64,000 nucleotides of DNA, taken from the IMG/VR virus record IMGVR_UViG_3300031707_000001, positions 1 to 64,000 of that record, one strand, 5' to 3'. The notes under the pieces are model-generated. The model was not told where the DNA came from, did not search any database, and saw only the letters and a list, made by a program, of their open reading frames with translations. A program made the position numbers and the translations under genes. Shown piece by piece: positions 1 through 64,000 of this stretch. Positions within the stretch are counted from its first letter, which is position 1. Each line of letters starts with the position of its first letter.

Positions 1-18
1 GAAGAAAAGCCTCGGAGC

Positions 19-924
19 ATGACTGTAGCAGCGGCTCCAACTCCGGACGTGCTTTTCATAACTCAATGCCTGACTGAACTGGCTGAAGAGGTCCAAAAAG
101 TTCTGGCCAAGGATGGTCAAATCCCGGCGATCAAGTTTATTCGGGAAAAGACAGGTATGGATCTCCTGCCTGCCAAGCTTTGGGTGGACAGCATTACGGA
201 TACCAAGATTCCGGTACCTCCGATTGCGCTTGGCGCCTTACAGGCCTATGCGAAAAAGATGGAAACACTGTTCATATGCGGAAGGCAGTCGGGTAAGACC
301 CTATCTACGCTGAATGAACAAGTACAGTCCATGCGTAAAGAGCAAGTTGCCAAGGCTATGGATCCGCTCAAAGCGGCTGCTGAGCGTCAGCACAAAATCG
401 ACATCGCCGGGGACAACAAGAGCATGTTGGTCCAAGCGGCACGGAAGATTGCCCGGGAACTGGGTGTTAAGGGCCCGATCTCGATCGACGATGTAACGCT
501 TGAAATGAGCAAGAGCTATAACGTGTTGCCTATCAAGGGCAAGCGTCACAACTGGAAGGGCAGCGTATTCACCAGCACCGAATGGGTGTTTATTGGCGAC
601 ATTGCTTCCCGTCAGGTATCCTCACACGGCCGGCCTGTGGGCATGTGGGCGCTCAAATCCTGGTTGCAGGACAATACATTGAACGGGAAGGAAACCCACA
701 TTTCGTCCTTCGTGGTTTCCAGGTTGTATTCGGACTTCAAACGAATCAACCCTCGCCTCGAACTGAAGGATTGCAACTGCTACATCGGCGACGAGCGTGT
801 GGCGGCTGAAATCCGTGACAACATCAAGAAGAGCGGAAATCGCTTGTATGAAATTCCAGTGAGCTGGATTCCGGGTGCCGTTGGCGCCCTGATCCTCCCG
901 CCGGAACCTGCGAAAGTTATGTAG
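19..924 (+). CDS. Hypothetical protein with N-terminal ribosomal L7/L12 C-terminal-like motif
   Basis: 301 aa; QIPAIKFIREKTGMDLLPAKLWVD resembles the L7/L12 CTD consensus [24 protein letters not shown]; remainder unrecognised. Confidence 0.6.
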   Translation: MTVAAAPTPDVLFITQCLTELAEEVQKVLAKDGQIPAIKFIREKTGMDLLPAKLWVDSITDTKIPVPPIALGALQAYAKKMETLFICGRQSGKTLSTLNEQVQSMRKEQVAKAMDPLKAAAERQHKIDIAGDNKSMLVQAARKIARELGVKGPISIDDVTLEMSKSYNVLPIKGKRHNWKGSVFTSTEWVFIGDIASRQVSSHGRPVGMWALKSWLQDNTLNGKETHISSFVVSRLYSDFKRINPRLELKDCNCYIGDERVAAEIRDNIKKSGNRLYEIPVSWIPGAVGALILPPEPAKVM

Positions 925-931
925 TGAAAAC

Positions 932-980
932 GACCGCCGCTGAGGGGCAGCACTTCGCTGCACCCTCCAGCGGACGGTTA
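932..980 (+). promoter_or_regulatory. Long GC-rich intergenic hairpin
   Basis: ACCG-CCGCTG-AGGG-GCAGC / GCTGC-CCCT-CAGCGG-CGGT around an ACTTC loop; no U tract. Confidence 0.45.
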
Positions 981-991
981 GGAGGTATACG

Positions 992-1312
992 ATGCAAGCC
1001 TTTTTGACAGGTAGCCAAGTGTATGGTGAGCCGACGCAGGATTCAGATGTGGATCTGGTGATCTTCACCGATGTGGATACTATGCTACGTCTGCAAGCAT
1101 TGGCAGAGACTTCGCAAACAGCCAGTATCAGTGGCGCTAATACGCACAAGTCGGCATCGATTCGATTTGGCAAACTCAATTTGACGGTAGTCACAAACGA
1201 AGATGAATGGCAGGCATGGAGACTGGCAACGCTTGCATTAAAAGCAGAGGCACCAGTATCGAAAGAGCATGCAGTTGAAAGACACGAATGGCTACGAAAA
1301 GGTGTTAAATAG
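992..1312 (+). CDS. Minimal nucleotidyltransferase (Pol-beta superfamily)
   Basis: LTGSQVYG..QDSDVDLVI (GS..YG..SDxD motif); AGGAGG RBS. Confidence 0.7.
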   Translation: MQAFLTGSQVYGEPTQDSDVDLVIFTDVDTMLRLQALAETSQTASISGANTHKSASIRFGKLNLTVVTNEDEWQAWRLATLALKAEAPVSKEHAVERHEWLRKGVK

Positions 1313-1336
1313 AACACCAAACAAGGAGACAGTGTT

Positions 1337-1861
1337 ATGAGTAACAGTATTGCATTGCACAGTAAGTTAGGTGTCAATCCGAGAATGATTAAGGTTCACT
1401 GCCGAATATGCGGAGAAGTGAAAACGGATTCACTTATACTTTTGGGATCAGCTAACTACAAAGAACAGTGTCCAGAATGCAAGACGTGGGTGTTTGGCGG
1501 GTTCAACAAATCAGACAGTAAGCATCCCTTCAAGTGGTGCCCAAAGTGTGAAAGTTCCAGCAGAGGAGGGCGGGTAGAATTAGCCGATTCCGAACACGTG
1601 GAAACCAACGGTGTATGTTCTGATTGTCGGAAGCTATTGGAACAAGGCGTTGCATTCATTTCCGTCAAAGACGGCGAGAAGAGTGACAATCCCTATCGTA
1701 CAGGTAAGTTCTGCGTGATCAAGCAGGATGCTGTAGAGCGTATGCCCATTGATAAAGAATTGAAGGAAGGCATCATTGCTAAACGAGTATGCTTCATCGA
1801 GGATGAGGTGTGGAGCAAACTGGGCTTTCCAACAGAGAACACAGCAGCAGTAGAAAAGTAA
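1337..1861 (+). CDS. Hypothetical Zn-ribbon protein
   Basis: 174 aa, four CxxC pairs, AAGGAG RBS. Confidence 0.7.
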   Translation: MSNSIALHSKLGVNPRMIKVHCRICGEVKTDSLILLGSANYKEQCPECKTWVFGGFNKSDSKHPFKWCPKCESSSRGGRVELADSEHVETNGVCSDCRKLLEQGVAFISVKDGEKSDNPYRTGKFCVIKQDAVERMPIDKELKEGIIAKRVCFIEDEVWSKLGFPTENTAAVEK

Positions 1862-1872
1862 AGGGAACCGTT

Positions 1873-2448
1873 ATGAGCAAAAGTTTGCATGACAAAGCAC
1901 GTAAAGTATTTTGGTTTGTGATAACAGCACTTGCTTTTGGGTTCATAGTAGAGCAAATGTTTTTTGAAGAATATCCTAAGACGAGGATTGTCCAATTAGA
2001 TGACGGGGCATTCCAAGTCGAAAGGAAGTACAGTTTTTTGAACTGGTTCGAAGCCGGGCAGGAAGCAACGCTGGAGAAGGCGCTGAAACGCTTCGAGTTC
2101 TACAAGAACAACGATCTTGAAGAAAAGGCAAAGAAAAACAAGAGGGTTGTACGAGTAGTTGTATCAGACAGGTATAAAATAGGCATTGATCCTTTGGACT
2201 TCAGTTCGAAGCCGAAGCCACAACCCTCTATAGAGGAGTACGCTGCCCGCTTGCGAAAAGATATGGCAAATGTCAACATCTACTCTGTATCAAATCGATA
2301 TGAAATCTGGACTACAGGTGGATTTCTGCCTGGTAAGTGGAAAGATGCAGGAAGCCTGGAAGAAGCCCGAAAAATAGTAGACGACTACTACATTGAATGG
2401 GCGAAGAACTGTATTGGGCCTACACCGCTAGGAAGGAAAGTGGAATAA
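1873..2448 (+). CDS. Hypothetical protein with N-terminal TM segment
   Basis: ATG 1873 after AAGGG; hydrophobic VFWFVITALAFGFIV. Confidence 0.6.
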   Translation: MSKSLHDKARKVFWFVITALAFGFIVEQMFFEEYPKTRIVQLDDGAFQVERKYSFLNWFEAGQEATLEKALKRFEFYKNNDLEEKAKKNKRVVRVVVSDRYKIGIDPLDFSSKPKPQPSIEEYAARLRKDMANVNIYSVSNRYEIWTTGGFLPGKWKDAGSLEEARKIVDDYYIEWAKNCIGPTPLGRKVE

Positions 2449-2453
2449 CAACT

Positions 2454-2753
2454 ATGACTAAGTATATTTTAGACGGGCATAAAGTCGTACGCTGTGATGA
2501 TATGATTAAGTGGTCACAGTGGTTTGCAACTGGTGATCGTCAGGTCGCCTTAACCGAAAAGGACGGTATTCGAGTGAGTACTGTTTTCTTGGGACTGGAT
2601 CACGGTTGGGGAAAAGGCAAACCTGTATTATTCGAAACCATGATATTTGGCGGACCACACGACGAGAACATGTACCGCTACCATACATGGGAAGAAGCCG
2701 AAGCTGGGCACAAGGAAATGTGCAAGCAGGCTTTTGGAGAGTCCGATAAGTGA
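2454..2753 (+). CDS. Conserved phage hypothetical protein
   Basis: VSTVFLGLDH..FETMIFGG motif common in phage ORFs. Confidence 0.7.
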   Translation: MTKYILDGHKVVRCDDMIKWSQWFATGDRQVALTEKDGIRVSTVFLGLDHGWGKGKPVLFETMIFGGPHDENMYRYHTWEEAEAGHKEMCKQAFGESDK

Positions 2754-2772
2754 AGGAACAAAGGAGTAACTT

Positions 2773-3195
2773 ATGGCTGATTATTACACAATTTTGAGTT
2801 TCGAGCTAAAGCTTCCGGCAAAAGCTTTGGATTGGATTGAAGCGGAAATTAAGAATGAACAAAGCGAAAAGTTTGAAAATAAGTACGGCAGCATCACAGG
2901 TTGCACCTTTGAACGTGAAGATCCGAAAACGTTGTGGATAAGCAACGACGAAAGTGCCAATGTCAACGCACTATCAGCGGTCATTCAAGCAGCGCTGAAG
3001 AAGTTCAAATTGAACGATAGAGTTGGATTTGAATACGCTTTTACGTGTAGCAAACCACGTTTGGATGCTTTCGGTGGCGGTGCCACAATAGTGACAAAAG
3101 ACGGTTTTGACTACACATCGACATCAATGTGGTTAGACAAAAAAATGAAGCCGCTGCCGTACAGTGTATGCAACAAACCCGATTGGAACTCTTGA
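2773..3195 (+). CDS. Hypothetical protein
   Basis: 140 aa, AAGGAG RBS. Confidence 0.7.
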   Translation: MADYYTILSFELKLPAKALDWIEAEIKNEQSEKFENKYGSITGCTFEREDPKTLWISNDESANVNALSAVIQAALKKFKLNDRVGFEYAFTCSKPRLDAFGGGATIVTKDGFDYTSTSMWLDKKMKPLPYSVCNKPDWNS

Positions 3196-3306
3196 TGGGT
3201 GATTCCCAAGACATTCGGTTGGGACAGTTATTGGATGAAGCCAAAGATGCAGTGAAAGATCAATTCTGTAAAATCACGGTAGAGAAACTAAGGAGAACGA
3301 AAGAAG

Positions 3307-4050
3307 GTGCCGTTGAGCCAGGACCGTACGTTGGTACCTGAAAGCTATCTGCAGGATATCTATGCGGAATTGCTGGCAAACCTGGGCGAACTGATCGAAA
3401 AGGATGACCTTGGCGCCGGCCACGTCCGTATGGCCATGGAAGATGAACGGGTAGATTCAGCAACGTGTACCAGGCTGTTCAAGCAACAGTTCGGTGATAA
3501 TGCTGTGATCCAGAACCCGTTTGATCCGGATAGCAATCAGGCAGCAGCTCGCCAAGGTGCTCCTATCGTATCACCTAGAACGTTTGGGGCAACCGTAAAC
3601 GACAAACTGCGGGACGGGGGTGTGAAGACCACGACCGAAAGCTATTCCCGGGACGTAGGCGTATTGCAAATATTGGGTATGCCTACGGGTTACAAAGACC
3701 TGGCAGACGCTGAACATCGTAAGCCGCTGACAGACTATGTACAGTTTCTATCCCAGCAGTTCTATGGGAAGAAGCTTACGGTGAAATATGCCCAGTGGAT
3801 ATCGGGTGGAGCGGCCGCTATCTATACCCACGGATCTGGCATAACGTTCAACGTCATGGAAATCACGAAGGCAATGATGACACATCCCGTAACCCACTGC
3901 ACAGCAATAGTTCTTCATGAGATGGCACATTGCTGCGGTAATGGACATTCGGGAGTGTACGATCATGAATTCGAAAGACTAGTGAACAAACACACGCAAC
4001 TTATGCTGGAACAGCCAAAGCTGTACAAGAAGTTTGAAGAGATAATATGA
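3307..4050 (+). CDS. HExxH metallopeptidase-like (SprT/WLM-type) protein, possibly N-truncated
   Basis: VLHEMAH motif; GTG start without a clear RBS, in-frame TAA at 3289. Confidence 0.55.
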   Translation: MPLSQDRTLVPESYLQDIYAELLANLGELIEKDDLGAGHVRMAMEDERVDSATCTRLFKQQFGDNAVIQNPFDPDSNQAAARQGAPIVSPRTFGATVNDKLRDGGVKTTTESYSRDVGVLQILGMPTGYKDLADAEHRKPLTDYVQFLSQQFYGKKLTVKYAQWISGGAAAIYTHGSGITFNVMEITKAMMTHPVTHCTAIVLHEMAHCCGNGHSGVYDHEFERLVNKHTQLMLEQPKLYKKFEEII

Positions 4051-4460
4051 AATATTGTGATCATTGTGGTAACCCATATTTTTTAAGTCCAGATGGTGTT
4101 TCTCATCATGAAGGTAATGGTCCAGACAGTATTGATCATGTTTTGGATGAAGACCACATAGCCTACGGTAAGGAAGCAGTTGCCTTACAGAGCTTAAACT
4201 CGCCTAGGCCGAAAGATCCGTTTGAGGATTATAAAATTATTGATGGAGTTAAACTGTATCGCTCTAATTGCAACTGTTGCGGAATAGAGTTTTACGACAA
4301 GAGTCCGTACAAACTCTATTGTCCGGATAAGGTAGGACACAAAAAAGTTAGAAAAAGAAAGAAACCTAGATTAGGCTGCAGCTGTACGGTAATTACTTCA
4401 AACAATGACGGCTCTTGGGATAATGCCGTAGGACTGCTCGAAGATAGGGAAACAGAATGA
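4047..4460 (+). CDS. Hypothetical protein
   Basis: 137 aa, ATGA overlap with upstream stop, CxxC motifs. Confidence 0.6.
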   Translation: MKYCDHCGNPYFLSPDGVSHHEGNGPDSIDHVLDEDHIAYGKEAVALQSLNSPRPKDPFEDYKIIDGVKLYRSNCNCCGIEFYDKSPYKLYCPDKVGHKKVRKRKKPRLGCSCTVITSNNDGSWDNAVGLLEDRETE

Positions 4461-4900
4461 GAATAAACATACTATGCGTTGACTTGGATGATACGATCAC
4501 CGACTACCCGGGATGGGAAGGTGAAGGATATACGATCGTGAAAGGTACGCCTTTAGCAGGTATTCACGACGCCATCGCTACGTTGCGCAACGAGGGTTGG
4601 CTGATTTTGGTGCACTCCACCCGGTGCAACTTCAAAGGCGGCGTAGTGGCCACAGCTAAATTCCTGGAAGACAACGGCATTCGGGTTGACGGCGTGTGTT
4701 TCAACAAGCCGCCGGCCGACATATACCTGGACGACAAAGGAATGACCTTTGATGGTAACTGGTCAGGAATGCTGGATAAAATACGGAAGTTCAAGTCCTG
4801 GAAAAAACTACAGGAGATAGAATGTCAAAATTCATCGACGAAACCGGCAGAGTTGCCCCCGCCCTTGGCGACTTCCTTGCCAGTGAACGTGAAAGACTAA
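4457..4900 (+). CDS. HAD-superfamily phosphatase
   Basis: VDLDDTIT (DxDxT) and KPPADIYLDDK motifs. Confidence 0.75.
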   Translation: MRINILCVDLDDTITDYPGWEGEGYTIVKGTPLAGIHDAIATLRNEGWLILVHSTRCNFKGGVVATAKFLEDNGIRVDGVCFNKPPADIYLDDKGMTFDGNWSGMLDKIRKFKSWKKLQEIECQNSSTKPAELPPPLATSLPVNVKD

Positions 4901-6363
4901 CCAAGGCGCCAGGCAATATCTGTAATCCAGCCCACGATCGGGGCGTTGAACCACACGATCCATTCCAGCGGTACAACTACCCCTATATCCACGAGCTTGG
5001 GACTTTCAGCAGCAAGCCGTGGAACGTATTGCTCAAACAGACACCTGAGGACCTCATCCCGGCCGACCCCTTCGAGGTTAGCCGGGTGAGGGGTCCTGGA
5101 CACTCTCAACTATGGGACGCCGGCATTTGCGTGCCGGCGTGCTCCCATAGGAAATGCAATTTGGTAGGTCTTCGGGATTTGCCCGTACTACGAAATAGCA
5201 ACACACACTGGTCTGGCAATATGCATGAGGCGTTGGGACATGCTGGTGTGGAAATCAACGGGAAGTGTACCCGTATTCAAGGGCCATGGATCTTTGATTT
5301 AACCACTATGGGTGAATATGGTTGGTTCCTGGCGGAAGCTATGCATGCCTGGGCTCACTACCGGGCTGACTTCAAAGCGCTTACCAAAGGCGCTGCTGTA
5401 ATGGTAGATTCCAAAACCATTGGTCGACTACAGCAAGCTTTGGGTTTGCTAGCCGTTTCACACTTCTACGGTTTACCTTTGTTTATTGGCGAGGAAATCG
5501 AGGATACAAGGGCATATTCGTACTTCCGTCAATATGGCATTGATGTGAAGACGACCACTGAGTTCACGAACCCTATTGTAGCTGAACCCTGGATAGGCAA
5601 CGAGGCCCCTAGATTTGATCATACGCTGGCAACTGTAGTAGTTGCTATACGCATTGAGCCTCCGCCTCTGGCGCTGCATACCGGCATAGTCCAGTCCAGA
5701 CCTGAAGATCGTTGGGCGGGCTTTCCCACTATGGCTGCCATTGTTGGTTGGGAACGTATGGACGTAACGCTGCATCAGCCGCTAGTTGCGTACTATCCGG
5801 ATAATCCAGATAGTACGCCTTGCTATGGTTTGCATCCGGCCGATCTGATGACTCCAGAAAGCTTTTGGAGCTTTCTGGCACTCGGTCGTAGAGCTAGGGG
5901 ATTGCCAATCGTTGATGACCAAAACATGACGTTTGAGAATTGGATGCTATCTCCTCACGGCATAGCACGAATCAATGAGACGCCACCACGGCCTTGTTCG
6001 CCGTGTCTGGGATGGCAGAAACGTTCAGAAGCATATCACAAGCGTCCGAAAAAATATGCTTCGAAGGCCGAAAAGGAAGCGTACCATAAGGATGTTCTTA
6101 CCTTTCGAAAGGTAGTACGAAAAGCTGAGCGGGACTATCAAGCCAAAATCTATGGCAGCAATACGGCTCGAAATCGGGTAAACAAGCAACGTAATGCGGC
6201 GCATAAGTTAAAGCTGGAACGAGACCGTCAAAAGAAACTTCTGATGGAAGCCAAGCAGAAAGTTAAGGACGGGAAACAATTGACAGAACGACAGCAAAAC
6301 GCATATACTCCTTATCGTGAAATGATTCGAAACCGAAAGGAAAACGAATGCTCTATTACATAG
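4822..6363 (+). CDS. Hypothetical protein
   Basis: 513 aa open frame, basic C-terminus. Confidence 0.75.
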   Translation: MSKFIDETGRVAPALGDFLASERERLTKAPGNICNPAHDRGVEPHDPFQRYNYPYIHELGTFSSKPWNVLLKQTPEDLIPADPFEVSRVRGPGHSQLWDAGICVPACSHRKCNLVGLRDLPVLRNSNTHWSGNMHEALGHAGVEINGKCTRIQGPWIFDLTTMGEYGWFLAEAMHAWAHYRADFKALTKGAAVMVDSKTIGRLQQALGLLAVSHFYGLPLFIGEEIEDTRAYSYFRQYGIDVKTTTEFTNPIVAEPWIGNEAPRFDHTLATVVVAIRIEPPPLALHTGIVQSRPEDRWAGFPTMAAIVGWERMDVTLHQPLVAYYPDNPDSTPCYGLHPADLMTPESFWSFLALGRRARGLPIVDDQNMTFENWMLSPHGIARINETPPRPCSPCLGWQKRSEAYHKRPKKYASKAEKEAYHKDVLTFRKVVRKAERDYQAKIYGSNTARNRVNKQRNAAHKLKLERDRQKKLLMEAKQKVKDGKQLTERQQNAYTPYREMIRNRKENECSIT

Positions 6364-6848
6364 GAATTGACAACGGCGTCTCCGGTTCCATCGGAGTTTT
6401 GTCTACAGACGGTACTCCGCCAGAATTCATCCTATCGCCGGTGAAATCTGAACAAAACTACACCAAGACTAAGAAGAACATCACACGAATCAACTATCCG
6501 GAGCTGGTAAAGTATTTCGCCAAGTTTGCTGCTCTTCCGGCACTGGCACATGTGATGCTCGAAAGACCTATGGTGAATCCTGGACGTTTCATGGCTACCA
6601 CGTCTGCTTTGCGGGCACTGGAAGCTACTTTGATCATACTGGAACAGTTTCGAATATCGTTTGAATACATTGACTCCAAAGAGTGGCAGAAGGTTCTGCT
6701 GCCTCACGGATTGAAAGGTCCAGATGAACTCAAGAAAGCCAGCCACGACATAGGCTGCCGGCTATTCCCGCAGTTCACGGAGTTATTTGACAAACACAAG
6801 GATGCTGACGGTATGCTTATTGCTGAATATTGTCGGAGGGTACGGTAA
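6348..6848 (+). CDS. RuvC-like Holliday junction resolvase
   Basis: IGIDNG, VMLERP, WQK and DADGMLIA RNase H-fold acidic motifs. Confidence 0.75.
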   Translation: MLYYIGIDNGVSGSIGVLSTDGTPPEFILSPVKSEQNYTKTKKNITRINYPELVKYFAKFAALPALAHVMLERPMVNPGRFMATTSALRALEATLIILEQFRISFEYIDSKEWQKVLLPHGLKGPDELKKASHDIGCRLFPQFTELFDKHKDADGMLIAEYCRRVR

Positions 6849-7564
6849 TGCAAACAACACTTCTGGATGCCTATATTGGAACCTGTTTGGCCAATAAGGA
6901 TCGACTCCATGTTTGTGGTGCCATGAACGACGTACTACGAACAACTCCTCCGGTTGCTCATATATGGGAGACACCGAACGCTTTGGTAAGACCGTTGGCC
7001 AACGCTCCACTCGTACTACCCGATTCAGCCATGTGCCTGTGCGTCATTCCCAGTATTACGCCAGGATATTATCGATTCTGCGTAGACCAGGATATGGATG
7101 CACCAATTTTGGGGGACTGGATAGGCGGATGTCCTTGGAGTTTGGAAGGCTTACTGGTCTACCAATACGACGACAAAACGTTTGATACTATTCCATTAGT
7201 CCGACAAATGTCTGGTGGAAACTCTGTCATGCCGGAAGTGCAGATGCACTTTACCTTGACACCAGAAGGTTGGATTTGGCAAAAGTCAAAGACTGGACAT
7301 GTCAACTCCTATTTTCACGATGTCATGATACGCATGCTTCCTGACCAGGACAGGCTTGATGATTCTATTGCCTATTTGGGCTCTGTAATCAATGCCTGCC
7401 TGGGTTCATATTTGGACTACATCAATCGTCCGGGAAAATGGCAGATATGTGTGGCACGGGAACCAAAATTGAAACTCAAGAACGGTAAAGTGAAAAAGCT
7501 TTACCGAGAAGGTAGTGTCGGATACAAACAATTCGTACCAGGAGAAACAGATGGCCAACGATAG
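6848..7564 (+). CDS. Hypothetical protein
   Basis: TAATG coupling with upstream stop. Confidence 0.65.
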   Translation: MQTTLLDAYIGTCLANKDRLHVCGAMNDVLRTTPPVAHIWETPNALVRPLANAPLVLPDSAMCLCVIPSITPGYYRFCVDQDMDAPILGDWIGGCPWSLEGLLVYQYDDKTFDTIPLVRQMSGGNSVMPEVQMHFTLTPEGWIWQKSKTGHVNSYFHDVMIRMLPDQDRLDDSIAYLGSVINACLGSYLDYINRPGKWQICVAREPKLKLKNGKVKKLYREGSVGYKQFVPGETDGQR

Positions 7565-7769
7565 ACTGAAACTTCGGCTCGTGATGCCCACAACGGCTGA
7601 CATGGAACTGGTCTCACAGGACGGAGGCACCATTGAGTTGGCGCCAGTATTCTACGGGCCTGCTAGCAGCGGACCACACCTTGTGGTTTTGATGGGCGAC
7701 AAGATTATCTCCAGGTTCAAGTTGATGTTGAAGCCTGACGGCAGACTGGAGTTGAAAAGAGCACTATGA
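7551..7769 (+). CDS. Hypothetical protein
   Basis: AGGAG RBS, ATG 7551. Confidence 0.55.
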   Translation: MANDRLKLRLVMPTTADMELVSQDGGTIELAPVFYGPASSGPHLVVLMGDKIISRFKLMLKPDGRLELKRAL

Positions 7770-8281
7770 AGACAAACGTACAGATCTACAAACCGCCTGA
7801 TGGAGATAAAGGTAAAGGATACCCTCGTATCCCAAAGGTGTTCGAACCTCTTCGTAATTGGTTCCTCAATGAGGTAACGGCATACATGCGTTACTTCGGA
7901 ATCAAACACATTACCATCCGCCCAAACATGGTTGGTCTACGTACAATGGCAGAAACAACTTTCAAGCCGTTGGATGAGAATCCACCACCGGAATATCTGG
8001 CTGCACGCTCGTTCATAGTCAGGAATATTGCGGACCGCATGCTCATGTTCGGCGTATTGGATGTGAGCATCGAACCCACAGATAAAGAGATGAAGATTCT
8101 ACGTAAGGATTGGTCGGATTTGATCGAGGGTAAATCCAATGAGGATATTAACCTCAAAGAAATCAAACTGAACCTGGAAGAGGATCCTACAGCCAAAAGT
8201 GTATTACCCCCTGTAGTGGAGGAATCAAATGGAAAGCCCGAGCCCGAACCAGACGGAAAACCGGCCATTACCCCAGATTGA
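7766..8281 (+). CDS. Hypothetical protein
   Basis: 171 aa, ATGA coupling. Confidence 0.65.
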   Translation: MKTNVQIYKPPDGDKGKGYPRIPKVFEPLRNWFLNEVTAYMRYFGIKHITIRPNMVGLRTMAETTFKPLDENPPPEYLAARSFIVRNIADRMLMFGVLDVSIEPTDKEMKILRKDWSDLIEGKSNEDINLKEIKLNLEEDPTAKSVLPPVVEESNGKPEPEPDGKPAITPD

Positions 8282-8675
8282 CGTACTACAGTGCGTCAAT
8301 AGAAACTTGTTCCCCGACGTTGCCCTGCAAACTATAGGACTACGTATACTGGGATCGGTGTTTGAAAAACATCCAGAACTCAACAAGCCAGAACTGTACG
8401 AACGGGTGGACGAGTTCGATCAAAAGTTCAAAACCAATTGGAACGAATTCAAAATTCAAGCTAGATATGTGGGTGCAATCTCGTTCCATATGCTTCTAAC
8501 GAGCTACGATAGTATGGTAAATGAAGTTGCTGGATTCGTGCGCCATATTGCTTCCGAACCAGTTGTAAAAATCGTCGGAGGTACGTTACGTTTACATGTT
8601 GGTATTCGACATTACCACTGTGAGGATGATGTCACAGTGGTGTTTACGTTGATGTGGATAGAAAAACAACAATAG
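8229..8675 (+). CDS. Hypothetical protein
   Basis: 148 aa, GGAGG RBS. Confidence 0.55.
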   Translation: MESPSPNQTENRPLPQIDVLQCVNRNLFPDVALQTIGLRILGSVFEKHPELNKPELYERVDEFDQKFKTNWNEFKIQARYVGAISFHMLLTSYDSMVNEVAGFVRHIASEPVVKIVGGTLRLHVGIRHYHCEDDVTVVFTLMWIEKQQ

Positions 8676-8683
8676 GAGAACGC

Positions 8684-9415
8684 ATGTCAGAAGAAACACC
8701 GATCGAAACACCAAAGACCGAGTTGACCGTCAAGCCCGAACCTGTGGAACAAAATGCAGGTGCGTCAGTATTCGACGTACCAGACGACAAAGGTAATTCG
8801 GCAGCACCTGATGCACAAGTTAAACCTGCAGAACAACAGGTTATACGAGTGCAGAAGAAGGCCATCATTGAATGGAAAGCTGGACCAGACAAGGAAGTTA
8901 CGGAAACCGTAACTCACTTCCGAAGTTTGGCTGCACTGTTCGATCTCCTGATGGGCGTGTTGATGAAACACCCTGAAAAGGAAAAAGACTACCTGGAAGT
9001 CTATCTTCAGGTGGAAACAACAGATCCGGCTCAACCTGCCCCTAAGCTATATATTGCCAAGGGTGAACTGAAAGAAGTGCTGATAAAGTTGCGCTCAAAG
9101 TGTGTGACAGCACAACAAGCTGTAATGGAAGTACAGATGGCCCTCGGTCATCTTTCTGAAATCAGTACGCTTAAGGGCGCCATTCTGACTGTAGTATTTG
9201 ATGATTCTCTAGGCGGTGGGTTGGGATTCCTAACTGAATCCAACGACGTAACCGACAATGATATCATGGTACTAGCCGAATCGGCGGCCGCCCAAGCTGA
9301 GCTATTCAAAGAGAAAATGCGGGCAAGCAAGGGCATTGTATTCCCCAGCGATAAGGGCAAAATCATCGTGCCCGGGGGACCTATGCCGCCAACTATGAAA
9401 CTACACAGGCGATGA
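8684..9415 (+). CDS. Hypothetical protein
   Basis: AGGAG RBS, ATG 8684. Confidence 0.7.
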   Translation: MSEETPIETPKTELTVKPEPVEQNAGASVFDVPDDKGNSAAPDAQVKPAEQQVIRVQKKAIIEWKAGPDKEVTETVTHFRSLAALFDLLMGVLMKHPEKEKDYLEVYLQVETTDPAQPAPKLYIAKGELKEVLIKLRSKCVTAQQAVMEVQMALGHLSEISTLKGAILTVVFDDSLGGGLGFLTESNDVTDNDIMVLAESAAAQAELFKEKMRASKGIVFPSDKGKIIVPGGPMPPTMKLHRR

Positions 9416-9792
9416 AATTCCTTGTTTCGGTACCGCCCGAAAAGATTACCGAGAAGGATGTGTGGGCTGAGGGCGATGAACCAGTTATACCCTGGTTCCC
9501 AGCCACTTCAGAGAATGTCTTTCTCAGCATAAAAAGTTTCAAGAAATCTCCGTATGCAAAAGTAGCTGACTGTCCAAAATTAGATGTGGACGATTTGGCT
9601 ACTGCATTGAAAAAGCAATATCCCGGACTGCCGGCCAAGTTGCACGAGAACTATGTGGTGGCAATCGCTATGGCAGCGCATGCCTATCCAGTAGGCACTA
9701 AGTTTCAAATATTCATTACACAAGATACTGCCAAATTGAAGGTAGTCGGAAAAGAAGAACTTCACATTCTTTGGGAGAAACAACCGTTATGA
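9412..9792 (+). CDS. Hypothetical protein
   Basis: 126 aa, ATGA coupling. Confidence 0.65.
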   Translation: MKFLVSVPPEKITEKDVWAEGDEPVIPWFPATSENVFLSIKSFKKSPYAKVADCPKLDVDDLATALKKQYPGLPAKLHENYVVAIAMAAHAYPVGTKFQIFITQDTAKLKVVGKEELHILWEKQPL

Positions 9793-10220
9793 AGTTGGAT
9801 CTAGGTAGATCAGAATTGGCACCGTTGACAGCAGTAATAGATGCTTTAGACAAAGCAAATGCAAAAGAGCATTCTGCTCTTGAGTTAACAGCTCTGTTCA
9901 AGCGTGTGGAAAGCATGATGGACGGCCTCAGACAGCGTATCAAGAAAGAGGCTAACAAAGAATTCCTGGAACTGGCGAGTAAGAATCCAAAATTGAACAC
10001 CTGGCCGTTTCTACAGGGAATCGTACAGCTTTCACGCTATACGCAGAAAGGTTATTGGAACTATCCAATGGAGGTTATCCATCTGGAAAACGAATGGCGT
10101 AGTGCACAGAAACGTTCCCAGATGGATGGCACAGCTAAGAAAAGCATGCCCAACGTAGACACCAGCACGGATACAATATTCTCTCTAACCGTATCCGAAG
10201 ACTATAATCGGGTCAAATGA
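9789..10220 (+). CDS. Hypothetical protein
   Basis: ATGA coupling at both ends. Confidence 0.65.
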   Translation: MKLDLGRSELAPLTAVIDALDKANAKEHSALELTALFKRVESMMDGLRQRIKKEANKEFLELASKNPKLNTWPFLQGIVQLSRYTQKGYWNYPMEVIHLENEWRSAQKRSQMDGTAKKSMPNVDTSTDTIFSLTVSEDYNRVK

Positions 10221-11251
10221 ACCGAGAACGGCTTTATCGTCTCACACGAGACCGGCTGGGACACGTCCTACCTAATCTACAGGTAAACGGCTGTCTCATG
10301 CTGGCACGTTTACTTTCTGGAGAGCTGAATCGACAATATAGCCATGTGCTGTTTGTTGAGAATGCTCTCCAGGAGGTAGACTATACGCTCGTACAACAAT
10401 GCCAAGGCGCTGGAATGGAATTGGTACAAACCGATTACATTACACCTGACCTGCTGCTGGAACATGGCTGTACAGGAGCCATCCTTTACAACGTAACCAA
10501 CCATCCGGGTCTGGGACAGGCTGTACCGAGTATCTACTATTCATATGGTGTATATGATCCTGATACCAAGTGTGAGCTGGTAGTTCCGTGTTCCAAATTT
10601 GCAGCACGGCACGGACGTCGAGGTCCTTACCCAGAAGTGTTGGATGAAGAATGGATCGTTCCGCCTATGCTGGCTACCCGACCGCTTCGGCGGCTGAAAG
10701 GTGTGTCACATCCATACACTGTTGGAATATATACCAGTGGATCAAATGACAAATATCCCAGTAAACTGGTAATTGAATTGCTGGGCAGTCTACCGGCCGG
10801 CACGGGCATACTGGTAAGCACATTACCCAAATACAGGCATCCGGGCGTACACTTGGCTTTGGAGGGGCGAACTACCAAATACGGTAGTTTAGCTGGCTGC
10901 CCTGTTCGGTTGGATGCAACTGTACCCTATATGATCAATGCAGACTTGGTCATCTATGGATCGGCGCCAGATCATTATGAACCTTATGGTCGTATTGTTG
11001 TAGAAGCCATGGCATTGGGCAAACCTGTGATCTGTGAACGCAAGGGTATTTTCGGGGAAGTCCTGGAGCACGGCGTTAATGCCGTTCTTTATGACACAAC
11101 CGACGACATCCTTAATCTTGTTGAGTGGTTACGTTCAGATACCAATACTGCGACAAAGCTGGGTGTCAATGCACAATTGTGGGCCTCATGGCACGATACG
11201 ACTGTGCATATTGGCAAGCTGAAACGCATTATGAAAATGTTGGGAATATGA
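10217..11251 (+). CDS. GT-B glycosyltransferase (family 4-like)
   Basis: EPYGRIVVEAMALGKPVI signature. Confidence 0.85.
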   Translation: MNRERLYRLTRDRLGHVLPNLQVNGCLMLARLLSGELNRQYSHVLFVENALQEVDYTLVQQCQGAGMELVQTDYITPDLLLEHGCTGAILYNVTNHPGLGQAVPSIYYSYGVYDPDTKCELVVPCSKFAARHGRRGPYPEVLDEEWIVPPMLATRPLRRLKGVSHPYTVGIYTSGSNDKYPSKLVIELLGSLPAGTGILVSTLPKYRHPGVHLALEGRTTKYGSLAGCPVRLDATVPYMINADLVIYGSAPDHYEPYGRIVVEAMALGKPVICERKGIFGEVLEHGVNAVLYDTTDDILNLVEWLRSDTNTATKLGVNAQLWASWHDTTVHIGKLKRIMKMLGI

Positions 11252-11592
11252 GGCCAATTGTATTGACAGTAGAATGGCAACATAAGGACGGTCCGACCGG
11301 CCATCCGGAAGTAGCAGAGATGCGTCCGATGTCCTGGTGGGAACACCTAATGTACACAGCACGAAAACGGTTGAGCAAATCCAATGCGGTGCCCAACAAC
11401 GTCTTCGTTAAGAAAAGCGACTTCAGTGTCGCTGTAGAAATATCCCGGGATCAGTATACCAAGCTGTTACTGGGTGACGTGAAAGCCGTAAAGGCGATGC
11501 AATACATGCAAGGGCAGGATGTAGCAACCCTGGCGTTGATTCCTCCTTCCCATGCGAATACGGTCGACGAGCAAAATGAAGACCAAGTATGA
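11248..11592 (+). CDS. Hypothetical protein
   Basis: ATGA coupling at both ends. Confidence 0.6.
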   Translation: MRPIVLTVEWQHKDGPTGHPEVAEMRPMSWWEHLMYTARKRLSKSNAVPNNVFVKKSDFSVAVEISRDQYTKLLLGDVKAVKAMQYMQGQDVATLALIPPSHANTVDEQNEDQV

Positions 11593-12410
11593 ACGAACGC
11601 AGTATCAAACCTACGTGTGATCGAAAGACCAAATTCTGGAAAAACCAGCAAAACACCTATGGGCTACTTCCGGGGTTGGAAGGCACCTGTCCGTGTGCAA
11701 CTACAGCTCCAGGTGGCTGTTGGCATATCAGTGAAGGGCGTAAGTTACCCGCTTGCTATGTAGCCCATACCTGCAACTGTTACGGTGGCGTCAAGACCGT
11801 ACTTGCGCACAATACCAAGCTGTTGATGGGTGCCTCGTATTGGGGCAAGATCGAACTGCTTGATGCAGAATTCAAACGGTTCAGAGAAGCTGAACAGCGC
11901 CATAACAACGCCACTGATGGTGATGATCCTCAAATGTATTATCGGATCCATTGGTCCGGTGACATCTTCAACGAAGAATACGCCAAAGCTCTCGCCTCTG
12001 CCATGCAGTTAAACAGTGACATTCATTTCTGGGGTTACACCCGTTCTTTCTTTGCAGTTCCACACTTGTGCAATCTTCCCAATTTCACATTATATCTTTC
12101 CCTGGACCCAGTGAATATAGTGCAAGGACTTATGGTCTTTGCCGAGCACAAGAGGTACAACAACAATTTACAGTTTTGCTATATGAGCCCGAACAATGAG
12201 TTCGAAGCTCACCTTGGCAGGGTGAACGAAATGCTAAAAGAAGAAAACAACCTACGCAAAGCGTGGGGGTATCCGTTGAAGACAGTTGTCTTTGATACCG
12301 TATTGAGAGCGTGTCCGGTAGATGCCGGAAAACTGGAATTGGAAAATGGCTGTTCAAAATGCAGAAAATGCTTGTCTAAAACGCCGGATCCAGTTTGGTT
12401 CCAATCTTAA
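11589..12410 (+). CDS. Gp88-like (degenerate radical-SAM-like) protein
   Basis: N-terminal Cys cluster (TCPCAT..C..CY) and YRIHWSGDIF motif. Confidence 0.7.
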   Translation: MNERSIKPTCDRKTKFWKNQQNTYGLLPGLEGTCPCATTAPGGCWHISEGRKLPACYVAHTCNCYGGVKTVLAHNTKLLMGASYWGKIELLDAEFKRFREAEQRHNNATDGDDPQMYYRIHWSGDIFNEEYAKALASAMQLNSDIHFWGYTRSFFAVPHLCNLPNFTLYLSLDPVNIVQGLMVFAEHKRYNNNLQFCYMSPNNEFEAHLGRVNEMLKEENNLRKAWGYPLKTVVFDTVLRACPVDAGKLELENGCSKCRKCLSKTPDPVWFQS

Positions 12411-12720
12411 ACTATCAACCCAATATCTTTGGTTGAGGTGTCTAAGCGAGGTTACCGAACCGCTCGACTCCTGGGATTTTGCGAGGCTGGCCTGTCGTCG
12501 GGGCATTTATTGTCCTGCAGGTGGGTCAGCCTCTCCCAAACGCTTGGGAGAATGGGGCCGGGTTAACGCATTGGAGTTGCTGAACTTAGGTCTTGCAAAA
12601 TGCTGTAGAGGTGCTAGACTATACAATTATGGGCCTATAAGAAAGGCTTATGTCATTACTGACAAAGGAAAGGATTGGCTTCGGGCATACGAAGGAAAAG
12701 TTTCACGAGGAGAACTATGA
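12322..12720 (+). CDS. Hypothetical protein, possible winged helix (start uncertain)
   Basis: Fills the gap; C-terminal YVITDKGKDWL. Confidence 0.4.
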   Translation: MPENWNWKMAVQNAENACLKRRIQFGSNLKLSTQYLWLRCLSEVTEPLDSWDFARLACRRGIYCPAGGSASPKRLGEWGRVNALELLNLGLAKCCRGARLYNYGPIRKAYVITDKGKDWLRAYEGKVSRGEL

Positions 12721-13598
12721 TCCTAGTTCACTTTGATCCGGCAGGCGGTCGTAGGATAACCGATCTGCAAAACATATATTGGCAGCGTACAGCTATGCTG
12801 GTTGGTGGCGCCCCGAGCTTGCGTGAGCAGCCTATTGAAATGCTTAACAAGCGGGGTGTTCTAACCATGGCAATGAACAACGCTGCTGTGCACTTCCAAC
12901 CAACCCTATGGTCAAGTGGAGACCTTCCGGAATGTTACGAACCTCAGATCCTACTTGATCCCAAAATCATTAAGTTTGCTCCGATGGTCCATGCAGAATA
13001 CCAACTACTCGGACGCAAGTACAGGCAAATGCCTAATATCTACTTCTACATGCAGGAAGGTAATGTGCCTTGGGACGAGTTTCTGGCTAATCGGCCGGCA
13101 GTTCCTTGGTACAACAATACCTTGTTCGTCAGTCTGCATATTCTCTACCAACTTGGTATACGACGAATCATTCTGGCAGGTTCGGATTTCGGATTTGCAA
13201 AACCGGACGATTCCAAGTATGATAAACAAAGTGGAGATATGTACGCTCATAAGACCGACCTTGGGTCCTTGGAGCGAAAATGGAACTTAGACTTATACAA
13301 CAGTCAAGTACGAGAACTACGCATGCTCAAACCCGTTTTCGATCGGTATGAATTGGTACTCATGGATTCATCCAAGAACAGCCGTATCAAACAGGTATAT
13401 GAACACATTACCTTGGAAAAGGCAATCAAGCTTTGCTTGGAAGACTTTCCCAAACATTCCGTCGACCCTGCTACCCTACCCCACTGTTCAAAATTTGCTC
13501 CCATACCCATTCAGAAGAGTATTGCCGAATGGCCGGGGCACCAGCTCGTAGGACCAGGACCACAAAGTGAAGAAGCACAAATACAGGCAGTTGTATAG
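12717..13598 (+). CDS. DUF115/MptE-like (MAF-type) sugar-transferase-like protein
   Basis: LVGGAPSL, AMNNAA and RIILAGSDF motifs. Confidence 0.65.
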   Translation: MILVHFDPAGGRRITDLQNIYWQRTAMLVGGAPSLREQPIEMLNKRGVLTMAMNNAAVHFQPTLWSSGDLPECYEPQILLDPKIIKFAPMVHAEYQLLGRKYRQMPNIYFYMQEGNVPWDEFLANRPAVPWYNNTLFVSLHILYQLGIRRIILAGSDFGFAKPDDSKYDKQSGDMYAHKTDLGSLERKWNLDLYNSQVRELRMLKPVFDRYELVLMDSSKNSRIKQVYEHITLEKAIKLCLEDFPKHSVDPATLPHCSKFAPIPIQKSIAEWPGHQLVGPGPQSEEAQIQAVV

Positions 13599-13607
13599 TT
13601 AGGAGTC

Positions 13608-14186
13608 TTGATGATAAGAGCAGAACACATCGTACACCTGAAGCTGGATAGAGACAGGTTATTGGCACATCGAAAAATGCCACCGCCACCCTATTCGACC
13701 AAGGAACTAACCAATCAAATTACGGCAATCGGAGATGCCATCATTGCCAATCTATTGAATGTCACGCCAGAAATATTCCAATTACAGTTGGAAGCGGCCA
13801 GACAATTCAAAGTGTCATACCTGGTAGAAGACTCGAACAGGAACATGTTGGGTATTTCTACAGCGTTGTCACTGATTAAAAATGGGGACATCCTCAGCAA
13901 GAGTCTAATCATGCCCAGGGACGTCCTATGGAAAGATGCTCGTTTGAAGAATCACTTTATTATAGGTGCTTTCATTCGAGGAAGTGTGGTAGATGGTGTG
14001 CTTCCGGACATTTCGGAAGTTGATGTGGCAGGATGGACGGATATTCATGACCTACGGAAATTCAAGCGGGAAGACCTCCCGCCGACCTTCAAGAGCAAAC
14101 TTCCGGTTGTTATGATACCTTGTTCTGTGCTTCATCCTATTTCGACATTAGAAGGACAGTTTGGTAAGGAAGTACAGTTTGTCTAA
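13608..14186 (+). CDS. Hypothetical protein
   Basis: 192 aa, AGGAG RBS. Confidence 0.65.
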   Translation: MMIRAEHIVHLKLDRDRLLAHRKMPPPPYSTKELTNQITAIGDAIIANLLNVTPEIFQLQLEAARQFKVSYLVEDSNRNMLGISTALSLIKNGDILSKSLIMPRDVLWKDARLKNHFIIGAFIRGSVVDGVLPDISEVDVAGWTDIHDLRKFKREDLPPTFKSKLPVVMIPCSVLHPISTLEGQFGKEVQFV

Positions 14187-14255
14187 ATACGTAGGTGGTA
14201 TACGTTATAACTACATAGGCAATTAGCCTTTGGCTAACTGCGAAGGAGTGGGTCA

Positions 14256-15167
14256 ATGAGACTCATAGAATACAGATACCTGGTGCCGGGCAGAGACATA
14301 AATTTTCGTCTCTATGCATTGGGTGACGTTCATATCGGAGCACTTAATTGTGCTGAAGTAGAACTGATAAAGCTAGTCAAACACATCCAAAAAGATCCCT
14401 ATGCAGTTTGGATTGGTGGAGGAGATTACGCCGATGCTGTTATCTTGAATGATGCAGCCAGGTTCGACGTAAATACTTTGCCTAACTGGATGCTGACTGG
14501 AAATCCGCAAACCATCAAGGAGCGGATAGGAGACATTCTCTTTGCCCAACGGCAGAGGTTTGTAGATATCGTGAGTCCTATTCGTGACAAATGTTTAGGT
14601 CTCATAGAGGGTAACCACGAGTTTGCCATCTTCAAGCATCACAATAGAGATCATATGTCCGAACTATGCCGAATGCTTGATGTTCCAAACTTGACAGACT
14701 GTGCATTTCTGCGGCTAAAATTTTCCAGAAATGTAGCCTATTGCAAGAAGCAATCAGTCCGAAAACACGGGTATCCTACATCAACGTGTACAGTATTCAT
14801 TTGTCATGGTCATGGCGGTGGACGAACGGCTGGAGCCGAGCCCACCAAACTGCAACGTTTGGCTATGGACAAAGATGCCGATATAATCCTGACAGGGCAT
14901 TCGCATACTTATCACATCCTTCCGCCTATTGTGCAATTAGCTGTTCCTCATTCAGGCAAATTGCCTGAGGATCCTATTGTGCACGAAAAGCACGTGGCAA
15001 ATTGGGGAAGCTTCCTGTATACATATAAGACAGGAGCTAGTACATATTCTAGCCGGGAGAATTACCCGGTGCGTCCCATGTATACAGTGGAAACAGTGAT
15101 TTCTCCGTGGCATACCAATCGTACCCAGGAATTTGTTCGCATACAAATGAACGGTATAAAACTATGA
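14256..15167 (+). CDS. Calcineurin-like metallophosphoesterase
   Basis: GDVHIG, GDYAD, GNHE, HGHG and GHSH motifs. Confidence 0.85.
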   Translation: MRLIEYRYLVPGRDINFRLYALGDVHIGALNCAEVELIKLVKHIQKDPYAVWIGGGDYADAVILNDAARFDVNTLPNWMLTGNPQTIKERIGDILFAQRQRFVDIVSPIRDKCLGLIEGNHEFAIFKHHNRDHMSELCRMLDVPNLTDCAFLRLKFSRNVAYCKKQSVRKHGYPTSTCTVFICHGHGGGRTAGAEPTKLQRLAMDKDADIILTGHSHTYHILPPIVQLAVPHSGKLPEDPIVHEKHVANWGSFLYTYKTGASTYSSRENYPVRPMYTVETVISPWHTNRTQEFVRIQMNGIKL

Positions 15168-15478
15168 ACAGTGCACCCAAGCCAAAGAAGCAATTCGATA
15201 GGGACAAATCCCCATTTCATTTATTGTTTGTCATGGATAGCAAATTCATGACAAGAGAGTTTCCCCAACTCGAAGAACTAGCCAAATTTGTCAAACAACT
15301 ATCGTTGGGCTGGGCCGACTACGGCATCATCCACGGCGAAACAGTGAAAGAACTTCCCCAAAAAGAATTGGACGAAGATATACCCGATGAAGATCTGGAC
15401 CAGCCCGAATCTGGCATCGAAGCATTGTCGGACGAAGATGCGAAAGAATTGCTGGATACTGATAACAGTATGATATGA
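15164..15478 (+). CDS. Hypothetical acidic protein
   Basis: ATGA coupling. Confidence 0.6.
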   Translation: MNSAPKPKKQFDRDKSPFHLLFVMDSKFMTREFPQLEELAKFVKQLSLGWADYGIIHGETVKELPQKELDEDIPDEDLDQPESGIEALSDEDAKELLDTDNSMI

Positions 15479-15561
15479 TTTTGGACGGGCTGCACCTCTT
15501 TCTTTTCAGCAGAAATGCTGGATTCCTTTCAAGGTGTGGCCCGTCTTCATTTGGAGAACAT

Positions 15562-15858
15562 ATGACAAAGAAACAGAAACATAGAATTGTGGATTGCATT
15601 GTTTGCCAAGCAGCTGAAGCCGATGTGAAGTTGCACTTCCTGGGATCCGATCCTACGGAGTTTGCTGAGGCCATTATTGGCGTAACCTTTTCGATGAACA
15701 AACCCCATGTTGTGTACGATTACGAGAAGACCCTGAAGGTCTTCATGCGGAACAACAAGTGGACACAGGAAGAGGCAATCGAATGGTTCGACTACAATGT
15801 TGAACGTGGACTGCCTTATTACAAGAATCCCCCAATCTTTGTGGAGGTAAGCCCATGA
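15562..15858 (+). CDS. Conserved phage hypothetical protein
   Basis: VVYDYEK..EEAIEWFDYNV motif; GGAG RBS. Confidence 0.7.
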   Translation: MTKKQKHRIVDCIVCQAAEADVKLHFLGSDPTEFAEAIIGVTFSMNKPHVVYDYEKTLKVFMRNNKWTQEEAIEWFDYNVERGLPYYKNPPIFVEVSP

Positions 15859-16175
15859 CGGATAGAGCACTTTGCATTGAAGTTGCAGAACTGTGTGGAT
15901 GGAAAGATATGGAAGATCGAAAAGGTTTCGGGATCTGGTACGGCAGAAAACCGCCAGAGTATAATGGGTATTCTATACTCCCCGATTACTCCAACGATCT
16001 AAATGCCATGCACGAAGCGGAAGAACGTATTCTCCACAAGGATCTGATTGGAACCGGAACGTATCAAAGATACCTGGCTAATTTGGAGTCTGTATGTGCT
16101 CCACGTAATCCCATATTTGCGACTGCCAGACAACGAGCAGAAGCGTTTGTTGCAACTATGCAGGAACTGAAATGA
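15855..16175 (+). CDS. Hypothetical protein (NinX-like motif)
   Basis: PDYSNDLNAMHEAE..TARQRAEAF. Confidence 0.6.
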   Translation: MTDRALCIEVAELCGWKDMEDRKGFGIWYGRKPPEYNGYSILPDYSNDLNAMHEAEERILHKDLIGTGTYQRYLANLESVCAPRNPIFATARQRAEAFVATMQELK

Positions 16176-16645
16176 ACATCACTAGATCAACGTTCTGCTT
16201 GCGTTGTGGACAAACCACATCAATGGCAGCTGCATGTAAACTGAAAAAACGCAGATGCCCAGAATGCGGTACCATTCATTACGGGTTGCCGGATAAAGCC
16301 GGCCGAACAAGAGCATGTACATCGTGTGAACGAATATACGATGAAACGTGGAAGGAAATGCCATGGGAAGACTGGGAGTGCATCCCATCCAAGAAGCCCT
16401 GTCCAACATGCCAAGCCGAATTGAACATGATGGAAACAGTAGTGAAGGCGGGAGGCATATATTGGCGATGCAACAACTGTAGGCGCTCTGGAGTTATAGG
16501 CGCCGATAGTGAGTTGGCAAAAAGTATAAGATTGACTTCGAAAACTCCGGCGCCGGAGCCGATAGGTATAGATTTTAATCCGGAACAGTGTCCAGTGTGC
16601 AGTGGAAAAGTTAAACCGAAAGAAGGCATAGATGAACTTACCTGA
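16172..16645 (+). CDS. Hypothetical multi-Zn-ribbon protein
   Basis: Six CxxC pairs. Confidence 0.65.
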   Translation: MNITRSTFCLRCGQTTSMAAACKLKKRRCPECGTIHYGLPDKAGRTRACTSCERIYDETWKEMPWEDWECIPSKKPCPTCQAELNMMETVVKAGGIYWRCNNCRRSGVIGADSELAKSIRLTSKTPAPEPIGIDFNPEQCPVCSGKVKPKEGIDELT

Positions 16646-17429
16646 TGATTACACGGTAGTAGGTCCGGACGGTCAGTGTATGAACTTTGATTCGTTGGAC
16701 GAAATCATGAAGAACCCAATGATGGCGGATAGCATTCTCCATATGGCAGGTATTGCCGTGGAAAAGAAATGGCAGATCTTTGAACGTACTACTACAGATC
16801 TGGTATTTTCCCTGAGAGCACACGGAAATATCAGCAACGTGGAAGATGTGGTTGTCGTTTTCATCGATGAACTATTCAAGGCTTTAACACCCTTCCATCA
16901 GTTGTATGCCAAGGTGTTTGAGCACAATCCAATAGATTATTCAGCCGTTACCAATATGCGAACTGAAATTGCTCAAATGCAGAACAAGTTTCTGCCGGGA
17001 CTTCCTCTGGAAGGAATGCTATCCGCATTTGTGTCTGTTGTACCCAATACTGTTGGGATCAACATAGTGGACATTGGTATGGCCTATCAGTCTCTTATGT
17101 TTTTCCACGATAAAGTACAGGCAGCCAAAACATTCCCGCCTGAAACTATCGAGGCAAGTCGAGAGCATTTTGTACGTATGAGTCATGAAGGTTGGACAAA
17201 CCTTTTGACCTCAGTGTCACAGACCTGCAAGGCAGAACTTCCAACAGAAGTTGTCCCACGTGCGATCCGGGAAGCCCGGGAGTACCGCCGATTGGTACGG
17301 GAAGGTCTAGATCGGAATAAAGCCTGTGACGAGGCATTCAAGGTAATCCGTCAGGCCGGATCCAAGGAAGCCTTCTATGCCTGGTTTGACAAAGAGTTCA
17401 ATATTGACTCTGAGCAGGCAGCAGAATAG
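16632..17429 (+). CDS. Hypothetical protein
   Basis: 265 aa open frame. Confidence 0.7.
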   Translation: MNLPDDYTVVGPDGQCMNFDSLDEIMKNPMMADSILHMAGIAVEKKWQIFERTTTDLVFSLRAHGNISNVEDVVVVFIDELFKALTPFHQLYAKVFEHNPIDYSAVTNMRTEIAQMQNKFLPGLPLEGMLSAFVSVVPNTVGINIVDIGMAYQSLMFFHDKVQAAKTFPPETIEASREHFVRMSHEGWTNLLTSVSQTCKAELPTEVVPRAIREAREYRRLVREGLDRNKACDEAFKVIRQAGSKEAFYAWFDKEFNIDSEQAAE

Positions 17430-17550
17430 ACTATAGCTGTAACAGAAATGCCAGTTCCCGAACACCACAAAGCACGGCTCTACGGGGCTGTGTATAGGGG
17501 ACCCAGGGGGCTGCGACGTTCTGTGAGTAAATATCAAAGGGTCCCCTAAT

Positions 17551-17628
17551 GGACTTGTAGCTCAATTTGGCTAGAGCATCGGACTGTCGATTCGAAGGTT
17601 GCGAGTTCGAGCCTCGCCAAGTCCGCCA
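17551..17628 (+). tRNA. tRNA-Asp(GUC)
   Basis: Cloverleaf, loop CT-GTC-GA, G73, encoded CCA. Confidence 0.93.
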
Positions 17629-17646
17629 GTTTGTCGAATATTTGTG

Positions 17647-17674
17647 TTGATTCGACAGCATATTTTGATATACT
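17647..17674 (+). promoter_or_regulatory. Sigma70-like promoter of HNH gene (leaderless)
   Basis: TTGATT-N16-TATACT, ATG 6 nt downstream, no SD. Confidence 0.6.
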
Positions 17675-17680
17675 ATAAGA

Positions 17681-18061
17681 ATGAAGTGCATTACTTGCAA
17701 AAAAGACAAACCCGAAGAAGAATTCATTTGGGCCGATAGAAAATTAGAATTACGTGGAGCGAGATGTAGGCTTTGCCAAAATGCATATTCGAAGCAACAC
17801 TATAGGTTGCATAAGCAAGACTATTTGAAACGCAATAGGTTGCGTAGAAACGAAAATAGAACCAAGCTTGCCCAATTGAAAAGTTCTACGCCGTGTGCGG
17901 ATTGTCATCAAAAATATCCTAGTTGTGCAATGGATTTTCATCATCTTCGCAATAAGCGTTTACGTATACAACCATCACAACAATGGGAAACATTGGTCAA
18001 AGAGATAAAGAAATGTGTATTGCTTTGTGCCAATTGTCATAGAATACGTACACACGCCTAA
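17681..18061 (+). CDS. HNH endonuclease
   Basis: CADC..DFHH..KCVLLCANCHRIRT. Confidence 0.85.
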   Translation: MKCITCKKDKPEEEFIWADRKLELRGARCRLCQNAYSKQHYRLHKQDYLKRNRLRRNENRTKLAQLKSSTPCADCHQKYPSCAMDFHHLRNKRLRIQPSQQWETLVKEIKKCVLLCANCHRIRTHA

Positions 18062-18102
18062 GCAAATGTGGTGTTCAACAGCAGCATAATAACCTGCCAC
18101 AA

Positions 18103-18177
18103 GCGAGCGTAGCCTAGCGGTCAGGCACAATCTTGCCATGATTGACCAGATGGGTTCGACCCCCATCGCTCGCTCCA
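18103..18177 (+). tRNA. tRNA-Gly(GCC)
   Basis: Loop TT-GCC-AT, U73, CCA. Confidence 0.93.
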
Positions 18178-18195
18178 ACCCCTTCAAGGAGATCC

Positions 18196-18399
18196 ATGAA
18201 GCTGAACAAAGAACAGAAACAGATTGCCAAGAAGTATGGCAAGTACTTCAACAACACAGGCGGTAACGAGATTGTAGAATTTGCCAATCGTGAGGATATA
18301 AGCTTTTTCAACAACTGTATTGCAGCTGCCATGCAGAGTTGTATATGGTCACAGATAAGTTTGATACAGACGCTCACCAGGGAAGGACTGTTGAAATGA
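18196..18399 (+). CDS. Hypothetical protein
   Basis: AAGGAG RBS. Confidence 0.6.
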   Translation: MKLNKEQKQIAKKYGKYFNNTGGNEIVEFANREDISFFNNCIAAAMQSCIWSQISLIQTLTREGLLK

Positions 18400-18782
18400 A
18401 CGTCGGAGAAGCACTCGTTGAGGCGGTACATGAGATAGGTAAATTACATGACCAAGTAAGGGAGTTGGAGGGACAGCTTAGAGTTGCCAACGCAATAGGT
18501 GATACGTTTTGGGAAGCCTTAAAAGCCTTACACCTTACGCATATAGATGTTAACAATCCTGGCCGGGTCGTTACTGAAGTCATTAACGAACGGGACCAAT
18601 TAAGAAAGCAATACATGGAATTGATAATGGCTGTTGGCAAAAAGTACCACGGTGAGACTCGTCATCAAACAGCTCTTCGATATATCAAAGACTCAGAGGA
18701 TACGTGTTTTGAAGAAGGTCCGAAAAGGGCAAGATATGATGACAGCTCTGATGACAGCTCTTTCGATTGGATGGGACATTAG
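18396..18782 (+). CDS. Hypothetical protein
   Basis: ATGA coupling. Confidence 0.6.
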   Translation: MNVGEALVEAVHEIGKLHDQVRELEGQLRVANAIGDTFWEALKALHLTHIDVNNPGRVVTEVINERDQLRKQYMELIMAVGKKYHGETRHQTALRYIKDSEDTCFEEGPKRARYDDSSDDSSFDWMGH

Positions 18783-18790
18783 GAGAAAAC

Positions 18791-19123
18791 ATGAACAGTG
18801 AATCCTGTTTGGACTGTACACACAAGCACCTCTGTCAAGCCATGATCATCCACGAGGAAGAGGTGCCTTTGGGTTATCCCGATGACATCAAGCGTGTGAT
18901 CGGCCACCTGGCTGAAGCCACCCGACACGCCTTGGGAAAACATCCTGGACTAGCCCTCTTACTGAGGCTGTGGCGCAAGACCGTACGTCAGACTAACTCG
19001 GTACCACCCTATGCTAAGATCATAGATTTTGTGGAAGTCCTGATTGCCTGTGAAAAGCAGAACCTGCCCTTTCCGGACCTGCCTGAAGGCCTGGGAAGCA
19101 CCACTGATCCGACCCCTAAATAG
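18791..19123 (+). CDS. Hypothetical protein
   Basis: AGGAG RBS. Confidence 0.65.
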   Translation: MNSESCLDCTHKHLCQAMIIHEEEVPLGYPDDIKRVIGHLAEATRHALGKHPGLALLLRLWRKTVRQTNSVPPYAKIIDFVEVLIACEKQNLPFPDLPEGLGSTTDPTPK

Positions 19124-19256
19124 GGGGTCGTAATCGGTTATAACTACATGCCACAGAATAAGTCTTTCATTGGGACGGTTAACGTGACCGTCAGAACGAG
19201 AGGCTTTTTCTTTACTAACCGTAATAATGCCCTTCGGGGCAGGAAAGGAGACCCAA

Positions 19257-20234
19257 ATGGAATCAACCCCATTCGGGCCAAATGTTGGAGCGACGATTAC
19301 AGGACTGCAGCTACAGGAGGAGGAACGGCCGAAAATTCCGGAAATAACCCCTCCGGCGCCTGCAGTATTGGAACCCGCTCCGGCAAAGCCGATCGTTGAC
19401 GAACTGCGTTTCTGCGCCATCTACATGATTGGAATAACCCCGGGTATGACCGGCAGAGTTATTCCGCCAGAGCGTTCGAAGAAGGGAGAAGATGTCGGCT
19501 GGGTAAATCCCAGAGGTTGGTTGGTAGTGGGCCCGTCAAATCAGGTGCAGGATGCCTCCTATAAGGAATTCCTGAACAGCCTTCAGGGATACCGGTGGTG
19601 GTTGAATGCCGGCAAGCTGTACCACACGAAAGAACGGAAGATCGTGTGGCAGAATCCATCCATCGTTGAAGATTACATCGAGGAATGCACCTGCAGCAAG
19701 TGTAGCTGGAAGGACACCAAAACCTACCAGGAAACGTGCGTTATGGCCGAAGCGAAGCAATTCTGTTGTCCCAGTTGCGGAAGCAGAGTTCTGACACGGA
19801 GGTCGTTTACGTCCGTATTTCCTGGCAAGCCAAATCAACGGGAGATTTTCAAGACGCCCGAAGACGACGTCCTGCAGCAGATGCACATTCGAATGTGCGA
19901 AGAGGATATTGTTCCGTCTGAGCTGCTGCCGAGAATCTGGGCGTTGTATCCCATCGGAGATACACCCTTTGATTGGGCGCCACAAGACGAGAAAGCGAAA
20001 GCCCTGGATCAGAAGTTCAAGGCTTTTGGCAAAACCATACGACCGTTCAAGACGGCCCGAACGGTAAACTTCTCGAAAGGCGCACATCATCGTATCTATC
20101 GGTGGGCCATGGAAGTACATTCCGAACTACAGTTCGGATGGGTGAAGGTAACCGATTTGTGTACCCAGTCGATTGATGGACCGACCGGTTACACGAGGAG
20201 ATTTGGGTTCGAACCCAAACTGACCGGAGTATGA
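19257..20234 (+). CDS. Hypothetical protein with Zn ribbons
   Basis: AAGGAG RBS; CSKC and CPSC. Confidence 0.7.
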   Translation: MESTPFGPNVGATITGLQLQEEERPKIPEITPPAPAVLEPAPAKPIVDELRFCAIYMIGITPGMTGRVIPPERSKKGEDVGWVNPRGWLVVGPSNQVQDASYKEFLNSLQGYRWWLNAGKLYHTKERKIVWQNPSIVEDYIEECTCSKCSWKDTKTYQETCVMAEAKQFCCPSCGSRVLTRRSFTSVFPGKPNQREIFKTPEDDVLQQMHIRMCEEDIVPSELLPRIWALYPIGDTPFDWAPQDEKAKALDQKFKAFGKTIRPFKTARTVNFSKGAHHRIYRWAMEVHSELQFGWVKVTDLCTQSIDGPTGYTRRFGFEPKLTGV

Positions 20235-20698
20235 TTATTTCGTGGCGGTTCCTGGGTGCAATCCCTGGGAGCCGCCATAGATAATTGAATACTAAGAAGC
20301 TAGTCTTTAATTATTGCAGACTATAAAACAGTATGCAAATTTGTATTTACTAAAGTTTGCAGTCTGGAGAACAGTCTGCAAACGTTAGTGTTTCAAATGT
20401 CTCATTAAGCAAAAACTGATCGGAAGTGCCGATGTAAGTATTTCCGTATCAATGAGTAGCTACAAAATCAAAAGACTGAGTCTGGATTCTCAGACGACCT
20501 ATTTCTAAAAAGGTTCTCGACGTGCTTTTGGGCCGAAAACGTGTGATTTCTGCGCCGTAGGCTATATACGAAGTATATAGCCCACTGCCGTACTGATATC
20601 CCAGTTACGTCCGAAAACCACTTCTCTCCAAAAAGTAGAATTTTCAATTTTTCCAAGCCGAAAGAAACAAACCCGAAAAATGCTAACAGGAGAAACCT

Positions 20699-21007
20699 AT
20701 GGAATCGTTCGAACTGTTGCTGAACCTACTACACGAAGTTGCTATCAAGTGTGGAAACCCGTCTGAGTTTGAGGCCCACGTTACATGTATGGGTCTGAGA
20801 AACGATAAGGCTCTAGGGCCTATCAATTACCTCATTACAATACTTGAGACCGTGGATAGTCACGAGATATGCAGTGGCGGGGGATCGAGCCTTGCAGACG
20901 CCTCTGAGGCCATTCTTGACGGGCTTGATTCAAACCTGAAGTATTGGCAGTACACAATTCCTAAGGCCACGCTAAAACGGTTGCACTCATCCAAGAAAAA
21001 AGGGTAG
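20699..21007 (+). CDS. Hypothetical protein
   Basis: AGGAG RBS. Confidence 0.6.
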   Translation: MESFELLLNLLHEVAIKCGNPSEFEAHVTCMGLRNDKALGPINYLITILETVDSHEICSGGGSSLADASEAILDGLDSNLKYWQYTIPKATLKRLHSSKKKG

Positions 21008-21016
21008 TATATTCAC

Positions 21017-21238
21017 ATGTACGAACAATATGAACATAATGGTCGTAGGGTCTGGGTGAGATCGGATCTTAAAGAGATGTATCCGTGTTATCATCTCTGT
21101 CTCAAATGCCAGGAGTACAAGCCTGAACGCAGTCGAGAACAAAACTGCAAGATTGCCAACGCAGTCTCTGACATTTGTGATCAGTATGGTATTGTTATGC
21201 CGGTGTTCGAATGTCCGGCATTCAAGTCTTCCGTGTAA
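21017..21238 (+). CDS. Hypothetical Cys-rich protein
   Basis: 73 aa. Confidence 0.55.
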   Translation: MYEQYEHNGRRVWVRSDLKEMYPCYHLCLKCQEYKPERSREQNCKIANAVSDICDQYGIVMPVFECPAFKSSV

Positions 21239-21476
21239 GTGATTCTCTCCGATCCGCAGCCCGGCCAGGCCCTTCCCTCTCCGACGAAAATCGGATGCCC
21301 GCTTGTCGGGTTGCCTGGTTCGGGCTGCCTCTTTTTCAGCCGCCATTTTGACTGGCGGCTTGCCTTCAAAAAAGTTTCATTTAGCAGTTGCACCAGATCT
21401 GCCTCGGTGGTACTGTATTCATGCCGCTTAGAAAAGTGGCCTCGGGCAAATTCGAAATACAATACGTGCTACTGCT

Positions 21477-21707
21477 ATGCCCACGTTTGGGCAGGAGAAG
21501 GATATGTTGACAATCAGAATATCGGAGTCGGTGATCGAAGAAAAAGTTCGTAGTCTGGCAAGGGCTCATGGAAAGAGCGCAGACGACATCGTGATGGGGG
21601 CGCTCGCCAACAGCCTGGGTGCTCCAGAGGTTCTAGCAACACTGCAATTCCCGTTAGCGTTCGAATTTGACGAATATGCGCCTGTGCCCATGGTGGCGAT
21701 GGCGTGA
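21477..21707 (+). CDS. Hypothetical protein (ribbon-helix-helix-like)
   Basis: LTIRISESVIEEKVRSLARAHGKS. Confidence 0.5.
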   Translation: MPTFGQEKDMLTIRISESVIEEKVRSLARAHGKSADDIVMGALANSLGAPEVLATLQFPLAFEFDEYAPVPMVAMA

Positions 21708-21717
21708 AAGGAGTTCG

Positions 21718-22005
21718 ATGAAGAAGAGTATGATGCTGTTGGTAGTGTGTATGTTGTTTGCCGGATGCGCATCGACCAAGGGTCGTTTCGTTCTGGCAGA
21801 CATCAATGGATGGGAGCCGCCTCAAATGACGGCGAGTACTCCGGAAGATATCAGCGTGTACAAGTGTGATACACCAACAAATATGATGATGGCGCCAGCA
21901 CCCGGGATGCTTACACCATTCTATGAGTTCATTGCTGACATCATCAAGGCAGTGAAGGGAATACGTATTCGAGTGCTTAACGTAGAGTGGAACGAATGTA
22001 AATGA
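21718..22005 (+). CDS. Putative lipoprotein
   Basis: MKKSMMLLVVCMLFAGC signal peptide and lipobox; AAGGAG RBS. Confidence 0.7.
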   Translation: MKKSMMLLVVCMLFAGCASTKGRFVLADINGWEPPQMTASTPEDISVYKCDTPTNMMMAPAPGMLTPFYEFIADIIKAVKGIRIRVLNVEWNECK

Positions 22006-22024
22006 GAGGTTGGTTGGTGGGAGT

Positions 22025-22062
22025 GGGCCGGTCTGGGTAACACCAGGCCGGCCCTTCTTTTT
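22025..22062 (+). terminator. Rho-independent terminator
   Basis: GGGCCGGTCTGG/CCAGGCCGGCCC followed by TTCTTTTT. Confidence 0.8.
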
Positions 22063-22071
22063 GGAGAAATT

Positions 22072-22335
22072 ATGACAGAACATAAATCGCTCGGAGTTAT
22101 GCAGTATCCTTGTGCTGCTGTCAGCAGTTTTAGCGGCAGTACAAGTGAAGCAGAAATCACATTGACGGGTTCTGGGAAAAAACTCAAGGTGAAGTTAGGT
22201 ATAAGCTGTGTAAGCACGTTGGTCAAGCTAGCACAAGACATTACAGGTCGTCAGCGTGAATACGCTATGCGGGAGTGGAACGAATATTTGCACATGAAGA
22301 AAGTTACTGGGTACGTTCCTACGAGTGGAGATTAA
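22072..22335 (+). CDS. Hypothetical protein
   Basis: GGAG RBS. Confidence 0.6.
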   Translation: MTEHKSLGVMQYPCAAVSSFSGSTSEAEITLTGSGKKLKVKLGISCVSTLVKLAQDITGRQREYAMREWNEYLHMKKVTGYVPTSGD

Positions 22336-22344
22336 GGAGAACAG

Positions 22345-22782
22345 ATGAGCTTAAGCAAAGAGATAGAAGAGAAATTCGGCCGAGCCCTTGCCATCGCTGG
22401 TGGAAGCATATCACCGGCCGGTGCTATATTGGTACTGGCTGACGTTATAGCATCTAGGATGGATGCTGCAAAGTTGCCGTCTGAAGCGGACGTAATTCGT
22501 GAAGCGGAAAAAGCCAAAGAAGACGTTCACATTATCAAAACCAAAGGCGATCTTTGGCAGTATTTGTTTCGTGTAGCCAAGGATTACGTAAGGCAGGGCG
22601 TACAGGCCAGCTTGGTTCGGAACAACCATATGCATAAGGCACCAACCACTAAAAAAGAGGTGATAGGTTATTCCACGGATATTGCCGAGGCCATTCTGGT
22701 GGACTTCATCAACAAGGTTGGTATGGATCAAGGTTTGGATGTGGGTCTATATACGAAGCATCTGCACGAGGATGAACTATGA
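22345..22782 (+). CDS. Hypothetical protein
   Basis: AAGGAG RBS. Confidence 0.65.
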   Translation: MSLSKEIEEKFGRALAIAGGSISPAGAILVLADVIASRMDAAKLPSEADVIREAEKAKEDVHIIKTKGDLWQYLFRVAKDYVRQGVQASLVRNNHMHKAPTTKKEVIGYSTDIAEAILVDFINKVGMDQGLDVGLYTKHLHEDEL

Positions 22783-23132
22783 GTGACGTACTATATCATT
22801 ACATGGTGGGTGAGCCGGCCGCACCAGAGAAGCGTGGCTTTGATAAATGGGGTCGTGTTCACTGCTTGTCTTGGGGTATGATCTACAAAAAGGGAAAGTT
22901 CTTCGCACCTCCAAACATGCACACCGTGGGTTTCAGTGGCTGCGGAATTGGACAGGCCAAGTCTATTGCAGAAGGCCGTAAACGGTTGCATGAATACATT
23001 CGTGCCAGGCTAACAGACGAGTTGAAAAAGTCCCAAGACGAAGTTCGTCGGATCAAAGCAGCACTGACAAAATTAGGCGACGATCCAAAAAATCTGGAAC
23101 GTTTTCGTGTGAAGGATACTCGAAAGGATTAG
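22779..23132 (+). CDS. Hypothetical protein
   Basis: ATGA coupling. Confidence 0.6.
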   Translation: MSDVLYHYMVGEPAAPEKRGFDKWGRVHCLSWGMIYKKGKFFAPPNMHTVGFSGCGIGQAKSIAEGRKRLHEYIRARLTDELKKSQDEVRRIKAALTKLGDDPKNLERFRVKDTRKD

Positions 23133-23134
23133 GT

Positions 23135-23593
23135 ATGACACGTAAGATAATCAAGGAGGATTTTGAACGCTGGAAGGACCACAGGGGTGACTTTGAAACT
23201 TGTCCTAGTTGTGGTAAAAAACGTGGAATAGAGTTTTGGAAGAACTCGGCACATACTCTATGTTTGAAACCGCAACACGGTAAGGCGGATTCAGTTATGG
23301 TTATTTCCAGTTGTAATACCTGCAGCGAAGATTCGTGGGTACACGAACCCATGTCTTCGTTTCACGATTATTGTGACTACTGGCCTAAAAAGTGGAAGGC
23401 GGCAGTTCAAAAATATGAGGCTCAGGTAATGTTGGAAGCATTGCGAGATTGGTGCCGATCGGTATGCGGTATCTGTGCTAGGCTTACAAGCGGTACTGTG
23501 AAATATCATGCCTGGCGCCATTGCGAGATTGGCAGTGGCCCAGCTGAGATCTACTGCGAGAAATTCAAGGAACTGAAGCGCAAGAAGGGGTGA
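23135..23593 (+). CDS. Hypothetical Cys-rich protein
   Basis: 152 aa, CxxC motifs. Confidence 0.6.
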   Translation: MTRKIIKEDFERWKDHRGDFETCPSCGKKRGIEFWKNSAHTLCLKPQHGKADSVMVISSCNTCSEDSWVHEPMSSFHDYCDYWPKKWKAAVQKYEAQVMLEALRDWCRSVCGICARLTSGTVKYHAWRHCEIGSGPAEIYCEKFKELKRKKG

Positions 23594-24129
23594 TCATGGA
23601 TTATATCGAAGAGGCAAATAGAACGAAGAGTGCCATGCACTGTGCTGTTGACGTGGATACAGAGCATGGCATTTTGGGTATTGCCACAGAGGCAGGTGAA
23701 CTGTTGGATGCTTTGAAGAAAGCCATCTTCTACGGCAAACCGCTAGATCTGGTAAACATCAAAGAAGAGATTGGCGATGCGATGTGGTATATTGCATTGA
23801 TCTGCAAGGCCAATGGGTGGACCTTTGAAGAAATCCAGCAACAGAACATTGCCAAACTGAAGGCACGCTACCCGGACAAGTTCACGCAGGACAAGGCCCT
23901 AAATCGTGATTTGCCCAAAGAGCGGGAAGTTCTGGAGAGCGAAACCGATGAGCGGCATTTTATTGTTTACTGGGAGATTGATGCCGATGCTGCTACTCCC
24001 AAAGCAGCAGCTGAATATGCCTTGAAAGTACAACGTAATCCAGAATCGATTGCAACTGTCTTTGATGTGTTTGAAGACAATCACTTTAAGGCCCGTGTGG
24101 ATCTGACAGAAGGAACGGTGACACAATGA
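23590..24129 (+). CDS. MazG-like nucleotide pyrophosphohydrolase with C-terminal extra domain
   Basis: GIATEAGELLD..KEEIGDAMWY..NIAKLKARY. Confidence 0.85.
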   Translation: MIMDYIEEANRTKSAMHCAVDVDTEHGILGIATEAGELLDALKKAIFYGKPLDLVNIKEEIGDAMWYIALICKANGWTFEEIQQQNIAKLKARYPDKFTQDKALNRDLPKEREVLESETDERHFIVYWEIDADAATPKAAAEYALKVQRNPESIATVFDVFEDNHFKARVDLTEGTVTQ

Positions 24130-24443
24130 GCAGCTTTAGTTTGTGTGGGGGATCAGACCTTAAATGCCCGCAATGCGGGCATGGCTTCGATATTGAATGG
24201 GACACAGAATATGGAGATCCACAAGTTGGAGAACATGAGGTGGAATGCTGCTCCAACTGTGGTAGATCGTTTTCGTTCGAATGTCACTACGTATACAATA
24301 TACTGCCAGAAAAAACGGACGTAGCCGTAGAAAAGTTGGCAACAGCTGTTGCTGTTGGACTCAAAGAGCACTTCCACCTTTTGGATGGAATCGTGAGTGT
24401 TGCCGAATATACCAAGTATCTGATTCGAACTTGGAAAGGATAA
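24126..24443 (+). CDS. Hypothetical Zn-ribbon protein
   Basis: CPQC and CSNC. Confidence 0.6.
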   Translation: MSSFSLCGGSDLKCPQCGHGFDIEWDTEYGDPQVGEHEVECCSNCGRSFSFECHYVYNILPEKTDVAVEKLATAVAVGLKEHFHLLDGIVSVAEYTKYLIRTWKG

Positions 24444-24448
24444 ACTGT

Positions 24449-24703
24449 ATGAGTTTGGCAGAAGATGGGCTTCAAATATGCTCCTGGTGTGAAGGAGATG
24501 GTGTTATCTCTGTGGGCGGCGATAAACCTGTCAGAAGTAGTCTATTCAACAAGCTGGTGGAAGAACTCAATAAAGCACAACTCTCGTTGGACGTATTGGC
24601 AGAGGATGCCGAAGAGGCTGGTTATCCGAATCGAGCTTTGGAAGCCGAGAGCCACGCCGCCAGCATACGAGCACTTCTACTATCGATAAAGAATGTACTA
24701 TGA
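24449..24703 (+). CDS. Hypothetical protein
   Basis: AAGGA RBS; CSWCEGDG. Confidence 0.55.
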   Translation: MSLAEDGLQICSWCEGDGVISVGGDKPVRSSLFNKLVEELNKAQLSLDVLAEDAEEAGYPNRALEAESHAASIRALLLSIKNVL

Positions 24704-24936
24704 AAATAAAACTGATAACAGCCTGCGGATGTCATAGATACATTGATGGGATGCGTAGGTATGGCGGAGTTATTCGTCTTCTTCTACCTAATTATTTTGC
24801 GAAGTCGAAAAAATTAGAGGAGTTATATCCTGTCGGAAGTCGGGAGTTTAAGTGCACTGCAAGATATGAAAAAGGCGGGGAGGTCCCCATCTATAGAGAA
24901 GTACTTATTCCACGAACAAGAAAGGTTAAGCGATGA
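24700..24936 (+). CDS. Hypothetical protein
   Basis: ATGA coupling. Confidence 0.5.
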   Translation: MKIKLITACGCHRYIDGMRRYGGVIRLLLPNYFAKSKKLEELYPVGSREFKCTARYEKGGEVPIYREVLIPRTRKVKR

Positions 24937-25337
24937 AAAAAGGGAAGAAGTTCAAGGCACCCAAGTTCAAAAAGCATTGTACGATCGGTGAGGTTTACGG
25001 GCCAGCTATGAAGATCACAGATCCCGAAGAAGCAAAAGTTTACTTCGAGGCTCTTGTAAAGCATATACTGGCTATGAAACCTGAAAATGAACCCCGAATC
25101 ACATCCAGGGACAAAGCTGAGGAAATCGTACGTAAGAATCTGGGTTACTATTCGGGCTATTATGATCACGAGACTATGAAGCGAGTCTTCAAGCTGTTCG
25201 ACTGTGCCCATCCCATCTTTGGGACGACAATTCCTACCCCGGAGGCAGCATTTGAGGCCGGCAAGAAAATGGGGGAAGCTGCAAAGAAATCCAAAAAATT
25301 GAATTGGGACGGCGGTGGTTCAGGTGACTGTGATTAA
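24933..25337 (+). CDS. Conserved phage hypothetical protein
   Basis: NLGYYSGYYDHET..HPIFG. Confidence 0.65.
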   Translation: MKKGKKFKAPKFKKHCTIGEVYGPAMKITDPEEAKVYFEALVKHILAMKPENEPRITSRDKAEEIVRKNLGYYSGYYDHETMKRVFKLFDCAHPIFGTTIPTPEAAFEAGKKMGEAAKKSKKLNWDGGGSGDCD

Positions 25338-25355
25338 CCCAAGGAGCTAGCACGA

Positions 25356-25559
25356 ATGACAAAAGCAGACTTCGTGGATAAGATCGTACGTTACGAAAGC
25401 GGAGAAATGCCCGAGGACGAGGAAATCAAGTTCTTCCAGGAACTCATTAACAGTGGTGATGCCTGGAAGCTGCAAGGACATTACGGCCGTACGGCTATGA
25501 TGTATATTAACGCTGGACTTTGTCATAAGCCCGGAGCGAAACCCAAGAAAAGGAGATAA
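25356..25559 (+). CDS. Conserved phage hypothetical protein
   Basis: FFQELINSGDAWKLQGHYGRTA. Confidence 0.7.
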   Translation: MTKADFVDKIVRYESGEMPEDEEIKFFQELINSGDAWKLQGHYGRTAMMYINAGLCHKPGAKPKKRR

Positions 25560-25561
25560 GT

Positions 25562-25774
25562 ATGCGGGGAAGAAACGACACGGCGTGGAGTTGGCCTAAG
25601 GACATCTATGTATATGTTTGTGACAGAGAAGAAGATGGAGATCCTATTTTGGCTGTAGCCAAATATCCAGACGAAATTCCGACAAATATTGACGGTGAAG
25701 AGGTTGGTCTTTACCAATTTACAGGTAAGGGTAAATTCAAAGTGAATCCTACCGTTGTGAAGGAAGGCCGGTAA
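25562..25774 (+). CDS. Hypothetical protein
   Basis: AGGAG RBS. Confidence 0.55.
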   Translation: MRGRNDTAWSWPKDIYVYVCDREEDGDPILAVAKYPDEIPTNIDGEEVGLYQFTGKGKFKVNPTVVKEGR

Positions 25775-25932
25775 TGGGGGCTTACAATCCGATTGGGCTT
25801 CGAATCTGCTCGGATGGTGTAACCCGGGACAAGTACGGCCGGGAGTTCACTTTCTGCGAGCGCACCTTCAGGAAGCGCCGCAAGAACTCGGCAACTCCGG
25901 CCTACCACGCACACAAGGTAAAGGGGTAAAAT

Positions 25933-26646
25933 ATGGAATCCGATACCATTGAGGAACTGTTGAAGAAAATGAAGGCCGCATCACTACCGCCAACTGCTGT
26001 ACAGGATATGGAACTGGTCTTAACTCTCAGAAAAAATATTATGTCTTTAGGATTGGATCCAATGCCTTTGAGTACGCTTGTTGAGGGTATTACAGACATA
26101 ATAAAGCGCTTGATGACATTGAGCAACGCTTTGAGTTCCATGATTGGTATTGTTATGGGACAAGCCGAAGATAAGAAAAAGGCCAAGGCGACTGTCAAAT
26201 TGGTGTTGGACACGGTTGATGTATTGATGAAGGACTTGTTGACTAAGACAGCTGAGCAGCTAAACGATTCCAAGCAGTTGGAATTGATTACACTGCCTTC
26301 CAATGTTGTATTCGAAGTGGAGAAATTGGTTGAGAGCGGTATGAGCCACTCGGAAGCAGCAGAGGCAGCTGTTAACAAATATGTGTCCGATCCTGGAAAA
26401 CATTTTGATGCTCTGATGGGATATTACAAGAGCAAGTACATGAGTAAGATCACCGAACGTGCCAACGAGTTAGGGAGTAAGCAAAGCCTTCCGCAGGATG
26501 CGGCACTTCTGCAAGCCATTGATGAAATCATCGACAATTCTGCAGTGCGGATCCGGCTGAAGGAGAAAGTGTATCTCATAGGCCTGGCCCAGCAAAGCGG
26601 AATACCTCCAGGGCTGATCCAAGGCATATTGGGGATGAAGCGGTAG
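25933..26646 (+). CDS. Hypothetical helical protein
   Basis: 237 aa. Confidence 0.7.
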   Translation: MESDTIEELLKKMKAASLPPTAVQDMELVLTLRKNIMSLGLDPMPLSTLVEGITDIIKRLMTLSNALSSMIGIVMGQAEDKKKAKATVKLVLDTVDVLMKDLLTKTAEQLNDSKQLELITLPSNVVFEVEKLVESGMSHSEAAEAAVNKYVSDPGKHFDALMGYYKSKYMSKITERANELGSKQSLPQDAALLQAIDEIIDNSAVRIRLKEKVYLIGLAQQSGIPPGLIQGILGMKR

Positions 26647-26691
26647 CTGATCCCCCGTGAAGTAATTGTGTGGTGTTGTCCTTTGGAGTTC

Positions 26692-26796
26692 AGGTTTGGT
26701 ACAGTATGGTCAGATGCGGTATGGGTTTGGTAAGGTAATGCTCAGCACGGTATCGGTTACGTAACACATGGTACCCTGTGGTATCGTTATGGTTTT
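26692..26796. repeat. Degenerate NGGTN pentamer array
   Basis: About 12 GGT units at roughly 5/10-nt spacing in noncoding DNA. Confidence 0.5.
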
Positions 26797-26848
26797 GCTT
26801 GCCAATGGCATGCCCCATCTGTTAGAGTGCTGGCAGATGGGGCACCAT

Positions 26849-26922
26849 TGCCCCGTAGTGTATTAGCTGCACGAGACTCTCTGAAAGTCTTTGAGTTGGT
26901 GCAAATCCAGCCGGGGCAACCA
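26849..26922 (+). tRNA. tRNA-Gln(CUG)
   Basis: Loop CT-CTG-AA, U1-A72, atypical T loop TGCAAAT, CCA. Confidence 0.88.
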
Positions 26923-26923
26923 C

Positions 26924-26997
26924 GGAGCTGTAGTGTAATGGCAGCACAAGACCCTTTGGCGGTCTTGGTCTGGGTTCAAATCCTGGCAGCTCTACCA
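26924..26997 (+). tRNA. tRNA-Gln(UUG)
   Basis: Loop CT-TTG-GC, CCA. Confidence 0.9.
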
Positions 26998-27009
26998 TCA
27001 CTTCAAAGC

Positions 27010-27039
27010 TTGACTGTGCAACCATCAATTTGATAATCT
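27010..27039 (+). promoter_or_regulatory. Sigma70-like promoter of HNH gene (leaderless)
   Basis: TTGACT-N18-TAATCT, ATG 6 nt downstream, no SD. Confidence 0.6.
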
Positions 27040-27045
27040 TCTTAT

Positions 27046-27564
27046 ATGAAGACTAAAAATATTGATGGTAGGAATTTTGTGCAAACAAGATGTTCAGTAT
27101 GTGACAAGAAAATTTGGCGTCGTCGGTGGTTCTTGCAACATACAGAACAGAGGGTATGCGGGCCAATCTGTAAACATAAATTACAACAAACCGGGAAAAA
27201 GGTTCAATGTAAGTTGTGCAAAACTCTTGTATACAGGCCTGCAGCACAACTGGCTAAGAGCAAATACTATTTTTGTAGTGCTAGTTGCAGAGCCAAATAT
27301 TACAACGCCAAACGTACAGGTTGTTTGCATCCCGCCTATACCACAGGTGCGTGTACATTCAGACGGGAACTGCTACGCAAACAGGCTGGTACTTGTGGAA
27401 ATACCAGATGTCCTATCATGAAAGCCGGAATACATATTCCAAGATTTTTGCTAGAAGCACATCATTTGGATTCTGATCGAACAAATAACAATCTTAGCAA
27501 TGGACGAGCATACTGTACGTGGTGTCATAAACATTTAACTATAACTGGTAACTTGCCTACTTGA
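27046..27564 (+). CDS. HNH endonuclease with N-terminal treble-clef Zn fingers
   Basis: FCSASC repeats; LEAHH..RTNN..NG..YCTWCH. Confidence 0.85.
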   Translation: MKTKNIDGRNFVQTRCSVCDKKIWRRRWFLQHTEQRVCGPICKHKLQQTGKKVQCKLCKTLVYRPAAQLAKSKYYFCSASCRAKYYNAKRTGCLHPAYTTGACTFRRELLRKQAGTCGNTRCPIMKAGIHIPRFLLEAHHLDSDRTNNNLSNGRAYCTWCHKHLTITGNLPT

Positions 27565-27589
27565 CAACCTATCGTTGTGTTGTTAGGTT
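27561..27589 (+). promoter_or_regulatory. Sigma70 promoter for tRNA-Met
   Basis: TTGACA-N17-TAGGTT. Confidence 0.65.
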
Positions 27590-27601
27590 GTTTATCTCGA
27601 C

Positions 27602-27672
27602 TGCGGGTGGGCCAGTGCTCATCTGAGGCTCATAACCTTGGTCGCTCGGGGCAGCACCGAGACCCGCTACCA
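27602..27672 (+). tRNA. Atypical tRNA-Met(CAU), initiator-like
   Basis: Loop CT-CAT-AA, U1.U72 mismatch, 4-nt D loop, T loop GGCAGCA, CCA. Confidence 0.75.
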
Positions 27673-27704
27673 ACCCCCTTCAAAAACTAACGAAAGGACG
27701 AAGT

Positions 27705-28160
27705 ATGTCTGATTTAAGTGAGTACTATATTGACGTATCAGGAACAGTACATATCGACGTGGGTGGTCAAACATTCACGGCCGATCACGATATAGAATTA
27801 ACGTTGAGTGATTTGATCGACGATTTCAGAGATCAAATAGAGCTTGATGTCATTCACGATTTCATCGAAGAACTAGATAATGCACAAAGTGATATGGACT
27901 TCAGTGTAAAGCTCTTCAAAACCATTGCCAAGGGCATCATTACAGAATTTCCCGAGAAAGCTGACGAGCTTAATCACCTAATCGATCGCTTTGACGAAAT
28001 TGTAAAGGTAGAACTACATGAGGAACCTGAAAGCGATGAACAAACTGATAATCCGTTAAATACGGAAGATCCCATCGTTGACGACATACCTAAAAAATCC
28101 GACGCTGTCGAGAGCGATGGTGTGATAACTCCAACCGTTCTCAGACCGGTAGGTTTTTAG
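27705..28160 (+). CDS. Hypothetical acidic protein
   Basis: AAGGA RBS. Confidence 0.65.
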   Translation: MSDLSEYYIDVSGTVHIDVGGQTFTADHDIELTLSDLIDDFRDQIELDVIHDFIEELDNAQSDMDFSVKLFKTIAKGIITEFPEKADELNHLIDRFDEIVKVELHEEPESDEQTDNPLNTEDPIVDDIPKKSDAVESDGVITPTVLRPVGF

Positions 28161-28186
28161 TTTTAACAGTAAGTGAAAGGAGTGAT

Positions 28187-28486
28187 ATGGCATTGGTTAT
28201 CTATCCAGACGGCAAACAACAATTTGTGGAGCTGTCGAATGAACAAAACCTTCGAGTAACAGAGCTAGCAAAGTTATTCGAGGGGGAAGCGCCACAAGTA
28301 GCAGGAACAACGGGAGACGGTAAAAAGATATCTCCTACTTCTATGGCCTATCGCTTGAAATTTGTTCAGGCAGTATATATGGAAACGGGGTCAGGCAAAG
28401 CTATGAACAAAGCCGCAGAAAAATTCTGTGGAATACCAAACTACAAAGGCCAAATGGCCTTTTTGAGAAAGGAAGAAGTCATATAA
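28187..28486 (+). CDS. Hypothetical protein
   Basis: AAGGAG RBS. Confidence 0.6.
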   Translation: MALVIYPDGKQQFVELSNEQNLRVTELAKLFEGEAPQVAGTTGDGKKISPTSMAYRLKFVQAVYMETGSGKAMNKAAEKFCGIPNYKGQMAFLRKEEVI

Positions 28487-28818
28487 TGGCTAAGTTAATA
28501 ATGTCAGATGGGTTGGCAAGCGATCTGGCTATACCTGCAGATTATCCTGGAACAGTGTTGGAAAAAGCAATAGGTGGGCACGGATATATTGTTGCCGTGA
28601 TGCCTGCATCGTTAGCGGAAAAATCGGGATATGTCTATGCTTGCTTTCTTACGGCAGCGCATGATAAGCCCAAAAATCTGCGGGCTGACATTTGGATGGG
28701 CCATGGAACAGTAAATGGCCCAGTAGTTTTCCTTGCAGAATCCGAACTGTACGGATTGGTTGGGGAAAAGAAGGTCGAACTTATCGAAAAGTTGTTGGAA
28801 AAGAATAGAAACGGTTAG
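28486..28818 (+). CDS. Hypothetical protein
   Basis: TAATG coupling. Confidence 0.6.
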   Translation: MAKLIMSDGLASDLAIPADYPGTVLEKAIGGHGYIVAVMPASLAEKSGYVYACFLTAAHDKPKNLRADIWMGHGTVNGPVVFLAESELYGLVGEKKVELIEKLLEKNRNG

Positions 28819-28848
28819 TTAACAAACAGTAAGCGAAGGAGTAAGCAA

Positions 28849-29322
28849 GTGAGTAAGAACGTGTTCCCGGTAGATATCTTCCAGCATTACTACCTGCATG
28901 ACAAAGCAGGTCAGCCGCTGGCAGTGGTTGCAATTGGTGTCGGATCCGAAGCCGGCAAAATAGTCCGAGGCATTTCCATTCGCTCTGATATGGATGCTTG
29001 GGATCGTGTGAAAGGCCGCAAACGAGCCGTAGGTCGCTGCCGCAAGGCGTTGGCCACGAAGAAGTGCGCTGATCCGATAAACCTGGCGAGGAAGCGGGTT
29101 GTGCCGTCCATAGAGGCATTTATTGCACTCTACGGAGATGAGTACTTCGTGGTGGCAGCCGAAATCGGATATAATGCAGTCGTTAAGACCGGCTACGATG
29201 TCCCTCCGACGGACAGAGAAGAAAAGATCCTGGCCATGCTAGTAAAGCGATTGACACCAAAACCCGAGCCTGTGCAGGTGGTGGACGATCTCGATAGCAG
29301 CGGCGAACCGAAGCATGCATGA
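28849..29322 (+). CDS. Hypothetical protein
   Basis: AAGGAG RBS, GTG start. Confidence 0.65.
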   Translation: MSKNVFPVDIFQHYYLHDKAGQPLAVVAIGVGSEAGKIVRGISIRSDMDAWDRVKGRKRAVGRCRKALATKKCADPINLARKRVVPSIEAFIALYGDEYFVVAAEIGYNAVVKTGYDVPPTDREEKILAMLVKRLTPKPEPVQVVDDLDSSGEPKHA

Positions 29323-29705
29323 ACCTTAAAGAGGCGATTGATCGCCAGGTCAAGGAATACAAGGCTATTCGTGGATGCGATCCTGACGTGCTGTATATGA
29401 CCGAAACTGCGTTCCTGTATCTGCTCATGCAGCTACACGACGAATTCAAAGACGGTCCGCATTGTACCCTGATCAACGATGCCGTTCGGCAGGGTGCAGT
29501 GCATACAGCACGGCGGGTGCGTTTCATGAATATGAGAATCTCCATCAAGGAAGAGTCCTCGAAGAGTTTCTATGTTCGGCAGAATGCTGAACTGGATGAC
29601 GGAAAAGGACTTGAACTGTCGAAGAAGAGCAAATCGCTTTTTGGTGAAATATTTGGACGTGGAGGCCTATTCGACAAAATTTTCGGGGGTGGAAAATATG
29701 AGTAG
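29319..29705 (+). CDS. Hypothetical protein
   Basis: ATGA coupling. Confidence 0.6.
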   Translation: MNLKEAIDRQVKEYKAIRGCDPDVLYMTETAFLYLLMQLHDEFKDGPHCTLINDAVRQGAVHTARRVRFMNMRISIKEESSKSFYVRQNAELDDGKGLELSKKSKSLFGEIFGRGGLFDKIFGGGKYE

Positions 29706-30126
29706 GCTATTGGCAATTGGAGTGGCTGCTCAGAGTTGGTTTGGCAACAACTTGCGGCAAATCAATGAATGTTTTGATCAAGGCTGTCCTCATGGTGGGG
29801 TAACTGATCTACGTAAGTCTTTGAGTTATTGCCTCCAGAGTGCAGAGCCCGGTTTGACCAAGACTGAATTGGACATGCTGATAAAGATCGAACTATCGGA
29901 GTCCTCTGATGATTAAAGAAAAAACAGAAATATTTGTCGTACAACGATATCGAAGTATGGATCATCGTTGGCTTTATGTGATAGCAAGTTGGGGGTTGCC
30001 TGGGGCCACAAGAGTCTGTCGCAAGCTTCAACAGGGAAATCCAGTACCGTTACTGAGAATAGTCAGGTATGTAAAATCTGTTGTTATTGAATATCCAACC
30101 CGAAAAGAAGCGAGGCACTGCAAATC

Positions 30127-30300
30127 ATGCAAACAGAAGTGTCAATGCACCCCTGCGAACCGAAGCTCTCGGAACTGCTGAAGATCCAGCGTGAACTGTT
30201 CGTGGAGCCCAGCACCGACGAGAACATGAAGAAACTCCAGGCAATCAAAGGCCAGATCGAACGGCACGTTGCGGCCGGCGAGAAGATGGAATCCGTATAA
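30127..30300 (+). CDS. Small hypothetical protein (57 aa)
   Basis: MQTEVSMHPCEPKLSELL..KMESV, GAGG RBS. Confidence 0.5.
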   Translation: MQTEVSMHPCEPKLSELLKIQRELFVEPSTDENMKKLQAIKGQIERHVAAGEKMESV

Positions 30301-30402
30301 ACGTCAATGGTGGATCGTTCAGCCGTTGGCCCGGCCGGTACCACGGCTGAAAGGTGAGGGTTTAGAGCCACTCACCAACTCTACTAACGTGGGGATGGTT
30401 TA
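30300..30402 (+). ncRNA. 103-nt structured element, copy 1
   Basis: Hairpins TTCAGCCG/CGGCTGAA, GGTGAG/CTCACC, CTCTAC/GTGGGG; 98/103 identical to copy 2. Confidence 0.65.
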
Positions 30403-30449
30403 AGGATTGCTTCTGATTGCCAAGTGTGGTTGAATATTTGTGGACAGAT

Positions 30450-30536
30450 TCGGGAGTCGCCTAATGGTCTGGCAGCGGCCTGTTAAGCCGCCGCTGCGGA
30501 AGCAGCCTGCAGGTTCGAATCCTGCCTCCCGAGCCA
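30450..30536 (+). tRNA. tRNA-Asn(GUU) with long variable arm
   Basis: Loop CT-GTT-AA, G73, V arm GCTGC-GGAA-GCAGC, CCA. Confidence 0.88.
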
Positions 30537-30537
30537 C

Positions 30538-30612
30538 GTCCCCATAGACTAGCGGTTAGGTCATCGCCCTTTCACGGCGATCGGGGGAGTTCGAATCTCC
30601 CTGGGGACACCA
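30538..30612 (+). tRNA. tRNA-Glu(UUC)
   Basis: Loop CT-TTC-AC, CCA. Confidence 0.93.
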
Positions 30613-30628
30613 GTTTCGAAGGAGCATT

Positions 30629-30859
30629 ATGGTTGGTCAAGGCACGCAATCAGCATCGCATGAATACGTCGTGGGTCCCGATACAAGTACGGCGCCTACA
30701 GTTGATGGATGTACAATAACGTTTACGATCGATCCGGTAAAGCTATCGGTGGACAAAGCCGAAGCTGAAGCAAAGCGGCGCCAAGAAAACATAGAGCACG
30801 AACGCAAGGTTTGGCAGGAGCGGCGAAAAGCACTTCGAAAACTCTCGAAGATTTCATGA
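30629..30859 (+). CDS. Hypothetical protein
   Basis: AAGGAG RBS. Confidence 0.6.
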   Translation: MVGQGTQSASHEYVVGPDTSTAPTVDGCTITFTIDPVKLSVDKAEAEAKRRQENIEHERKVWQERRKALRKLSKIS

Positions 30860-30884
30860 TCGAAAGTTAGCAAACATGTATATT

Positions 30885-30987
30885 AACGTCAACGGTGGAT
30901 CGTTCAGCCGTTGGCCCAGCCAGTACCTTGGCTGAAAGGTGAGGGTTTAGAGCCACTCACCAACTCTACTAACGTGGGGATGGTTTA
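30885..30987 (+). ncRNA. 103-nt structured element, copy 2
   Basis: Direct repeat of 30300-30402 with 5 substitutions. Confidence 0.65.
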
Positions 30988-31226
30988 CATGTATAGTTAC
31001 TGTTATGGAACAGCACATACATTGCTTTGAGCACGTCTTCGGCCGGTGTGATCGTTGTCGGTCGAACAAGGACACTGATTTCAAGAATCAGGATTGTTCG
31101 AATTTTAAGCCTGTGCTTGTTGTCGATAAATCAGAGAACCGCTATGCTGTCGTTACTTACAATACTGATCATACTGTGTCTAATTCTCCTGTTCAATAAT
31201 CCCAACACACCGAAACAATCTTGAAT

Positions 31227-31303
31227 GGGGGCGTAACTCAACTGGTTAGAGTGCCACTCTGATACGGTGGATGTTATAGGTTCAACTCCTGTCGCCCCTA
31301 CCA
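31227..31303 (+). tRNA. tRNA-Ile(GAU)
   Basis: Loop CT-GAT-AC, CCA. Confidence 0.93.
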
Positions 31304-31388
31304 TTTCCCTGTGGCTGAGCCAGGACGAGCAGGCGATTGTAGTGCCACGGGGTACGGGGCAGCTCGACCCCGTCTATTGGAGGGTTGT

Positions 31389-32231
31389 ATGCTTTACATT
31401 GCAACCGTGCATCACCATAGCCAGGTATGGGTTGGATTGCAGCTACGTTTTCTTCTGGCCAATACCCATGTGCCTTTCAAGATCTTTGCTGTCTGTAACG
31501 GAGTAGAACCCGGGTTGATGGTAAAGTTTGGTATGGTTTATCGTACAAAGTTTCGAAGCACGGGTTCCCAGAATCACGCCGAGAATCTAAACTTCTTGGG
31601 TCGTGAGATCCTGCGGGAAGCCAAGCCGGACGATCGCATTATTTTTATGGATAGTGATGCTTTTCCCGTCAGTCCGGAATGGTTGGCTAAGTTGGATAAG
31701 TGGTTAACTGAGACGCCGCTTGCGGCAGCCAGACGTGACCAAGGACCCAGCCCAATGATACCTCATCCTTCGTTTTGTGCTACAACGGCTGCATTCTGGA
31801 AAAAGCTTCCAGGTGATTGGTTACCCTCACCGCATAAGCTAATCGATGGCACCTTAGTTGATGATACTGGAAGCAAGCTCTACAGACGTTTGGTTGAGCA
31901 TTCCATATCGTGGCGAGCGATACGTAAAACCAATCATGTATTTGATCCACACCCAACAAAATTCTCGCTATATGGGGATGTAATTTACCACGACGGCGCC
32001 GGATCCAGAACCGGATATCCAGACATGAATTCTGGTGGAAGTATGAGCTTGTATGTCCGTTTGCTTTCCGATATCATGTTGCGGTTAATGGATGACCATA
32101 GCGATTTCTATCAACTATTTACGAACGGAAAATACCTGGACGCAGTAAGGCAAGCTGCACACAAAAAAGGAATACCCGATGAGCTTTTTAGGACCTATGT
32201 CAAAAAAGAGACTACTGAAGGGCCTCGATGA
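31389..32231 (+). CDS. GT-A-like glycosyltransferase
   Basis: IIFMDSDAFP (DxD) and PHPSFC; GGAGG RBS before ATG 31389. Confidence 0.6.
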   Translation: MLYIATVHHHSQVWVGLQLRFLLANTHVPFKIFAVCNGVEPGLMVKFGMVYRTKFRSTGSQNHAENLNFLGREILREAKPDDRIIFMDSDAFPVSPEWLAKLDKWLTETPLAAARRDQGPSPMIPHPSFCATTAAFWKKLPGDWLPSPHKLIDGTLVDDTGSKLYRRLVEHSISWRAIRKTNHVFDPHPTKFSLYGDVIYHDGAGSRTGYPDMNSGGSMSLYVRLLSDIMLRLMDDHSDFYQLFTNGKYLDAVRQAAHKKGIPDELFRTYVKKETTEGPR

Positions 32232-32379
32232 GCAGATCGAGAACAGGAAGTACGATCTGACGGATACCATGCTGTCTCACGAGCCACTTCTGGATAGAGA
32301 GGCTGTGATTAAAACCCTGAAATCCGAGATCGCCCAGATGCGACAATTGAGAGACAGCCTGGAACCGCTTCTTGAATGA
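32179..32379 (+). CDS. Hypothetical protein
   Basis: Stop codon abuts tRNA-Ile. Confidence 0.5.
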   Translation: MSFLGPMSKKRLLKGLDEQIENRKYDLTDTMLSHEPLLDREAVIKTLKSEIAQMRQLRDSLEPLLE

Positions 32380-32455
32380 GGGCGGGTAGCTCAACGGTAA
32401 GAGCAGGGTGCTTATAACGCCAAGGTCGAAGGTTCAACTCCTTCTCCGCCTACCA
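32380..32455 (+). tRNA. tRNA-Ile(UAU)
   Basis: Loop CT-TAT-AA, A73, CCA. Confidence 0.88.
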
Positions 32456-32475
32456 GCTTACGAAAGGACAAAGCT

Positions 32476-32643
32476 ATGTCTAAAACGGTTATTAAGATAC
32501 ATCCCATATCGCAAGGTATATCGTTTGGAGCTGCATTGGCTTTGGTGTTGAGCTATACAACACACCATTCCATTTTGTGGGCCATCGTGAACGGCTTTTT
32601 CGGATGGTTCTACGTTATCTACTGGGCGCTTAAATTTGGATGA
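32476..32643 (+). CDS. Small membrane protein (55 aa)
   Basis: GISFGAALALVLSY..SILWAIVNGFFGWFYVIYW; AAGGA RBS. Confidence 0.65.
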   Translation: MSKTVIKIHPISQGISFGAALALVLSYTTHHSILWAIVNGFFGWFYVIYWALKFG

Positions 32644-32758
32644 AAACAGGAAGGTGCTTCGGCAACGAGCACACAGGGTGAATCAACACCGTCATGCGCC
32701 GGCGAGTCTGCTCTCTTGGGTCCGGCGCCATAATAGAGGGCAGGCTTCCTGTGCCTTT

Positions 32759-32834
32759 GGGGGTGTGACGCAATGGGCAGCGTACCAGGTTTTTACCCTG
32801 GGAGTTAAGAGTTCGAGTCTCTTCGCCCCTACCA
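32759..32834 (+). tRNA. tRNA-Lys(UUU)
   Basis: Loop TT-TTT-AC, CCA. Confidence 0.88.
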
Positions 32835-32849
32835 ACAACGGAGGTATAG

Positions 32850-33419
32850 ATGAAGTTCGACAAGATCAAGGACATTCTTCACCCGAACGATCCCACAGGA
32901 AAAGAATTCCTGTCGTGGTACCCGGAGTACTACGGGGTCAAACAAGAGATTGTTCAGCAATGCAAACCCAATATCATTTGCGAGATTGGGATTCGTGCTG
33001 GCTATTCTGCTATGGCTTTCCTGGATGCCTGTCCAGATGCTATCTACTTTGGGTTCGATGCTGATAACGGCAGTCATGGTGGTCACGTAGGGTTTACTGA
33101 TTGGGCCCGCAGTTTGCTGAAGAAGGCAGGTTATGCCCATAAGATCTGGGCACCCTTCAATACGCAGGAAGTACTTTGCTTGCCTGTACGAGCAGACTTC
33201 TACCACGTTGATGGAGACCATACGACAGATGGTTGCTACCACGACATCAAAATGTGCTTTGAAGATGCAATGCCTGGGGCCTATATCTTGGTGGACGATT
33301 TTGACTTCTTGGGTGATGTACGTCGAGCGGTGAATAGCTTCATCAACGCATATACGAATGCAATCATTCCCCGGTACATTAAGTCCAAGCGAGGCGAAAT
33401 GCTTATCAGGAAACTGTAG
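32850..33419 (+). CDS. Class I SAM methyltransferase (Methyltransf_24-like)
   Basis: CEIGIRAGYS, HVDGDH and ILVDD motifs. Confidence 0.85.
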   Translation: MKFDKIKDILHPNDPTGKEFLSWYPEYYGVKQEIVQQCKPNIICEIGIRAGYSAMAFLDACPDAIYFGFDADNGSHGGHVGFTDWARSLLKKAGYAHKIWAPFNTQEVLCLPVRADFYHVDGDHTTDGCYHDIKMCFEDAMPGAYILVDDFDFLGDVRRAVNSFINAYTNAIIPRYIKSKRGEMLIRKL

Positions 33420-33446
33420 ACAGCCGTCCTGGATTGTGGTAGGGTA

Positions 33447-33653
33447 TTGTCGAATATGGAGTCCAATATGGCCACGAGAACCATGCATGAAGTCGAAGCT
33501 GATTGCCGGCAAAGTCTGGAAGAGCTGAAGTCTTTGCTGGAAGGCAAACCTACTGCCAAGATGTCAGAGGAACAGCTTCGGGAAGCCATGCCGTTTTTTG
33601 AGGACCTGTTTGGATTCAAATCGGTACCGAAAAAGCCCGCCGAGAACTATTGA
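33447..33653 (+). CDS. Hypothetical protein
   Basis: 68 aa or shorter, start uncertain. Confidence 0.45.
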   Translation: MSNMESNMATRTMHEVEADCRQSLEELKSLLEGKPTAKMSEEQLREAMPFFEDLFGFKSVPKKPAENY

Positions 33654-33670
33654 GTTTGATACATGTTTTT

Positions 33671-33759
33671 GGCGGGGTGGCCGAATTGGTGAAAGCGCCA
33701 GACTGTAGATCTGGTCCCACTGGGTAAACTTAGGGGTTCGAATCCTCTCCCCGCCACCA
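33671..33759 (+). tRNA. tRNA-Tyr(GUA)
   Basis: Loop CT-GTA-GA, long V region, CCA. Confidence 0.92.
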
Positions 33760-33954
33760 ATTTCGAAAGGAGAAACACGAAATGGCAATGTCACTGGGAA
33801 CTAAAGGATACAACGGCGTAAGCCTGGTACGTGACACGAAGAAGTTCAAACAGAATTTCGACGATATTGATTTTAGTAAGGCACCACAGAGGATGCCAGT
33901 TCGTATGCGAGGGGGAAAGAAGACCTATGCATACGGCAAGGCAGGAGTAAAAGA

Positions 33955-34662
33955 ATGAACAGTCAAGCAATTCGCAAGGTACTAAAGGGCAAGGCGGACA
34001 AAGAAGGTAAAACTCCGGCCGACGTCGATCAGAAACAGTTGGCTCGGGGTGTTCAGGTCGAAAAGGAACATACGCCAAAGCCTCAGATTGCCAAACGAAT
34101 TGCAACGGACCATCTGGTAGAGATACCAGATTACTATACGAGGTTAGACAAAATGGAATCACAAGCCAAGAAAGCGTGTGGACATATGAGTTCTGATCAA
34201 CCTGCTCCGGGTGAATCCCAACACGATATCGAAACCAAAGGCAAGAAAGCAAAGGTTTCGTTGAGTGGTGACAAGATTGAACCTCGGAAAGTGGGTCCGT
34301 GGGACACGGAAGGTTCGCCGGAGAACGTAGGGGAAACCTACAAAGACCTGGCGACCAAGGAAGCCTATTGGATAGGCTTTTCTCTGCGCTGCACATCACA
34401 CGGCACAACTCCGGAAGTGATATTTGCGGCCGGCACCAAGATGGCTATGGAACACGCTATGGCGGCGCCCAATTCGGTTGCCTTCAAGGACAGCAAGATT
34501 CCTGTGAAATATAGCAGGAAAGACGTTGTGGATCACAACGAGCGCAAGGAAGATGCTGATACTGATACAGTACGGCGTGAGACCCAAGGTAAGAAAGAAG
34601 AGTCCAAAGACATTTTGACATCCCCTGTAAAGGGTAATCAGTTGGAACGCAGTAACGGTTAA
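33955..34662 (+). CDS. DUF5661-like protein
   Basis: QLARGVQVEKEH..IATDHLVEIPDYYTRL. Confidence 0.7.
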   Translation: MNSQAIRKVLKGKADKEGKTPADVDQKQLARGVQVEKEHTPKPQIAKRIATDHLVEIPDYYTRLDKMESQAKKACGHMSSDQPAPGESQHDIETKGKKAKVSLSGDKIEPRKVGPWDTEGSPENVGETYKDLATKEAYWIGFSLRCTSHGTTPEVIFAAGTKMAMEHAMAAPNSVAFKDSKIPVKYSRKDVVDHNERKEDADTDTVRRETQGKKEESKDILTSPVKGNQLERSNG

Positions 34663-34757
34663 CATGAATTCTCTCAAGACAGTACAGCACCTGAGACTAC
34701 CGGCACATCCATTGTGTCCCGTAGCGGGATAGCTGTCTGTCGCCCCCTCAACCCGGA

Positions 34758-34790
34758 ATCAGGCAGCTCTCTAGGCTGCCTGATTTTTTT
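34758..34790 (+). terminator. Rho-independent terminator
   Basis: ATCAGGCAGC/GCTGCCTGAT followed by a T run. Confidence 0.85.
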
Positions 34791-34804
34791 ATGGAAAGGA
34801 AACT

Positions 34805-35092
34805 ATGACAGTAGGACTCAGATATCAATACAGAGACCTAGAACCCGGTGACATCGTCAATGCGGTTGTATTGTATTTCTACAATGTCGATCCAGGGAAA
34901 CAACTTGAGGCCTTGTTTAGCGGAGCAAATGAAGCGTACTTGGAAAACTGGTTAGTAACGTACCATGCAGGCTTTACTGAATTTTGGGGCAGACTCGATT
35001 CCGAAAAGAAGGATCAATATGTAGAAGCTGCTCTCACTAAGTATGCAGACGAAGTAAGGAAGAATCGCAAGGAAATTGAACGACATACGTAG
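34805..35092 (+). CDS. Hypothetical protein
   Basis: AAGGA RBS; stop lies inside tRNA-Cys. Confidence 0.65.
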   Translation: MTVGLRYQYRDLEPGDIVNAVVLYFYNVDPGKQLEALFSGANEAYLENWLVTYHAGFTEFWGRLDSEKKDQYVEAALTKYADEVRKNRKEIERHT

Positions 35093-35162
35093 GGTAGCTG
35101 AACGGTAAGGCGGTTGCCTGCAGAGCAACAAACAGTGGGTTCAACTCCCACCCCTACGTCCA
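35088..35162 (+). tRNA. tRNA-Cys(GCA)
   Basis: Loop CT-GCA-GA, U73, CCA. Confidence 0.9.
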
Positions 35163-35163
35163 C

Positions 35164-35248
35164 GGGAGCGTGGTGGAATTCGCAGACACGTAAGATTTAG
35201 GATCTTATGCCGAAAGGCTTTCGGGTTCAAGTCCCGACGCTCCTACCA
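35164..35248 (+). tRNA. tRNA-Leu(UAG)
   Basis: Loop TT-TAG-GA, V arm GCC-GAAA-GGC, CCA. Confidence 0.9.
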
Positions 35249-35907
35249 TCAACTATATTGCGAATGATTGTAAGAAACTTTATAGCTTTACATTCTTTGA
35301 AATACGTCAATCCAGATACATCAATGATACAAAGTTCGATGCCATGTTCAGCACAAGCCAGCATCTTTCTATGATCGTTGGTTTTGATAGAAGCTAATTT
35401 ATTTGGGCCGTAGATGGGTTCGTAATGAAAGATACCGTTTAACTCAAAGGCTAGTTTCAAAGTTGGAATGTAAATATCAAGTTCGCCATTGATGGCATCC
35501 TTTCGGTTGAAATGAAATTCAAGTTTAGGGTATAACTTGAGTAATTCTGTAGCTAACCAAGCCTCAAGTTTGGACACACGGGTACCTTTGGTCTTATGAG
35601 TGTTGTTCCAAGTTGCAGCACATGATTGTGAACAGAAATGATGCTTAGTTTTTCTTATCTGACCGGCACGTTTGTAAAAAAGTTTTTGGCACTGTTGACA
35701 GTTCATTTTAATACGTGGGTGCTGATAACGATCTTGGCAAGATGTAGAACAAAATTCACCTGTTGAATGCTTATTGGTTTTGTTCAAAATAGCTTTTATT
35801 TCATGCTTGGTCCGATATGCGGTTTTATTGCAGTATTTACATCGCAGCGGAACTAGTTGTAGCGACTTATATGTGGCAAATTCTTTATCTGTACATAGCA
35901 ATTTCAT
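35227..35907 (-). CDS. Homing-type endonuclease (Zn fingers plus Vsr/EDxHD-like PD-(D/E)XK domain)
   Basis: FCSxSC repeats; ELDIYIP..LAFELNGIFHY; the only convincing minus-strand gene; AT-rich. Confidence 0.8.
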   Translation of the reverse strand: MKLLCTDKEFATYKSLQLVPLRCKYCNKTAYRTKHEIKAILNKTNKHSTGEFCSTSCQDRYQHPRIKMNCQQCQKLFYKRAGQIRKTKHHFCSQSCAATWNNTHKTKGTRVSKLEAWLATELLKLYPKLEFHFNRKDAINGELDIYIPTLKLAFELNGIFHYEPIYGPNKLASIKTNDHRKMLACAEHGIELCIIDVSGLTYFKECKAIKFLTIIRNIVDGRSVGT

Positions 35908-35914
35908 AGATGCT

Positions 35915-35943
35915 ATACTAAACCAAAAGATTGCCGATTGCAA
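35915..35943 (-). promoter_or_regulatory. Sigma70-like promoter of minus-strand endonuclease (leaderless)
   Basis: TTGCAA-N17-TAGTAT, ATG 7 nt downstream. Confidence 0.65.
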
Positions 35944-35954
35944 CAAATATTGTT

Positions 35955-35977
35955 TTCAAATCCCTCCCGGCCTACCA
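35955..35977 (+). pseudogene. Orphan tRNA 3' end (T loop to CCA)
   Basis: TTCAAATCCCTCCCGGCCTACCA, 20/23 identical to the 3' end of tRNA-Leu(UAA). Confidence 0.55.
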
Positions 35978-35993
35978 ATTTAAGGAGAAGCAA

Positions 35994-36212
35994 ATGAGTT
36001 GTTGTCCGTGTCGAGTAATAGGTCCCGGAACGTTTCCTCCGGACGATCCAGACGGATCAAAAGCCAGAGCACAAGTAATAGGGCATGCTTTAGATCATGC
36101 AGCTTACGGATGGGCAAAAGGGTTACCAGTACGAAATGATCGGCGTGATTGGACACTTGAAGAAATTGAGCTTTACAATAAAACCTACGATAAAGCAATG
36201 GCAGATATATGA
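35994..36212 (+). CDS. Hypothetical protein
   Basis: AAGGAG RBS. Confidence 0.55.
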   Translation: MSCCPCRVIGPGTFPPDDPDGSKARAQVIGHALDHAAYGWAKGLPVRNDRRDWTLEEIELYNKTYDKAMADI

Positions 36213-36610
36213 ATATATTAATTTTGGAAGACGACACCACCCGACATGAGAAGTTCAAGCAGAATACTGTTGGACACGCACGGGTCATTGTGGATCAGGC
36301 GCAGGCTTGTATTGGCGCCTTGACAGCGGCCGTAGAGCTGGATAAACCCATTGACGTGCTTTTCCTGGACCACGACTTGGGTGGTCACATCATGCAGGAA
36401 TCTGGACCCGGGACGGGGTACGAGGTAGCCTGTTGGTTGGAGAAGCACCCACGGTATCAACCTAAGCATATTGTGATACACAGTTTCAATCCTGACGGCG
36501 CCATGCGAATGCAGGCTGCCTTGCCTAAGGCGGTACGGATGCCTGGAGCATGGGATCTGGACATTTACGCAATCATCAAGTATTTGGAGGAACAATGTAC
36601 AACAACGTAG
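36209..36610 (+). CDS. Cyclic-phosphate-processing receiver (REC-like) domain protein
   Basis: ILILEDD..LFLDHDLG..GYEVACWL..HSFNP. Confidence 0.8.
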   Translation: MNILILEDDTTRHEKFKQNTVGHARVIVDQAQACIGALTAAVELDKPIDVLFLDHDLGGHIMQESGPGTGYEVACWLEKHPRYQPKHIVIHSFNPDGAMRMQAALPKAVRMPGAWDLDIYAIIKYLEEQCTTT

Positions 36611-37059
36611 CATTATTGATTGGGCATTTGATAGGAGACTATCTGTTTCAGAATGACGGCATGGCGGTAAATAAGTCAAAGCCTAGTTTTATGGGAAGTT
36701 TGTGGTGCCACTTGCATTGTATGATCTATGCTATATGCGTAGGTCTATGCGTTTGGCTGGGAGGGTGGCGTTTTCACTGGCAACCCGATCTTAGTTATAT
36801 GATGGCATTCTTGATTGCCTGGGTAACGCATTTTCCAATCGATCGCTGGGGCTTAGGTTGGAAGTGGATGAAGTTCTTCAAAATGTCCGAGTTTAAGGAT
36901 ATTGATGGTGCTGTTGGTCCAGGCGAAAAGATCAGTATTCCTTATGTTGCTGTAAAGATAGACAAGCGGCAGTACTTCATTGCGCCAGTGTACATCGCTG
37001 TGGACAATACACTGCACCTGGTGCTGATGTGGATACTTTTGAGTTTGTGTGGAAAGTGA
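36595..37059 (+). CDS. DUF3307 membrane protein
   Basis: HLIGDYLFQ, HFPID and VDNTLH motifs. Confidence 0.8.
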   Translation: MYNNVALLIGHLIGDYLFQNDGMAVNKSKPSFMGSLWCHLHCMIYAICVGLCVWLGGWRFHWQPDLSYMMAFLIAWVTHFPIDRWGLGWKWMKFFKMSEFKDIDGAVGPGEKISIPYVAVKIDKRQYFIAPVYIAVDNTLHLVLMWILLSLCGK

Positions 37060-37066
37060 GGAAAGA

Positions 37067-37465
37067 ATGCCCGAGCTACGAACGTGTGCTAGTTGTGGTG
37101 AGAAGGCCGAGTTGTGTGGTAGTTGTAGTTCCGATGGTATACAACAGCCTAAAATGTGTAAGAAGTGTTTGATAGAAGCCATGGGCACTGACTTCGAAAA
37201 TCAGAAGATAAATGATGTCTACTATCTGCGTCAGCTGGCAGAGGCCGACGACAAGCAATCCTTCGATGGTTTGATCAAGGGCTTCTCGGAGGACGAGCGA
37301 ACGAAGTTGGGTTTGCTTTACAAACTCTGGAGAGACAAAGATGAGAAAGCGTTTGAAGCTGAAAAAGCGAAGTTGTTCGATGTGCAAGGCGCACAAGATG
37401 CACGGGTCGAACCGGTGGAAGCCAAAAGAGTTGGATGCACTAAAAAGATTCGAAAGGGAAAGTAA
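37067..37465 (+). CDS. Hypothetical protein
   Basis: GAGG RBS, CxxC motifs. Confidence 0.6.
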   Translation: MPELRTCASCGEKAELCGSCSSDGIQQPKMCKKCLIEAMGTDFENQKINDVYYLRQLAEADDKQSFDGLIKGFSEDERTKLGLLYKLWRDKDEKAFEAEKAKLFDVQGAQDARVEPVEAKRVGCTKKIRKGK

Positions 37466-37471
37466 GGAACT

Positions 37472-38248
37472 ATGAAGAAAGTATTGGAAGAGCAGCTGAT
37501 TAAGAAGTATCCCAGTATCTTTGGGACTTTGTTGAATAAGCCAAAGGTAGTAAAATTCATTCTGCCCATCTACTTCGGCGTGGATACCGGGGACGGTTGG
37601 TATGACTTGCTGTACGAGCTATGCGGCCGGCTGGTACAGATAGAGAAGAACTTTGGCATCATTACGATTGCCGACCAGATCAAGGAAAAGTTTGGTGGGT
37701 TGCGCTTCTATCATCACTGTGATCTGAATCGTGAGAAGATGAAGAGTTACAAGCGTAATGGTACGTGGCACTATACCTGGGTCATGAATGGCGACGTCAA
37801 ATTGAGCAAGCCGGAGAAAGAGTTTAAGATCGAGAAGATTTGGGGTGAAATCGACGGCTTGGTATCAATGGCTGAAGCCATGAGCTATCGTATCTGTGAG
37901 CAGTGCGGATTGCCCGGAAAGCCCAACGATGCAGGTTGGATCACCACGCTGTGTGATAACTGTCGTAATGCTAAAGAGCAGGAACGAGCTGAAGGCTTAA
38001 AGCAGATACGGAAAGCAAAACGGGCATTCAAAAAGCGTGACTTGGGTACTCAAGTAGAATCAGTGTTGTTCGGAGAAGAACAAGGTGAAAGATCCAGAAA
38101 ACAGAAGCTTTTGGATGCGGCCACAAAACCCTGGCCTCGTGGAAAGATGATACGAGAAACTATCATAGCCAGATCCAAAGCTTGTATGAAAGCACTGCAT
38201 GGTGGTGTATCCGGTAACGAATTGATCGAAGGAAAGTTGGATACGTAG
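37472..38248 (+). CDS. Conserved phage hypothetical protein
   Basis: GDGWYDLL..QIKEKFGGLRFY..CEQCG. Confidence 0.75.
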   Translation: MKKVLEEQLIKKYPSIFGTLLNKPKVVKFILPIYFGVDTGDGWYDLLYELCGRLVQIEKNFGIITIADQIKEKFGGLRFYHHCDLNREKMKSYKRNGTWHYTWVMNGDVKLSKPEKEFKIEKIWGEIDGLVSMAEAMSYRICEQCGLPGKPNDAGWITTLCDNCRNAKEQERAEGLKQIRKAKRAFKKRDLGTQVESVLFGEEQGERSRKQKLLDAATKPWPRGKMIRETIIARSKACMKALHGGVSGNELIEGKLDT

Positions 38249-38334
38249 CCGGCGTATCCGAATTGGTAGCAGGAGGCAGACTCAAAATCTGCTGGAGCAA
38301 TCCCATGCGGGTTCGACTCCCGCCGCCGGCACCA
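38248..38334 (+). tRNA. tRNA-Leu(CAA)
   Basis: Loop CT-CAA-AA, long V arm, CCA. Confidence 0.92.
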
Positions 38335-38336
38335 AT

Positions 38337-38410
38337 CGGAGCGTAGCCCAGTTGGCTAGGGCGTCTGGCCTGGGACCAGAAGGTCGGCAGTTCGAGTCTG
38401 CCCGCTCCGA
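38337..38410 (+). tRNA. tRNA-Pro(UGG), C33, no encoded CCA (CTA)
   Basis: C1-G72, A73, loop CC-TGG-GA. Confidence 0.85.
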
Positions 38411-38436
38411 CTACTCTAGGAGGTTATGAAAGCAGT

Positions 38437-39084
38437 ATGACATTAAAGCCATCAGAAGCGTTTGAAGATCCCGTCCGCTTTAAGAAGCTTACCGATCGAT
38501 GGAATCGGATTACCAATATCGGTGGGGTAACTGTAAACAAAGACGTTTCAGTTTCTGAGGTAGAAAAGCGGTACCTCAGAGTATTCGATGTCTATAAACA
38601 GTTCTACACCAAACGCTGGCGTCCGGCCTTTGATGCAGTTGTCAAAGCAAAGCAGGCCCACGCCAAGCCATCGCACAAACATACGTGTATGGGCAAGATC
38701 GAACCGGACGGTACGGTTTGTGAATGTTGGTGGTTGTATAAGGGTTACATCAACGATTGGGGTACATCAATTGGATTTGACTGGGTAGCAAAACCTAAGA
38801 AGCCAAAGAATTTGAAAGTTGGCCAGGCATACTACGATGTGGATCAACGTTCGAATATTGTGCATGGGCGTAAGCTTAGGTTTGGTGCTGTACTTGACAG
38901 CATGATCATTGGCGAACTGTACAAGCAATTACCACATCCGAATAAGTCTGGACCAAAGATCGTCAGGGTCATCGTCAACGATCGTGTTTACTGGTATCAG
39001 ACGATATCCTACCATCATGGTGGATTGATATGGTCAAGATTGGCCTGGCCGGAAGACGAATTGCAAGGAGTTGTATTGAAGTAA
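38437..39084 (+). CDS. Hypothetical protein
   Basis: 215 aa, AGGAGG upstream. Confidence 0.7.
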   Translation: MTLKPSEAFEDPVRFKKLTDRWNRITNIGGVTVNKDVSVSEVEKRYLRVFDVYKQFYTKRWRPAFDAVVKAKQAHAKPSHKHTCMGKIEPDGTVCECWWLYKGYINDWGTSIGFDWVAKPKKPKNLKVGQAYYDVDQRSNIVHGRKLRFGAVLDSMIIGELYKQLPHPNKSGPKIVRVIVNDRVYWYQTISYHHGGLIWSRLAWPEDELQGVVLK

Positions 39085-39094
39085 GAATGCCCAC

Positions 39095-39263
39095 GACTCC
39101 TCTTGATCCGTAGGAGCTTTGAAAAGGGTGAAATAAACGGATCCCTCTTCCCTTGCTCGGCCGCTGACAGGTCGGAGCACTTGGTCCCGTCGTGCAGTCC
39201 AAGTCAGAAAAAGCACGATCCCTGGTGGAGAGATCCCACCTGACAGCCGGGAACAGACCGGCC
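39095..39263 (+). ncRNA. Unknown double-pseudoknot ncRNA upstream of tRNA-His
   Basis: CTCCT/AGGAG with GATCCGT/ACGGATC; ACTTGG/CCAAGT with TCGTGC/GCACGA; terminal hairpins. Confidence 0.65.
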
Positions 39264-39270
39264 TATCGAC

Positions 39271-39346
39271 GCAGTTGTTGGTGCAGAGGTTAGCACGTCA
39301 GGCTGTGATCCTGAAAACATGGATTCGAATTCCATACAACTGACCA
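39271..39346 (+). tRNA. tRNA-His(GUG), G-1 opposite A73
   Basis: Loop CT-GTG-AT, CCA. Confidence 0.88.
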
Positions 39347-39361
39347 TTTCAAGGAGGAACT

Positions 39362-39721
39362 ATGGCTAAAGCAACGTCATGTGGGGTAAAGAAAAGACAT
39401 TTCAATTCAAACGGCGACTACCATCCTTTCATATGCGGGCGGTTGAAAGGGCATACTAACAAGCACGAATGTCATTGTGGCTGCGGACATCAATGGGGCA
39501 CAAACAAGCAGGGGAAGAACGTAAGACTCAGCAACAAAGAAAAGTGTATTATTGCATTTGTACAGGGAGCTCAATGGTGGGAGTTTTACAAAACAAAATT
39601 TACTATGTGGCAAAGTGATCGTAATTTGGCTTTAGCGGAAGCTACAAGGCGGGCAAAGGGCGGGTTGCTTGGAATAGTACCCATTGTTGAAAGAATTCAT
39701 CGAAATCGAAAGGAAGTATAG
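39362..39721 (+). CDS. Hypothetical protein
   Basis: AAGGAGG RBS. Confidence 0.6.
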   Translation: MAKATSCGVKKRHFNSNGDYHPFICGRLKGHTNKHECHCGCGHQWGTNKQGKNVRLSNKEKCIIAFVQGAQWWEFYKTKFTMWQSDRNLALAEATRRAKGGLLGIVPIVERIHRNRKEV

Positions 39722-39723
39722 CT

Positions 39724-40014
39724 ATGACCATATGGAAATATATCTTGAAGCCGACCTGTGAAATAGAGATGCCAACGGGTGCGCAGATTCTGAGTGTACA
39801 CGCACAACCTAACAAAGCACCACCGTTCAAACTTGACGGAGAAGAGATTTGTATTTGGGCGAAAGTGGAACCCGCAAATCCCAAAGAGACACGTAAGTTC
39901 GTTGTATTTGGGACAGGTCATCCTGTACCGTGTGAATTGCATATGCAGTTTTTGGGTACGGCATTGTTGCACGGCGGGCTATTTACCTATCACGTATTCG
40001 AGGTGTTGCCATGA
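39724..40014 (+). CDS. Conserved phage hypothetical protein
   Basis: TIWKY..MPTGAQILSVHAQ..VFGTGH..HVFE. Confidence 0.75.
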   Translation: MTIWKYILKPTCEIEMPTGAQILSVHAQPNKAPPFKLDGEEICIWAKVEPANPKETRKFVVFGTGHPVPCELHMQFLGTALLHGGLFTYHVFEVLP

Positions 40015-40147
40015 CCGAAAAAGAGATAGAGCAAGACAAGTATGCAGAGCTTATAATTTCTATGTGTACAGACTTCCTACTGAAGAAGCTGACGTGGGAA
40101 ACTGTAGTGAGCAACTTGAAGCTGATCATAACACAGATAGGTAAGCT

Positions 40148-40384
40148 ATGAAAACTGTACCAAATGATTGGGGACATCCCTGGATGGATTGGCCAGATTG
40201 GAAACATCGTGCTTGGATGAAACTACATCTTTACATTTTGGTTGAGGGTATTAAAGGTGGGGCAGGATTGACGGCCGAACAAAAAGGTTGTAAAGAAAGG
40301 GAAGCATTACGAACTGGAAGACCTCAATATGATGTAGCTCATTGTAATGAGTTAATCAGACGAGCCGATTCTATCGTTATATAG
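40148..40384 (+). CDS. Hypothetical protein
   Basis: 78 aa. Confidence 0.5.
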   Translation: MKTVPNDWGHPWMDWPDWKHRAWMKLHLYILVEGIKGGAGLTAEQKGCKEREALRTGRPQYDVAHCNELIRRADSIVI

Positions 40385-40392
40385 GTATAATT

Positions 40393-40659
40393 ATGAACCG
40401 CAAACAGGTTACACAGGGATCATTAGCAGAGGCAGAGCGCCTGGTTCGTCTCAACATGGAGACACAGCTGCGGCTTAAGGGATATGGAACGTTTGCTTCC
40501 AGGCATGAAATCCTGGGATCTGTAACGGAAGAATACCACGAACTTGTTGATGCAGTACACCGCAACGACATGTTCGATTGTGAAAAAGAGTTGGCAGATG
40601 TCGCCGTAGCTGCTATATTCGGGCTGGCATGTATTAAGGAAAAATCTTTGGATTGGTAG
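40393..40659 (+). CDS. Small MazG-like protein
   Basis: HEILGSVTEEYHEL..ELADVAVAA. Confidence 0.65.
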   Translation: MNRKQVTQGSLAEAERLVRLNMETQLRLKGYGTFASRHEILGSVTEEYHELVDAVHRNDMFDCEKELADVAVAAIFGLACIKEKSLDW

Positions 40660-40721
40660 GAGAATGATTATGAACTTCCGGAGGAACGCAGTCTTCTGAT
40701 ATACTAACATCAGGAGGCTGT

Positions 40722-41024
40722 ATGAGCAGAACGTATAGAGACGGTGTAGAGTGGCTGTACAAGTTGCACGGCCATTACTACGAACAACCCCCAGCTGGGA
40801 CGTCATGGCAAGACTGGGAGTCCTGGCGTGGGGTCCATCTGGCACGTATTGAGAACAGTCGGTGTCGGGATGGCAAGTTCAAGAACGGGCTAATGACCAG
40901 TCCTTCGGCGCCGTGGTTCAAAGTCATACGCCGGCGTGAGCGTCGGCATGCAGAGAACCAGGCGGTGTACCTGGGAAAAGAGCCGCCACGCTTCAAAAAG
41001 ACCGATCGTTGGGAGTGGTGGTAA
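40722..41024 (+). CDS. Hypothetical basic protein
   Basis: AGGAGG RBS. Confidence 0.6.
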   Translation: MSRTYRDGVEWLYKLHGHYYEQPPAGTSWQDWESWRGVHLARIENSRCRDGKFKNGLMTSPSAPWFKVIRRRERRHAENQAVYLGKEPPRFKKTDRWEWW

Positions 41025-41077
41025 AAGCCTTAATTCCTTAAGGAATTAGGGTATAACTAATGTAGAGAATTTCATAT

Positions 41078-41446
41078 GGGGCTGTCACGGTGTCGACTCA
41101 GGGATGAGCGAACCAGTAGCATGCCGTGCAATGCACAGTTGGGCACGTTAAAATCATCCTGTGTACAAGTAAGTGGTAACACACTGAAACTCGCTGCCTA
41201 GCAATAGGCAACTAGGAAACCGGGCGACTCCGATAGCCCGGGAGTACGACTATTCATCGGAAACCACAGGTGAGGCTGGACCCTGAGAATAATCCAGACC
41301 AGGTTGTCTGACCTGGTTGAAAAAACAGACTGGTGGACGTGCTAGGAAACTGGCGCCCCCTCGGTTGCTGGACCTAAACCAGATAAGCATGTAGTTGCTG
41401 TTAGCAAACTCTGAACACGGGAGTTCAACTCTCCCCAGCTCCACCA
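41078..41446 (+). ncRNA. ssrA: tmRNA; tag ORF 41175-41201 GNTLKLAA*
   Basis: GGGGCTG/CAGCTCC-A-CCA with G3.U70, T arm, GCATGC/GCATGT helix, GTAAGT resume context. Confidence 0.93.
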
Positions 41447-41452
41447 TTTTTT

Positions 41453-41761
41453 GAGGACAGTATTCGGTGAATGGATACCGATATAACTTGGGGTATCAAT
41501 CCTGTGACAAGTATCATTGTGGTTCTAGGTGCGTGTTTGTAGGATTCATGCCAAGCTATCCTGCATCATGTGGACTTAACTGCATTAGAGAAAGGACACA
41601 GTTAGGAAAGCCAAGTTGAACAATGTTATACGCCTTCAGGTAGGCGCTGGATAGGGTTATAAATAAGCAGGCACCGAATCCAGAAGCCACTGCGCAACGG
41701 ATTTCCAATCCTCAGCGTTGTTGACACCCGAAAGTTCCAGGTTCGATTCCTGGCTGTCCTC
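41453..41761 (+). ncRNA. Large tRNA-like RNA with a ~245-nt insert in place of the anticodon loop
   Basis: GAGGACAG/CTGTCCTC acceptor, CCAGG-TTCGATT-CCTGG T arm, TCGGT/ACCGA D-like arm, TTGGG/CCCGA stem. Confidence 0.65.
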
Positions 41762-42030
41762 ATTTCTCTTTTCAATCAACAGTGTAACAGTGATTGTCGG
41801 CGGCGTAAGGAAGACGGTTGTCAGGCTCAAAGAGCACAACACCGGTGTTGTAAAGACTACCACCCTTACGCCGCCGTTCGTTTTCAACAATCAACAAAGG
41901 AGGCTAAAATCAACAAAAACGACAAGCAGCACTTAAACTCACTCGGTGTTGCTTTTTCGTAATACTTAAGTAGTGAGTATGCAGATCAAGTGCTCAATGA
42001 CGCTAATATACATGCGTCTAGGAGTTACGG

Positions 42031-43125
42031 ATGCAAACAGAATACGAAAAGACAATAGTATGCAAAACGGAAGACGGAAAGAAAACGCTGCGGGGCGGAG
42101 AAGCTATTCTTCGTCATTTGGGTGCTCTACCTGTATCGGAGTACACTCGGAAGGAACTGCTTGAGATGAAACCTGAGATTCCTCAGGGGATTCTCGATCA
42201 GCTCCAGATACGGCGTGACGAACCGGACTTCGTATTGTACTGGGTGTTCCCTCCAGATGTTGCTCGAAAGGTTGTTGATCATTATCATGGGAACAACCGG
42301 AAGATAAGTGCAGTAACGACTAAGGAAATCGAAAAAGCAATCCTCAAGGATTTGTTTTTCATCGATTCGTCGGACGCTCTGCGCTTCACAGTTGAAGGTC
42401 CGTTGGATGATGGACAGAATCGACTAACGGGTGCAGCAAATAGTGGTAAGACCGTAGTGCTGCCCTGCGTGTTTAACGTGCCAACATGGCACTTGGGCGC
42501 TCAGGTTGGCAAGCGAAGGGATACTGTCGAACAGTTCATATGCCGAATTCTTGCTCCACAGCTGAAGCAGGACCTGGGAGGCGATGGTCGTATCTACCAG
42601 TTCGTCAGTGCGTTGCGGGTGGCTTTCCATCCGTTTCGGCCTAGGCGTTCCGAAGTAATTGCCGATGCATATCGCTCGGTCGAGTTAGCACAGGCGTTGA
42701 TTCGGGAGTTTGCTCAGGCAATTTGCAATTTGCCTAGGGTAAAAGCAAGACGGTCACCGTTCGGAAAAGCGGTAATTACGTTTCCGTTCTTCCTTGCGTC
42801 ATACACGATGGATACGGAGTTGCTGCTTGGCAGCTCTCGAACTCTCGTGGACCTGAATAACTGCGCCGTGCCTTATCGGCCGATTGCAGCATTCAGAGGC
42901 TATGCGATGCCTTTGCTCAGTAGTCAGTCGGCAGAGGCGGAGGATATCAGCCTGAAGGTCATGATGAACCTTCTTTGGGCCTTGAATGCTGTACATGAGG
43001 GGAATACCAAATGGGTGCCCAACCTGAAGTTTTCTGGCACGATTGTTGAAGCTCGTGCCTGGGGCATTCCGTTCAAATGGCCCAAGAAGCTTCTAGACCT
43101 GGTGCCTGAATTACAGGTGTGTTAG
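42031..43125 (+). CDS. ParB-like/DGQHR-domain protein
   Basis: NNRKIS..LDDGQNRL motif. Confidence 0.6.
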   Translation: MQTEYEKTIVCKTEDGKKTLRGGEAILRHLGALPVSEYTRKELLEMKPEIPQGILDQLQIRRDEPDFVLYWVFPPDVARKVVDHYHGNNRKISAVTTKEIEKAILKDLFFIDSSDALRFTVEGPLDDGQNRLTGAANSGKTVVLPCVFNVPTWHLGAQVGKRRDTVEQFICRILAPQLKQDLGGDGRIYQFVSALRVAFHPFRPRRSEVIADAYRSVELAQALIREFAQAICNLPRVKARRSPFGKAVITFPFFLASYTMDTELLLGSSRTLVDLNNCAVPYRPIAAFRGYAMPLLSSQSAEAEDISLKVMMNLLWALNAVHEGNTKWVPNLKFSGTIVEARAWGIPFKWPKKLLDLVPELQVC

Positions 43126-43134
43126 TAATCTGGG

Positions 43135-43170
43135 TGGGCCCACAGGAAATACCTGTGGGCCCATCTGCTT
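43135..43170 (+). terminator. Probable terminator hairpin
   Basis: Perfect 12-bp TGGGCCCACAGG/CCTGTGGGCCCA, weak U tract. Confidence 0.6.
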
Positions 43171-43360
43171 TGTTCTGCTTGGGGGCGTTCTGTTTAGCTA
43201 TCGGTTAGGCATGAATTAGATGGTTGTGCCAAACTGCATAAGCAGACAGTTGTCGCTGACAGACATATGGGTTCACGCCCAGTTCTTGGTGGAGTATTCC
43301 AAACGGAAGCTTCAATTGACAGTGTAACAATGTATTAAGATCCAACGAAGGAGTTAAACA

Positions 43361-44809
43361 GTGTCTGAAGATCTTGAAAGAATGAGCCGGCCGCAACTGG
43401 TAAAAGTCATCAAAGATATGCAGACGGAGCTGGATCAGATATCCAGTGACGTCTCAGTAAAGCGGGGAACGTCAGATATCGTCCTTCCGAACAATATGAG
43501 CTACGATGAGGCCATCGAATGGCTCTATCGGAAGAAGGAAGAAGACGAGACTGTCGTGGACCTGCAGCACCAAATCCAATGTCACCCGCTGGACGGGGCA
43601 TATGCCTTATTGAAGGCTATTCAGAAACGCTTTGGCTGGGCCAACATGATTCCCACTCCGGGATTCTTTGGTCCGACGCCACCGAGTATGATCACAATGC
43701 GTGTGGGTCCTGAAGAGAGTGATACGGTTATGGTGCCCTGGGGGCACATGCAGATTCCCGGTTTTGCCGGCATCATCTACGTTGACTACCAGGCGGTTGA
43801 TTCAATACCGGCATTTGTTATCGGCGCCAGCACCAAGAAGAAGGATCAGGCCAAGTTCTATGAACTGGCCAAGCTGGCACAGCACTTCGTGGAGACGGAA
43901 TCCGTCTACCACCGCAAAGCCCTGAGCATGAAGCTCGACTGGGTCAGGGAAGGACGCAAGTTCGATCCCAGAGTCGATGGATTCAAGTTCATCAATTTGA
44001 GTGGGGTCAAAGAGGATCAGCTGATCTTCGATAAAACGACCACTGACATCCTGGAAGCCACACTGTTCTCGTTCATCGAGAACGTGGAGACATGCCGGAA
44101 GCTGCATATCCCGTTGAAGCGTGGTGTATTGCTGGAAGGACCCTATGGCGTTGGCAAGACGTTGACAGCGTACATTACGGCCAAGAAGGCAATTGACAAC
44201 GGATTCACGTTTATCCTCATTGAGGATTCCCGTGATCTGGACAAGATCATCACCATGGCTCGGCGCTATCAGCCGTGTGTTCTCTTCTGTGAGGACATCG
44301 ACCGCATAGTATCGGGACAGCGTGACATTACCGTTGACAGCCTGCTCAATACCATTGACGGGTTGCAGTCGAAGGGTGGTGAGATGATCCTGGTGCTTAC
44401 CAGCAACAACGTGGAGAACATCAATCAGGCCATGCTGCGGCCGGGCCGGCTCGACGCCGTGATTCGGCTGGAGTCTCCTGATGCAGAGGCCGTGGAACGT
44501 TTGATCCGGTATTATGCTGGGTCGTTGTTGTCGCCCACTTCCAACATCAGTTCGGCAGCAGCCAAGCTGCAGGGTAACATTCCGGCTACAATCCGGGAGG
44601 TTATCGAGCGTGCCAAGATGATAAGTATGACCAAGGGTCGTATGGGCGATGGGTCCATTACCGGTGACGACCTGGACATATCGGCCGAATCCATGAAGCG
44701 TCAACTGCAACTGTTGATTCCGAAGCCTCAGGTGCAGGACAGACTTCAGCTCTTTGGAGCGGTGGTTGGCGAGCACATCGCCGAAGCCATCACAAACTTC
44801 AAGGAATAA
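43361..44809 (+). CDS. AAA+ ATPase (CDC48/FtsH-type module)
   Basis: GPYGVGKT Walker A, LFCEDID Walker B, MLRPGRLD SRH. Confidence 0.9.
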   Translation: MSEDLERMSRPQLVKVIKDMQTELDQISSDVSVKRGTSDIVLPNNMSYDEAIEWLYRKKEEDETVVDLQHQIQCHPLDGAYALLKAIQKRFGWANMIPTPGFFGPTPPSMITMRVGPEESDTVMVPWGHMQIPGFAGIIYVDYQAVDSIPAFVIGASTKKKDQAKFYELAKLAQHFVETESVYHRKALSMKLDWVREGRKFDPRVDGFKFINLSGVKEDQLIFDKTTTDILEATLFSFIENVETCRKLHIPLKRGVLLEGPYGVGKTLTAYITAKKAIDNGFTFILIEDSRDLDKIITMARRYQPCVLFCEDIDRIVSGQRDITVDSLLNTIDGLQSKGGEMILVLTSNNVENINQAMLRPGRLDAVIRLESPDAEAVERLIRYYAGSLLSPTSNISSAAAKLQGNIPATIREVIERAKMISMTKGRMGDGSITGDDLDISAESMKRQLQLLIPKPQVQDRLQLFGAVVGEHIAEAITNFKE

Positions 44810-44879
44810 TTTACGGTATTCGTTGCCGTTACCCCGTGGCAACTGAAATATAACGGGGTGGCTATTTTAGGAGTAAGTC

Positions 44880-45263
44880 ATGGGCAAAGTTCAAAAGTAT
44901 TTCTACTATGCTCGTCTGATGAACTGTGGAACATCACACGATAGGTTTGGCTATTCCACACTGAAGGATGCTAGTGCCGTATGCTTGGCTGTGCGTATAT
45001 TGGAGCAGTTCAGTTCAGCTGTAGTAAAGAAGGCAAAAAAGGGAATGTTCATGTACGATTTGGCCTGCCTTATTTTACGCCATCTGAATATAGATTTGAA
45101 GAAGCTGCCGGAGGACATTCAGACAGCTGAACGCAGAACCCATTATTGGTGCCATTCCAGAAAACGAAATGAAATAGTATTGCATGCAGATACAAACCTG
45201 GTTTGGCTTGAACCTGAAAAACCGTCAACGAGGATTATGCCCAATGTCAAGAATACTCGATGA
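44880..45263 (+). CDS. Hypothetical protein
   Basis: AGGAG RBS. Confidence 0.6.
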   Translation: MGKVQKYFYYARLMNCGTSHDRFGYSTLKDASAVCLAVRILEQFSSAVVKKAKKGMFMYDLACLILRHLNIDLKKLPEDIQTAERRTHYWCHSRKRNEIVLHADTNLVWLEPEKPSTRIMPNVKNTR

Positions 45264-45504
45264 TGCAGAACTTCGGAGAATTCACCTGGCCGAGCACAAT
45301 GGGTTGCCTCTCCACGAGTTGGCCAAAATGTATCGTGTGCATCAAACCAAATTGAGGCGGCAGTTGGATGCTTGGCGCCAGGCAAGAAATCTGTTGGGCG
45401 TAGTCAAAGTCACACAGGCACAATTGTGTGAAGCAGCCGATCGTGTAATAGAATCCGACCTATCCTCCCGGGATACAAATCGGAACTGGTTGTTTGCAAA
45501 ATGA
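45238..45504 (+). CDS. Small HTH-like protein
   Basis: LPLHELAKMYRVHQTKLRR; GAGG before ATG 45238. Confidence 0.5.
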   Translation, partial: CPMSRILDDAELRRIHLAEHNGLPLHELAKMYRVHQTKLRRQLDAWRQARNLLGVVKVTQAQLCEAADRVIESDLSSRDTNRNWLFAK

Positions 45505-45695
45505 AAACCAAGACCAAAAAGAACACTCTAACAAAGATCCAGAAGACGCTTAAAAAATGGCGACGTAGGGGCTGTACTGGTTTGACTGCATACCCATATT
45601 ACGAAGACGCCCAATATGCCTGTAGAGGCACCAAGGGTGCTGTTTCCTATATGTGCCATCGTTGCTATAAGTGGCATATAGGGGTATGCGTATAA
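45501..45695 (+). CDS. Hypothetical protein
   Basis: YMCHRCYKWHI. Confidence 0.5.
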   Translation: MKTKTKKNTLTKIQKTLKKWRRRGCTGLTAYPYYEDAQYACRGTKGAVSYMCHRCYKWHIGVCV

Positions 45696-45746
45696 TCATG
45701 CTTGCAATCTGACTGTTGTTATGTTTCAATATGGACATGATAACAG

Positions 45747-45827
45747 AGGCAGTTACAGCTAAGTCGTTAAGTAAGCGCTTCGGCGTAGCCGGATCAGTGT
45801 GGTCCGGAATGACCTAGCTGTCTGCCT
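45747..45827 (+). ncRNA. Structured RNA upstream of terminator and tRNA cluster
   Basis: AGGCAG/CTGCCT, ACAGCTA/TAGCTGT, GTC/GAC closing two hairpins (GC-TTCG-GC; CCGGATC/GGTCCGG). Confidence 0.55.
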
Positions 45828-45845
45828 AAACCATTTGATAGACAG

Positions 45846-45875
45846 GCAGCTCCCTGAAAAGGAAGCTGCTTTTTT
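45846..45875 (+). terminator. Rho-independent terminator
   Basis: GCAGCT..CC/GG..AGCTGC followed by T6. Confidence 0.7.
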
Positions 45876-45879
45876 GTTT

Positions 45880-45955
45880 GGCGACTTAGCTCAGTTGGTA
45901 GAGCAGCAGACTGAAAATCTGCGTGTCTCCAGTTCGATTCTGGAAGTCGCCACCA
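45880..45955 (+). tRNA. tRNA-Phe(GAA)
   Basis: Loop CT-GAA-AA, CCA. Confidence 0.95.
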
Positions 45956-45982
45956 GGATCTTTGACAATTGAATTAGGTGAA

Positions 45983-46056
45983 GCGTGGTTGGCCTAATGG
46001 TTGGGTCCCAGCCTTCCAAGCTGGCTACGTGAGTTCGATCCTCACACCACGCTCCA
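45983..46056 (+). tRNA. tRNA-Gly(UCC)
   Basis: Loop CT-TCC-AA, U73, CCA. Confidence 0.92.
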
Positions 46057-46062
46057 TTGTTC

Positions 46063-46120
46063 GGGGTGGTAGCCTAATGGACAGGGCAACAGTCCTCTAA
46101 ACTGTTTTGTGCGGGTTCGA
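46063..46120 (+). pseudogene. tRNA-Arg(UCU) truncated in the T loop
   Basis: D and anticodon arms intact (CC-TCT-AA); ends at GCGGGTTCGA with no complementary 3' part. Confidence 0.7.
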
Positions 46121-46257
46121 CGGAACGATCGTGAAATCCCTGTTTTGCAGGATAGACAACGTACTGTAAGTGTCAACGGTTGCATACCCAGACGGCCGGC
46201 ATGTCTAGGTGGAGTGGTTCGATTCCACAGGTACACGGAACGTTCGTGAAATCCCTG
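46120..46257 (+). repeat. 23-bp direct repeat (46120-46142, 46235-46257) flanking a degenerate tRNA-like unit
   Basis: ACGGAACG(A/T)TCGTGAAATCCCTG twice; inner unit has a GTGG-TTCGATT-CCAC T arm. Confidence 0.7.
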
Positions 46258-46271
46258 CTTTATTCGTTTTT

Positions 46272-46403
46272 GACATGCGACGTGCGTATTGTTCGCACTA
46301 TGACTTGGTGAACGTGCTAGCCAACGTTCCCGTATGTGTACTGCCTACAGGCCAATAACCTGTTGAACCAGCAGAGCCAGCTCTGACAACCTGGCCGCAT
46401 GTC
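46272..46403 (+). ncRNA. Multibranch structured RNA
   Basis: GACATGCG/CGCATGTC closes hairpins GTGCG/CGCAC, GAACGT/ACGTTC, ACAGG/CCTGT, CAGAGC/GCTCTG. Confidence 0.5.
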
Positions 46404-46408
46404 TCTAT

Positions 46409-46484
46409 GGAGGTGTAGCTCAGTTGATAGAGCAGCCGGCTCTTAACCGGCGGGTCGTGGGTTTGAATCCCTCCACCTCTACCA
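46409..46484 (+). tRNA. tRNA-Lys(CUU)
   Basis: Loop CT-CTT-AA, CCA. Confidence 0.9.
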
Positions 46485-46512
46485 TTTCGTTAACGTCAAC
46501 AAAAAGGAAAAG

Positions 46513-46723
46513 TATGAGTCCGTTTAGCTATTATTTGATTACGTTGTTGAGTGAGGCAACACTCATTCGAGTGGCGTTGAAGACAGACGTAGACGTTGAG
46601 TTTTACATGGAACCGGAAGGTATAGCACAGCTTTTGGCTTTGCTTCCTCCACACGTACGAAGCATTGGTCCAATTGTAGACGTTGAAGAGATATTTGACG
46701 TCGTAGACGCAACAGTGAAGTAA
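46513..46723 (+). CDS. Hypothetical protein
   Basis: AAGGA RBS. Confidence 0.5.
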
Positions 46724-46756
46724 ATACAGTGAAACAGTAGAAAGGATAGTGTTGGT

Positions 46757-47839
46757 ATGAAGAAAGAATCGAAAGATATTATGATCTCGTTCGACACGAC
46801 AGGGAGCATGTACCCCTGTCTGACCCAAGTGCGGCGCAACGTATCCGCCTTGGTAACCCGGTTGTTCAAGGACATTCCGGACCTGCGAATCGGTATTATT
46901 GCTCACGGTGACTACTGTGACAAGAATCTGACGTACATTACGAAGATGCTGGATCTGACCAACGACAAGGATAAGATCGTCCATTTCGTAAACAACGTGG
47001 AAGCTACAGGGGGTGGAGATTCCCCGGAGTGCTACGAGTTTGTGTTGAACCAGGTACGTACGCTGGCTTCCTGGTCAAGTGGCAAGTCGAAGATCCTGAT
47101 CATGATTGGTGACGATGTGGCGCATAGCCCAAGGGAAACGCAGAACTTCAAGAAGCTGGAATGGCAGAACGAGATCGGCCTGATCAAAGAAGCAGGTATC
47201 AAGGTCTATGCCGTGCAGGCGCTGGGACGCAGCCATGCAACCAGTTTCTGGCGTACAATGGCATTTAAGTCGAACGGCTACTACATCACGCTGAATCAGT
47301 TTGCGGACATTCAGCACATGATCACAGCGGCTGGCTACAAGCAGCGGGGTGACAGTTTCCTGCAGGACTATGAAAAGGAACTGATTACCAATGGTGTGAT
47401 GAACCGGGACCTGGATTCAGCGATCGGTACCATGTTGGGACGAGAAACAAGTTCCAGGTTCAAGGTCAGTCGTACTCGCTTGGGTGCTGTGGACAGTGGA
47501 CGTTTTCAGGTTATGGAAGTGGACGAAAGATGTCCCATCAAGGAATTTGTGGAAGCACAAGGTGTTACATTCAAGGTAGGACGTGGATTCTATGAGTTCA
47601 CGAAGTCATCGGTTATTCAGCACTATAAGGAAGTAATCCTGATGGATAACCGGACTGGTGACCTGTTCAGTGGAGACAAAGCCCGGGAGCTGGCTAACAT
47701 TCCGATCGGGGTAACAGCCAAGCTGGGCCCGACACTGGTACCTGGCTACACAGTATTTGTGCAGTCAACATCATATAACCGGGCGCTCATGCCAGGAACG
47801 AAGTTCCTGTACGAGATTCCGGATTGGGAACGAGTTTAG
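46757..47839 (+). CDS. von Willebrand factor A domain protein
   Basis: FDTTGSM (MIDAS), GDYCD, GGGDSPECYE, IGDD. Confidence 0.85.
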   Translation: MKKESKDIMISFDTTGSMYPCLTQVRRNVSALVTRLFKDIPDLRIGIIAHGDYCDKNLTYITKMLDLTNDKDKIVHFVNNVEATGGGDSPECYEFVLNQVRTLASWSSGKSKILIMIGDDVAHSPRETQNFKKLEWQNEIGLIKEAGIKVYAVQALGRSHATSFWRTMAFKSNGYYITLNQFADIQHMITAAGYKQRGDSFLQDYEKELITNGVMNRDLDSAIGTMLGRETSSRFKVSRTRLGAVDSGRFQVMEVDERCPIKEFVEAQGVTFKVGRGFYEFTKSSVIQHYKEVILMDNRTGDLFSGDKARELANIPIGVTAKLGPTLVPGYTVFVQSTSYNRALMPGTKFLYEIPDWERV

Positions 47840-47842
47840 ATT

Positions 47843-48148
47843 ATGACACTTGACGAGATGAAGGCTTTGTTTGAAAAATACAGTAGTGGTGAAAGCATCG
47901 AATACGTAGCATTCAAACGAGTTAAGAATCCGAAGTGTAAACGTCCTGATATTTGTGCGTTTATTCGTTTGGACGAACTCGTTTCGGGAAAAGCGTACAT
48001 GGTGTCAGCAGCCGAACACGACGAAATCTTTTTAGACGTAGACGTGGAAGAGTTGGCTGCCGTAGTTACAGAAGAGGACATTGTCATGCTGCTACGTTGT
48101 GGAGTACGCTATGACAGTAGCGTGGACTCGTTGGCTATGTTCGTATGA
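47843..48148 (+). CDS. Conserved phage hypothetical protein
   Basis: RPDICAF..SAAEHDEI..LLRCGV. Confidence 0.7.
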   Translation: MTLDEMKALFEKYSSGESIEYVAFKRVKNPKCKRPDICAFIRLDELVSGKAYMVSAAEHDEIFLDVDVEELAAVVTEEDIVMLLRCGVRYDSSVDSLAMFV

Positions 48149-48297
48149 TTTGAATTTGTGGCCTGGGGACATCCCACGCAAAGTGACGTCCGAGTGTGGC
48201 CGGTTGAATAGCCGGCGTGAAGCCTACGGATACGTATGGGTTCATTGGCACTAACCTGGGCCTTATACAACAACCGAAGAAGAAAGAGGAAACGAAA

Positions 48298-48903
48298 ATG
48301 AGCAAAGGATCGATAGTTAGTTTGGGTATCGTGGGTGTTATTGTTTTGCTGCTAATCTGTATCATCTCCTGGTTCATCGGTGTGAAGAATGGAGAAATTA
48401 CGTTGGCTAATCGGTATGAGGCACAGTTCAACGTGGTGGAAACCACACTGGATACCATGCGCAAAACGATCATGAATCAGACCAAGTGTACCCGGGAATG
48501 GGCAGAGAAGTTCATTGCCGTGGTCATGGCACAGGCAGCTGGCAGATCCGGTGTAGTAGCCGGTGGTGCTGAAGCAGGCCCAAATGCCAAGAATGCGGCT
48601 GTAGCGGCCGCTGTAGGGTCAGGGGGTCTAGGTATCAACGTCAGCAGGGAATCGGAGGCGCTAGGCCTAACGCCGGCCCTCTATCAGCAGCTGGCTAATA
48701 GCATCGAAGGGAAACTGGCCGAATTCAAACGGTCCCAGGACACCCTTACGGACATATGGCAGACGCATAAGACGTTCTGTCAGAAGTTCCCGGCCAGCCT
48801 GGTAGTAGGCGACAAAGTGAAGCCCAAGCCCAGGATGATTACATCCGAGGATACGAAGGCTGCAGTGGCCACGGGAGTCATCAGCGACGATCTGATGAAA
48901 TGA
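48298..48903 (+). CDS. Membrane-anchored protein (LemA-like topology)
   Basis: N-terminal TM followed by helical domain; GAGG RBS. Confidence 0.65.
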   Translation: MSKGSIVSLGIVGVIVLLLICIISWFIGVKNGEITLANRYEAQFNVVETTLDTMRKTIMNQTKCTREWAEKFIAVVMAQAAGRSGVVAGGAEAGPNAKNAAVAAAVGSGGLGINVSRESEALGLTPALYQQLANSIEGKLAEFKRSQDTLTDIWQTHKTFCQKFPASLVVGDKVKPKPRMITSEDTKAAVATGVISDDLMK

Positions 48904-48904
48904 T

Positions 48905-50065
48905 ATGTTTCTAGCAATTACAACATTGCTTCCGGCAATCGCCATAGTGGGGATCCTGGCATCCCCACTATGGTGTGTTACTATAGGCCGAGACATGGAT
49001 CAGTATTTGGCTCGGAAGAAATTGCTGATCTTCAGCTTGGCTTCGTTTGTTATGTCCGCTTGCGTGTCCGGAGCGCTTTATGGCTTTGCAGCCATGAGCA
49101 TCATGGATAAGGAAGTATGGCACTTCAAGATCTTTACGATCCGACACGAAGAAGAATGGACGACGCACGAGACTCGGACGGAAACATATACCACAGGCAG
49201 CGGTAAGCATCAAACCACGCATACAAAGACAGTGCACTATACAGAAAACCACGGACCATATTGGACAGCTATAGACGAGCGTAGTAGCGAACATAGGATT
49301 GACTCGTCCGAGTACGATAAGTGGTCCAAGGTATGGGGAAATCAGCTTCAAACGGGCGTGCACAAAGGCAGTTCAGCAGGCTGGGATCGTTCGATAACTG
49401 GCAAGATCTTTGAATGCAAGTGGACCAGAGACTTTGAACGGATTTATCCGTGGGACGAGATACATCACTACAAGAACAAGGTGCGGCATTGCAGTTCTGT
49501 TCTGAAGTACAGGGAACCTACCAAGGAACTAGAAAAGCTGTATCCACGGCCGGCTGAGTCGGGTGACTGTTCACCCGTGTTGTGTTACGGTGCTTCCCTT
49601 GGAGCAGCTGATATACAGCGATTGCGACAGGTTAACGCAGAGTTGGGTCCCAAGTACCTGGTGCATACGCTTTTAGTATTGTTCGGAAAGGATGCAGATC
49701 GTTCGAAGATTGACGATATCCTGAGTGCTTGGAGGAGCGTCAACAAGAATGAATTGGTAACCTTCTTGGCTCTGGATGGTGGATCCACCGTAAGATGGTG
49801 TGAGGTCCAAAGTTGGATGGACGATACTACGATCCATGCTACGTTAAGGGATGCCTTGGTAGCTGAACCGTTTACGGCCAGGCGATATTCCGACCTGTTG
49901 ATGCAGTACGTGCCGAAGCAGTGGAAGAAAAAGAACTTCCACGATTTCGACTATCTGCGGGTTGAAATACCGATAGGATGGAAGGTGATAGCAATACTGG
50001 TCGTGATTGGTGGATTGGTAGGCATCTTTGTTGTTGTAGACCAAAAAGTAACGTTGTCATGGTAA
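48905..50065 (+). CDS. Multi-TM membrane protein
   Basis: Two N-terminal and one C-terminal hydrophobic helices. Confidence 0.75.
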   Translation: MFLAITTLLPAIAIVGILASPLWCVTIGRDMDQYLARKKLLIFSLASFVMSACVSGALYGFAAMSIMDKEVWHFKIFTIRHEEEWTTHETRTETYTTGSGKHQTTHTKTVHYTENHGPYWTAIDERSSEHRIDSSEYDKWSKVWGNQLQTGVHKGSSAGWDRSITGKIFECKWTRDFERIYPWDEIHHYKNKVRHCSSVLKYREPTKELEKLYPRPAESGDCSPVLCYGASLGAADIQRLRQVNAELGPKYLVHTLLVLFGKDADRSKIDDILSAWRSVNKNELVTFLALDGGSTVRWCEVQSWMDDTTIHATLRDALVAEPFTARRYSDLLMQYVPKQWKKKNFHDFDYLRVEIPIGWKVIAILVVIGGLVGIFVVVDQKVTLSW

Positions 50066-50073
50066 GGAGGCGT

Positions 50074-50556
50074 ATGTTCGCACGTAGTCAGTCTATCAAA
50101 AGGTATGTGGCAGAACACTCTCCGAAGAGTTTTGCCAGGCGGATTGAAAGCCGCAATCGAAAACTTCTGAATGCGTTGTTGAAAATAGGTCCGAAAGTGA
50201 CGACCTATACGCATGTGTGGATAAACAACGGATGTCCTCATTGCAATGAGTACAATTGCCAAAGATGCCTGTGGACAACTGCTGCAGAGAAATTTGCACT
50301 TGACGAGACAACAGGCTGTTCAGATTGTTGTGACACGGAATTTGGTGGAGTATCTTATTGTGATGTGACTGGGGAAGATACTCAATATTATTGGGTTGAG
50401 TATAAGGATTGCGGAGCATCCTTGCATACAAGAGATACTCGTGACCTGCGGCAAGGTTGCCCAACTCCAAAAGAGGAATACGACAATCTTGTGGCCTTTT
50501 TGAAAGGGCATATTGCCTGGGCACAATGGGAATGCTGGGGAAAGAAATACAAATAG
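50074..50556 (+). CDS. Hypothetical protein
   Basis: AAGGAGG RBS; stop overlaps tRNA-Val. Confidence 0.65.
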   Translation: MFARSQSIKRYVAEHSPKSFARRIESRNRKLLNALLKIGPKVTTYTHVWINNGCPHCNEYNCQRCLWTTAAEKFALDETTGCSDCCDTEFGGVSYCDVTGEDTQYYWVEYKDCGASLHTRDTRDLRQGCPTPKEEYDNLVAFLKGHIAWAQWECWGKKYK

Positions 50557-50630
50557 GCGGTTAACTCAGTTGGTAGAGTGTCAGATCTACACTCTGAATG
50601 TCACAGGTTCAAGTCCTGTACCGCCTACCA
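50555..50630 (+). tRNA. tRNA-Val(UAC), C33
   Basis: Loop TC-TAC-AC, A73, CCA. Confidence 0.88.
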
Positions 50631-50631
50631 T

Positions 50632-50708
50632 GTGCCTGTAGCTCAATTGGACAGAGCATCTGACTACGGATCAGAAGGTTGCAGGTTCGATTCCTGCCAG
50701 GCACGCCA
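50632..50708 (+). tRNA. tRNA-Arg(ACG)
   Basis: Loop CT-ACG-GA, CCA. Confidence 0.95.
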
Positions 50709-50720
50709 TTAGGAGTAAGT

Positions 50721-51137
50721 ATGAAGTTTGTTGAAGTTGCAGAAAGCATAGCCCGAGTGGCTCACGAAGGCCAGGTTCGAAAACTGGGCGAGGAAAAGGG
50801 TAAACCTTACATTGTTCATCCAGAACGGATAGCAGCAAAGGTTGAAGGAGATACGTTGAAGTCGATAGCCTGGCTTCACGATGTGTTGGAAGATTGCCCC
50901 GCTTACACGTCTCTAACGTTGGCTGTGGCCGGCATACCTGAAGACGTGATCGATGTGGTTAAGTTGTTGACCCGTCGTCCGGGGGTTCCTTATCTGGAAT
51001 ATTTGTTGGGCGTAGTCACTAACGACTATGCAATTGAAGTCAAACTGATGGATCTCGAAGATAATCTTCGGACGTGTCCACCCGGCAATATGAGGGACAA
51101 GTACGAGTTGGCTAAGTACATACTGGAGAATTACTAG
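50721..51137 (+). CDS. HD-domain hydrolase (SpoT/Mesh1-like)
   Basis: AHEGQVRK..PYIVHP..AWLHDVLED..KLMD. Confidence 0.85.
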   Translation: MKFVEVAESIARVAHEGQVRKLGEEKGKPYIVHPERIAAKVEGDTLKSIAWLHDVLEDCPAYTSLTLAVAGIPEDVIDVVKLLTRRPGVPYLEYLLGVVTNDYAIEVKLMDLEDNLRTCPPGNMRDKYELAKYILENY

Positions 51138-51138
51138 T

Positions 51139-51381
51139 ATGGCTGATTTTTGCACAAACTGTGTACGAGAAATGTTTGGCGCCAAAGATGACCAGGGGCT
51201 CAAACCAGACATTGACGTGAAGAAGATCTTCAAGAAGCTGAAGAAGGACCACTATGCCGAGGTACTTTGTGAAGGATGTGGCATGGTAGCTATAGGGAAC
51301 ATGGATGGAAAATTGAAGGTGCGTTATATCAACAGTTGTGAATGGCACGACTATGGGAGGCAATTACGAAAGTCCAAGTAA
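51139..51381 (+). CDS. Conserved phage hypothetical protein
   Basis: MADFCTNC..LCEGCG. Confidence 0.65.
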   Translation: MADFCTNCVREMFGAKDDQGLKPDIDVKKIFKKLKKDHYAEVLCEGCGMVAIGNMDGKLKVRYINSCEWHDYGRQLRKSK

Positions 51382-51548
51382 CATTTAAGCATCCTGATGT
51401 CACATTCGATGCACTCGAAGCTGTAAAGAACGAAGACGATCATGATAAGCTGGAACGTGTGTTCATGAAGTTCATCGAATTCGGAGAATACCTTAGAGTT
51501 GAGTTTGACACAGAAGCCCAAACGGCAACTGTGATTACTTGTAAATAG
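51342..51548 (+). CDS. Hypothetical protein
   Basis: EYLRVEFDTE; stop overlaps tRNA-Ser. Confidence 0.55.
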   Translation: MARLWEAITKVQVTFKHPDVTFDALEAVKNEDDHDKLERVFMKFIEFGEYLRVEFDTEAQTATVITCK

Positions 51549-51639
51549 GCGGGGTAGGCTAATAGCGGAAGTCAACAGTCTTGAAAACTGTCGGTCCTCG
51601 AAAGAGGCCATGGGGGTTCGAATCCCTCTCCCGCCGCCA
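51548..51639 (+). tRNA. tRNA-Ser(UGA)
   Basis: Loop CT-TGA-AA, long V arm, G73, CCA. Confidence 0.92.
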
Positions 51640-51640
51640 C

Positions 51641-51727
51641 GGAAGTGTGTGCCGAACAGTAAGGCAGCAGGCTGCTATCCTGCCTCCCGCAAGGGAATTG
51701 CACGTGCAAATCGTGCCGCTTCCGCCA
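51641..51727 (+). tRNA. tRNA-Ser(GCU)
   Basis: Loop CT-GCT-AT, V arm, T loop TGCAAAT, G73, CCA. Confidence 0.88.
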
Positions 51728-51927
51728 CTTTGAGAAGGAGTAGTTATGTATCTTATTTTTTGTGAGTACGACGAATACTGTCAAGGTTGGGAGGCAACCT
51801 CTGGCTACTTTCTGGTGTATGCTGATAGTTTTGAGGCAGCCTGTAATAAGTTAAGTCAATGTTATAGCCCGCTTGATTACACGGCCTTTCGAAACTTCAA
51901 GGACTGTACGATCAAATAGGAGGTTTT

Positions 51928-52239
51928 GTGGACAAGAAGAAGTTTGTTGAATGTGTGAACGCAAAGATGGAAAAAGACCTGGTCGAATGGGCCGGCACAA
52001 CGGTGATAAAAGAATTGGGTAGGCGTAAGAAGCTCATTGAGAAAATGAGCAAAGAATATCTGGAATCTCCGGAAGGTCAAAAGTATCTACACCGGCGTGT
52101 GCTGGAGACTGTGCGTTCCTACATCGACGATGTAGGAGACGTTTTCGATTACAGCTTTTGGGATAAGTTAATACGCCATGCGGTTACGTCTTCGTTCAAA
52201 CCTGAAATTCTAAAACTCGTCTTGAAAAACAAGAGGTAG
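51928..52239 (+). CDS. Hypothetical protein
   Basis: AGGAGG RBS, GTG start. Confidence 0.6.
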   Translation: MDKKKFVECVNAKMEKDLVEWAGTTVIKELGRRKKLIEKMSKEYLESPEGQKYLHRRVLETVRSYIDDVGDVFDYSFWDKLIRHAVTSSFKPEILKLVLKNKR

Positions 52240-52244
52240 AAGAA

Positions 52245-52460
52245 ATGGCGTACAAGTTCAATAATGGAACAGGCGCTGTGATTTGTGATCACTGCGGCAT
52301 TACGATTGACGAAGGTCTTAGCTACACGGAATACGAAGAATGTTATGGAAGCGAGCAGAAGAAGGACTACTGCACCAGATGCTTCCACCCGGCAAACCGA
52401 CAGAAAGTTAAGGAGGAATCCGATGGCGAGCGATTTGATAGTGCCCGTTGTGAAGCTTGA
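52245..52460 (+). CDS. Hypothetical Zn-ribbon protein
   Basis: KFNNGTGAVICDHC. Confidence 0.6.
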   Translation: MAYKFNNGTGAVICDHCGITIDEGLSYTEYEECYGSEQKKDYCTRCFHPANRQKVKEESDGERFDSARCEA

Positions 52461-53547
52461 ACAGTTGAGACCTCACCCCAATGCTGACAAGTTGGAGTTG
52501 GTCAACGTATTGGGATACCAGATGTGTGTGCCCAAAGGATTGCACAAGGATGGCGACGTCATGGTGTACTTCCCTGCGGATACACTTATTCCGGCTACGT
52601 GGGCGGATTCTTTTGGCGTACGCAAGTACCTGAAGGGTAAGGATCAGGATCGTGTCGGCCGAATCAAGCTGCGGGGTGAGCCTTCGTTTGGACTGGTAGT
52701 CCAGCCGCCTAAGCTACCTGCTGATGTAAAATTCAATGTTGGCGACAATGTGGCTGACTACTATGGTGCCAAGAAGTACGAGCCGCCGGTTCGTGCTACT
52801 GCCGGCGATGCTGCTGCCCGGGATCCTTTGATCGATCCATTCTTTGAGCAGTTCACGGACGTGCAGAACGGACGTATGTTTACGGATATCTTCGTTGATG
52901 GCGAGGAAGTCATCTGCACGGAGAAGATCCACGGTACCAACTGCAAGGTTGGATGTATTGATGGTAAGCCTGTGGCTGGATCTATGGGCGTACGCAGAAA
53001 GCGTCCAACAAAATTATTTGAAGGTCAGGAAATTCCTTGTAAACTAACTGATGATGCAATTGCTACAAACACCTATTGGTTTCCGTTTAGCCTTCCTGGT
53101 GTTAGAAGCCTCATGTCTGACTTTGCAGAACAGGAAATCAAAGAGCCTGTACTGCTCTACGGAGAAGTATATGGTGGTAGTATACAGAGTCTGGACTACG
53201 GTATACCTAAAGGTAAGGGCTTGGGCTTTCGAGCATTTGGACTCAAAGTCAATGGTAGGTTTTTGGACTGGGACGTTTTCGCAGATACATGTATAAAATA
53301 TGGTGTTAAGATGGTTCCAGTTCTTGGGCGTGGCCCTTTCAGTATGGAGAAGGCCAAACACTATGCAGACGGAACATCTGTTCTTTGGACCGATGCGGGA
53401 GTTAAGGTAGAACATATGCGTGAAGGTTGTGTAATCTATCCGGTCAAGGAACGTGAACACCCGAAGATCGGGCGGGTCATCCTAAAGTATATCGGAACCG
53501 AGTATGAGCTTAGCAAACACAAAGAACAAGACACAAAGGACGTTTGA
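52423..53547 (+). CDS. RNA ligase, DRB0094 family
   Basis: N-terminal OB-like HPNADKLE; motif I TEKIHGTN, YGEVYG, REGCVI, LKYI. Confidence 0.9.
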   Translation: MASDLIVPVVKLEQLRPHPNADKLELVNVLGYQMCVPKGLHKDGDVMVYFPADTLIPATWADSFGVRKYLKGKDQDRVGRIKLRGEPSFGLVVQPPKLPADVKFNVGDNVADYYGAKKYEPPVRATAGDAAARDPLIDPFFEQFTDVQNGRMFTDIFVDGEEVICTEKIHGTNCKVGCIDGKPVAGSMGVRRKRPTKLFEGQEIPCKLTDDAIATNTYWFPFSLPGVRSLMSDFAEQEIKEPVLLYGEVYGGSIQSLDYGIPKGKGLGFRAFGLKVNGRFLDWDVFADTCIKYGVKMVPVLGRGPFSMEKAKHYADGTSVLWTDAGVKVEHMREGCVIYPVKEREHPKIGRVILKYIGTEYELSKHKEQDTKDV

Positions 53548-53646
53548 TTATGGGTACAAAGAAAGCCAAGATAGTGGAGAAGACCAATAGCACAAAACGT
53601 TTGGAGGCCGTCAAGCGGGCACAAAAAGTTGTTGCCTGTTTGATGC

Positions 53647-54006
53647 GTGATCTCGATCGCTTTGACAAGGAAATCGACAAGCTGGCCAAAGAGGTTAACA
53701 TCATTGAAAACGGACCAACCAAAAACTGACGGACTGTTCAAAAGGTGTCCCGGATACAAGACCAATTTTGATACGCTGTGCGGGGCGATCAAAAACGAGG
53801 ATGTCTGCATTGCAGCTTGTACCGACAAAGCCACAGGAAAAGAGGTGGCTGTTATATGCGCCGTTATGCGCAAAGTCGGCGGAGATTACGTACTAATCCC
53901 GATGGCCAAAATGTTTGACGGTAATCCATACGAAGAGGTAAATCCACCAGGGAAGGAAGAAGAACATGGCAAAAGCAAAGCCGAGTCTGTATGCGCCACC
54001 AATTGA
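53647..54006 (+). CDS. Hypothetical protein (start uncertain)
   Basis: VLIPMAKMFDGNPYEE. Confidence 0.5.
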   Translation: MISIALTRKSTSWPKRLTSLKTDQPKTDGLFKRCPGYKTNFDTLCGAIKNEDVCIAACTDKATGKEVAVICAVMRKVGGDYVLIPMAKMFDGNPYEEVNPPGKEEEHGKSKAESVCATN

Positions 54007-54169
54007 GGCATCAGATCTGAAGAGGGGCAAGTATGCCGGTTATTGCAAAGGCTGCAGTGGTCTTCTTTGCGAATTGGACAAAGTCGACGACGGATATAAA
54101 TGTCCACGTTGTGGTACAACGGTAAAAACCCCCGAGAAGACCAAGAAGGAAAGTACAACGTGGTCATGA
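53966..54169 (+). CDS. Hypothetical Zn-ribbon protein
   Basis: CKGC and CPRC. Confidence 0.55.
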   Translation: MAKAKPSLYAPPIEASDLKRGKYAGYCKGCSGLLCELDKVDDGYKCPRCGTTVKTPEKTKKESTTWS

Positions 54170-54364
54170 GAGATTTGAATGAAGATCTGTTGTACTTAGT
54201 GGTCTTGGATGACCAGACGTTTGTACGCAAGATGCGGTGGGACCAGATGTGGCATCTGGTGAACGGTAATCCTGCCATGCCTTTCCTCAAGGCGGGATAC
54301 AAACGCATTAGCTCACGCAGAGCCAGGGCGTTAATTCGACGTAAGGAAAAGTCCGGATTCTAGT

Positions 54365-54438
54365 ACGGCAGTGGTATACAGGCTGTGCCCAGCTCTCCAA
54401 AAGCTGTGAAGTAGGTTCAACTCCTACCTGCCGTGCCA
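54365..54438 (+). tRNA. tRNA-Trp(CCA)
   Basis: Loop CT-CCA-AA, G73, CCA. Confidence 0.9.
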
Positions 54439-54440
54439 GT

Positions 54441-54516
54441 GGGCCCGTGATGCAACGGCAGACAGGGCAGACTTAAAATCTGTTTCTTGTGGGTTCGAAT
54501 CCCACCGGGCCTACCA
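54441..54516 (+). tRNA. tRNA-Leu(UAA) with short variable loop
   Basis: Loop CT-TAA-AA, 5-nt V loop TTCTT, A73, CCA. Confidence 0.88.
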
Positions 54517-54718
54517 ATTTAGGAGCCAATTGTGACTGAAAAGAAGCTTACCAGAGGTGAGAAAAACAAAAAGCGGCATCGACTACAGCTTTTGCTCCGG
54601 CCAAAAACCCAGCGATGCGAACTATGTGGGGGACAGATGGCGTGGTGTACTACTTGTCAAACATGGACCCGCATATGTTGCGTAGACTACGGGACTTGCA
54701 TGTGCAGCTAACCTTTGT

Positions 54719-54780
54719 GGGTGCGTAGCTCAGTGGTAGAGCCATGGAAACCGTGGGTTCGAATCCCGCCGCATCCACCG
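54719..54780 (+). ncRNA. Anticodon-less tRNA-Ala-like RNA
   Basis: GGGTGCG/CGCATCC (G3.U70), A73, canonical D and T arms joined by about 9 nt; ends CCG. Confidence 0.75.
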
Positions 54781-54952
54781 ATCTTTGAAGGAAACCCGAA
54801 TGAACAAAGGAACATATGAGCAGAATAACATTAGGAATAGGGGCTATAAACTTTTTCGCACTTAGTTTTATAATGCCAGACAGTGAACAGCATATATGTC
54901 TGATGTTTGCACTGTTGTGTGCAATACTAGCTACAAGTGTTAGGAACCCTAA

Positions 54953-55156
54953 ATGACCAAAGAAGAGATGATACAGTGGATTGATAATGCTAGCTATGAA
55001 GACTTGCTTAGGAAGTGGCGGTTTGCTGATGTGGCAAATCCCTTCTTCTGCGCTGAAGTAGGTGCACATTACAAAGAGGTTATGTTCAAGCGCCGTGATG
55101 AAGTGGGACCTGAAGCAGCCGTGGCAGCAAGCAAGTCCGTAGGATGGGATAACTAG
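54953..55156 (+). CDS. Conserved phage hypothetical protein
   Basis: WIDNASYEDLLRKWRFA. Confidence 0.65.
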   Translation: MTKEEMIQWIDNASYEDLLRKWRFADVANPFFCAEVGAHYKEVMFKRRDEVGPEAAVAASKSVGWDN

Positions 55157-55678
55157 ATGACACAAGAACAAGAGCTGAAAGTAGTAGAACTTTGCAAGCA
55201 GTTTATGATGGTGGCGGAAGAGGTCAACTTGACCTTCATTGATCTGTGTAAGATCAGGGACAAGTACTTCCCAATCATCAATGGGCGTCGGGTACAAAAC
55301 CCCGCCGACATAGCAAAGAGCATTCAGATACTGGACGAACACAAGAAGAACCTGCAGGCCGTACTGACTGATACAATGGGTGTAAAATTCGAAGGGGAAC
55401 TGGTAACCGGGCATAAGTCTGATGCTAAAATACAGGCAGCTAAGCCTGTTGCAGCACTTCCGGCAGCGCCTTTGGAAGTACCCCAGGATGCAGTGATTTT
55501 GGATCAGTTCATCCTTGACTACAAAATGGGTGGTCCCAAGACCAAGTGGAAGGTGCGTCAGGTAATAGCCGAAGCACGAAAGACAGGATCCATATCCAAA
55601 AAGAACGTAGAGTATTTGAAGAAGGTTGCCAAAGGCGAACCTACAGATAAGTTCATTGCTACGCTGAAGGTAGAGTAA
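55157..55678 (+). CDS. Hypothetical protein
   Basis: 173 aa. Confidence 0.7.
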   Translation: MTQEQELKVVELCKQFMMVAEEVNLTFIDLCKIRDKYFPIINGRRVQNPADIAKSIQILDEHKKNLQAVLTDTMGVKFEGELVTGHKSDAKIQAAKPVAALPAAPLEVPQDAVILDQFILDYKMGGPKTKWKVRQVIAEARKTGSISKKNVEYLKKVAKGEPTDKFIATLKVE

Positions 55679-55682
55679 TTCT

Positions 55683-56375
55683 ATGATCATTGTTGCTGGA
55701 GATATACACGGGGATTTTGGAAGCTTGAATGCCATGATAAACAAGCAGAATCCAGAGATCATTTTGCAATGTGGAGATTTCGGATTTTGGCCCGCTATGC
55801 GTCCACAGGACTTCTACGGACCTACCGGCCACAAAAATGCCAAGCTTCCAATTCCCAGGGTGGGTAAGACCAAGGTATACTGGTGCGATGGAAACCACGA
55901 GGATCATCATTCGTTGATTGCACGTAAGACCAACGAGTTGTGGCCTAACGTATTCTATCAGCCTAGGGCTTCCACACTGCAACTGCCGGACGGTCGCACA
56001 GTGTTGTTTATGGGTGGCGCCGATTCCTACGACAAACCGTATCGGACTCCGAACATAGATTGGTTCCAGGAAGAACTGATTACTCAGGCCGATATGGATC
56101 GGTTGCCCAAGTGCAAAGTGGACATCGTTATAAGTCATACCTGCCCTTGTGAGTTTGTAATGGGAATGGGGCTTGGTTTTGATCTACGGCTTAACGATCC
56201 ATGCCGGCACGCATTGTCTATGATTCTACACGAATACAAGCCAGCGCTCTGGTACTTTGGGCATTGGCACAAAAACATAACATATTACGATAGCGAATGG
56301 GGTTGTCGGTGGACGGCATTAAGCCATACAACCGGCGGAGGGTCTGGCCGCTGGTGGGAGGAACTACGAACATGA
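55683..56375 (+). CDS. Calcineurin-like metallophosphoesterase
   Basis: GDIHG, GDFG, GNHE, SHT and GHWH motifs. Confidence 0.88.
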   Translation: MIIVAGDIHGDFGSLNAMINKQNPEIILQCGDFGFWPAMRPQDFYGPTGHKNAKLPIPRVGKTKVYWCDGNHEDHHSLIARKTNELWPNVFYQPRASTLQLPDGRTVLFMGGADSYDKPYRTPNIDWFQEELITQADMDRLPKCKVDIVISHTCPCEFVMGMGLGFDLRLNDPCRHALSMILHEYKPALWYFGHWHKNITYYDSEWGCRWTALSHTTGGGSGRWWEELRT

Positions 56376-56580
56376 TAACTGAAGTAGAAAGTCAAGCTGA
56401 ACTGAAGTCAATTGTCCGTTTGATTGGAGCAGCAGTACGCCATTCTTGGGAGAGATACGAGGCTACGGAAGACTCCGAAATGTTGGCGATCCTTTCAGAT
56501 TTGGATAAAGCCAAAAATGCAATTACATCTCACATTAAGATGTTTCAGGTCTTATCGAAAGATCTCAAGGAACACCAAAC

Positions 56581-57033
56581 ATGAAAGTCTATAAGCTTGA
56601 AGTAATGGTGATCGATCACGACGAATTAGGCCCGGATGGAATTCGTGAAGAGCTTGAAAATGCAGACTTCGCAAATCATTGTATTCATCCTGCAGTGAAG
56701 AAAGTTGAATGTCGAGATATAGGTGAGTGGAGCGACGATCATCCGCTCAATATAGGCAGTGCCTGCGAAGAAGAATATAGGCGTTTGTTCGAAGAGCCTT
56801 CACCGGAGGACTTTGTGCCACCTACGTGTGGACGGTGCTATGCCGAAAACGTTGAACTGTTTCCCGCTACGTGCAACGAGAAGCCGGAGGAGCGTCGGGG
56901 TGAGCCTATTGGCATGTATCACTGCCCGGATTGTGGTGCCATGCTGATAGCAGGACTTCCCCATCCCACGGTGTGTGCGCTTTGTCGGGACCACAAGCAT
57001 CCCGGGTTTGATGAACTAAATATGGGGCGATAA
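56581..57033 (+). CDS. Hypothetical protein
   Basis: Two-part ORF with C-terminal Zn ribbons. Confidence 0.65.
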   Translation: MKVYKLEVMVIDHDELGPDGIREELENADFANHCIHPAVKKVECRDIGEWSDDHPLNIGSACEEEYRRLFEEPSPEDFVPPTCGRCYAENVELFPATCNEKPEERRGEPIGMYHCPDCGAMLIAGLPHPTVCALCRDHKHPGFDELNMGR

Positions 57034-57107
57034 GGCGCAATATATTGTGCATTAACCCGATTTTGGATCGATAAAGCGTACAATAATGCGCCTACAAAGG
57101 AGTCAAA

Positions 57108-57419
57108 GTGATAATCAACGAACTGATTCGGATGTGTAACAAATATTACGACGATGGATACCTGGCGTTGTATTGGAACTTCAAGAAGTCCAAGCCCGTG
57201 GATACAAATTCCGGGGATACGTTGGCGCTGTTCATCGTGCGTGAAATCAACGATACCTTTCAGCCCAGACTGTCGGATAAGAAGCAGTTGATAGAGGCTA
57301 AGCGATGTATGCGTAGTGCCTGTGTACAACTGGCGAATATGATAATAGGGATAGACAACGAATACGATCGTCTACCGAGGAGAAAGAAATGTCATTCGAA
57401 GCAGGTCCCTTTGGCATGA
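57108..57419 (+). CDS. Conserved phage hypothetical protein
   Basis: GDTLALFIVREI. Confidence 0.6.
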   Translation: MIINELIRMCNKYYDDGYLALYWNFKKSKPVDTNSGDTLALFIVREINDTFQPRLSDKKQLIEAKRCMRSACVQLANMIIGIDNEYDRLPRRKKCHSKQVPLA

Positions 57420-57664
57420 TCGCTGAAATGTGTCAGAGAAAATTGGACAAGACACCTTTACAGGAACCAGAGAAGAGTCCTTTCTTTTCCTGGTGGTGTG
57501 AAGTGCTTAGTGTTTACGACGAAGATGCCATGGACAGATTCTCACTAAGAGATATTGCGGACATGGCATTTGCAGCTGGTCAGAACTATCAGAAGGCGCT
57601 ACAATACGAACCCAAAGTCAATAAAAAGGAGGCCCAAGATGCCACAGTTTGCGGTACTCACTGA
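57389..57664 (+). CDS. Hypothetical protein
   Basis: GAGGAG RBS. Confidence 0.5.
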   Translation: MSFEAGPFGMIAEMCQRKLDKTPLQEPEKSPFFSWWCEVLSVYDEDAMDRFSLRDIADMAFAAGQNYQKALQYEPKVNKKEAQDATVCGTH

Positions 57665-57818
57665 AGATGGTGTTGACGATAAGCGGTATGATTCAATCGA
57701 CGAAGCAACAGATGCAGCCAAAGCAGCCGTCGAGGATCCGGATACGGAAGTGGAGATTGTCCAGATATTGAGGAAGGTTTCTTCGACTCTGGAAATCACA
57801 GTAGAAGACGTGGCGTAG
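57639..57818 (+). CDS. Small acidic hypothetical protein
   Basis: AAGGAGG before ATG; MPQFAVLTE. Confidence 0.55.
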   Translation: MPQFAVLTEDGVDDKRYDSIDEATDAAKAAVEDPDTEVEIVQILRKVSSTLEITVEDVA

Positions 57819-57833
57819 ACAAGATTTGCATGC

Positions 57834-57862
57834 TTGACAAGTCTCAGTAACTCCACTAATAT
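57834..57862 (+). promoter_or_regulatory. Sigma70 promoter of HNH gene (leaderless)
   Basis: TTGACA-N17-TAATAT, ATG 6 nt downstream. Confidence 0.75.
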
Positions 57863-57868
57863 GGTGGC

Positions 57869-58426
57869 ATGAAGATAAAGAGTATTGTTGCCAACGATGG
57901 ACAAAAGCGAAAGCATGCACTAATACGTTGCCACTATTGCCATAAATATTTTTGGAAATCAATACACTTAATGAAACAGAGTATAAATCATTTCTGCTCT
58001 GTTGTGTGTAGTCGTTTAGGACACCGTAAGCGAAAGAAATTCAAATGTGCCTTTTGTGGCGAACAAGGTGAGAAGCCACTTCAAAAATTTTCTAAAAGTA
58101 AATCGAAGCTACATTTTTGTTCTCGGCGATGCAAGGATTTAGGCCAAAGTATAACTTATGGCTTAGAAAAAATGTGGCCTAAGCACTACAATAGAAATGG
58201 CGGGAGTGTAGATTTTTATCGTAGGCTTGCATGGCACAGTTATAAGCACTACTGCGCAGGTTGTGGCTATGATAAAATACCTGAAATTCTAGAGGTGCAC
58301 CATATCGATCGAAATAGAAAAAATAATAAAGTAGAGAATCTAATACTCCTTTGTTCCACCTGTCATACGATAATTACACTCGGTTACGGTAAACTGGTAA
58401 ATCGTAAACTTGTTATGGGGCAGTAG
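57869..58426 (+). CDS. HNH endonuclease with Zn fingers
   Basis: FCSxxC twice; CAGCG..LEVHHIDRNRKNN..NLILLCSTCH. Confidence 0.9.
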   Translation: MKIKSIVANDGQKRKHALIRCHYCHKYFWKSIHLMKQSINHFCSVVCSRLGHRKRKKFKCAFCGEQGEKPLQKFSKSKSKLHFCSRRCKDLGQSITYGLEKMWPKHYNRNGGSVDFYRRLAWHSYKHYCAGCGYDKIPEILEVHHIDRNRKNNKVENLILLCSTCHTIITLGYGKLVNRKLVMGQ

Positions 58427-58492
58427 CCAAATGGCCACGGCGACAGACCTGCAATCTGTTTTTTCGGAGTTCGATTCTCCGCTGCTCCACCA
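58417..58492 (+). tRNA. tRNA-Ala(UGC), C33
   Basis: G3.U70, A73, loop CC-TGC-AA, CCA. Confidence 0.9.
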
Positions 58493-58527
58493 ACTTTCAA
58501 ACAAAAGCCAAAACAAGGAGATGCGGT

Positions 58528-59274
58528 ATGGGTAAGTTATGCGAAGTGTTAGCGGTAGAAGGTGAATTGGACTCGACCTGCAAGGCAGTCCTGGAAGAAG
58601 CGACGAAGACGTTCAAAGATAAGGCTGCTCACTTTGTGGGTCAGACTAAAACCTACGAACCCTTCGAAGAAGGTACGCCAGGGTTGCCCGAAGAACACCT
58701 GGCCATGGTCACAACGGTAAACGAGAAGCTGGCCTACGTGTTTGAACACCTGGTCAAGCTGATTGATGCCAAGGCCCAGAAGGACGCTACAAATCAGGTA
58801 GCCAAGGCCGACATCGTGACGGATAGCGGAACGTTGGCTACGGGTGTGCCGGCCACGACATTGTTGGGGTTGGAAGCAACCCTGCGTCAGGTGAAGGCAT
58901 TGGCGCTGGAAGTGCCCACGTTGCCTCCAGGCATCGAATGGAAGAAGGATCCTGCCTTGGGCAAGGACATCTATCATCGGGTACATCCCGCCGTGACGTT
59001 CAAGACCCGTAAGACCTTCCGACACAAAGTGCTGGTGGAGCCCACCAAGGAACACCCTGCTCAGATCGAAAAGTGGAGCGAGGACGAGAACATCGGCAAG
59101 TTTATCACAGATGCATGGTCAGGCATGTTGACGCCGGCCGAGAAGAGTGATATGATTGGCCGCATTGATACGTTGGCTCGGGCTGTGAAAGAGGCCCGGC
59201 AGCGTGCCAATACAACCGAAGTTGTGAAGATCAAGCTGGCGAAGAGTCTGATGGACTACATTCTGCCGGCATAA
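58528..59274 (+). CDS. Conserved hypothetical protein (family I recognise from bacteria and phage; function unknown)
   Basis: KLCEVLAVE..TYEP..KDATNQVAKADI..LLGLE..HPAQIE..WSG..AVKEARQRAN. Confidence 0.8.
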   Translation: MGKLCEVLAVEGELDSTCKAVLEEATKTFKDKAAHFVGQTKTYEPFEEGTPGLPEEHLAMVTTVNEKLAYVFEHLVKLIDAKAQKDATNQVAKADIVTDSGTLATGVPATTLLGLEATLRQVKALALEVPTLPPGIEWKKDPALGKDIYHRVHPAVTFKTRKTFRHKVLVEPTKEHPAQIEKWSEDENIGKFITDAWSGMLTPAEKSDMIGRIDTLARAVKEARQRANTTEVVKIKLAKSLMDYILPA

Positions 59275-59382
59275 TGCTTTTGGGTAGACTTATCCTTATC
59301 GTTATGTTCTGATCGTGCTCCCGACTAAGTCTCGGAAAGAGCGATCAGATATCATCGTTATCGTTATAGTTTTGCCCAAGCA
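59275..59382 (+). ncRNA. Structured RNA with hexamer repeats in a symmetric internal loop
   Basis: TTGGGTAGAC/GTTTTGCCCAA; TCTGATCG/CGATCAGA; TTATCS/ATCGTT units on both loop strands. Confidence 0.65.
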
Positions 59383-59415
59383 ACCTCAGGCGGATGCGTC
59401 ATCCGACAAGGCGGG

Positions 59416-59548
59416 TGCAGGTTCTAATTTAATGTGCGTCGTGGGTTCAATTCCCACTCCGGTCTCCTTCGTACACAAGCCGGGTATTGTGTTCGAAGAG
59501 ACCGGGTAGCTCAGTGGTAGAGCACACAGATTCAACATGAAGCCTGCA
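59416..59548 (+). ncRNA. Circularly permuted tRNA-like RNA (T arm, closed acceptor, then D arm)
   Basis: GTGGG-TTCAATT-CCCAC, TCCGGTC/GACCGGG, TA-GCTC-AGTGGTA-GAGC, TGTG/CACA, TGCAGG/CCTGCA. Confidence 0.78.
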
Positions 59549-59630
59549 ATTCCAGCTCAAGGAGACGAGGAGCCAAATGGATTGTATCCTATGAAGCCTT
59601 CGGGCTGATTAGAAAACATGAAATATCATT

Positions 59631-59668
59631 GGGGGCCCAGATTGGGAATTGATCTGGGCCCCTATTTT
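59631..59668 (+). terminator. Rho-independent terminator
   Basis: GGGGCCCAGAT/ATCTGGGCCCC followed by TATTTT. Confidence 0.75.
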
Positions 59669-59673
59669 ACACT

Positions 59674-59759
59674 GCCGGAGTGCCTCAGTGGCGACAGGAC
59701 GGGTTTTGTAAACCCGCACATAAGAAACATCGGGAGTTCGAGTCTCTCCTCCGGCTCCA
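59674..59759 (+). tRNA. tRNA-Thr(UGU) with 15-nt variable region
   Basis: Loop TT-TGT-AA, V region CACATAAGAAACATC, CCA. Confidence 0.85.
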
Positions 59760-59781
59760 TTAATGGTAGAGCATTTACCGT

Positions 59782-59810
59782 TTGACAATAGGTCTACCTT
59801 ATGCAATAGT
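59782..59810 (+). promoter_or_regulatory. Sigma70-like promoter of HNH gene (leaderless)
   Basis: TTGACA-N17-AATAGT, ATG 6 nt downstream. Confidence 0.6.
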
Positions 59811-59816
59811 ATTGAC

Positions 59817-60239
59817 ATGAGTAGATCATCACGTTTTAGAATCTGTTCTGTATGCCACAAATCTTATCATGCGTGGGCTAAGGTAGCACTATACTGTTCA
59901 AATGCATGTCAATGGGAACAAGATTACCAAAAACGAATTTTGATTGTTCGAAAGACGCATAATTGGTTTGATGGTTGGCAGAGCTGCACGTCTATTCGAA
60001 ATGCTTTACATAGAGAACGAGGTATACGTTGTGAGATTTGCGGTGGTACAAAGTGGCAGGGAAAACCAATGCCAGTAGTGATGGACCATATTGATGGAAA
60101 TTCGGACAATTGGGTAGATTCTAACTTGCGGCTCGTATGCGGGAACTGTGATATGCAATTGCCTACGTATAAAAATAAGAACAAGGGCAAGGGTCGACAT
60201 AGTCGACGTTTACGCTATCAGCAAGGAAAGTCTTACTAG
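59817..60239 (+). CDS. HNH endonuclease
   Basis: YCSNAC; CEICG..MDHIDGNSDN..NLRLVCGNC. Confidence 0.9.
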   Translation: MSRSSRFRICSVCHKSYHAWAKVALYCSNACQWEQDYQKRILIVRKTHNWFDGWQSCTSIRNALHRERGIRCEICGGTKWQGKPMPVVMDHIDGNSDNWVDSNLRLVCGNCDMQLPTYKNKNKGKGRHSRRLRYQQGKSY

Positions 60240-60480
60240 CTTACCGTTGTAGTTTACAGTGATACGAATTCATAATCCACGAGCACAAATACCATTCCAC
60301 GATAAGTTGGATCACTGGTTGGGTAGATAAAAGTTTGTGTATGAATTCGTTAGAGTTTAATTACCTTAATTGGCTCCAGTTTACAACATAGCCTGTGGTG
60401 AAAGATCCGTTACGAGGTGGACGGGCATGAAAACTTAGGAGTAACCACAGGTTATAAAATCAACAAGGAAGGTCCTACTT

Positions 60481-60672
60481 ATGAGTGAACCTAAAACGAT
60501 ACATATGGAAGATGTACATTCCATCAGCTTGGAAGCAATGAGTATTGTGGAAACCAGGCTGCGTGAATTCGGCATCACATTGACACCTGAGCAAGACGAC
60601 GAAATTTACATACCACTGGATAACACCATAGAAAAATTCGCCGGATATCCGGACTTTGCCCACGAACACTAA
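60481..60672 (+). CDS. Hypothetical protein
   Basis: 63 aa, AAGGAAGG upstream. Confidence 0.55.
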   Translation: MSEPKTIHMEDVHSISLEAMSIVETRLREFGITLTPEQDDEIYIPLDNTIEKFAGYPDFAHEH

Positions 60673-60694
60673 ACCTCAAAACGAAGGAACGAAA

Positions 60695-61333
60695 ATGGCC
60701 GAGAATACAGACGTGACGAAGAACATCGAACTGAAGGCAAATCTGACATTGACGAAGGACGAGATCATCGAACGGATCGTCGATGCGGAGTTGGAACCGT
60801 TGCAGGCAGCAGCAGACAAACTACGTTTGGCGATCGATATTACTCATGCAAAGGTGTGTAAGGCAGAACACATCTTTTGTGAAAATCATGACAAGATGGT
60901 AAGACCTGATCCTCGGAGCTTTTTGAGTGACGAGCAGCAAAAGGCATACGATGCTTTTGTTAAGGCATTCGGCGGACTAGGTAAAGTCACATACGCACTC
61001 GGACTGCCTACATATGAGGTTTGTAATGGAAAACTGCACATAGTGGTGTCAATGCATAATTACAAAACTAGTTGTGTGGATATATTGGTAGATTTATGGT
61101 GCGGTCTACCGGCTGACCTAAAAGAATCTTATGACAACATGCAGAAGGCCAGAGAGGATGCCCAGGTAGCAAATCTTGAATACCAGTGTGCAGCTTCCAA
61201 ATGTGACAGGGAAGGCAAAGCCCGACTTCACAAGGCGATTAAGAATCGCATGATCGACAATCTCTTCAAAGAGATCAATGGTTCGCTGAAGAAGCTTCTG
61301 GCCCTGCCGGAAGATACAGAGAAGCCGGCGTAG
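60695..61333 (+). CDS. Hypothetical coiled-coil protein
   Basis: AAGGA RBS; stop lies inside tRNA-Thr. Confidence 0.7.
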   Translation: MAENTDVTKNIELKANLTLTKDEIIERIVDAELEPLQAAADKLRLAIDITHAKVCKAEHIFCENHDKMVRPDPRSFLSDEQQKAYDAFVKAFGGLGKVTYALGLPTYEVCNGKLHIVVSMHNYKTSCVDILVDLWCGLPADLKESYDNMQKAREDAQVANLEYQCAASKCDREGKARLHKAIKNRMIDNLFKEINGSLKKLLALPEDTEKPA

Positions 61334-61399
61334 CTCAATCGGAAGAGCAGCTGATCCGTAATCAGCCGGTTGTCGGTTCGACCCCGGCCGCCGGCTCCA
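61324..61399 (+). tRNA. tRNA-Thr(CGU), C33
   Basis: Loop TC-CGT-AA, CCA. Confidence 0.88.
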
Positions 61400-61412
61400 A
61401 ACAAGGTGAAGT

Positions 61413-61634
61413 ATGGACAATTGTTTAGACTGTTCCGTACCTGCAGAGTTTGAACCGTTTACTACTGGAGCCCAATGCCCAATGTGTGGCAGTCAAAATC
61501 TTCAAAAAACATATTGCCAAGGACGACTTGGCTCGGCTGCATCAGAGGAGCCTGTAGAATGGCTCAGGATTCATTGCGATGAGTGTGGATACGTATACAA
61601 CATGCAAACAAGGAAACATAAGGAGACAGCATGA
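61413..61634 (+). CDS. Hypothetical Zn-ribbon protein
   Basis: CPMC and CDEC. Confidence 0.55.
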   Translation: MDNCLDCSVPAEFEPFTTGAQCPMCGSQNLQKTYCQGRLGSAASEEPVEWLRIHCDECGYVYNMQTRKHKETA

Positions 61635-61915
61635 TTAGTGATGGTTCAGCTGCGGGGTGTAAGGTTGCACAACCAAAAGATATTCAACGAGCATTTGAGC
61701 TGCTGAATAGTAACTTGTCTGTCTTGGACAAGGCAATATCTGAATTAGTTGACCGTATAACATCGATTCGATCTCCGGGGGCACAATCCCTAGATCCCGA
61801 GACAAAATCGCCGGCATTTGCGGCGCCAATGGCAAATGTGGTTGCTGCACTAACAATCAGAGTATTGAAAATGATAGCTTTTGTTCAACATACAAACAAC
61901 CAAATTGAACTGTAA
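61631..61915 (+). CDS. Hypothetical protein
   Basis: AAGGAG RBS. Confidence 0.6.
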   Translation: MISDGSAAGCKVAQPKDIQRAFELLNSNLSVLDKAISELVDRITSIRSPGAQSLDPETKSPAFAAPMANVVAALTIRVLKMIAFVQHTNNQIEL

Positions 61916-62308
61916 CACCCCGATCTGCCTGAAGATCAGCGTCCGGAAAAGGTAGCCTTTGTCATCCTAACAGATGGCGAAGAGAATTCCAGCAAGGAGT
62001 TTCAACAGGCAAAGGTGCTGGAAATGATCAAGCACCAGCAGGAAGTCTATAGCTGGCAGTTCATGTTCCTCGGTGCGAATATTGACGCCATCAAGGTTGC
62101 CGCAAGCATCGGCATCAACGTAAAGTCAGCCATGACGTTTGCAGCCAATCATGTCGGCACGTCATCAGCTTATGCTGGCGTATCCCGCTGCCTGACCTCC
62201 TACCGTTCGGGTGATATGCAGAATCTGGAGTTTGACAAGCAAAGCTACGATGATCAAGCGAATGCTGGCGCCAATGCTAAACTCAAAGGCAAGAAAACAA
62301 CAGCATGA
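61916..62308 (+). pseudogene. C-terminal half of a vWA-domain gene
   Basis: RPEKVAFVILTDGEENSSKEF..WQFMFLGANIDA in frame directly after TAA 61913; the N-terminal DxSxS half is missing. Confidence 0.75.
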
Positions 62309-62514
62309 GTGATATCCAAATACGAGGATCGAGTTGGCAGGAAGTGCCGGACAAAGATGTCCGGCACGTCTGGCAGTGTCGCAATGACGATTGCGACGAA
62401 CAACCCAGCGTAAACGTTATGCCTGACTATTACCAGGAAAGCGGTACGCCAATGTGCACAGAGTGTAACAAGCATATGCAATACGTTCGAACAGAAGTAC
62501 GGAGGAAAGTATGA
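62305..62514 (+). CDS. Hypothetical Zn-ribbon protein
   Basis: YQESGTPMCTEC. Confidence 0.6.
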   Translation: MSDIQIRGSSWQEVPDKDVRHVWQCRNDDCDEQPSVNVMPDYYQESGTPMCTECNKHMQYVRTEVRRKV

Positions 62515-62819
62515 CCAGTTGGGAACGACTCGTATCACAGACAACGTCAGGTCGGTGGTTGCTCACAATTACAGCGGGCATATGCTTGCTGGCGATGACA
62601 GCAGCTGATTGCTGGTATGTATGGGTAGGCAAGTTTGCTGCAAACAGTCCCCTGCCCTTCAGCGTTGAAGCCCTGTTGACCATTATCACGGCCGTCTTCA
62701 TGGCCTACTTCGGCAAGGAAGGCCAAGCTGGATCTACCAGCAGTAATGGGAATAGCAACGGCAATGGGAATGGCAATGGGAACGGGGATCCCAAACTTCT
62801 GACCCAGCACCAGCCATGA
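62511..62819 (+). CDS. Two-TM small membrane protein (holin-like) with GN-repeat tail
   Basis: Two hydrophobic helices; SNGNSNGNGNGNGNG. Confidence 0.6.
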   Translation: MTSWERLVSQTTSGRWLLTITAGICLLAMTAADCWYVWVGKFAANSPLPFSVEALLTIITAVFMAYFGKEGQAGSTSSNGNSNGNGNGNGNGDPKLLTQHQP

Positions 62820-63040
62820 AAGCCTATCTGGCGATCGGTAACAACGAGCTTGAGCATATGCCTAAGCTAAAGAAGACCGAGGAATGTCCATCCTGTGGTA
62901 AGAGCCACAGGGTGGATTTCGGTAAAGACAAGGATGGCGACCCGACCGACCTAGGTTTTGTAAAGTGTCCCAAAAGCAAGAAAGCATACTTGGTCGCTAT
63001 TGCCGGGAAACGTATTCCGAACAAGAAGGGCAAGCTGTGA
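62816..63040 (+). CDS. Hypothetical Zn-ribbon protein
   Basis: CPSCG; ATGA coupling. Confidence 0.6.
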   Translation: MKAYLAIGNNELEHMPKLKKTEECPSCGKSHRVDFGKDKDGDPTDLGFVKCPKSKKAYLVAIAGKRIPNKKGKL

Positions 63041-63345
63041 GCGAAAAGCCCTTTTGCATCCACTTTAACGATCGTCGAAAGGTCCTTGAACGTTTGCCTA
63101 AAGACGCCATAGTCTTGGACAATCGCAGGGATTCCTGGATGATCGTACGCTTGCCCGGGATGACATGGGATCAAGCCCGGGACTATTTCAAAGATGATGC
63201 CTTGATTGGTATCTGCGAACAGAAGGAGTATTTGGCAAATGAAAAAGCAGAAGTCGAAGTCGAACCCCACAAAGTCGACGCCGTGTTGGATGCCCATGGG
63301 GGCGGAGATAAAGGACCATGCGGAAAACGTGGCTGTGTCGTATGA
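63037..63345 (+). CDS. Hypothetical protein
   Basis: GTGA coupling. Confidence 0.5.
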   Translation: MSEKPFCIHFNDRRKVLERLPKDAIVLDNRRDSWMIVRLPGMTWDQARDYFKDDALIGICEQKEYLANEKAEVEVEPHKVDAVLDAHGGGDKGPCGKRGCVV

Positions 63346-63642
63346 TGTTTTCCGTGGCTTCTATTCCCGGTTTCGCAGGAAAGCTGGACTTCCTCCAGCA
63401 CGCAAGGATGCCTATGAAATGACTACCGCCCTGGCCGATAAGCTGGGACGGCTTTGTCGAATCGTCAAGCATCTGGAGCGCAAAGATCCACTCAAGAATT
63501 CCACAGCGATGATGGAAGAATGCGTGGCTGGAATGGTTGTCTATCTGGAGATGTTGGCCCAGCGGTACAAGCTCGACTTGATGTCAGGGTTTGCCCGTGA
63601 GCTGATGAAGGCCGTAGTCCAGCACGGAAATAAATAAACATT

Positions 63643-63760
63643 GGCAGGGTAGCTCAGTTGGTAGAGCACGTAATCGTACAGTTTGTATGAACTGGCTACA
63701 GCAACCAAAATTACCCTTATAAGGTCGTGGTCGTGGGTTCGAATCCCACCCCTGCCACCA
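63643..63760 (+). tRNA. tRNA-Ile(UAU) with a 42-nt insert in the anticodon stem (63671-63712)
   Basis: Removing the insert gives CG|ACC-CTTATAA-GGTCG and a canonical cloverleaf with CCA. Confidence 0.8.
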
Positions 63761-63762
63761 AT

Positions 63763-63874
63763 CGGATCGGAGTGTAACGGTAGCACAGCGGTAAATATGT
63801 ACAGATTGTATAATCTGTCTACAGCCATCAAAATGGAACCGCAGGACCAGGTTCAATTCCTGGCGATCCGACCA
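63763..63874 (+). ncRNA. tRNA-like RNA (Pro-like C1-G72/A73) with a 45-nt module replacing the anticodon loop
   Basis: CGGATCG/CGATCCG-A-CCA, D arm, GCGGT/ACCGC, T arm CCAGG-TTCAATT-CCTGG. Confidence 0.78.
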
Positions 63875-64000
63875 TTCTTAATTTCAGGTGCAAGTGCGTT
63901 ATAATACATGTAGGAAATAATACTCTCGCCGACCCGGCAGATGAAATCACAAATACAGCTGCCACGGTTTTCGGCAGAGCATCCTACAGAAGAACAGCCG

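What the first reader, a model, noticed from the sequence alone, without database searches (positions are those of the whole stretch)
59416..59548. Circularly permuted tRNA fold (YrlA Y-RNA-like architecture)
Seen, in order: closing strand, TGTG, V loop CGTC, T arm, acceptor 3' strand TCCGGTC, connecting hairpin (CTTCG/CGAAG, ACACAA/TTGTGT), acceptor 5' strand GACCGGG, canonical D arm, CACA, and closing strand CCTGCA. Established: YrlA Y RNAs have a closed acceptor, T and D arms and a terminal stem in place of the anticodon arm and work with Ro60; permuted tRNA genes are known in Cyanidioschyzon and some archaea. No Ro60 gene is visible in this window. Inference: a phage Y-like tRNA mimic or a permuted tRNA matured by the phage RNA ligase.
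Basis: partly seen in the sequence, partly recalled or inferred. Interest (0 to 1): 0.82.

Follow-up and report, generated by a model that had tools for sequence, protein, structure and literature searches.

The report
Phage tRNA-mimic RNA paired with DUF7873
The flagged stretch is a real, conserved gene for a circularly permuted tRNA look-alike RNA (the YrlA/Y-RNA type), and in diverse phages it always lies just downstream of one uncharacterised protein gene (DUF7873), not next to the Ro60 protein that Y RNAs are known to work with.

Summary
The order is closing strand, 4-bp anticodon-stem remnant, V loop, T arm, a 7-bp acceptor stem closed by a 35-nt hairpin, D arm, closing strand. Rfam's YrlA model matches end to end (35.3 bits, below its cut-off of 69), about the same score as phage elements that sit beside genuine Ro60 genes.

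The same architecture recurs in at least 27 divergent sequences. 97.8% of pair cells are standard pairs, 19 of 20 pairs show double changes, and the Levitt 15-48 pair covaries perfectly.

The main new result is genetic linkage. The RNA lies directly downstream of, and on the same strand as, a DUF7873 gene (window 58528-59274). This held at 30 clear DUF7873 loci, with one ambiguous, and in none of 101 control tRNA loci. No other neighbouring gene is conserved.

A Ro60-fold gene does exist, 5 kb downstream and just outside the window. However, the nearest cultured relative has separate YrlA-like RNAs beside its own Ro60 gene, and one complete genome carries the cassette with no Ro60 at all.

Best reading: a Ro60-independent class of YrlA-like tRNA mimic that works with DUF7873. 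No RNA data were available, so processing and binding are inferred. It is a new variant of a known kind.

The parts
58528..59274 (+). DUF7873 (PF25283) gene, 248 aa. It is the conserved upstream partner of the RNA.
   Evidence: Pfam E = 2.2e-71. The same family lies directly upstream of the RNA in 15 of 20 RNA-ascertained loci and in 0 of 101 control loci (Fisher p = 2.9e-15). The AF2 model has pLDDT 90.6 and no fold match in PDB or BFVD.
59275..59415 (+). Leader between DUF7873 and the RNA. It contains short ATCGTTAT-type repeats (about 59297-59305 and 59354-59367) flanking an imperfect hairpin (59309-59348). It also has a small hairpin GGATG/CATCC (59392-59404) and GACAAG (59405-59410). It contains no terminator.
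   Evidence: Sequence. Comparable short degenerate repeats start this spacer in nearly all family members. No terminator-like hairpin occurs between DUF7873 and the RNA in any of 27 loci. GACAAG occurs in 5 of 24 relatives, which is not above the shuffle maximum.
59416..59421 (+). 5' strand of the terminal (closing) stem, UGCAGG. It pairs with 59543-59548.
   Evidence: MFE structure. An equivalent distal helix is predicted in each relative, but it cannot be aligned across them.
59433..59436 (+). Strand of the anticodon-stem remnant equivalent to tRNA positions 40-43 (UGUG). It pairs with CACA at 59525-59528.
   Evidence: This helix is paired in 89.6% of cells, and all 4 pairs show double changes across 27 sequences. 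At least 4 contiguous bp form in 74% of cognate pairings against 7.6% of cross-pairings.
59437..59457 (+). V loop CGUC (C48 at 59440) and the T arm (stem 59441-45 with 59453-57, loop UUCAAUU 59446-52).
   Evidence: The T stem is paired in 100% of cells in 27 sequences. The T loop is UUCRANU. The 15-48 pair is G-C in 24 sequences and A-U in 3, with no exception.
59458..59506 (+). Closed acceptor arm. The 3' strand UCCGGUC (59458-64) is followed by a 35-nt linker beginning UCCU that folds into an extension hairpin (59465-99), then the 5' strand GACCGGG (59500-06).
   Evidence: All 7 acceptor pairs are kept in 100% of cells and all 7 show double changes. Linker length ranges from 12 to 49 nt. Position 74 is C in 26/27, position 75 is C in 18/27 and position 76 is A in 22/27.
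59507..59528 (+). U8 A9, the D arm (GCUC/AGUGGUA/GAGC, 59509-23), A26, and the 5' strand of the anticodon-stem remnant, CACA.
   Evidence: U8 is present in 27/27 sequences, and A14 and G18 G19 in all D loops. The D stem is paired in 99.1% of cells.
59529..59548 (+). 3' side of the large internal loop (59529-42) and the 3' strand of the closing stem, CCUGCA (59543-48).
59632..59669 (+). GC-rich hairpin (11 bp) followed by UAUUUUA. This is the likely terminator of the DUF7873-RNA transcript.
   Evidence: Sequence. It aligns as the terminator stem of SdsR_RyeB. My own scan finds it, and finds similar hairpins 80-190 nt after the RNA in 10 of 27 loci, often with an AGGAUA-type loop. The tool's stricter scan (loop of at most 8 nt) did not list it.

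Best explanation
The element is a gene for a structured non-coding RNA. It is a circularly permuted tRNA mimic of the YrlA/Y-RNA type. It belongs to a phage-borne class that forms a two-gene cassette with the upstream DUF7873 gene.

Shown:
- The RNA has a complete tRNA body: T arm, 7-bp acceptor stem, D arm, U8, A14, G18G19, a covarying 15-48 pair and a T-loop UUCRANU.
- Its acceptor end is closed by a variable linker that usually begins N-C-C-A.
- Its anticodon arm is replaced by a 4-5 bp stem that continues into a long irregular helix formed by the 5' and 3' flanks.
- Wherever DUF7873 was found, this RNA lies 60-600 nt downstream on the same strand. No terminator lies between them, and a terminator-like hairpin often follows.
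- No other neighbouring gene is conserved.

Inferred:
- DUF7873 and the RNA are co-transcribed.
- The RNA folds into the tRNA L-shape and is handled by host tRNA enzymes. The perfectly kept 7-bp acceptor stem and the NCCA point to RNase P cleavage and 3'-CCA maturation, as shown experimentally for Mycobacterium smegmatis YrlA.
- The RNA acts together with DUF7873 as a ribonucleoprotein during infection, independently of Ro60.
- The place of the cassette (inside tRNA arrays, near RNA ligase, tmRNA and, in some phages, a CCA-adding enzyme) points to a role in tRNA or translation maintenance, or in countering host attacks on tRNA.
For: Structure:
- YrlA model match over positions 1-114; z = -5.98.
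- On 27 sequences, 97.8% of pair cells are standard pairs (shuffles 65.7%, slid registers at most 51%). 19 of 20 pairs show double changes. The covariation score is 0.877 against 0.231.
- The Levitt pair covaries in 27/27, and NCCA is conserved.

Linkage:
- Starting from the RNA, 15 of 20 loci have DUF7873 directly upstream, against 0 of 101 controls.
- Starting from DUF7873, the RNA is found in 10/10 IMG/VR loci, 3/3 metagenome contigs and 6/6 cultured phages (Gordonia, Ralstonia, Klebsiella, Vibrio, Rhizobium, Arthrobacter), and 11/11 MAG contigs.
- The DUF7873 proteins are only 30-49% identical to the window's protein, and the surrounding genes are not shared.

Independence from Ro60:
- The complete genome of Gordonia phage Ziko has the cassette but no TROVE or DUF2828 gene.
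- Rhizobium phage RHph_Y65 has the DUF7873-linked RNA and, 4 kb further on, two other YrlA-like RNAs directly upstream of its TROVE gene.

Co-transcription: no terminator-like hairpin between gene and RNA in 0 of 27 loci, and one after the RNA in 10 of 27.

Precedent for processing: M. smegmatis YrlA, the YrlA with a 7-bp acceptor stem, is cut by RNase P and receives CCA in vivo (PMC4201824).
Against: - No RNA-seq run holding this sequence could be listed, so transcription, ends and processing are unobserved.
- Nothing shows that DUF7873 binds RNA. It has no recognisable fold or domain and a near-neutral pI (median 6.8).
- Adjacency could reflect co-mobility or a cis role rather than a complex.
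- In the window copy and several relatives the linker extends the acceptor helix, so NCCA is base-paired. That would hinder RNase P.
- A Ro60-fold gene is only 5 kb away in this genome, and some relatives carry near-canonical GNCGAA motifs, so Ro60 binding is not excluded.
- The alignment used for pair counts was fitted to the model, which favours the structure somewhat. The MAFFT-only alignment gave the same result for the T and acceptor helices; its D-arm sequence was fixed by the search pattern and so is uninformative.
Confidence: 0.55

Rival explanations
1. It is a classical Y RNA. The element is the RNA partner of the phage's own Ro60-fold protein (contig 64545-66146) and tethers it to a host exonuclease, as bacterial YrlA does. 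DUF7873 is an accessory subunit or an unrelated neighbour.
For: - The YrlA model matches with the same score range as phage elements beside real TROVE genes (31-35 bits).
- The 534-aa protein 5 kb downstream has Ro60 structures as its nine best PDB matches (E = 1.7e-8, TM 0.54, full length). Its vWA part aligns to phage Ro60 proteins (hhalign 96.9%).
- Rhizobium phages and L129 also have a TROVE gene 5-6 kb from DUF7873.
- L044, L120 and L130 carry GUCGAAG- or GACGAAU-type motifs on the 5' strand.
Against: - The window copy has GACAAG, not GNCGAAN0-1G.
- A Ro-like gene lies within the sequenced flanks in only 2 of the 20 distinct IMG/VR DUF7873 loci, against 4 of 101 control tRNA loci, and in 0 of 11 MAG loci.
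- Gordonia phage Ziko has none in its whole genome.
- RHph_Y65 keeps separate YrlA-like RNAs, with a GTTACTTC motif, next to its TROVE gene.
- This phage has other odd tRNA-like RNAs directly upstream of its Ro-like gene.
Confidence: 0.2
2. It is a cis-acting 3' element of the DUF7873 mRNA. The tRNA-like fold is an RNase P / 3'-end processing and stabilising signal, like the mascRNA at the MALAT1 3' end or tRNA punctuation, and has no trans function.
For: It always lies downstream on the same strand with no terminator between. The conserved 7-bp acceptor stem and NCCA fit recognition by RNase P and CCA-adding enzyme.
Against: - A simple processing signal would not need a full D arm, the Levitt pair, the long closing helix or second and third tandem modules.
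- Ordinary tRNA genes, plentiful nearby, could serve this purpose.
- In L104, L120 and L123 the RNA is separated from DUF7873 by 460-570 nt that holds another ORF.
Confidence: 0.1
3. It is a decoy tRNA. The RNA alone soaks up a host anti-phage enzyme that attacks tRNA bodies or CCA ends, and DUF7873 is incidental.
For: The tRNA body is perfect but lacks an anticodon. NCCA is conserved. The element sits among phage tRNAs, RNA ligase and tmRNA. A Tad4-family gene lies next to the cassette in L132.
Against: There is no direct evidence. This reading does not explain the strict linkage to DUF7873. The acceptor sequence varies freely, so no specific tRNA identity is mimicked.
Confidence: 0.08
4. It is a true permuted tRNA gene. 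The ends are joined (for example by the phage Rnl-type ligase at 52285-53547), the linker is removed, and the product is a decoding tRNA.
For: The 3' half precedes the 5' half, as in Cyanidioschyzon permuted genes. NCCA follows the acceptor 3' strand. An RNA ligase is encoded 6 kb upstream. In the window the bases after the stem read A-U-UCA-A-C, which resembles an anticodon loop.
Against: The region beyond the stem is not conserved in length or sequence, and in each genome it pairs with the 5' flank into a long irregular helix. The fifth stem pair is mismatched in the window. No bulge-helix-bulge motif is present. The UCA reading is not shared by relatives.
Confidence: 0.03
5. It is a chance juxtaposition of the 3' half of one decayed tRNA gene and the 5' half of another.
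For: The window holds 28 or more tRNA genes and homing endonucleases. Tandem tRNAs do mimic the T-arm...D-arm order (Chen et al. 2014).
Against: The two acceptor strands pair 7/7 with each other in all 27 relatives despite different sequences, and the anticodon-stem strands pair as well. Conservation extends across phages of Proteobacteria and Actinobacteria.
Confidence: 0.01

Closest known systems
YrlA (Rfam RF02553), the tRNA-like bacterial Y RNA of Salmonella Typhimurium and Mycobacterium smegmatis (Chen et al. 2014, PMC4201824)
   Same: - The 5'-to-3' order is the same: terminal-stem strand, V region, T arm, closed acceptor-like stem, D arm, terminal-stem strand.
- The tRNA tertiary nucleotides are the same, and the 15-48 pair covaries.
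- Like the M. smegmatis RNA, it has a full 7-bp acceptor stem.
- The covariance model aligns end to end.
   Different: - It scores 35.3 bits against a gathering score of 69.
- The model's middle helix, which carries GNCGAAN0-1G, is absent or replaced by a large internal loop.
- There is a 35-nt insertion in the acceptor loop, beginning with an NCCA-like sequence.
- It is encoded directly after DUF7873, not beside Ro60.
- It occurs in at least one complete genome that has no Ro60 gene.
Phage Y-RNA-like RNAs next to phage Ro60: mycobacteriophages, CcrColossus, Bacillus phage G (Chen 2014), and Yrl1/Yrl2 of Thermus phage phiLo (PMC12135203)
   Same: These are phage-encoded. They have similar sub-threshold YrlA scores (31-37 bits). 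They often lie in tRNA-rich regions.
   Different: Those lie within about 1-4 kb upstream of a TROVE gene. In the loci examined here they carry a GTTACTTC motif on the 5' strand. The window's class lacks that motif and follows DUF7873. Both classes coexist in Rhizobium phage RHph_Y65.
Circularly permuted tRNA genes of Cyanidioschyzon merolae and some archaea
   Same: The 3' half (T arm, acceptor 3' strand) is encoded upstream of the 5' half (acceptor 5' strand, D arm), joined through a linker at the acceptor end.
   Different: There is no anticodon loop, no bulge-helix-bulge junction and no sign of a decoding product. The host is a phage of bacteria, which lack the splicing endonuclease pathway.
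Two-piece tmRNA from permuted ssrA genes of alpha-proteobacteria and cyanobacteria (from my own knowledge)
   Same: The precursor has acceptor 3' strand-CCA, then an excised linker, then the acceptor 5' strand. Maturation yields a two-piece molecule with a free CCA end. This is a bacterial precedent for processing a permuted tRNA-like gene.
   Different: The element has no tag reading frame or pseudoknots. Its D arm is canonical rather than degenerate. ARAGORN and the Rfam tmRNA models do not call it. The phage has a separate one-piece tmRNA at 41078-41446.

Membership tests
YrlA / bacterial Y RNA | tRNA-like module in the order T arm, closed acceptor-like stem, D arm | tested here: met
   All helices are kept by compensatory changes in 27 relatives.
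YrlA / bacterial Y RNA | Conserved tRNA tertiary nucleotides, with compensatory change at the Levitt pair 15-48 | tested here: met
   G15-C48 in 24 sequences and A15-U48 in 3. U8, A14, G18G19 and the T-loop UUCRANU are conserved.
YrlA / bacterial Y RNA | Long terminal stem formed by the 5' and 3' ends, with a large internal loop | tested here: met
   In the window, a 6-9 bp closing stem and an internal loop of roughly 10 x 14 nt. The proximal 4-5 bp covary. The distal helix is predicted in each relative but cannot be aligned across them.
YrlA / bacterial Y RNA | Ro60-binding motif GNCGAAN0-1G on the 5' strand of the stem | tested here: not met
   The window has GACAAG (59405-59410). Exact or near-exact motifs occur only in some relatives (L044 GUCGAAG, L120 GACGAAUG). 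No 6-mer is enriched above the shuffle maximum.
YrlA / bacterial Y RNA | Score at or above Rfam's gathering threshold (69 bits) | tested here: not met
   35.3 bits. However, elements adjacent to phage TROVE genes also score only 31-37 bits.
YrlA / bacterial Y RNA | Encoded adjacent to a Ro60 (TROVE) gene | tested here: inconclusive
   A Ro60-fold gene lies 5.0 kb downstream, outside the window, with tRNAs and several ORFs between. Most relatives have none within 6-10 kb, and the Ziko genome has none at all.
YrlA / bacterial Y RNA | Physically bound by Ro60/Rsr | not testable with these tools
   This needs immunoprecipitation or a gel shift.
Permuted tRNA gene (Cyanidioschyzon type) | 3' half encoded upstream of the 5' half | tested here: met
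Permuted tRNA gene (Cyanidioschyzon type) | The joined product has a 7-nt anticodon loop on a 5-bp stem | tested here: not met
   The stem is 4 bp in the window. The flanks beyond it vary in length and sequence and pair with each other.
Permuted tRNA gene (Cyanidioschyzon type) | Circular RNA intermediate or re-ligated ends | not testable with these tools
   No RNA run could be listed.
Two-piece (permuted) tmRNA | Tag reading frame and pseudoknots between the tRNA-like parts | tested here: not met
   ARAGORN calls only the one-piece tmRNA at 41078-41446. No tmRNA-family hit was found at the element.
Tandem ordinary tRNA genes (known false positive for YrlA searches) | Each half belongs to its own complete tRNA | tested here: not met
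   No tRNA is called at 59416-59548. The strand after the T arm pairs with the strand before the D arm.
DUF7873-linked tRNA-like RNA (class defined here) | Lies directly downstream of a DUF7873 gene on the same strand, with no terminator between | tested here: met
   In the window the gene ends at 59274 and the RNA core begins at 59416. The same arrangement holds in all other clear cases.

The most novel reading that the evidence does not exclude
DUF7873 and its permuted tRNA-like RNA form a previously unrecognised, Ro60-independent phage ribonucleoprotein. It is spread as a mobile two-gene cassette among phages of Proteobacteria, Actinobacteria and other phyla. The RNA would be cut at its acceptor linker into a two-piece, CCA-ended tRNA mimic. 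DUF7873 would use that mimic to interfere with, or protect, the host's tRNA and translation machinery, for example by blunting tRNA-targeting anti-phage defences.
Probability: 0.4. Interest if true: 0.85.

Novelty: new variant of a known kind. Interest (0 to 1): 0.72.

Why it matters
Y RNAs and their bacterial YrlA relatives have so far been defined by their partnership with Ro60. What the tRNA-like half is for remains an open question. Here the same tRNA-mimic design is tied to a different, completely uncharacterised protein. It is conserved from Rhizobium and Klebsiella jumbo phages to 69-kb Gordonia phages, and it is annotated in none of the GenBank records examined.

This gives three things:
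1. A second, independent protein context in which to ask what a closed-acceptor tRNA mimic does.
2. A concrete functional lead for a DUF family of several hundred or more members.
3. Cultured, tractable phage-host pairs in which the RNA, its processing and its partner can be tested directly.

It also shows that YrlA-type searches anchored on Ro60 miss a whole class of such RNAs.

Tried and rejected
- Nucleotide searches of the locus against the INPHARED phage collection, both near and distant, found nothing.
- Ten large ORFs and ten neighbouring ORFs of the window were scanned with Pfam and PHROGs for TROVE. None was found inside the window. The 513-aa ORF at 4822-6363 has no family or PDB match.
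- The search for related loci with the 9-sequence DUF7873 alignment failed because no stretch was conserved enough. Single proteins were used instead.
- DUF7873 function: the PDB profile search, Foldseek against PDB and BFVD, NCBIfam and two ESM Atlas searches gave no usable lead beyond a weak resemblance to DUF6847 phage proteins. A single weak PfkB hit (E = 0.004, in one homologue only) was discounted.
- The first broad run of covariance model R1 also picked up tandem tRNAs at up to about 50 bits. Only hits next to DUF7873, or with strict E-values, were used for alignments.
- Test for a Ro-binding-like 5' motif: GACAAG occurs in 5 of 24 sequences, which is not above the shuffle maximum, so it is not claimed.
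- Expression: no RNA run was listed. Only sediment DNA runs hold the sequence. Laying their contigs gave one short variant contig with apparently compensatory acceptor changes. This is anecdotal only.
- The UCA "anticodon" reading in the window is not shared by relatives and was dropped.
- The literature library holds no paper naming DUF7873, and nothing useful on DUF2828 or on permuted tRNA genes in phages.
Full report
**1. The observation**

The window is the first 64 kb of a 210,732-bp IMG/VR viral contig. It carries 28 tRNA genes and a tmRNA on the + strand.
- closing strand UGCAGG;
- a 4-bp remnant of the anticodon stem (UGUG with CACA);
- V loop CGUC;
- T arm;
- acceptor 3' strand UCCGGUC;
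- a 35-nt connecting hairpin;
- acceptor 5' strand GACCGGG;
- U8 A9 and a canonical D arm;
- closing strand CCUGCA.

The stretch folds much better than shuffles (-53.9 kcal/mol, z = -5.98). ARAGORN and the Rfam tRNA model find no ordinary tRNA there. Rfam's YrlA model (RF02553) aligns over its whole length at 35.3 bits (E = 3.8e-6 in a 451-nt search). That is below the gathering score of 69. The model's middle helix is unmatched, and there is a 36-nt insertion in the acceptor loop.

**2. It is a family, and the structure covaries**

I scanned viral contigs for a T-loop followed 35-65 nt later by the D-arm sequence. This gave 122 matches. In 20 of them the 7 nt after the T stem pair 7/7 with the 7 nt before the D arm, where 0.13 were expected by chance.

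I then built a covariance model from eight members and aligned 27 distinct homologues. On that alignment:
- 97.8% of pair cells are standard pairs, against 65.7% in shuffles and at most 51% in slid registers;
- 19 of 20 pairs show changes on both sides;
- the acceptor and T stems are paired in 100% of cells.

A MAFFT-only alignment, not fitted to a model, gave the same picture for the T and acceptor helices. Its D-arm sequence had been fixed by the search pattern, so it says nothing about that helix.

The stem made by the 5' and 3' flanks forms at least 4 contiguous bp in 74% of cognate pairings, against 7.6% when strands are cross-paired between genomes.

The tRNA tertiary set is intact. U8 is present in 27/27. 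A14 and G18G19 are present in all D loops. The T loop is UUCRANU. The Levitt pair is G15-C48 in 24 sequences and A15-U48 in 3.

The idea that two unrelated decayed tRNA halves lie side by side is therefore refuted.

**3. What follows the acceptor stem**

The linker is 12-49 nt long and variable, but its first bases are conserved. Position 74 is C in 26/27, position 75 is C in 18/27 and position 76 is A in 22/27, so it reads N-C-C-A. The window has UCCU. In the window and in some relatives the linker extends the acceptor helix as a hairpin.

Chen et al. (PMC4201824) showed that M. smegmatis YrlA, the YrlA with a 7-bp acceptor stem, is cleaved by RNase P and receives CCA in vivo. The strict 7-bp stem and the NCCA here suggest the same treatment. 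This is an inference, because no RNA data exist for this genome.

**4. What lies beyond the anticodon-stem remnant**

In every genome the flanks pair into a long, irregular helix with internal loops, but the helices cannot be aligned with one another. No 7-nt anticodon loop is conserved.

The YrlA Ro60-binding motif GNCGAAN0-1G is not present in the window, which has GACAAG at 59405-59410. Variants occur in some relatives, but no motif is enriched beyond shuffles.

**5. The constant neighbour is DUF7873**

The ORF directly upstream (58528-59274) is Pfam DUF7873 (E = 2e-71).

Starting from the RNA:
- 15 of the 20 RNA-ascertained loci have a DUF7873 ORF immediately upstream on the same strand (nine were confirmed by Pfam);
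- 0 of the 101 control loci have one (Fisher p = 2.9e-15).

Starting from the protein, the RNA follows in:
- 10/10 IMG/VR loci;
- 3/3 metagenome contigs;
- 6/6 cultured phages: Gordonia Ziko, Ralstonia phiRSL1, Klebsiella KpLz-2_45, Vibrio D502, Rhizobium RHph_Y65 and Arthrobacter Talia1610. None of these records annotates the RNA;
- 11/11 MAG contigs.

One Microcoleus phage record is ambiguous.

The DUF7873 proteins are only 30-49% identical to the window's protein. No other neighbouring gene is shared across the lineages. No terminator-like hairpin separates gene and RNA in any of 27 loci. One follows the RNA in 10 of 27, and the window has one at about 59632-59669.

DUF7873 has at least 428 homologues, all unnamed. 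Its AF2 model is confident (pLDDT 90.6). It has no sequence or fold match in PDB or BFVD, no NCBIfam name and no paper in the library.

**6. Ro60 after all, but probably not the partner**

L001 extends past the window. At contig 64545-66146, 545 nt beyond the window's end, lies a 534-aa protein with Pfam DUF2828 + DUF7788.
- It has a MIDAS motif.
- Its vWA half aligns to phage TROVE proteins (hhalign 96.9%, E = 1.9e-10).
- Its AF2 model (pLDDT 87.3) has Ro60 structures as its nine best PDB matches, over the full length (1YVR, 2I91, 2NVO, phage phiLo 9L5Y; E = 1.7e-8, TM 0.54).
- GenBank annotators call homologues of this family "Ro-like RNA binding protein".

So the genome does encode a Ro60-fold protein. 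Four results argue that the DUF7873-linked RNA is a separate class rather than this protein's Y RNA:
- The five RNA-ascertained loci without DUF7873 (two of them duplicates) share a GTTACTTC motif on the 5' strand. TROVE genes were confirmed in two of them.
- Rhizobium phage RHph_Y65 is the closest cultured relative (DUF7873 46% identical, same tRNA-Thr(UGU) neighbour). It has the DUF7873-linked RNA and, 4 kb further on, two more YrlA-like RNAs directly upstream of its TROVE gene. One of these carries GTTACTTC.
- The complete genome of Gordonia phage Ziko has the cassette but no TROVE or DUF2828 gene by profile search.
- Ro-like genes lie within the available flanks in 2 of the 20 distinct IMG/VR DUF7873 loci, against 4 of 101 control tRNA loci, and in 0 of 11 MAG loci.

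With the Rfam YrlA model, DUF7873-linked and TROVE-linked phage RNAs score alike (33-43 and 31-37 bits). The two classes therefore look like paralogous uses of one design.

**7. How it most likely works**

Shown:
- a conserved, structured, tRNA-shaped RNA gene with a closed acceptor end and an NCCA-like linker start;
- obligate genetic linkage to DUF7873;
- no intervening terminator;
- frequent placement within phage tRNA arrays. It lies near an Rnl-type RNA ligase at 52285-53547 and the tmRNA, and in L120/L123 near a CCA-adding enzyme.

Inferred:
- co-transcription with DUF7873;
- folding into the L-shape;
- recognition by RNase P, CCA-adding enzyme and tRNA-modifying enzymes;
- action with DUF7873 as a ribonucleoprotein in tRNA or translation maintenance or in counter-defence.

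I put about 0.55 on this reading. The rivals are:
- classical Ro60 Y RNA, 0.2;
- cis-acting 3' element of the DUF7873 mRNA, 0.1;
- stand-alone decoy, 0.08;
- functional permuted tRNA, 0.03;
- chance, 0.01.

**8. Comparison, novelty and limits**

The element works like YrlA and shares YrlA's architecture. It fails two membership criteria (the Ro-binding motif and the Rfam threshold), and the adjacency criterion is inconclusive. I therefore file it as a new variant of a known kind: a DUF7873-linked class of YrlA-like tRNA mimics.

Limits:
- There are no expression or binding data.
- The pair counts rest on a model-fitted alignment.
- The loci were sampled through capped searches.
- Co-occurrence with Ro-like genes was tested on one complete genome and otherwise only on flanks of 6-10 kb.

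Noticed in passing
window 63643-63760 and 63763-63877 (+); continues to contig 64053-64507 (L001:15526-15980): Two tandem, non-permuted tRNA-like genes have a 7-bp acceptor stem followed by ACCA, and a T arm. Their anticodon loop is replaced by an insert of about 45 nt that contains a GUACAG...CUGUCUACAGC hairpin. Rfam calls the first a 115-nt tRNA, and ARAGORN calls neither. The same hairpin motif recurs three more times, giving 5 copies in about 830 nt directly upstream of the Ro60-like gene. They may be that protein's partner RNAs or a small mobile repeat.
   Followed up: partly
L001:16018-17619 (contig 64545-66146, just outside the window): A 534-aa DUF2828 + DUF7788 protein has the Ro60 fold (HEAT ring plus vWA with a MIDAS motif). 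The family is widespread in phages, with 686 INPHARED records including Felix O1-like, Listeria A511-like and mycobacteriophages.
   Followed up: yes
L067, L136 (Gordonia phage Ziko), L137 (Ralstonia phiRSL1), L138 (Klebsiella KpLz-2_45), L141 (Arthrobacter Talia1610): between DUF7873 and the main RNA: A second permuted tRNA-like module (a third in Ziko) lies upstream of the main one. In three of the five loci (L067, L137, L138) it has a class-II-like D arm (GGCGGAAUUGGUAGACGC type), and in several it has ACCA after its acceptor 3' strand. The window has only one module.
   Followed up: partly
window 59290-59372 and the equivalent spacer in nearly all DUF7873 loci: The spacer after the DUF7873 stop codon begins with 3-6 short degenerate direct repeats (YGTTAK, GACTGA or AAACTA types). 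In the window, ATCGTTAT copies flank a hairpin at 59309-59348. This could be a protein-binding array or part of the RNA.
   Followed up: no
80-190 nt downstream of the RNA in L045, L120, L123, L125, L132, L134, L032; window 59632-59669: The terminator-like GC-rich hairpin after the cassette often has a conserved AGGAUA-type loop. That is unusual for a plain terminator. The window's loop (UGGGAAUUG) differs.
   Followed up: no
L155:4549-4663 and 4728-4802 (Rhizobium phage RHph_Y65, record 138648-138901): Two unannotated YrlA-like RNAs lie in the 1.2-kb gap upstream of the annotated TROVE gene. One carries the GTTACTTC motif shared by other TROVE-linked phage elements.
   Followed up: partly
L120:1082-2527 and L123:3439-4827; L132:9540-9914: A CCA-adding enzyme gene lies a few genes upstream of DUF7873 in two related contigs. 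A Tad4-family (PF25186) gene lies directly upstream of DUF7873 in another.
   Followed up: no
L053:2506-3255 (-) and L044:4137-4868 (-): The DUF7873 reading frames contain one in-frame stop codon each. L012 and L017 have very few long ORFs. This may reflect stop-codon recoding or pseudogenes.
   Followed up: no
window 54719-54777 (+): A 59-nt match to the Rfam tRNA model (48.4 bits) is not called by ARAGORN. It may be a truncated or unusual tRNA.
   Followed up: no
window 43361-44809 and 46757-47839 (+): An AAA+ ATPase and a vWA-domain protein are encoded near each other, resembling a MoxR-vWA type pair. An Rnl-type RNA ligase (TIGR02306) lies at 52285-53547.
   Followed up: no
L108:6358-6744; L074:5520-5696: A GOLLD RNA (214 bits) lies in a phage tRNA array that also holds a TROVE gene. 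A manA RNA lies immediately upstream of another phage TROVE gene.
   Followed up: no
window 59464-59587 in run X3 (sediment DNA): A 151-nt contig from a related strain changes the acceptor 5' strand from GACCGGG to GGGCGGG. Its unaligned upstream end reads ...CCAGTCCCGCC, so the change looks compensatory. This rests on a single short contig.
   Followed up: no

What the first reader, a model, noticed from the sequence alone, without database searches (positions are those of the whole stretch)
63643..63874. Two tandem tRNAs carrying the same inserted RNA module in the anticodon arm
Seen: both genes have intact acceptor, D and T arms and CCA. Insert 1 (42 nt, 63671-63712) splits the anticodon stem of an otherwise perfect Ile(UAU); insert 2 (45 nt, 63793-63837) replaces the loop of a Pro-like tRNA. 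Both share linker, hairpin with TGTAT(G/A) loop, CTACAGC(A/C)A, then AAAAT, with different but fully paired stems (CAGTT/AACTG versus ACAGAT/ATCTGT), which is covariation-like. My unverified recollection is that stem-ACAGCAA motifs occur in tRNA-like Y RNAs near TROVE/Ro60 genes. Inference: either a new small tRNA intron class needing nuclease plus the phage RNA ligase (conditional tRNA activation), or tRNA-protein-aptamer chimeras acting as decoys for anticodon nucleases. This is the best candidate for an undescribed system, together with the permuted RNA at 59416.
Basis: partly seen in the sequence, partly recalled or inferred. Interest (0 to 1): 0.88.

Follow-up and report, generated by a model that had tools for sequence, protein, structure and literature searches.

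The report
tRNA–Y RNA chimeras beside phage Ro60
Two phage tRNA genes carry in their anticodon arm the small hairpin-plus-CAGCA element that marks the partner RNAs of a Ro60-like RNA-binding protein encoded just downstream, so they are most likely tRNA-shaped Y RNAs, not tRNAs with a new kind of intron.

Summary
At 63643-63760 and 63763-63874 lie two complete, CCA-ending tRNA-like genes, each with a 42/45-nt insert in the anticodon arm. The insert is an A-rich linker, a 6-7 bp hairpin, 3 nt, then CAGC(A/C) and an A-rich tail.

The same element occurs in tRNA islands of many phages, in several topologies:
- as a hairpin inside tRNAs;
- as a terminal stem around permuted (YrlA-like) or normal-order tRNA-like bodies;
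- in small non-tRNA RNAs.

It is genomically tied to a divergent Ro60-like protein (DUF2828/DUF7788, phrog_850). That gene starts about 650 nt downstream of tRNA2, just past the window end. Five more stem+CUGCAGCA RNAs fill the gap. An AlphaFold model of the protein matches only Ro60 structures over its full length.

The element differs from the published Ro-binding motif (CGAA), and no Rfam family covers it.

An intron reading is unlikely. Many copies leave no anticodon loop if excised, orthologous copies differ in anticodon, and tRNA1 has a Lys-type body.

Best reading: these are a new, non-permuted topology of Y RNA, and the module docks the Ro-like ring. Binding is inferred from genomic linkage, not shown.

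The parts
63643..63760 (+). tRNA-like gene 1: Lys-type body, anticodon loop CUUAUAA, encoded CCA, carrying the module
   Evidence: Sequence read. Rfam tRNA 51.9 bits with a 55-nt insertion. Body 83% identical to the window's tRNA-Lys(CUU). 74% identical, insert included, to Eneladusvirus 'tRNA-Lys/tRNA-Pseudo'.
63671..63712 (+). Insert 1 (42 nt), between nt 28 and 29 of the anticodon stem
   Evidence: Removing it restores a 76-nt cloverleaf.
63679..63694 (+). Module hairpin 1: CAGTT(T)/(G)AACTG, loop GTAT
   Evidence: The helix is supported by covariation across phages.
63696..63711 (+). Single-stranded motif 1: CUA-CAGCA-ACCAAAAU
   Evidence: C, G, C of the CAGCA core are invariant and its last A nearly so in 20 aligned modules.
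63763..63874 (+). tRNA-like gene 2: complete acceptor, D and T arms plus CCA, with no anticodon loop
   Evidence: The cloverleaf is the MFE fold. Rfam tRNA only 16.6 bits.
63793..63837 (+). Insert 2 (45 nt), replacing the anticodon loop inside the stem GCGGT/ACCGC
63801..63818 (+). Module hairpin 2: ACAGATT/AATCTGT, loop GTAT
63819..63834 (+). Single-stranded motif 2: CUA-CAGCC-AUCAAAAU
   Evidence: The exact GTCTRCAGCM string recurs three more times in the next 640 nt, just outside the window.
59415..59552 (+). Permuted tRNA-like RNA (YrlA-like), a probable further partner RNA of the same protein
   Evidence: Rfam YrlA 35.3 bits, E 1.9e-6, below the gathering score of 69. Order is T arm, acceptor hairpin, D arm, enclosed by a terminal stem.

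Best explanation
The two genes are tRNA-shaped Y RNAs. Each is a complete tRNA body with a real acceptor end and an encoded CCA. Its anticodon arm carries the docking module of the phage's own Ro60-like protein: an A-rich linker, a covarying hairpin, 3 nt, CAGCA and an A-rich tail.

They open an array that runs, all on the + strand: tRNA1, tRNA2, about five small stem+CUGCAGCA RNAs, the Ro-like gene, then a terminator-like hairpin.

Inferred mechanism:
1. The array is transcribed, and the tRNA-processing enzymes (RNase P, 3' trimming) cut out stable RNAs.
2. The Ro-like ring (HEAT-repeat ring plus vWA domain) binds the stem and the adjoining single-stranded CAGCA.
3. The tRNA body then works as the second hand of the RNP. 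As in other Y RNAs, it would tether the ring to a tRNA-recognising partner, or present a tRNA-like bait.

Given the RNA ligase and phosphoesterase in the same island, the likely setting is tRNA damage and repair or counter-defence.

Shown here: the anatomy, the covariation of the hairpin, the genomic linkage and the Ro60 fold of the protein model.
Inferred: binding of the module by the protein, expression of the RNAs, and the downstream effect.
For: 1. The module is real and conserved. It occurs twice in the window against 0 expected. A CM-guided alignment of 27 distinct modules from many phages gives:
   - 87% of cells paired, against 62% in shuffles (0 of 500 shuffles as high) and 28-44% in slid controls;
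   - compensatory changes in all 7 pairs.

2. A Ro60-like gene sits next door. L049:3379-4983 lies about 650 nt downstream on the same strand.
   - Pfam gives DUF2828 + DUF7788; PHROGs gives phrog_850 'RNA-binding protein', E 1e-82.
   - The AF2 model has pLDDT 77 and pTM 0.74.
   - Its 11 best PDB matches are all Ro60 or Rsr, aligned over full length, E 5e-7 to 1e-4, TM about 0.5. The top hit is the Thermus phage phiLo Ro60.
   - The vWA MIDAS residues D-x-S-x-S are invariant.

3. The gap between tRNA2 and that gene holds about five stem + CU(A/G)CAGCA RNAs. All four exact GTCTRCAGCM sites in the 13.5-kb locus fall within 640 nt upstream of the gene.

4. Linkage, starting from the RNA. 61 of the 110 loci fetched by an RNA-only pattern carry a homolog of the protein within the 15 kb or less held for each locus, usually adjacent and on the same strand.

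5. Linkage, starting from the protein. Stem-N3-CAGCA RNAs lie directly beside the homologous gene in:
   - Mycobacterium phage Tyson, three RNAs, one hitting Rfam YrlA at E 2e-6;
   - Listeria phage LP-125, three in tandem;
   - Sinorhizobium phage phiM7, Vibrio phage D479 and Escherichia phage EC6.

6. Published context. Bas63 gp130 belongs to a Felixounavirus, the genus of EC6, and lies directly upstream of the tRNA genes as the EC6 homolog does. It is Ro60-like by structure. Its authors guessed that some 'tRNA genes' are Y RNAs (PMC11482910). Jumbo phages are known to carry TROVE proteins alongside RNA-repair genes (PMC7824862).

7. Module-bearing tRNAs are common in such phages: Eneladusvirus has 3, the L033/L051 jumbo phages at least 4, the L005/L018 gut-phage lineage has 4-5 in a row just before the Ro-like gene, and there are others in L026, L012, L070 and L068.
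Against: - No binding, expression or processing data exist for this family of RNAs.
- The module does not contain the experimentally supported Ro-binding motif (GNCGAAN0-1G / CGAA).
- Rfam YrlA does not recognise the module.
- A covariance model built without the window's copies ranks insert 1 first in the window, but only at 13.4 bits (E 1.3), and it misses insert 2. The model alone therefore does not prove homology.
- The protein does not hit Pfam TROVE, and its Foldseek TM-scores are moderate.
- In Eneladusvirus the Ro-like gene lies far from the module tRNAs, so adjacency is not universal.
- The class A1 copies keep a perfect 7-nt anticodon loop, which a pure docking scaffold would not need.
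Confidence: 0.7

Rival explanations
1. The inserts are a new class of small tRNA intron. The permuted relatives are permuted tRNA genes. A nuclease cuts on both sides of the module, and the phage RNA ligase (52285-53547) joins the ends. This would yield conditional, functional tRNAs, with the Ro-like ring possibly holding the ends together.
For: - In tRNA1, and in Eneladusvirus, L033 and L005 relatives, precise removal restores a perfect cloverleaf with a canonical U33/R37 loop, often at the same site, 28|29.
- The hairpin form (inside tRNAs) and the split form (around permuted tRNA-like bodies) relate to each other as intron-containing and permuted tRNA genes do in archaea and red algae.
- An RNA ligase and a metallophosphoesterase are encoded in the island. 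An RtcB gene sits near the homologous protein in Listeria phage LP-125.
Against: - tRNA2, L070:5624-5727, L005:6751-6876 and L005:6879-6975 would have no anticodon loop after excision.
- The same element flanks bodies with a 3-bp 'acceptor' (L017, L029, L070). It also occurs in small RNAs with no T or D arms.
- The insertion site is not fixed: 31|32 in a third Eneladusvirus copy.
- Orthologous bodies carry different anticodons:
  - Lys body: UUU vs UAU;
  - Glu body: UUC vs UCA;
  - a third body: GUC vs UUC.
- The window already has a canonical Ile(UAU) and a Pro(UGG).
- No bulge-helix-bulge can be drawn at the junctions. The insert is far too small for a group I intron, and Rfam finds none.
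- No candidate endonuclease was identified.
Confidence: 0.12
2. The module works without the Ro-like protein. It would be a processing, stability or regulatory signal, or a small aptamer or ribozyme, for RNAs of the tRNA island. Its proximity to the Ro-like gene would then reflect only shared location in tRNA islands.
For: - The module is short.
- A loop-to-linker pseudoknot is possible: G12-C31, U13-A30 and a covarying 14-29 pair.
- Ro-like genes and tRNA islands tend to sit together anyway.
- Eneladusvirus shows no adjacency.
Against: - In Tyson, D479, phiM7 (the small RNA at about 2895-2935) and LP-125, the RNAs abut the gene itself rather than a tRNA array.
- 61 of 110 pattern-fetched loci carry the gene, while only 686 of 50,697 phage records have a homolog at all.
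- Rfam's ribozyme and riboswitch families give no hit at E up to 10.
- Pseudoknot support is weak: 62% paired, and two of the three pairs show no covariation.
Confidence: 0.12
3. The two genes are decaying pseudo-tRNAs disrupted by a small mobile DNA element (MITE or IS200/IS605-like hairpin), with no function.
For: - GenBank annotators called the Eneladusvirus homolog 'tRNA-Pseudo'.
- tRNA2 lacks an anticodon loop and has G at position 8.
Against: - The hairpin covaries while the flanking motif is conserved across very distant phages.
- The element also exists split, with its two strands 60-150 nt apart around structured RNA. A DNA hairpin element cannot explain that.
- The acceptor, D and T arms and the CCA are all intact.
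Confidence: 0.04

Closest known systems
YrlA (bacterial and mycobacteriophage Y RNA with a tRNA-like domain; Rfam RF02553; Chen et al. 2014, PMC4201824)
   Same: - A small RNA encoded next to a Ro60-family gene, on the same strand.
- It combines a protein-docking stem with a T arm, a D arm and an acceptor-like stem.
- M. smegmatis YrlA is even cut by RNase P and receives CCA.
- The window holds a YrlA-like RNA of its own at 59415-59552.
   Different: - In YrlA the tRNA-like domain is circularly permuted: the RNA ends lie in the docking stem and the acceptor is closed by a loop.
- Here the acceptor end is open with an encoded CCA, the docking stem is closed by a loop, and it sits inside or in place of the anticodon arm.
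- The conserved motif is stem-N3-CAGCA, not GNCGAAN0-1G.
- Rfam YrlA does not score the module.
[quoted passage not shown]
Deinococcus radiodurans Yrn1 and Thermus phage phiLo Yrl1/Yrl2 with their Ro60 (PMC4201824, PMC12135203)
   Same: - Ro60 ring plus a stem-bulge RNA.
- phiLo shows that phage Ro60 proteins bind phage-encoded Y-like RNAs and can engage host PNPase.
- Yrn1 has the normal D-anticodon-T order with its ends at the acceptor side, like the 'class B' relatives found here (L017, L070).
   Different: - Those RNAs use the CGAA or GGUCCGA-like motif.
- They are not full tRNAs.
- Their proteins are recognisable TROVE proteins, whereas the protein here hits DUF2828/DUF7788 only.
Bas63 gp130 (Felixounavirus Ro60-like protein; PhageMaP preprint, PMC11482910)
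   Same: - Probably the same protein family. This is my inference: the EC6 Felixounavirus homolog is 31% identical to the window contig's protein and sits directly upstream of the tRNA island.
- The authors speculate that some annotated tRNA genes are Y RNAs.
- gp130 counters the Ppl defence system.
   Different: - No RNA partner, motif or structure was described there.
- The RNAs I find in EC6 are split-stem and permuted forms, not tRNAs with an inserted hairpin.
tRNA introns and permuted tRNA genes (archaeal/eukaryal bulge-helix-bulge introns; bacterial group I introns; the 'enigmatic introns' of Lak megaphage tRNAs, PMC6784885)
   Same: - Extra sequence in the anticodon arm of an otherwise normal tRNA gene.
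- Hairpin and split forms mirror intron-containing and permuted genes.
   Different: - No bulge-helix-bulge and no group I core.
- Many copies cannot give a decoding tRNA.
- Linkage is to a Ro60-like gene, not to a splicing endonuclease.
- Whether the Lak introns are the same element was not tested.

Membership tests
Y RNA / YrlA (Ro60 partner RNAs) | Encoded close to a Ro60-family gene and on the same strand | tested here: met
   The Ro60-like gene L049:3379-4983 starts about 650 nt after tRNA2, on the same strand. The same linkage is seen in 61 of 110 RNA-fetched loci, and in 5 of 6 phages examined starting from the protein.
Y RNA / YrlA (Ro60 partner RNAs) | Conserved Ro-binding motif GNCGAAN0-1G / CGAA (GGUCCGA in animals) in a bulged terminal helix | tested here: not met
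   The module has stem-N3-CAGC(A/C) instead. The published motif is taken from PMC4201824 and PMC12135203.
Y RNA / YrlA (Ro60 partner RNAs) | The 5' and 3' ends pair to form the docking stem, and the tRNA-like domain is permuted (T arm, acceptor hairpin, D arm) | tested here: not met
   Both window genes have the normal tRNA order, an open acceptor end with CCA and a closed docking hairpin. Relatives elsewhere do have the YrlA topology, as does window 59415-59552.
Y RNA / YrlA (Ro60 partner RNAs) | Score at or above the Rfam RF02553 gathering score (69 bits) | tested here: not met
   The only hit is 14.8 bits and spans the tRNA1/tRNA2 junction. Even the mycobacteriophage and window YrlA-like RNAs reach only 36.4 and 35.3 bits.
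Y RNA / YrlA (Ro60 partner RNAs) | Physically bound by the Ro60 protein | not testable with these tools
   Needs RIP/CLIP or EMSA.
tRNA (RF00005) | Cloverleaf with acceptor, D, anticodon and T arms that passes the covariance model | tested here: inconclusive
   tRNA1 scores 51.9 bits, but only with a 55-nt insertion. tRNA2 scores 16.6 bits, below the threshold of 29. ARAGORN calls neither.
tRNA (RF00005) | An anticodon consistent with the body, as expected of a decoding tRNA | tested here: not met
   tRNA1 has a Lys-type body with UAU. tRNA2 has no anticodon loop. Orthologous module tRNAs differ in anticodon.
Bulge-helix-bulge tRNA introns / permuted tRNA genes | Two 3-nt bulges separated by a 4-bp helix at the exon-intron junctions | tested here: not met
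   By inspection. The insert interrupts one strand only, and the only pairing across the junctions is a continuous GUAAU/AUUAC helix without bulges.
Group I tRNA introns | A P1-P9 catalytic core of about 200 nt or more in the anticodon loop | tested here: not met
   The inserts are 42 and 45 nt, and there is no Rfam intron hit at E up to 10.
Ro60 / TROVE protein family (for the neighbouring gene) | Ring of HEAT-like helical repeats followed by a vWA domain with a MIDAS site | tested here: met
   The AF2 model (pLDDT 77) has as its top 11 Foldseek hits Ro60 or Rsr over full length; the next hits are vWA domains only. D333, S335 and S337 are invariant.
Ro60 / TROVE protein family (for the neighbouring gene) | Match to the Pfam TROVE domain, or significant sequence similarity to solved Ro60 proteins | tested here: not met
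   Pfam gives only DUF2828 + DUF7788. phmmer against the PDB finds nothing. A profile search gives Ro60 at E 0.09-1.1, over the vWA part only.

The most novel reading that the evidence does not exclude
The module is the recognition element of a protein-guided tRNA maturation system in phages. The Ro-like ring would clamp the stem-CAGCA element. A nuclease would cut on both sides, and the phage RNA ligase would join the ends. Intron-bearing genes (hairpin form) and permuted genes (split-stem form) would both mature into working tRNAs, possibly only when host tRNAs are under attack. That would be a bacterial-virus counterpart of archaeal tRNA splicing, built from unrelated parts.
Probability: 0.08. 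Interest if true: 0.92.

Novelty: new variant of a known kind. Interest (0 to 1): 0.66.

Why it matters
Ro60 and its Y RNAs are conserved from bacteria to humans, yet nobody knows what the tRNA-like half of bacterial Y RNAs is for.

This locus, and the family it led to, give three concrete handles on that question:
1. A sequence signature (covarying stem, 3 nt, CAGCA, A-rich tail) marks the partner RNAs of a large, divergent Ro60-like family. Homologs of the protein occur in 686 of about 50,700 phage records. They include Felixounavirus, Pecentumvirus, cluster-L-type mycobacteriophages, vibriophages and jumbo phages.
2. The signature can be grafted onto a complete, CCA-ending tRNA. The tRNA half may therefore be chargeable or recognisable as a real tRNA.
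3. Orthologous chimeras change their anticodon. That is expected of bait or decoys in an arms race, not of decoding tRNAs.

Practical consequences:
- Many 'tRNA-Pseudo', 'tRNA-OTHER' and over-long tRNA annotations in phage genomes are probably Y RNAs.
- 'tRNA introns' reported in phages should be re-examined.
- A Felixounavirus Ro60-like protein already counters a defence system, so the RNAs are candidate cofactors of a phage counter-defence RNP.

Tried and rejected
- **Rfam.** Searches of the region at E up to 10 give no riboswitch, ribozyme or sRNA family for the module. Thirteen related loci give only tRNAs at gathering scores.
- **Canonical Y-RNA motif.** The published Ro-binding motif is CGAA-type, not CAGCA, so membership in YrlA is not claimed.
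- **tmRNA-like coding reading.** The stretch after CAGCA has an open frame ending in the 'anticodon loop' in L070, but no such frame exists in the window. Rejected.
- **DNA-level hairpin element (IS200/IS605, MITE).** Rejected, because the stem also exists as two strands far apart around structured RNA.
- **Loop-to-linker pseudoknot.** 62% of cells pair, and only one of the three pairs covaries. Inconclusive.
- **Leave-out covariance model.** A model built without the window's copies finds insert 1 as the top hit, but at 13.4 bits (E 1.3), and misses insert 2. The module is too short and too lineage-specific for a CM alone.
- **Fixed-register hairpin test.** 15 of 26 sequence groups are perfect, against 12% at random positions. 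The candidate list includes some spurious entries.
- **Sequence searches of the protein.** No PDB hit by phmmer and no NCBIfam family.
- **Literature on DUF2828.** Nothing relevant. One search was wasted on the word 'trove'.
- **Promoters.** No sigma-70-like promoter stands out near the array.
- **Yersinia phage fHe-Yen9-04.** No stem+CAGCA RNA next to the Ro-like gene.
Full report
**1. The observation**

The window is a phage tRNA island. ARAGORN finds 27 tRNAs and a tmRNA.

At its right end lie two head-to-tail tRNA-like genes that ARAGORN does not call.
- Gene 1 (63643-63760) has a 7-bp acceptor stem, D arm, T arm, A73 and CCA. A 42-nt insert (63671-63712) sits between nt 28 and 29 of an otherwise perfect anticodon stem whose loop is CUUAUAA.
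- Gene 2 (63763-63874) has the same intact arms and CCA. Its 5-bp 'anticodon stem' encloses 45 nt (63793-63837) and no anticodon loop.

Both inserts share a 36-nt module: an A-rich linker, a hairpin, CUA, CAGC(A/C), then an A-rich tail ending in AAAAU. The module occurs exactly twice in 64 kb, with none expected by chance. The two hairpins differ by a compensatory pair.

Rfam's tRNA model accepts gene 1 at 51.9 bits with a 55-nt insertion. Gene 2 reaches only 16.6 bits. The description is therefore accurate.

Two details need correcting:
- Without its insert, gene 1 is closest to the window's tRNA-Lys(CUU) (83%), not to its tRNA-Ile(UAU) (72%).
- Gene 2 has no convincing Pro identity.

**2. 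Relatives**

A distant BLAST of the region hit only Eneladusvirus jumbo phages (Serratia phage BF and Erwinia phages). The match, 74% identical, runs through the insert. GenBank calls that gene 'tRNA-Pseudo' or 'tRNA-Lys'.

That phage has three such genes. Each has a linker, a hairpin of different sequence, and UUACAGCAAC / UUACGGCAUC / UAACAGCAUU:
- a Lys-UUU gene with the insert at 28|29;
- a Glu-UUC gene with the insert at 28|29;
- a Tyr-like gene with the insert at 31|32.

I scanned IMG/VR for TACAGC-N4-A-N-AA followed by a T arm.

In them the element appears in four topologies:
- **A1:** a hairpin inserted in the anticodon stem.
- **A2:** a hairpin replacing the anticodon loop or the whole arm.
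- **P:** stem strand, motif, anticodon-like hairpin, T arm, acceptor hairpin, D arm, partner strand. This is the permuted order of YrlA.
- **B:** stem strand, motif, 3-bp acceptor, D, anticodon and T arms, A-rich linker, partner strand.

The hairpin and split forms are circular permutations of one another. In every case the motif follows the 3' end of one stem strand.

**3. Is the hairpin a selected structure?**

I aligned 20 hairpin-type modules. The C, G and C of the CAGCA core are invariant and its last A is nearly so. A covariance model built from them found 35 copies in 39 sources.

On that alignment (27 distinct rows) the 7-bp helix behaves as follows:
- 87% of cells pair, against 62% in column shuffles (0 of 500 shuffles as high) and 28-44% when the partner column is slid.
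- All seven pairs show changes on both sides.
- The covariation score is 0.70, against 0.25 in shuffles.

One caveat: the alignment is fitted to the model.

A stricter test was weak. A model built without the window's copies ranks insert 1 first in the window, but at 13.4 bits (E 1.3), and it misses insert 2. Homology of the window's copies therefore rests on other evidence:
- the BLAST-level similarity of gene 1 to the Eneladusvirus gene;
- the identical geometry;
- the local context described next.

**4. The neighbour**

The window ends 126 nt after gene 2. The same contig is in IMG/VR (L049, 210.7 kb; window 63643 = L049 2477).

About 650 nt downstream, on the same strand, is a 534-aa ORF (L049:3379-4983) with Pfam DUF2828 and DUF7788. 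It belongs to phrog_850, 'RNA-binding protein'.

Structural evidence on the protein:
- Sequence searches of the PDB are not significant.
- An AlphaFold model from a 14-sequence alignment has pLDDT 77 and pTM 0.74.
- Its 11 best PDB matches are exclusively Ro60 or Rsr structures aligned over the full length: Thermus phage phiLo, human, Xenopus and Deinococcus (E 5e-7 to 1e-4, TM about 0.5). After them come isolated vWA domains.
- The MIDAS residues D-x-S-x-S are invariant.

tblastn finds homologs in 686 phage records. In mycobacteriophages they are annotated 'Ro-like RNA binding protein'.

The 650-nt gap between gene 2 and this ORF is not empty. It holds about five small RNAs of the form stem strand, CU(A/G)CAGCA..., small hairpin, partner strand.

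All four exact GTCTRCAGCM sites in the 13.5-kb locus lie in the 640 nt before the ORF. The 64-kb window has only the one in insert 2. A strong terminator-like hairpin follows the ORF.

**5. Generality of the linkage**

Starting from the RNA: 61 of the 110 loci fetched purely by the RNA pattern contain a homolog of the protein within the 15 kb or less held. It is typically adjacent and on the same strand. For example, in L005 the RNA ends at 7480 and the gene starts at 7662; in L018 the corresponding positions are 1860 and 1865.

Starting from the protein:
- Mycobacterium phage Tyson has three stem + (A/G)CAGCAAU RNAs in the 368-nt gap after its Ro-like gene. The middle one hits Rfam YrlA at E 2e-6.
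- Listeria phage LP-125 has three in tandem directly upstream of its 'DUF2828' gene, with an RtcB ligase 1.3 kb further on.
- Sinorhizobium phage phiM7 and Vibrio phage D479 each have one abutting the gene. phiM7 also has a permuted tRNA-like copy.
- Escherichia phage EC6 (Felixounavirus) has four in the tRNA island that starts right after the gene.
- Only Yersinia phage fHe-Yen9-04 (Eneladusvirus) shows none beside the gene. In the related Eneladusvirus BF the module-bearing tRNAs sit in the tRNA region near position 296,000, whereas the fHe-Yen9-04 Ro-like gene lies near 102,000.

In the L005/L018 gut-phage lineage, four or five module-bearing tRNA-likes stand in a row just before a class-B RNA and the Ro-like gene.

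**6. What is known**

- Chen et al. 2014 (PMC4201824) defined YrlA as a Ro60-adjacent RNA with a permuted tRNA-like domain. They named GNCGAAN0-1G as the likely Ro-binding motif. [quoted passage not shown]
- The phiLo study (PMC12135203) showed a phage Ro60 binding two phage Y-like RNAs through CGAA and engaging host PNPase.
- The PhageMaP preprint (PMC11482910) found that Bas63 gp130 is Ro60-like by structure, lies directly upstream of the tRNA genes and counters the Ppl defence. Its authors guessed that some tRNA genes might be Y RNAs.
- Iyer et al. 2021 (PMC7824862) noted TROVE proteins with RNA-repair genes in some jumbo phages.

In the library available to me, I found no description of the stem-N3-CAGCA signature or of Ro-partner modules inserted into complete tRNAs. 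That library is incomplete, so this is absence of evidence only.

**7. Interpretation**

The most economical reading is that genes 1 and 2 are Y RNAs of a third topology. The tRNA body keeps its natural ends and CCA. The docking stem, closed by a loop, is grafted into the anticodon arm.

The docking role of the module is inferred from linkage, by analogy with Ro60 and Y RNA. It has not been shown.

What the tRNA half does is unknown. Several things point to tRNA damage, repair or counter-defence, but this is inference:
- the RNA ligase (52285-53547) and the metallophosphoesterase (55683-56375) in the island;
- RtcB next to the homolog in LP-125;
- the anti-Ppl phenotype of Bas63 gp130;
- the fact that orthologous chimeras change their anticodon (Lys body UUU vs UAU; Glu body UUC vs UCA; another body GUC vs UUC).

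**8. Rivals**

- *Intron.* It is attractive for the A1 copies, which would splice to perfect cloverleaves. It fails for gene 2 and all A2 and B copies, and for the small non-tRNA RNAs. The insertion site varies and the anticodons are unstable. There is no bulge-helix-bulge or group I core, and I found no endonuclease. I leave it at about 0.12, including the variant in which the Ro-like ring assists splicing.
- *Ro-independent signal or aptamer.* It cannot be excluded without binding data (about 0.12).
- *Pseudogenes hit by a mobile DNA hairpin.* This is contradicted by the covariation and by the split forms (about 0.04).

**9. Verdict**

It is not a member of YrlA as that family is defined: the motif differs, the topology differs, and it falls below the Rfam threshold. 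It works like a Y RNA. I rate it a new variant of a known kind.

Its interest lies in three things. It gives a searchable RNA signature for a large phage Ro60-like family. It shows that the signature is mounted on full tRNAs. And it makes the role of the tRNA-like half of Y RNAs experimentally approachable.

Noticed in passing
window 59415-59552 (+): A permuted tRNA-like RNA: T arm, an acceptor hairpin with a 32-nt extra hairpin, then a D arm, all enclosed by a terminal stem. It hits Rfam YrlA at 35.3 bits, E 1.9e-6, below the gathering score. It has no CAGCA after the 5' stem strand.
   Followed up: partly
window 54719-54777 (+): A tRNA-like gene with acceptor, D and T arms but no anticodon arm; 9 nt replace it. 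Rfam tRNA scores it at 48.4 bits, and ARAGORN misses it.
   Followed up: no
window 41078-41446 (+): A phage-encoded tmRNA (Rfam 82.7 bits) with the tag peptide GNTLKLAA.
   Followed up: no
window 41740-41750 and 46216-46226 (+): Two more perfect T-arm motifs outside any called tRNA. The one at 46216 lies between two direct repeats of about 25 nt (ACGGAACG.TCGTGAAATCCCTG).
   Followed up: no
window 52285-53547, 55683-56375, 43361-44809, 46757-47839 (+): Four genes embedded in the tRNA island: an RNA ligase (PF09414 plus PHA02142 OB domain), a calcineurin-like phosphoesterase, an AAA ATPase and a separate vWA-domain protein. This looks like an RNA-repair-type gene set.
   Followed up: partly
L049:2888-3335 (just beyond the window end; window-equivalent about 64054-64501): About five tandem small RNAs, each a stem strand, CU(A/G)CAGCA..., a small hairpin and the partner strand. 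Two variants have CUGCAAAC and ACCGCAAC cores. They fill the gap before the Ro-like gene.
   Followed up: partly
L033 (rc) 711-821, 2682-2797 and 10717-10835; L051 (rc) 1206-1321; L001:1361-1475 and 3010-3130: Orthologous module-bearing tRNAs in related jumbo phages keep their bodies but differ in anticodon: Glu-type body UUC vs UCA, and another body GUC vs UUC. The Lys-type body keeps UUU in L001 and L033 but has UAU in the window. Decoding is apparently not what is conserved.
   Followed up: partly
L116 (Listeria phage LP-125) 2590-2870, 2932-4455, 5786-6997: Three tandem stem-UAA-CAGCAAUUAC RNAs, then the DUF2828 gene, then an RtcB-like ligase. This resembles the Salmonella rsr-yrlBA-rtcBA arrangement, in a Gram-positive phage.
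   Followed up: partly
L005:6304-7480 and the equivalent stretch in L018: In a gut-phage lineage, four to five module-bearing tRNA-likes stand in a row immediately before the Ro-like gene. Their hairpin tops share a conserved CAUGUU.GUG sequence.
   Followed up: partly
alignment A4, columns 12-14 with 29-31: A possible 3-bp pseudoknot between the hairpin loop (GU.) and the 3 nt before CAGCA plus its C. One of the pairs covaries, and 62% of cells pair overall.
   Followed up: partly
literature (PMC6784885): Lak megaphages were reported to have tRNAs with 'enigmatic', highly conserved introns. I did not check whether these are the same module.
   Followed up: no
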